Positions 1 to 12,090 of a stretch of 12,090 nt of DNA are shown here, one piece after another; the first letter of the stretch is position 1, and every line of letters starts with the position of its first letter. The notes beneath the pieces were generated by a model, which saw nothing but the letters and a program-made list of their open reading frames with translations, was not told the origin of the DNA and did not search any database. This DNA is from a bacterium. Its GTDB lineage: Bacteria; Arandabacterota; Arandabacteria; Arandabacterales; JALGWA01. The position numbers were made by a program, and so were the translations under genes. The stretch lies in assembly GCA_050125095.1 (NCBI GenBank), contig JASFEA010000095.1, positions 1 through 12,090 on the forward strand. Direction: 5' to 3'.

Positions 1-1988
1 ATGTCGGCGTGCTCAACCGGCACGCCGTTCTCCACCACGCCGATTGCCGTTAGAATGTCGGGGATGAGCGGTACGTAGACGAGCCTGTCTTCGGGGACCA
101 CGTCCATCTTGAAGGCTATGCCCAGGGTGGATGAGTTCATGTTCTCGAATGTCGATGCCACCAGCGGTACGCCCCCTGGAAGTTCGAGCGTCTCGTAGTC
201 GAGGTGCTCGTCCAGGGTCATGGGCGGGTTGTCGATGAATTCGGGCAGGGTCTGGCCGGCCGCGATTCTGTCGAGCTCCTCCGTGTCGGCGTCGAAGCCC
301 TTTTTGTACTCGGCGATTGCGGCCCGGTCATCCTCGATCCCGTACTCCTTCTTGAAGCGCGCCAGGCAGGAGGTTATGCGCTCTTGCTTGGCTTCGCGGA
401 GGCCCTTGATCATATCCGGGTCCGGTGTTGCGCCGATTGCGTACGGCTGGACCTCGAGAAGGCGCCAGGTTACCATGAGATCCTTCCAGGGGTTCCCACC
501 CGAGCCGAGCAGGGCCTCGGCGTATTCGAAATGCCCGCTCATGGCCAGAGATTTCCTGAAGCCCTCATCGTTCTCGAGGTATTCAAGGGTGGACAGCCAT
601 GTCCCCGCCGGGCCCCTGCGCGCCCCGAACATGGGCGGGGAATTGAGATAGTCGTCCATCTGCTTCTTTCTGCGGATCAGGTGGCTCCGTACCCTGCCGT
701 TGAACTCCTCCAGTTCCTCCGACCCGTCTTCGAGACCGGCGATGCGAACCAGCTCTTCCGTAATAATCGTGCGTACGCTGTCCACCCAGGCCTCTGTTAC
801 ATACTCATTGTTGAGCCCCTCGAGAGCCATCCATATGGGCCTGCCCTCGTAATCGGGGGTCCAGTACCACACCGTGTTTCCCCCGATGTTTATCTTCCGG
901 GTCTCGGAGTTGATGAAGAGGTCGTAGAGGTTGGACGTCGAGCCGTCGGCGAACGTGGAGAGGAAAAGGTCGAGCATCAACAGGTCATCGTTGTTGATGC
1001 TGAGATGTGCTGGCCACGCGAAGTACATGCGGCCGGGGTCCTGCTTATTATCGCTGGGGAATGCGACGAGCTTGATCGTGCCGTAGGGCGCCGGCCGCGG
1101 CCCCGGCATTGCGTAGGCGCCCATGCCGAGGTTTTCGCTCTCCGTGGGCTGCGGCTGGCATGTCTCGAGGATCTTGCTAGTGCGCCCGAGGAAGTCATCC
1201 ACCGGGATATCGTCCGGAATGGATACGATCATGCCCATATTGGCCAGATGATAATAGGAGTCATGGAATACGCGGAGGTCCTCGGCCGTGCAGTTCCTTA
1301 TGTCGGCGGGATTTCCGCCCGAGACGTATGAAGCCGGGTGGGCGTCGCCGTATATCAGCCGGGCCATGGCGTTGCCGTAATGGTACCATGGCCTCTCGAA
1401 GGAGCTTACCATCTCCGTGTACACCGTGCCCTTCTCTTCTATTTCCAGGTCCCCGGTCTCCGCGTTCTCGGTCACCCCGATATGACACATCTCCCGGCGG
1501 ATTTCCTCATCGGTGTAGTCGGGCTGCAAAAGCGCCATCAGCTTTGCCTCGAGGAGTTCGTAGAAGGCCTCGGTGCCCGCGATGGTGTTGAAGTGATAGC
1601 AGGTCTTGAGCTGGGCCGTATAGGCCGTGCTGCCGCCGAGCGACATGTCCTCCAGGGCGGCCACGTACCGGCCGCGGTTGCCCTTGCCCAGAAGCAGGTG
1701 CTCGCATGTGTGCGGCTCGCCCCTGCTCGAAGTGGGAGGGGTCTTGACCCAGAAGAAGGCCTGCGGCACCGACTGAATGCGCATCACATCCACGATGAAG
1801 CCGTACCGCTCGGATATGAACCTGGCTCCCATGGTCTTGCCGGCGGCATTCTCGTACAGGTTGGCTACGGAGAACCCGTGTATGGACTTGTCCGGCTTCA
1901 GGTTATCCAAGTAGTCGTCCCCCTGCGCCGGCCCGGCCGCCGCGATGAAGAGCGCCGAGACGATGACGACAGCGACTTTTTTCAGCAT
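1..1988 (-). CDS. Secreted M16C-family (PreP/Cym1-like) zinc metallopeptidase, 3'-truncated by the window edge
   Basis: Manual translation from the ATG at 1988, with GGAGGT SD just upstream: MLKKVAVVIVSALFIAAAGPAQG|DD (Sec-type signal), inverted zinc motif HTCEH (HxxEH), KGTVYTEM (cf. PreP KGVVYNEM, third ligand Glu) and SGGNPADIRNCTAEDLRVFHDSYYHLAN. The frame stays open in the stretches I translated and at position 1. It is missing from the ORF track, which is consistent with having no stop in the window. An in-frame ATG at 2000 is an alternative start. Confidence 0.88.
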   Translation of the reverse strand, partial: MLKKVAVVIVSALFIAAAGPAQGDDYLDNLKPDKSIHGFSVANLYENAAGKTMGARFISERYGFIVDVMRIQSVPQAFFWVKTPPTSSRGEPHTCEHLLLGKGNRGRYVAALEDMSLGGSTAYTAQLKTCYHFNTIAGTEAFYELLEAKLMALLQPDYTDEEIRREMCHIGVTENAETGDLEIEEKGTVYTEMVSSFERPWYHYGNAMARLIYGDAHPASYVSGGNPADIRNCTAEDLRVFHDSYYHLANMGMIVSIPDDIPVDDFLGRTSKILETCQPQPTESENLGMGAYAMPGPRPAPYGTIKLVAFPSDNKQDPGRMYFAWPAHLSINNDDLLMLDLFLSTFADGSTSNLYDLFINSETRKINIGGNTVWYWTPDYEGRPIWMALEGLNNEYVTEAWVDSVRTIITEELVRIAGLEDGSEELEEFNGRVRSHLIRRKKQMDDYLNSPPMFGARRGPAGTWLSTLEYLENDEGFRKSLAMSGHFEYAEALLGSGGNPWKDLMVTWRLLEVQPYAIGATPDPDMIKGLREAKQERITSCLARFKKEYGIEDDRAAIAEYKKGFDADTEELDRIAAGQTLPEFIDNPPMTLDEHLDYETLELPGGVPLVASTFENMNSSTLGIAFKMDVVPEDRLVYVPLIPDILTAIGVVENGVPVEHAD

Positions 1989-2122
1989 GTTTACCTCCAT
2001 TTGGATTCCAGGCCAATGCGCGCCGGCTCCGGGGAGCCGCGCGGCCGTCGGCCGGATATGCATACAAGGTTGGACTGGTAGTGTAAGACTCAAGCATATA
2101 TGTGGCTGCTACTCTCCCATAT

Positions 2123-2150
2123 ATCATATTAAACCCGACCGGCCCGTCAA
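2123..2150 (-). promoter_or_regulatory. Putative sigma70 promoter for the M16C peptidase
   Basis: TTGACG (2150-2145)-N16-TATGAT (2128-2123) on the minus strand, in the divergent intergenic region. Confidence 0.5.
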
Positions 2151-2162
2151 GTCTTGAAACCT

Positions 2163-2192
2163 TTGGCAAAACGGGTCGAGCGAATGTAAAAT
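2163..2192 (+). promoter_or_regulatory. Putative sigma70 promoter for the DUF72 gene (leaderless geometry)
   Basis: TTGGCA (2163-2168)-N18-TAAAAT (2187-2192). The ATG at 2199 follows after 6 nt, with no SD. Confidence 0.5.
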
Positions 2193-2198
2193 CGGGCC

Positions 2199-3053
2199 AT
2201 GGCGGCACTGCGAATCGGCACATGCAGCTGGAAGTTCGAGTCCTGGGCGGGCCTGGTCTATTCCGGGAAGGACAAGGCGGGCTACCTCAGGCAATACGCC
2301 GGGCGCTACGACACGGTTGAGATCGACCAGTGGTTCTGGTCGCTCTTCGGCAAGGACAAGGTAGCGCTCCCCGGGCCGGAGACCGTGAGCGAATACGCAT
2401 CTTCGGTGCCGGCCGGTTTCAGGTTCAGCGTAAAGGTGCCCAACAGCGTCACTCTTACCCATTTCTACAAGAAAGCCAAAACCGACCCCTTGATCGGCAA
2501 CCCGCACTTTCTCTCCGTCGACCTGTTCAAGCGCTTCCTGGAGACCCTCGAGCCCATGGGAAAGAAGCTGGGACCCGTCATGTTTCAGTTCGAATATCTC
2601 AACAAGCAGAAAATGGCGTCTCCGGCGGCCTTTCTCGAGCAGTTCGGCGATTTCATATCGAAGTGCCCGCCGGGATACCGGTACTGCCTGGAGATCAGGA
2701 ATCCCGACTATCTGACGGACGCCTATTTCGACTTCCTGAAGGACCACGGCCTCTGTCATGTATTCCTTCACGGCTATTACATGCCGTCGATATTCGATAT
2801 TTACCGCAGGTTCTCCGCGCATATAAGGAAACTCGTGGTAATCCGGCTTCACGGGCCGAGCCGGAGCGACATCGAGGCCAAGACGAAGAAGAAGTGGGAC
2901 AAGATCGTGGAGCCCAGAGACCGGGAACTCGATTCGCTCAAGAAAATGCTGGACGACCTGCGGAACCGGAGAGTAACCACCTATTTGAACGTCAACAATC
3001 ACTATGAGGGCTCGGCGCCCCTGACTATAGAACGCATAAAGTCGAGGCTCTGA
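2199..3053 (+). CDS. DUF72 (YecE/YunF-like) domain protein
   Basis: Typical DUF72 motifs: RIGTCSWKFESWAG, YAGRYDTVEID, FRFSVKVPNSVTLTH, KLGPVMFQF, LEIRN, IRLHG, YLNVNNHYEGSAP. Confidence 0.9.
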   Translation: MAALRIGTCSWKFESWAGLVYSGKDKAGYLRQYAGRYDTVEIDQWFWSLFGKDKVALPGPETVSEYASSVPAGFRFSVKVPNSVTLTHFYKKAKTDPLIGNPHFLSVDLFKRFLETLEPMGKKLGPVMFQFEYLNKQKMASPAAFLEQFGDFISKCPPGYRYCLEIRNPDYLTDAYFDFLKDHGLCHVFLHGYYMPSIFDIYRRFSAHIRKLVVIRLHGPSRSDIEAKTKKKWDKIVEPRDRELDSLKKMLDDLRNRRVTTYLNVNNHYEGSAPLTIERIKSRL

Positions 3054-3126
3054 CGCCCGGGCCGCTACAATCCTTGTTGACCGAGGGCCCGGCTGGCGCA
3101 ATACTTCGGATTGGGAGGTGTTCGAT

Positions 3127-4191
3127 ATGGCGAGATCCAGGAAGCGTGCGTCCAGGAAGTCGGGATTGCCGCCGGGGACCCTGGTTGCCACAGGCGGCGG
3201 GGCGCCGGGCAAGATGCGAATTACCCTCATCGACTACACCGAGGGCGCATTAGAGGAACGGGAAATAGAAAATGTGGAAGAGTGCTTCCCATTCAAGGGA
3301 AAGCCGTCGGTCACATGGATAAACGTCGACTCGGTTCTGGATGTCGATGTGGTCGGCAAGATCGGGGCCCATTTCGGGCTGCACCCCCTTGTCATGGAGG
3401 ACATTGTCGATACCAACCAGCGCCCCAAGGTGGAGGACTTCGGGGACCTTGTCTTTGTGGTGTTGATGATGCTGTACGTGGACAAGAACGGGGCGGGTTT
3501 AAGCGGTGAACAGGTAAGCCTGATAGTGGGTCCGGATTTTGTCATATCTTTCCAGGAGAGGCCCGGAGACGTATTTGAACCTATAAGGGAGCGGCTCCGC
3601 AAGAAGAAGGGGCGCGTTAGGAGCATGGGAGCCGACTATCTGGCCTATGCCCTGATCGACGCCATCGTGGACAACTACTTCAGTATAGTCGAATGGTTCG
3701 GAGACAAGACCGAGGAGATCGAAAACGATCTCATTACCAATCCCACGGCCGAGATGCTCCACGCTATCTACGGGCTCAAGAGGGAATTGCTCTTCGTCAA
3801 GAAGTCGGTCTGGCCGCTACGCGAGGTCATAAACAGCCTGCAGCGCGGCGAGTCCGGGATATTCCGGGAAGGCACCGTCATGTATCTGCGGGACGTGTAT
3901 GACCACACCATACAGGTGATTGACACGGTCGAATCGCAGAGGGACATCATGGTGGCGATGCGGGACACTTACCTCTCCAGCGTGAGCAACAGGATGAATG
4001 AGGTAATGAAAGTGCTCACGATCATAGCGACCATCTTCATTCCCATCACTTTCGTCGCGGGGATATACGGAATGAACTTCGAATTCATGCCCGAGCTGGC
4101 CTGGCCATGGGGATATTTCGGAGCCCTCGGGCTCATGGGGGCTGTAAGCATGGTCATGGTTATTTACTTCAGGCGCAAGGGGTGGCTGTGA
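3127..4191 (+). CDS. corA: Magnesium/cobalt transporter CorA
   Basis: GLPPGTL N-terminus, GLHPLVMEDI, NQRPKVED, two C-terminal TM helices with YGMNF and the MPEL loop. ATG at 3127 lies behind GGAGGT (3114-3119), so it is preferred over the GTG at 3118. Confidence 0.97.
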   Translation: MARSRKRASRKSGLPPGTLVATGGGAPGKMRITLIDYTEGALEEREIENVEECFPFKGKPSVTWINVDSVLDVDVVGKIGAHFGLHPLVMEDIVDTNQRPKVEDFGDLVFVVLMMLYVDKNGAGLSGEQVSLIVGPDFVISFQERPGDVFEPIRERLRKKKGRVRSMGADYLAYALIDAIVDNYFSIVEWFGDKTEEIENDLITNPTAEMLHAIYGLKRELLFVKKSVWPLREVINSLQRGESGIFREGTVMYLRDVYDHTIQVIDTVESQRDIMVAMRDTYLSSVSNRMNEVMKVLTIIATIFIPITFVAGIYGMNFEFMPELAWPWGYFGALGLMGAVSMVMVIYFRRKGWL

Positions 4192-4934
4192 GCAGGGGTG
4201 AGACCGCATCCGGGAAACCGCATCGTATTGACTGCTTCGACCTGGAGCCCGGGCGAGTGATTGCGGGAAAGTACAGGATTCTGTCGAAACTCGGTTCCGG
4301 CTGGGAGAGCGAGGTATTCAGAATAGCAGAGGTGCGGACGGATATAGAGCGCACGGCGAAGCTCTTCTTCCCCGAGCGGAATCCCGGTGACCGGACCTTG
4401 AAACGCTATGCGAGGAAGCTCCACAAGCTCAGGCATTGCCCCATCGTAATTCAATACCATACCGAGGATACCTTCAGGTACAGGGGCCGGAAGGTGTCGT
4501 TTCTCATCTCGGAATACGTCATGGGAGAAACGCTTGCCGACTTCATGAAGGAGCGTCCGGGCAGGCGTTTGGGGCCGTTCGAGGCCGTGCACCTGCTTTA
4601 CACGCTGGCAAGGGGCGTTGAGGCCATACACCGTCTGGGCGAATACCACGGCGATCTCCATGACGACAATGTGATCGTCAGCCGCTTCGGCCTCGAATTC
4701 GAGGTCAAGCTTCTCGACCTTTTCCACTGGGACAGCCCCAAGCGGGAAAACAGGAAAGCCGACATCTGTGAACTGGTCCGGCTTCTCTACGAGACTACCG
4801 GAGGAGCGCGTTTCTATGCGAGGCAACCGCTGGCTATCAGGTATATATGCAGCGGCCTGAAGCGGTCGCTGATCTTAAAGAAGTTCCCTACCGTATCGAG
4901 ACTGTGTCAGCACCTCGAGACCATGGAGTGGTAA
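4188..4934 (+). CDS. Stand-alone minimal protein-kinase-like protein
   Basis: KYRILSKLGSGWESEV Gly loop, TAKLF catalytic Lys, LISEYVMGETL hinge, HGDLHDDN catalytic loop, VKLLDLF. The likely GTG start at 4188 overlaps the corA stop (GTGA); the exact start is uncertain. Confidence 0.82.
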   Translation: MSRGETASGKPHRIDCFDLEPGRVIAGKYRILSKLGSGWESEVFRIAEVRTDIERTAKLFFPERNPGDRTLKRYARKLHKLRHCPIVIQYHTEDTFRYRGRKVSFLISEYVMGETLADFMKERPGRRLGPFEAVHLLYTLARGVEAIHRLGEYHGDLHDDNVIVSRFGLEFEVKLLDLFHWDSPKRENRKADICELVRLLYETTGGARFYARQPLAIRYICSGLKRSLILKKFPTVSRLCQHLETMEW

Positions 4935-4964
4935 GAGGCGCTGGCCCGTGAGCAGGGGGCGGCC

Positions 4965-5912
4965 TCAGGGTTTTCCGGGGGGGGGCCCGGGTCCCTCAGG
5001 GCGCATGCTTCCGGACTTCCCCTCGGTGCGGTTGTCGTAGAAGCGGGTAGTGGGGTAGGCGAAGTCGATGTCGTCGTGTTCTGAGAACGCGAGCAGTATG
5101 TCCTCCCAGATGGCCTGCTCTGTGCCTCGCCGCTTGCGGGGTTCGCAGAGATACCTGACCGTAAGAAGGACTCCACAATCTTCGACGCGCAGATAAACGG
5201 TCGGCGTGAGCTTCCTGTAGAATATCATGAACCTCCGCGCGGCTTCCCTGAGGCGCCTTTCGGCCACCTCGCCCATGGAGGCGGCGTGGCGCGTACCTAT
5301 ATCCAGGAGGATTTCCCGGGCTTTCTTCCAGTCACTCTCGAAGGTTATTAGGACGGGTATTTCGTTCCAGATGTATTTGAATCCCTTGCTGTAATTTGCA
5401 ATCGCCTCCGTAAAGACCTTGCCGTTGGGGATGTGTATGACCCTGCCGGTGCTCTGGTCGGCGTCGACCCAGTTTCCTATTTCCATAAGCGTGAACTGGA
5501 ACACGCGTATGTCTATGACGTCGCCGGCATTCTGGCCGATCTGGATCCTGTCGCCAACTTCGAGGGGTTTGCGCCAGACGATGAAAAGCCACCCGGCCAG
5601 GTTCGCCAGGGGGTCTTTGAGAGCGATCGCTATTCCGGCCGAGACCAGGCCCAGGAATGTAGCCAGCGACTGGAAGCCCCGGAACCAGACCCTGCCGAGA
5701 ACGAGAGCGCCTATGAGGAAGATCAGGTAGCCCGAGAGTTTCCGGAACCGGTAACGCGTGTATACGTCTTCTATTCTCGGTATTACCACGCGAATGACTA
5801 TGGTGCGGATTATGTAGAGCGCCAGCACGGTGATACCGCTGATGATCACCTTGGTTGCGGACTGGGCGCTCAGGTCGAATGTCTGCTGCAACCACAAGCT
5901 CACATATTCCAT
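4965..5912 (-). CDS. mscS: MscS-family small-conductance mechanosensitive channel
   Basis: N-terminal TM helices, LGLVSAGIAIALKDPLANLAGW pore helix, KPLEVGDRIQIG, GDVIDI, IHIPNG and the C-terminal IDFAYPT. GGGAG SD. The symbol is a family-level assignment. Confidence 0.92.
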   Translation of the reverse strand: MEYVSLWLQQTFDLSAQSATKVIISGITVLALYIIRTIVIRVVIPRIEDVYTRYRFRKLSGYLIFLIGALVLGRVWFRGFQSLATFLGLVSAGIAIALKDPLANLAGWLFIVWRKPLEVGDRIQIGQNAGDVIDIRVFQFTLMEIGNWVDADQSTGRVIHIPNGKVFTEAIANYSKGFKYIWNEIPVLITFESDWKKAREILLDIGTRHAASMGEVAERRLREAARRFMIFYRKLTPTVYLRVEDCGVLLTVRYLCEPRKRRGTEQAIWEDILLAFSEHDDIDFAYPTTRFYDNRTEGKSGSMRPEGPGPPPGKP

Positions 5913-5937
5913 CGTCGCTTCTCCCTAAAGAGTCCGG

Positions 5938-6339
5938 CTAGGGCGTCTCCGGCACCGGCAGGACCGTCCTCCAGACTGCAAGCCATGTCCCCTTCCGGCG
6001 TGTGAATACGAAGAGATCGTATCCGGCGTCCTGGTGGGACTGTCCGTCAATTTCGTAGTCTATATCGAACTTATAGGATGCGACGGCCGTGTCGCCCCAC
6101 ACGAGAACCACGTGCTGCGATTCCGCAAGTTTCTGGATATTCGCCATGCCGGCGAACTCCCTGTACGAGTCGACACACGCCTTTCTGCCCTCGCCATGAA
6201 TGCCGAATCCCGGCCGGGCGATGATCATGTCCTCATGGAAATATCTCTTCAGTTCGTCGGTCTCGCCTTTGACCCATGCCGCGTTAATGGCCCTGAGAAT
6301 ATCCACGATTTCTTCGCGGTCTCTTTCTGCATCTGTCAT
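5938..6339 (-). CDS. NTF2-like / SnoaL-like (DUF4440-type) protein
   Basis: Pattern INAAWVKGETDELKRYFHEDM...GDTAVA...DLFVFTRRKGTWLAV is typical of the NTF2-fold small proteins. AGGAGGT SD upstream of the ATG. Confidence 0.8.
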   Translation of the reverse strand: MTDAERDREEIVDILRAINAAWVKGETDELKRYFHEDMIIARPGFGIHGEGRKACVDSYREFAGMANIQKLAESQHVVLVWGDTAVASYKFDIDYEIDGQSHQDAGYDLFVFTRRKGTWLAVWRTVLPVPETP

Positions 6340-6380
6340 GGCCGACCTCCTTCAGGCGCAGGGAGCGGTTGGCTAGATAC

Positions 6381-6409
6381 ATTACAACGGGGCGCGCCAG
6401 GAAAATCAA
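6381..6409 (-). promoter_or_regulatory. Putative sigma70 promoter for the NTF2-like/mscS pair
   Basis: TTGATT (6409-6404)-N17-TGTAAT (6386-6381); the -10 is imperfect. Confidence 0.35.
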
Positions 6410-6426
6410 TGTGTTTATGAGGTGGG

Positions 6427-6897
6427 CTACCGGATCTCGGCCAGCTGCAGGTTCTTGATTATGAGATCGACTTCGGATCGCTCTGCGTCCTTGTACTCTA
6501 GATCGCACTCGTAGGTTATCTTGAACAATGTGTCCTCGCTCCTCAGGAACCATTCGCGCTGGTAGGTCCCGTCCTGAGCGTACTCGAATATGACGCCGTC
6601 CAGGTGTTCCGTCACGAGTTCGCGATAGGCCAGCCCCGCCGCGATGTTCTCTTTAGCGGCATCGAGCACATCATCGAGGCTTACGGCGCCAATGTCCCTG
6701 CGGCTGTAACCGATCTGCAGCGAGCCGACGCCATAGCGGCGGGCGAATATCTCTACATTGTCGAGTCTCAAGGCCTCCACAACGGCTGCAAAACGGTCAT
6801 CCGGCATAGCCAGGGCCGCCCGAAGAGTCTCTTCGTCGAGAATTCCCCACTCGTCGGGGAACATCGTGAACCAGCGGGACGATCTGAAATGCACCAT
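6427..6897 (-). CDS. Hypothetical protein (weak resemblance to PsbP/DcrB/DUF3805-like alpha/beta proteins)
   Basis: 156-aa ORF with a GGGAG SD that fills the gap between neighbours. The N-terminal WFTMFPDEW and C-terminal QREWFLRSEDTLFKITYEC followed by a terminal helix are reminiscent of that fold; the family call is tentative. Confidence 0.65.
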   Translation of the reverse strand: MVHFRSSRWFTMFPDEWGILDEETLRAALAMPDDRFAAVVEALRLDNVEIFARRYGVGSLQIGYSRRDIGAVSLDDVLDAAKENIAAGLAYRELVTEHLDGVIFEYAQDGTYQREWFLRSEDTLFKITYECDLEYKDAERSEVDLIIKNLQLAEIR

Positions 6898-6978
6898 ATG
6901 GTCTCCCTTTCCACGGATCTCCTGTTTCTTTATCGGTAGGGCGGCGGCCCGCCATTACCAGGATGTGGCCGCGGGACA

Positions 6979-7007
6979 TTGCGGGCGCACAGCGCCTGGG
7001 GTAGAAT
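6979..7007 (+). promoter_or_regulatory. Putative sigma70 promoter for the CMD/AhpD gene
   Basis: TTGCGG (6979-6984)-N17-TAGAAT (7002-7007). Confidence 0.45.
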
Positions 7008-7050
7008 AGGCAACAGCACCAACCGGCGATTGGCGAACAGGAGGTTTGGC

Positions 7051-7395
7051 ATGGGATCGAGATTATATGATTTTCGCAGGTACCGCGAAGAGATGAACGA
7101 GAAGATACTCGCGGCAGATCATATAGGAATCAAGCGCTTCTTCAGGTTGGACGGGGCGGCGTATGAAGACGGCGCCCTCTCCGGGAAAATCAAAGAGCTC
7201 CTCGGACTCGTGGCGTCAACCGTGCTTCGCTGCAATGACTGCGTCGATTACCACCTGATCCAGTGCGCGAAGGCGGGCTATACGGATGACGAGATTCTTG
7301 ATGCGCTCAACGTTGCCCTCATTGTCGGCGGAAGCATTGTGATTCCACACCTTCGCCACGCCTATGAGACCATGGAGGTGTTGAGGAAGGAGTAG
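7051..7395 (+). CDS. Carboxymuconolactone decarboxylase / AhpD-family protein with CxxC
   Basis: GALSGKIKELLGLVASTVLRCNDCVDYHL (AhpD core E...CxxC..YH) and GGSIVIPHLR. ATG at 7051 lies behind AGGAGGT (7039-7045), so it is preferred over the TTG at 6979. Confidence 0.9.
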   Translation: MGSRLYDFRRYREEMNEKILAADHIGIKRFFRLDGAAYEDGALSGKIKELLGLVASTVLRCNDCVDYHLIQCAKAGYTDDEILDALNVALIVGGSIVIPHLRHAYETMEVLRKE

Positions 7396-7434
7396 AACCG
7401 GCGTGGGCCGATTTTGCGCCCCGGGGGAGCTCTT

Positions 7435-7496
7435 ACCGGCTACTCCTTCAGCGGCTCATGCGCCCTGCGGGCGTAGACCCGCTCAGGTGTCCCGGT
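7435..7496. repeat. Long imperfect REP-like hairpin between convergent genes
   Basis: Nested arms ACCGG..CCT..AGCGG..TGCGCCC-TGC-GGGCGTA..CCGCT..AGG..CCGGT. Single copy in this window. Confidence 0.45.
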
Positions 7497-7500
7497 TTCC

Positions 7501-9180
7501 CTATTTCATATCGGTGATGATCTTCTCGGCCAGCCTGACGGTCTCCGCGGTGTGCTCAACGACGGCCTTGCGGATCTTCTCGGCCTCCGCGAGCGTCTCG
7601 GTCCTGAACTTCTCGTCGTCTATTCCGGGCAGATTGATGGCGACATTGAGAAAGGCTCCCTCGGCCGCGGTTCGCGCAGTCAGGGCCGCAACCCCCGCGT
7701 CGCTCACGGAGTTCTTATTGCCGATCGTCGCTATCTTCCGGGCTATTTCGGCGGCCTCCATGGTGCGCTTGAGCACGCCTAAGGGAACCAGGGTCGCCTG
7801 CTTATTGGCCTCTTCAATTGCGGCCGCGCGCGCCGCCTTGTCCTCATCCGTCTTCTTGGGAAGGCGCATCGCGGCCATGACGTTATTAAAGGCCTCCGTA
7901 TCCCGGTCCACGTCAGCGAGAAATTCGTCCTTGAGTCTCTGCCCTTCGATTCCGATCTCCTCCGCGCTTTCAAACGCTTCCTCATAGCCCTTCTTGCCAT
8001 GCGTGAGAGCGCCCACCATGGAAGAGAGCGCGCCGCTCAGGGCTCCGCACAGGGCGGCGACGCTGCCGCCGCCGGGCGCCGGGGCGTCCGTGGAGAGGAG
8101 GTTGGTGAAGTCGGTCACTTTCATATCTACAAGGCCGCCGCCGGAGGCGACCATGTACTCGATGATTTTCTTGTCGTTCTCGAACGGATAGAGGTCGGAG
8201 AGGCCCAGTGACAGTACTGCTATATGTATGAGCTCCTCATCGGGAACGCCGGATGTCCTGCCCTGTTTCTTGAGGTAGTATCTCCCGGCCTGAAGCAGCG
8301 CCTCCAGGGGAATGAGGCCGACCAGCTCGCTTCCCGTCACGCGGATTCCCAGGTCTTCGGCGAGCCTGCAGCACTCGTCGAAGATGAGATGGGGCGGGGA
8401 GATCTTGTAGTTGGTCATGTTGATGGAGATCTGCGCCCGTCCGAAGTCTTCCATGTACCAGCCCACGGCCTTGCATTCCTTGAACTTGCCGGGGACGCGG
8501 AGCGCCGTGCCGTTGTCGTCACGCACTATCTTGCGGTTCTTGTCGCGCTTGACCCGGCCCTTTTCCCGGATAGTGAATGCGATGTCCTTGGCCAGCTTGG
8601 TATCCCGCGTGTTGAGGTTGACGTTATATGCGATAAGAAACTCTCTCGCGCCGATGGCAGTCGCGCCGGCGCCTGAATTGAACTTATCGGGCCCGAAGTC
8701 GGGTTTCCACTGGGGCTTGCCCGCCCTGTCGGCCAGGCCCTCGTACTCGCCGGCCCTAACATTGGCGAGGTTCTTCCACTCCGGCCTGGAAGCAGCGTGC
8801 TCATAAAGATAAACCGGGATGCCGAGCTCTTCACCCACACGCTTGCCGAGCTTCCTGGCGAGTTCTGCGCAGTCGTCCATGGTCACTCCGGCTACCGGAA
8901 CGAAGGGGCACACGTCGGTAGCGCCCATGCGGGCGTGCGCGCCCTTGTGCTTGGCCATATCGATTACCTCGGCGGCTTTCTTGATGGCGCGGAAGGCCGC
9001 CTCTATGACCGCCTCCGGTGAGCCGACGAACGTAACGACCGTGCGGTTGGTGTCCTTTCCCGGGTCCACGTCCAGAAGCGTGGCCCCCTCGGTGGCGCTT
9101 ATCTCCGCCGTAATCTGGTCAATCTTGGCCATGTCGCGCCCTTCGCTGAAATTCGGGACGCATTCAACCAGTTTTCTCAT
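7501..9180 (-). CDS. ftcd: Bifunctional glutamate formiminotransferase / formiminotetrahydrofolate cyclodeaminase
   Basis: KLVECVPNFSEGRD, NRTVVTF, HKGAHARMGATDVCPFVP, GAREFLIAYNVNL and GSELVGLIP (FT domain); APAPGGGSVAAL, DRDTEAFN and GNKNSVSDAGVA (cyclodeaminase domain). Confidence 0.96.
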   Translation of the reverse strand: MRKLVECVPNFSEGRDMAKIDQITAEISATEGATLLDVDPGKDTNRTVVTFVGSPEAVIEAAFRAIKKAAEVIDMAKHKGAHARMGATDVCPFVPVAGVTMDDCAELARKLGKRVGEELGIPVYLYEHAASRPEWKNLANVRAGEYEGLADRAGKPQWKPDFGPDKFNSGAGATAIGAREFLIAYNVNLNTRDTKLAKDIAFTIREKGRVKRDKNRKIVRDDNGTALRVPGKFKECKAVGWYMEDFGRAQISINMTNYKISPPHLIFDECCRLAEDLGIRVTGSELVGLIPLEALLQAGRYYLKKQGRTSGVPDEELIHIAVLSLGLSDLYPFENDKKIIEYMVASGGGLVDMKVTDFTNLLSTDAPAPGGGSVAALCGALSGALSSMVGALTHGKKGYEEAFESAEEIGIEGQRLKDEFLADVDRDTEAFNNVMAAMRLPKKTDEDKAARAAAIEEANKQATLVPLGVLKRTMEAAEIARKIATIGNKNSVSDAGVAALTARTAAEGAFLNVAINLPGIDDEKFRTETLAEAEKIRKAVVEHTAETVRLAEKIITDMK

Positions 9181-9234
9181 ATGTATCGCTCCGTGCTTGA
9201 ATGAGGTGGTGCAGTTGATTTATGTGCTCTTTGT

Positions 9235-9263
9235 AGAATATAGCCGGAGGGCGCCGGGGTCAA
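9235..9263 (-). promoter_or_regulatory. Putative sigma70 promoter for ftcd
   Basis: TTGACC (9263-9258)-N17-TATTCT (9240-9235). Confidence 0.55.
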
Positions 9264-9339
9264 GGGCCAAGCGGTTCAAGCGGGCCCGAGACTACGGCTG
9301 TCTCCGGGAAGTGGGGCGCCGGAAGTGAGCATGCCGGCG

Positions 9340-9381
9340 AAAACCGGCGGCGGGCCCCGGCCTTCGGGAACCGGGGCCCGC
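9340..9381 (-). terminator. Probable intrinsic terminator closing the ArsR module
   Basis: Perfect 11-bp GC stem GCGGGCCCCGG (9350-9360)/CCGGGGCCCGC (9371-9381), about 30 nt after the stop at 9413. The TTTT tract is short and offset (9343-9340). Confidence 0.55.
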
Positions 9382-9412
9382 ACCTCCAGGTCTGTGCTGC
9401 CTGGATCTCAAT

Positions 9413-9769
9413 CTAAGGGCGGCAGGCGGGCCCGCTCAGTGACCCGGGGCAGCATCTATCTGCCGGGACACATGACCGCTCCTCGCACTCCCTTTCGCGG
9501 CCGCAAGAGCATTCCGCCGGCCTGGCGTTCCCCGTGGGACAGCGCTCTTCCGGCACGGCCTGAACCCTGCTCTCCGCGCAACATTCCCGGTCGGCATTAT
9601 CGTCCGGCGCGTTCTGCGCCTGCGATAGTGAGCAATGTTGTGCCGCGCAGCACGCCCGGCTGCTGTTTTGTTCATAAACGGCCTGGGCCGATGCGGGCAG
9701 GCCCAGGGCCATGAGCGCCATCGCGATGAGCAACGGCGTTATTACAAGTTTGCGTCGGAATCTTCTCAT
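9413..9769 (-). CDS. Exported Cys-rich small protein (metallothionein-like composition)
   Basis: AGGAGG SD (9780-9775) at 5 nt spacing from the ATG at 9769. Basic n-region MRRFRRK, hydrophobic core and ASAQA cleavage site. About 88-aa mature part with 13 Cys (CC x3, CxC). Followed by a terminator hairpin. Confidence 0.7.
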   Translation of the reverse strand: MRRFRRKLVITPLLIAMALMALGLPASAQAVYEQNSSRACCAAQHCSLSQAQNAPDDNADRECCAESRVQAVPEERCPTGNARPAECSCGRERECEERSCVPADRCCPGSLSGPACRP

Positions 9770-9855
9770 CATTACCTCCTCAATCAGGGGTTCGTATGCA
9801 ACTCATGCGCCGGCGCCGGCGGGAACGCGTCCGCCCCCGCCGAAAGCGCCCCGCG

Positions 9856-10044
9856 CTACTCCTTCTTGAGATCGTCAATGCGTTCGTTTATGCCTGCGAT
9901 CTCCTTCTCGAGCTGCTCCCTGTACTGCTCGAGTCTCTCGGCCTCCTCTTTGGAGGATACGAAGCGCCGGGCCACGTGCCCGGGCCCGCAGCAGCAACAG
10001 CCTGAAGCCCTCGAGGTCCTGGCGACATCGGGCTCGCAACACAT
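9856..10044 (-). CDS. 62-aa Cys-rich coiled-coil protein, homologous to the C-terminal tail of the adjacent ArsR
   Basis: MCCEPDVARTSRASGCCCCGPGHVARRFVSSKEEAERLEQYREQLEKEIAGINERIDDLKKE. GGGGGTG SD before the ATG at 10044, which is preferred over 10104. The coiled coil is reminiscent of DUF5320-type proteins (tentative). Confidence 0.8.
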   Translation of the reverse strand: MCCEPDVARTSRASGCCCCGPGHVARRFVSSKEEAERLEQYREQLEKEIAGINERIDDLKKE

Positions 10045-10113
10045 CTCATTCACCCCCTTTCTCGCGGCATGAGTGGTACCGGTACCTTGAATTCGCCGCC
10101 GCATCCGTTAAGC

Positions 10114-10139
10114 ATTTAAGCAGTAACTTAATAACTATA
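10114..10139. promoter_or_regulatory. Putative ArsR operator 2 (TTAAG-N6-CTTAA)
   Basis: Perfect inverted repeat TTAAG (10116-10120) CAGTAA CTTAA (10127-10131) in an AT-rich island; 18/26 identical to the site upstream of arsR. Confidence 0.6.
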
Positions 10140-10148
10140 TTAAAAAAA

Positions 10149-10580
10149 TTAAGCGCCCTTCTTCCGGGCCAGCTTCTTGATTCTCTCGTTTACGGCTTCG
10201 AGCTCTTTCTCCAGGCGCTTCCTGTATTGCTCCAGATCCTTGAGATTCGGCTCTCTTCGCCTCCTGACAAGCATACTGGGAGGGCGACAGGAGTCGCCGG
10301 GTCCGCAGGCGCAGACCTCGACCAGCCTTGTCTGGCAGCTTCGCATGGCGTCGACATCCACATGATAGGGTATTCTGTAACCATGGCGCTCGCTCCTCAC
10401 CAGACCCGCCTGCTTGAGCACTTTGAGGTGCTGGGACACGGCGGCGGGGGTAACGCCTACGATGATGGCGATCTTCTTGGCCCCCAGAGGTCCCTTTTTC
10501 TTGAGCGCCTCCAGGATCCTGACGCGGGTCCTCGCCGATAGGGCCTTGAACATGTCACAGCAGTCGTCGTTCACCTTCAT
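10149..10580 (-). CDS. ArsR/SmtB-family transcriptional regulator with C-terminal Cys motif and coiled-coil extension
   Basis: MFKALSARTRVRILEAL, HTH VTPAAVSQHLKVLKQAGLV and wing SERHGYRIPY. N-terminal CC, then C-terminal SC..VCACGPGDSC and a heptad tail LEQYRKRLEKELEAVNERIKKL. Confidence 0.93.
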   Translation of the reverse strand: MKVNDDCCDMFKALSARTRVRILEALKKKGPLGAKKIAIIVGVTPAAVSQHLKVLKQAGLVRSERHGYRIPYHVDVDAMRSCQTRLVEVCACGPGDSCRPPSMLVRRRREPNLKDLEQYRKRLEKELEAVNERIKKLARKKGA

Positions 10581-10603
10581 ATTGTCGGCCTTGTCTGATA
10601 TGT

Positions 10604-10647
10604 AGTTAAGTTATTACTAAAATACTATAATTGCCCCCGGATGTCAA
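10604..10647 (-). promoter_or_regulatory. Sigma70 promoter of arsR with overlapping putative operator 1
   Basis: Consensus TTGACA (10647-10642)-N17-TATTTT (10624-10619). TTAAG (10606-10610)-N6-CTAAA (10617-10621) overlaps the -10/+1 region, as expected for autorepression. Confidence 0.65.
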
Positions 10648-10675
10648 GTGAAAAACCGCAGGCCCGGCGAGGGGG

Positions 10676-12090
10676 CTATTTTGCTATGACCAGCTTGCTT
10701 GTCCCGGAAACGCCGCCGGCCTCTATCCTGCAGAAATAGACGCCCGGTGCCACCCGGAAGCCCGCATGGTCGCATGCGTCCCAGTATACCCTATGGTCTC
10801 CGGGCCCGGCCTTTGAGCATGTGAGTTCTTGCACTTCTCTTCCCATAAGATCGAATACGGCGATGCTCACGCGGCAGGGGCGCGGGAGGTGATAGGCGAT
10901 GGTTATGCCCGCGGGCGATGGGTTGGGGATGGCCGCGAGAAAGAGCCCATCATTGTCGGCCCCAGCAGGATTATAGATGCCCGCAGGGTCGGCACCCGTC
11001 TTGAGAAGATATAGATTATCCCCGGCGGGCGGCGGGTATGACATGGCGGAGCCCGCTATTATGAAACCTCCGTCTGCGGTTTGCTGCACTTCATGTCCCC
11101 ATTCGCGCAGGGAGTCTCCATAGGCACCTGTCCATACGGTGTCCCCGTCGGCCCCCGTCCTCAGGAGATAGATGTCCTCCTGTCCGCCGCCGCATGATGT
11201 CGTGTAGCCGCATGCGATATAGCCGCAGTCCGACGGCACCTGCTCGACATCGAATGCGATTTCGTAACCGCTGCCGCCGTACGCCTTGCTCCAGAAGAAG
11301 GCGCCGGTGGAAAACACCTTGCGAAGGTATGCCTGGTTGCCCGAGCCGTCCGCCAGGTAGGCGGTTCCGGCGACTATATAGCCCCCGTCTGCGGTTTGCT
11401 CCACAGAGTAACCGCAGTCGTTCCCGGAGCTCCCGTCCGTTCTCATCCAGAGAGAGTCCCCGTCGGCATCGGTCTTTACTATGAGAATGTCGGAATCCGG
11501 AGTTGAGAACGAGTTCGAAGAGCCGACCAGCACGCAGCCACCGTCGGCCGTCCTGTCGAATCCGAAGCAATAATCGTCTCCCGGTCCGCCGTACGTTCTG
11601 ATCCAGATAGAGTCTCCCGAGGCATCCGTCTTGATAAGGAGGAAGTCGTTGTCATTTGAGTAGGAGTCCGAATAGCCGGCTACGAGATAACCGCCTCGGG
11701 GCCCCTGGCAGACGCCATAGGCGTAGTCTTCGCCGCGGCCGCCATGGGTCCGGGTCCACATGGTGTCGCCGTCACTGTCGGTCTTTACCAGATAGAAGTC
11801 GCTGCCGCCGGCGCCGAAGGACTTTGTATACCCGGCGATGATGAATCCCCCGTCGGAGGTCGGGCGGACCGAATTGGCCAGGTCGTCATCGGCGCCTCCA
11901 TAGGTGCGCGCCCACAGCGTATCGCCGTTCTCATCCGTGCGCACGAGATACATGTCATAGTCGATTCCGCCGAATGATCTCGAGAATCCCGCCGCTATAT
12001 ACCCGCCCCCGACCTCGCGCACCGACCGTCCGTAGTCGGGTTGATCGCCACCCAACGTCCTGTGCCAGAGGCTGTCCGGCGGCTGTGCCG
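10676..12090 (-). CDS. Secreted seven-repeat beta-propeller protein with C-terminal FlgD-Ig / T9SS-type-A-like sorting domain, 5'-truncated
   Basis: The frame is open to the right edge (AQPPDSLWHRTLGG...), so the TTG at 12055 is not the start. Seven repeats of about 52 aa, W.rtyGG...D....v..t.DGGyivaG...S......D.yLvkTd..Gd. C-terminal PNP...I.Y.LP...V.I.VFDLMGREV..L...WD...G..V.PGVYFCRI...KLVIAK. Confidence 0.88.
   Translation of the reverse strand, partial: AQPPDSLWHRTLGGDQPDYGRSVREVGGGYIAAGFSRSFGGIDYDMYLVRTDENGDTLWARTYGGADDDLANSVRPTSDGGFIIAGYTKSFGAGGSDFYLVKTDSDGDTMWTRTHGGRGEDYAYGVCQGPRGGYLVAGYSDSYSNDNDFLLIKTDASGDSIWIRTYGGPGDDYCFGFDRTADGGCVLVGSSNSFSTPDSDILIVKTDADGDSLWMRTDGSSGNDCGYSVEQTADGGYIVAGTAYLADGSGNQAYLRKVFSTGAFFWSKAYGGSGYEIAFDVEQVPSDCGYIACGYTTSCGGGQEDIYLLRTGADGDTVWTGAYGDSLREWGHEVQQTADGGFIIAGSAMSYPPPAGDNLYLLKTGADPAGIYNPAGADNDGLFLAAIPNPSPAGITIAYHLPRPCRVSIAVFDLMGREVQELTCSKAGPGDHRVYWDACDHAGFRVAPGVYFCRIEAGGVSGTSKLVIAK

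Follow-up and report, generated by a model that had tools for sequence, protein, structure and literature searches.

The window analysed here, a 12,090-nt stretch (JASFEA010000095.1) whose positions are used for all coordinates, carries an ArsR/SmtB-family repressor gene and, after it on the same strand, a gene for a 62-residue cysteine-rich protein that is homologous to the C-terminal module of the repressor. The gene pair and its operator-like sites are conserved, and both partners bear the same cysteine triad. Our best reading, which we hold at about even confidence, is that the two genes constitute a self-contained cassette of a thiophilic metal(loid) or thiol sensor and a dedicated Cys-rich binding protein. 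The relevant features are as follows:

10149-10580, minus strand: arsR, an ArsR/SmtB-family repressor gene of 143 aa (P0001; Pfam and NCBIfam domain scores, AF2 model)
10287-10313, minus strand: Cys motif C90-A-C92-GPGDS-C98 of ArsR, at or just past the end of helix alpha5
10155-10244, minus strand: C-terminal tail helix of ArsR, residues 113-142 (AF2, BLASTP, profile match)
10598-10621, minus strand: operator-like site 1, 12 of 15 specified bases, directly past the arsR promoter (pattern match)
10108-10131, minus strand: operator-like site 2, 15 of 15 specified bases, in the region between arsR and the small gene (pattern match)
9856-10044, minus strand: small gene, 62 aa (P0002), with a predicted disordered Cys-rich N-terminus (MCC...CCCCGPG) and a single long helix (homologue clusters, AF2)
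9413-9772, minus strand: third gene of the cluster, 119 aa (P0003), with 12 Cys and an N-terminal hydrophobic signal-like segment

Winged-helix scores above the curated cut-offs place the repressor in the ArsR/SmtB metalloregulator family, with 48.5 bits for Pfam HTH_5 (PF01022, residues 18-63, cut-off 22) and 76.9 bits for NCBIfam HTH_metalloreg (NF033788, cut-off 55). The AF2 monomer consists of helices at residues 5-14, 16-29, 34-41 and 45-57, a hairpin at 61-74, and helices at 76-90 and 113-142, and the predicted model shows the alpha1-alpha5 fold with a C-terminal dimerisation helix. The tail helix is modelled well (block-mean pLDDT 82-93 over residues 111-140), and the Cys motif lies at the end of the preceding helix and in the low-confidence linker 91-112. 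The best solved relatives are the CadC-like Lmo1102, CzrA and SmtB. None of the solved ArsRs matches past profile position ~100, and no solved structure was matched by the 53-residue stretch around the Cys motif. The family consensus of this motif is V-C-[TS]-C-G-C; among 17 ArsRs, C82 and C90 are invariant and C92 is at least 90% conserved. There are no ars genes beside arsR in the window.

According to the first-pass annotation, the small protein is a stand-alone homologue of the C-terminal part of ArsR, and a comparison of the two bears this out. The 22-residue stretches LEQYRKRLEKELEAVNERIKKL (ArsR tail, 10170-10235) and LEQYREQLEKEIAGINERIDDL (small protein, 9868-9933) share 14 of 22 residues and 46 of 66 nucleotides, with a different codon at 8 of the 14 identical residues; our recount agrees exactly with the earlier figures. 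Not one of 100000 composition-preserving shuffles reached 14 identities. In BLASTP the match between tail and small protein takes in the Cys motif as well and has 23 identities over 57 residues (E 6e-10). A profile of 32 small-protein homologues, run against the six-frame translation of the 3.35-Mb genome, matched two places and no others: the small gene (E 1.9e-35) and the tail of ArsR (E 4.6e-5). The two AF2 models have a common architecture, in which a disordered Cys cluster and a linker are followed by one confident long terminal helix.

The old divergence of the two copies that had been read from their codons is also borne out. Tail and small protein are 0.343 identical in cognate and 0.334 in non-cognate pairs, with no excess of the former (permutation p 0.15), so that neither gene conversion nor a duplication in recent times accounts for the likeness. 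Among 22 pairs, that of the window ranks first in similarity (0.50 identity). A word search with the tail alone returned just one other cluster. No longer forms of the small protein were found between 150 and 2000 aa, which is weak evidence since the 110-149 aa range of ArsR fusions lay outside that search.

On sequence grounds, the small gene belongs to a real family of Cys/His-rich proteins of ~65 aa that has no annotation; it comprises 32 clusters at 90% identity and 1086 clusters at 50% identity with E<=1e-3. Its start is the second ATG and not that of the 82-aa open reading frame: a length of exactly 62 aa is shared by 21 of the 31 other clusters, and all full-length members among the 31 begin MCCEP-like. 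A ribosome-binding site, GGGGGTG, is found at 10051-10057. Across 147 representatives the median length is 65 aa and the median content 5 Cys; 122 have a CxC, 39 have at least four His, and the N-terminus shows poor positional conservation. The window protein has 6 Cys within its first 20 residues. Such a composition would fit the bacterial metallothionein type, and none of the metallothionein families (SmtA/BmtA, MymT) is among its Pfam or NCBIfam matches. In the AF2 model residues 1-30 have low confidence and helix 31-61 has a pLDDT of 96-98. Y41, E48, G51 and E54 of this helix are invariant and an RRF motif is nearly so, which exceeds the need of a generic oligomerisation helix and hints at a specific partner. 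The protein also gives weak matches to unrelated coiled-coil families.

We now turn to the conservation of the pair. An ArsR gene lies upstream of the small gene on the same strand in 17 of 24 species-level genome-contig loci, with a gap of 65-126 nt in 15 of the 17, and 16 of these ArsRs are tail-bearing; the 16 loci come from several phyla. In related genomes, a set that partly overlaps the 24 loci, an ArsR is upstream in 7/7 loci and tail-bearing in six. Had the free domain occurred mostly apart from tail-bearing ArsRs, this would have spoken against the first-pass proposal, but it is found mostly beside them (16/24). The survey from the ArsR side covered 80 metagenome loci. A downstream Cys-containing small ORF is present in 17/17 assessable cases where the ArsR has both the Cys motif and the coiled coil, in 5/6 with the Cys motif and no coiled coil (in the remaining one, L052, a CGCGC segment is present but lacks an ATG), and in only 5/46 where the Cys motif is missing.

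It is important to point out that the partner is not always the same kind of protein. Tail-bearing ArsRs are not consistently followed by the free domain in the metagenome sample, in which the partner is a helix-bearing small protein in 5/20 cases and a helix-less CGCGC peptide of ~35 aa (~24-41 aa) in 14/20. All five of the ArsRs without a coiled coil at L025, L054, L060, L068 and L074 pair with helix-bearing small proteins, and so do four archaeal HxlR regulators with an N-terminal C-L-C-P motif (L017 assigned by Pfam, the other three grouped with it by BLASTP). The spacing C-x-C-x-C is common to the triads of the repressor (C-[TS]-C-G-C) and of the product (C-G-C-G-C), and it is this triad, rather than the coiled coil, that is the constant feature of the pairs. 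The cassette comes from uncultured anaerobes of sediments and wetlands.

The operator-like pattern TTAAG-N6-CTTAA-N3-CTTAA has 15 specified bases, and the genome was scanned for it by an IUPAC pattern search. Across the 3.35 Mb, only site 2, before the small gene, matches the pattern perfectly. Allowing up to two mismatches gives six matches (one with the reversed control), those other than site 2 having GC-rich spacers. Both positions are conserved across phyla: that of site 2 scores 13/15 or better in 13 of the 16 intergenic regions compared, which come from several phyla, and that of site 1 before arsR 11/15 or better in 11 of 16 loci. Site 1 directly follows the arsR promoter, which has TTGACA at 10647 and a -10 element ending at 10619/10624; no sigma-70-like promoter was called in the intergenic region between arsR and the small gene of the window. 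Since the sole perfect operator of the genome fronts the small gene, this gene and the one after it look like the whole regulon of the ArsR.

A terminator after arsR was also considered and rejected: a conserved T-run follows the stop codon, and none of 10 loci has a stable hairpin before it (z-scores from -1.15 to +1.52). RNA-library contigs from two wetland metatranscriptome runs, which may be one campaign, cover the small gene at 9778-10075 and 9866-10075, with a depth of ~2.7 and possible DNA carry-over, such that neither a transcript level nor a start can be read from them. Both end at 10075, where a DNA contig continues to 10140, and the shared end is a weak hint of a 5' end. No cover of arsR was seen in these contigs, an observation that carries no weight.

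In the mechanism that we favour, the ArsR would bind TTAAG-N6-CTTAA-N3-CTTAA both at the arsR promoter and ahead of the small gene. The ligand is most likely a thiophilic metal(loid), e.g. As(III)/Sb(III), Hg(II), Cd/Pb or Cu(I), or another thiol-reactive species. It would be sensed by the cysteine triad where the alpha5 dimerisation helix ends, and its binding would release the DNA. The output would be the 62-aa protein, whose disordered Cys-rich N-terminus would take up the same ligand and whose C-terminal helix may serve for oligomerisation or docking, making it a metallothionein- or chaperone-like sink. The ancient homology of tail and small protein, which extends over Cys triad, linker and helix, suggests a common ligand-binding chemistry of sensor and sink. 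As to the tail, its most likely origin is a copy of the small gene that became fused to arsR.

The flanks of the cassettes are otherwise unconserved, yet metal(loid) genes recur in them. At L004, hgcA and hgcB lie directly upstream (445 and 123 bits, each above its cut-off). L008 has an arsenite methyltransferase (369 bits, cut-off 263) and L035 an ArsM-like methyltransferase that at 192 bits falls under the same cut-off of 263. P1B heavy-metal ATPases are found in L008 and L009, and CopD-like proteins in 4 loci, of which Pfam confirms L044 only. Nine loci have ABC ATPase genes and six have ABC-2 permease genes. The neighbour genes point to several different metals, and many loci point to none. 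This counts against the favoured reading, as do the HxlR type of the archaeal partners, the failure to find either acr3 or hgcA in the window's own genome (91% complete), the strong constraint on the helix of the small protein and the lack of a match to any metallothionein family.

Another scenario that we considered is that of a chaperone rather than a sink. The small protein would then give metal(loid) to the repressor triad, or take it from there, through a metal-bridged transient complex, so that the product tunes its own repressor and perhaps passes the ligand on to exporters. There is precedent in Enterococcus, where the chaperone CopZ loads the C-terminal CxCx4CxC site of the repressor CopY. 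Both partners always keep the same C-x-C-x-C triad, which is why a common or handed-over ligand fits the data better than a coiled-coil hetero-oligomer does, and in L010, L015, L017, L068 and L074 the small gene stands immediately before ABC-2 exporter genes. Most cassettes, on the other hand, have no adjoining transporter, and the present data do not separate such a transfer from a plain sink. We consider the chaperone scenario unlikely.

The triads could alternatively belong to a redox or thiol-reactive-species module, with the CxC motifs as disulfide or persulfide switches and the small protein as a sacrificial thiol buffer or scavenger. HxlR-type regulators are known as thiol/electrophile sensors rather than metal sensors, and the archaeal small genes pair with HxlR regulators that bear the N-terminal C-L-C-P. 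Furthermore, DsbD/thioredoxin genes adjoin L034, and a thioredoxin-like small ORF adjoins L034 and L035. Against this, those neighbours that have a clear substrate are metal(loid) genes, and the His-rich members of the family (39/147 with at least four His) suit metal binding better. A redox role thus appears improbable to us.

The decoy or anti-repressor proposed in the first-pass annotation is likewise improbable. In that proposal the free module would pair with the tail of ArsR in a hetero-coiled coil and change the oligomerisation or operator binding of the repressor, in the manner of Id/HLH proteins and plant microProteins. Like a microProtein, the small protein has the putative oligomerisation helix of the repressor and no DNA-binding domain; a lone amphipathic helix of 31 residues must pair with something, and it keeps invariant residues outside its core. 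The window pair is moreover the most alike of the 22 and its charges are opposite, with +2 for the tail helix and -3 for the free one. The contrast of a basic tail and an acidic free copy noted earlier is thus real in the window but not general, since tails range from -3 to +3 across the 22 pairs. With the helices in register the charges of tail and small protein do not co-vary (rho -0.05, p 0.81; clade means, rho 0.18). A charge complementarity in the last 32 residues (rho -0.58, p 0.005) turned out to be an artefact of unregistered Lys-rich ends and vanishes in register.

Nor are cognate pairs more alike than non-cognate ones, which also counts against a decoy. The helix is not kept on both partners as in microProteins: 14/20 tail-bearing ArsRs are paired with helix-less CGCGC peptides and only 5/20 with helix-bearing proteins, and helix-bearing partners occur with the five tail-less ArsRs and at the four HxlR loci. 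A repressor whose sole perfect genomic operator fronts its own decoy would also regulate nothing else. Hetero-oligomerisation through the coiled coil is accordingly not supported as the point of the system. A complex prediction for ArsR residues 80-143 (17-row alignment) with the small protein (32-row) gave 0.24 and 0.25, compared to a mark of 0.32, and counts neither way. Finally, a convergent, low-complexity or coiled-coil likeness with no common origin is scarcely credible. Coiled coils do inflate similarity scores and the small protein does weakly match unrelated coiled-coil families, but the order of Cys cluster, linker and terminal helix is identical in both proteins, the profile matches only two places in the genome, and the same pairing recurs in 16 species-level loci of several phyla.

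The sensor-and-sink cassette that we favour can be compared with a number of known systems. The textbook case of a sensor plus sink is SmtB/SmtA, in which SmtA is a metallothionein under the control of SmtB and the two genes are divergent. Here the genes are in tandem, and the product lies outside the metallothionein families and has a conserved C-terminal helix. SmtB and SmtA are not known to have a homologous module in common, unlike the window pair. The likeness to the Synechococcus system (PMC4353254) consists of an ArsR/SmtB repressor, a dedicated ~60-aa Cys-rich output encoded alongside it and a self-contained locus.

A possible counterpart of the sensing site is the type 2 As(III) site of AfArsR of Acidithiobacillus ferrooxidans, whose three cysteines (Cys95, Cys96 and Cys102) are placed at the ends of the C-terminal dimerisation helices (PMC11868830); C90-x-C92-x5-C98 of the window ArsR is likewise at or after the predicted end of alpha5. 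The spacing differs, being CxC-x5-C in the window (CxCxC in the family) and CC-x5-C in AfArsR. The window ArsR has in addition an invariant C82 and a ~30-residue terminal helix, both absent from the solved ArsRs matched. The ND132 hgcAB regulator ArsR2 is described with Cys26, 47, 49, 86 and 88, and the portion of its description consulted mentions no tail helix, so that ArsR2 seems to belong to another subfamily.

The helix of the small protein resembles the C-terminal helix of DUF5320 (PF17253). An hhalign comparison with 12 canonical proteins gave 92.8% probability and E 3.9e-7 over 33 columns that end at both C-termini, 15 of the 32 small-protein members have weak Pfam matches to DUF5320 (best E 1e-4), and ESM Atlas neighbours carry this name. 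Membership was nevertheless rejected, with 16.3 bits for the 62-aa form and 17.8 for the 82-aa ORF, as compared to a cut-off of 27. The N-terminal MPGxDGTGPxGxGP...G..C, invariant in the 12 canonical members, is absent from all 32 small proteins, and the Gly/Arg-rich middle of DUF5320 is missing from the small protein. A family search found the genome's own canonical DUF5320 genes elsewhere, on contig C16 only. Judged by their titles, the papers found on DUF5320 do not concern its function.

CopY/CopZ of Enterococcus hirae similarly combines a winged-helix repressor that has a C-terminal CxC-containing metal site with a small partner that binds the same metal, but CopY is BlaI-like and not an ArsR, and CopZ has a ferredoxin fold unrelated to the CopY tail. 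Id/HLH proteins and plant microProteins are likewise small proteins made only of the interaction module of a transcription factor; in the present case that module is not consistently found on both partners.

We found no literature report on an ArsR combined with a coiled-coil cysteine-rich small protein. Three parts of the system appear to be undescribed: an ArsR subfamily with a C-x-C-x-C triad and a terminal helix that solved ArsRs do not match, an extensive family of Cys-rich microproteins that lies outside Pfam and has no annotation (1086 clusters at 50% identity), and the 24-44-aa CGCGC peptides, which may escape routine gene calling through their shortness. The homologous module in repressor and product would make this a clear natural example of a regulator that incorporates a copy of its own target. 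One could go further and regard the ~65-aa Cys/His-rich coiled-coil microproteins (>1000 clusters in bacteria and archaea) as an undescribed prokaryotic kind of metal(loid)-binding protein, and suppose that one ArsR lineage captured a copy of this target of its own as a sensory and oligomerisation tail, with a ligand-bridged assembly of the repressor's Cys triad and helix with the free module (or the helix-less CGCGC peptides) giving direct feedback of the product at the protein level. We think this extension doubtful. As the cassette lies directly after hgcAB in one locus, the identity of the ligand could bear on the handling of Hg, As and related elements. The two-gene unit and its 24-bp operator are small enough for direct study in E. 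coli.

The third gene of the cluster, P0003, matched no Pfam family. A homologue stands at the same position in locus L003 (43% identity, E 3e-24) and in none of the other loci compared, and by this comparison P0003 is a lineage-specific gene. An RNA-library contig lies over it at 9519-9669.

Four consecutive genes on the minus strand of the window precede a formiminotransferase-cyclodeaminase gene:

12088..10676, minus strand, gene 1 of four: secreted beta-propeller protein with a T9SS-type sorting domain
10580..10149, minus strand, gene 2 of four: ArsR-family protein P0001, 143 aa
10044..9856, minus strand, gene 3 of four: small protein P0002, 62 aa
9413-9772, minus strand, gene 4 of four: P0003, 119 aa, N-terminus resembling a signal peptide, three CC pairs among its 12 Cys
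9180..7501, minus strand, directly after P0003: formiminotransferase-cyclodeaminase gene

P0003 reaches no Pfam family; a homologue (43% identical) in the same position was found only in L003, one of the surveyed loci.

The first-pass annotation had read the small protein as a relative of the C-terminal module (tail) of the ArsR, and this is right. Its figures of 14/22 identical residues, 46/66 identical bases and different codons for 8 of the 14 identical residues are exact; 100000 shuffles all stayed below 14 identities. BLASTP extends the match so that it begins at the Cys motif and spans 57 residues up to the C-terminus (23/57 identical, E 6e-10), and a profile of 32 small-protein homologues, searched in six frames across the whole 3.35-Mb genome, matches only at the small gene (E 1.9e-35) and the ArsR tail (E 4.6e-5). 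Cognate tail/small pairs show no excess similarity over non-cognate ones, and the two modules have thus diverged long ago, as had also been proposed.

The small protein, which reaches no Pfam family, belongs to a large unannotated family. Thirty-two clusters at 90% identity came from a word-indexed search, and since 21 of the other 31 share the length of exactly 62 aa, the second ATG was assigned as the start. Profile searching of 1.84 billion representatives yielded 1086 clusters at E≤1e-3, 243 of them at E≤1e-10. A further 147 representatives have a median length of 65 aa (143/147 are at most 90 aa) and a median of 5 Cys, with CxC in 122/147 and at least four His in 39/147. Positional conservation is poor in the Cys/His-rich N-terminus and good over the last 35 residues (RRFxSxxExxxxLExYxxxLxKExxGVxExIxxL), with R26, L38, Y41, E48, G51 and E54 invariant in the close set. 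AF2 gives residues 1-30 low confidence and predicts a single helix at 31-61 (pLDDT 96-98).

The N-terminal 80 residues of the ArsR form an ordinary ArsR/SmtB winged-helix domain. In the AF2 model, α5 (76-90) is followed by a low-confidence linker (91-112) and a helix (113-142), with block-mean pLDDT of 82-93 over residues 111-140; none of the solved ArsRs matches past about profile position 100. C82 and C90 never vary among 17 ArsR homologues, and C92 hardly does. The consensus at the end of α5 is V-C-[TS]-C-G-C, while the window protein reads C90-A-C92-GPGDS-C98; its N-terminal C7-C8 pair is common only to its nearest relatives. AfArsR has a documented three-Cys As(III) site (Cys95/96/102; PMC11868830) at the ends of its C-terminal dimerisation helices. 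The site considered here is analogous to it by location only, the Cys spacing being different.

The arsR-small pair is a conserved cassette. In a survey with one genome per species, 24 loci from bacteria of several phyla and archaea carry the small gene, and 17 of them have a same-strand ArsR homologue upstream. The gap is 65-126 nt in 15 of these 17; in L009 and L020 the ArsR lies ~1 kb away, with an intervening gene. Sixteen of the 17 align through the tail, and L025 ends after the Cys motif. The small gene occurs in 9/41 related genomes, all nine of the same class; seven of these loci were retrieved, with an ArsR upstream in 7/7 and tail-bearing in 6/7, some being the same records as L003-L005 of the first survey. 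The flanking genes are otherwise unconserved.

For the reverse direction, an ArsR-profile scan of metagenome contigs was made and 80 loci were kept. The outcome alters the reading of the pair. Of 20 tail-bearing ArsRs, 5 precede a helix-bearing small protein, in 14 the next ORF is helix-less and 24-41 aa long (M-A-[DE]-K-K-x-x-C-G-C-G-C plus a Lys-rich tail, in a conserved Shine-Dalgarno context), and one contig ends too early. Another 7 of the 80 keep the C-T-C-G-C motif and lack the helix; six of them precede 31-44-aa ORFs with CGCGC near the C-terminus, and the seventh a CGCGC-type segment without ATG. The motif is absent from 53/80, of which 46 are assessable: 41 are followed by nothing of the kind, one by a CGC ORF that is probably there by chance, and four by a small helix-bearing protein rich in His and Cys. 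The constant common feature of repressor and product is always the C-x-C-x-C triad, while the helix may be on both partners, either alone, or neither.

The micro-ORFs of 24-44 aa directly downstream of Cys-motif ArsRs (L027-L035, L037-L040, L044, L047-L053; e.g. L028:3014-3115) have an invariant C-G-C-G-C or C-D-C-G-C. One type ends in a Lys-rich tail; the other begins with a Lys/Glu-rich part and has the motif close to its C-terminus. The Shine-Dalgarno context is conserved in both types, and ORFs this short may escape routine gene calling.

We now turn to the regulation. The motif TTAAG-N6-CTTAA-N3-CTTAA stands twice, once immediately behind the -10 element of the promoter of arsR and once between the two genes. 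The intergenic copy has 15/15 specified bases in the window, L003, L004, L005 and L007, and at least 13/15 in 13/16 loci; the upstream copy has at least 11/15 in 11/16. With up to two mismatches the genome holds 6 matches (1 for the reversed pattern), the extra ones with GC-rich spacers. Because the only perfect match lies at 10108-10131, the small gene, perhaps together with P0003, looks from the sequence like the whole regulon of the repressor. A single-target regulon fits a sensor with a dedicated product, and we give about even chances to an ArsR-family sensor whose small-protein product acts as a sink.

In all 16 arsR-small intergenic regions the arsR stop codon is immediately followed by 6-8 consecutive T (10142-10148 in the window). 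No stable hairpin precedes this T-run, so it does not belong to a terminator hairpin; since it lies 10-15 nt ahead of the operator, it may serve as a promoter spacer or bend the DNA. The small gene's 5' leader contains the self-complementary GGTACCGGTACC (10075-10086, minus strand), which is kept in L003 with different flanks. In two metatranscriptome runs from wetlands, RNA-library contigs match the small gene with 100% identity (9778-10075 and 9866-10075), both ending exactly at the downstream edge of GGTACCGGTACC (10075), and a third covers part of P0003 (9519-9669); these show only presence in RNA libraries.

Where a neighbouring gene has a clear substrate, it is a metal or metalloid. In L004 (28-1451), hgcA (445 bits) and hgcB (123 bits), both over the NCBIfam cut-offs, immediately precede the cassette on its own strand; the published ArsR2 linked to hgcAB in P. 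mercurii ND132 differs in its Cys pattern from the ArsR of the cassette. An arsenite methyltransferase over its cut-off lies upstream in L008, and an ArsM-like one below the cut-off in L035. P1B heavy-metal ATPases occur in L008 (upstream) and L009, and CopD-like proteins in L029, L031, L035 and L044 (confirmed by Pfam in L044). ABC ATPases neighbour 9 loci and ABC-2 permeases 6. Neither hgcA nor acr3 was found in the window's own genome (91% complete). An acyl-CoA-dehydrogenase-family gene lies near or inside the cassette in six loci (L020, L033, L036, L041, L074 and, as a fragment, L009), in L020 and L041 between arsR and the small gene.

Ligands that suit a three-thiolate site are As(III)/Sb(III), Pb(II) and Hg(II); to judge from the His-rich relatives, harder metals may be bound in other clades. 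That the small protein would hand its ligand to or from the repressor, as the first-pass annotation had also proposed, is rather improbable. We hold equally doubtful a non-metal, redox variant in which the cassette is a thiol-stress module. This reading is kept alive by the archaeal partners: of the 7/24 ArsR-less loci, four are archaeal (L008, L010, L015, L017) and have a divergent HxlR-family regulator with an N-terminal C-L-C-P motif. L010 carries two copies of the small gene, and ABC ATPase and ABC-2 permease genes lie downstream in L010, L015 and L017, not in L008. Near the small gene of L013, L022 and L024 no regulator was seen.

The other original proposal, a decoy that hetero-oligomerises with the repressor through the coiled coil, is not borne out and is the less likely of the two, with a small probability. 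An obligate hetero-coiled coil is disfavoured by the distribution of the helix, including the 14/20 tail-bearing ArsRs with a helix-less partner, by the absence of in-register charge co-variation between tail and small protein, and by cognate pairs being no more alike than others. A repressor with its own decoy as sole target would, moreover, make little sense. A chance likeness of tail and small protein is very improbable, since the BLASTP extension and the profile matching only two places in the genome make it real and specific. In open-access text we found nothing resembling the tail or the small-protein family.

The sole consistent weak Pfam match of the small proteins is to the C-terminal end of DUF5320 (15/32 members, all sub-threshold). 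Profile-profile comparison with 12 canonical proteins gives 92.8% probability over the last 33 columns only. The canonical N-terminal MPGxDGTGP motif is absent from the small proteins. A literature search at the level of titles found nothing about what DUF5320 does. Relatives of 102-117 aa with His/Cys-rich repeats (L054:803-1153 and a 107-aa frame starting at L060:1424), the former with a Gly/Met/Arg-rich stretch ahead of the RRF-helix, look intermediate in composition between the two families. The canonical DUF5320 genes of the genome sit elsewhere, on contig C16 (L120:932-1845), where three tandem genes (122, 88 and 70 aa) adjoin an HdrA-like gene, unrelated to the window; the last, of 70 aa, has a Cys4 ribbon-like end.
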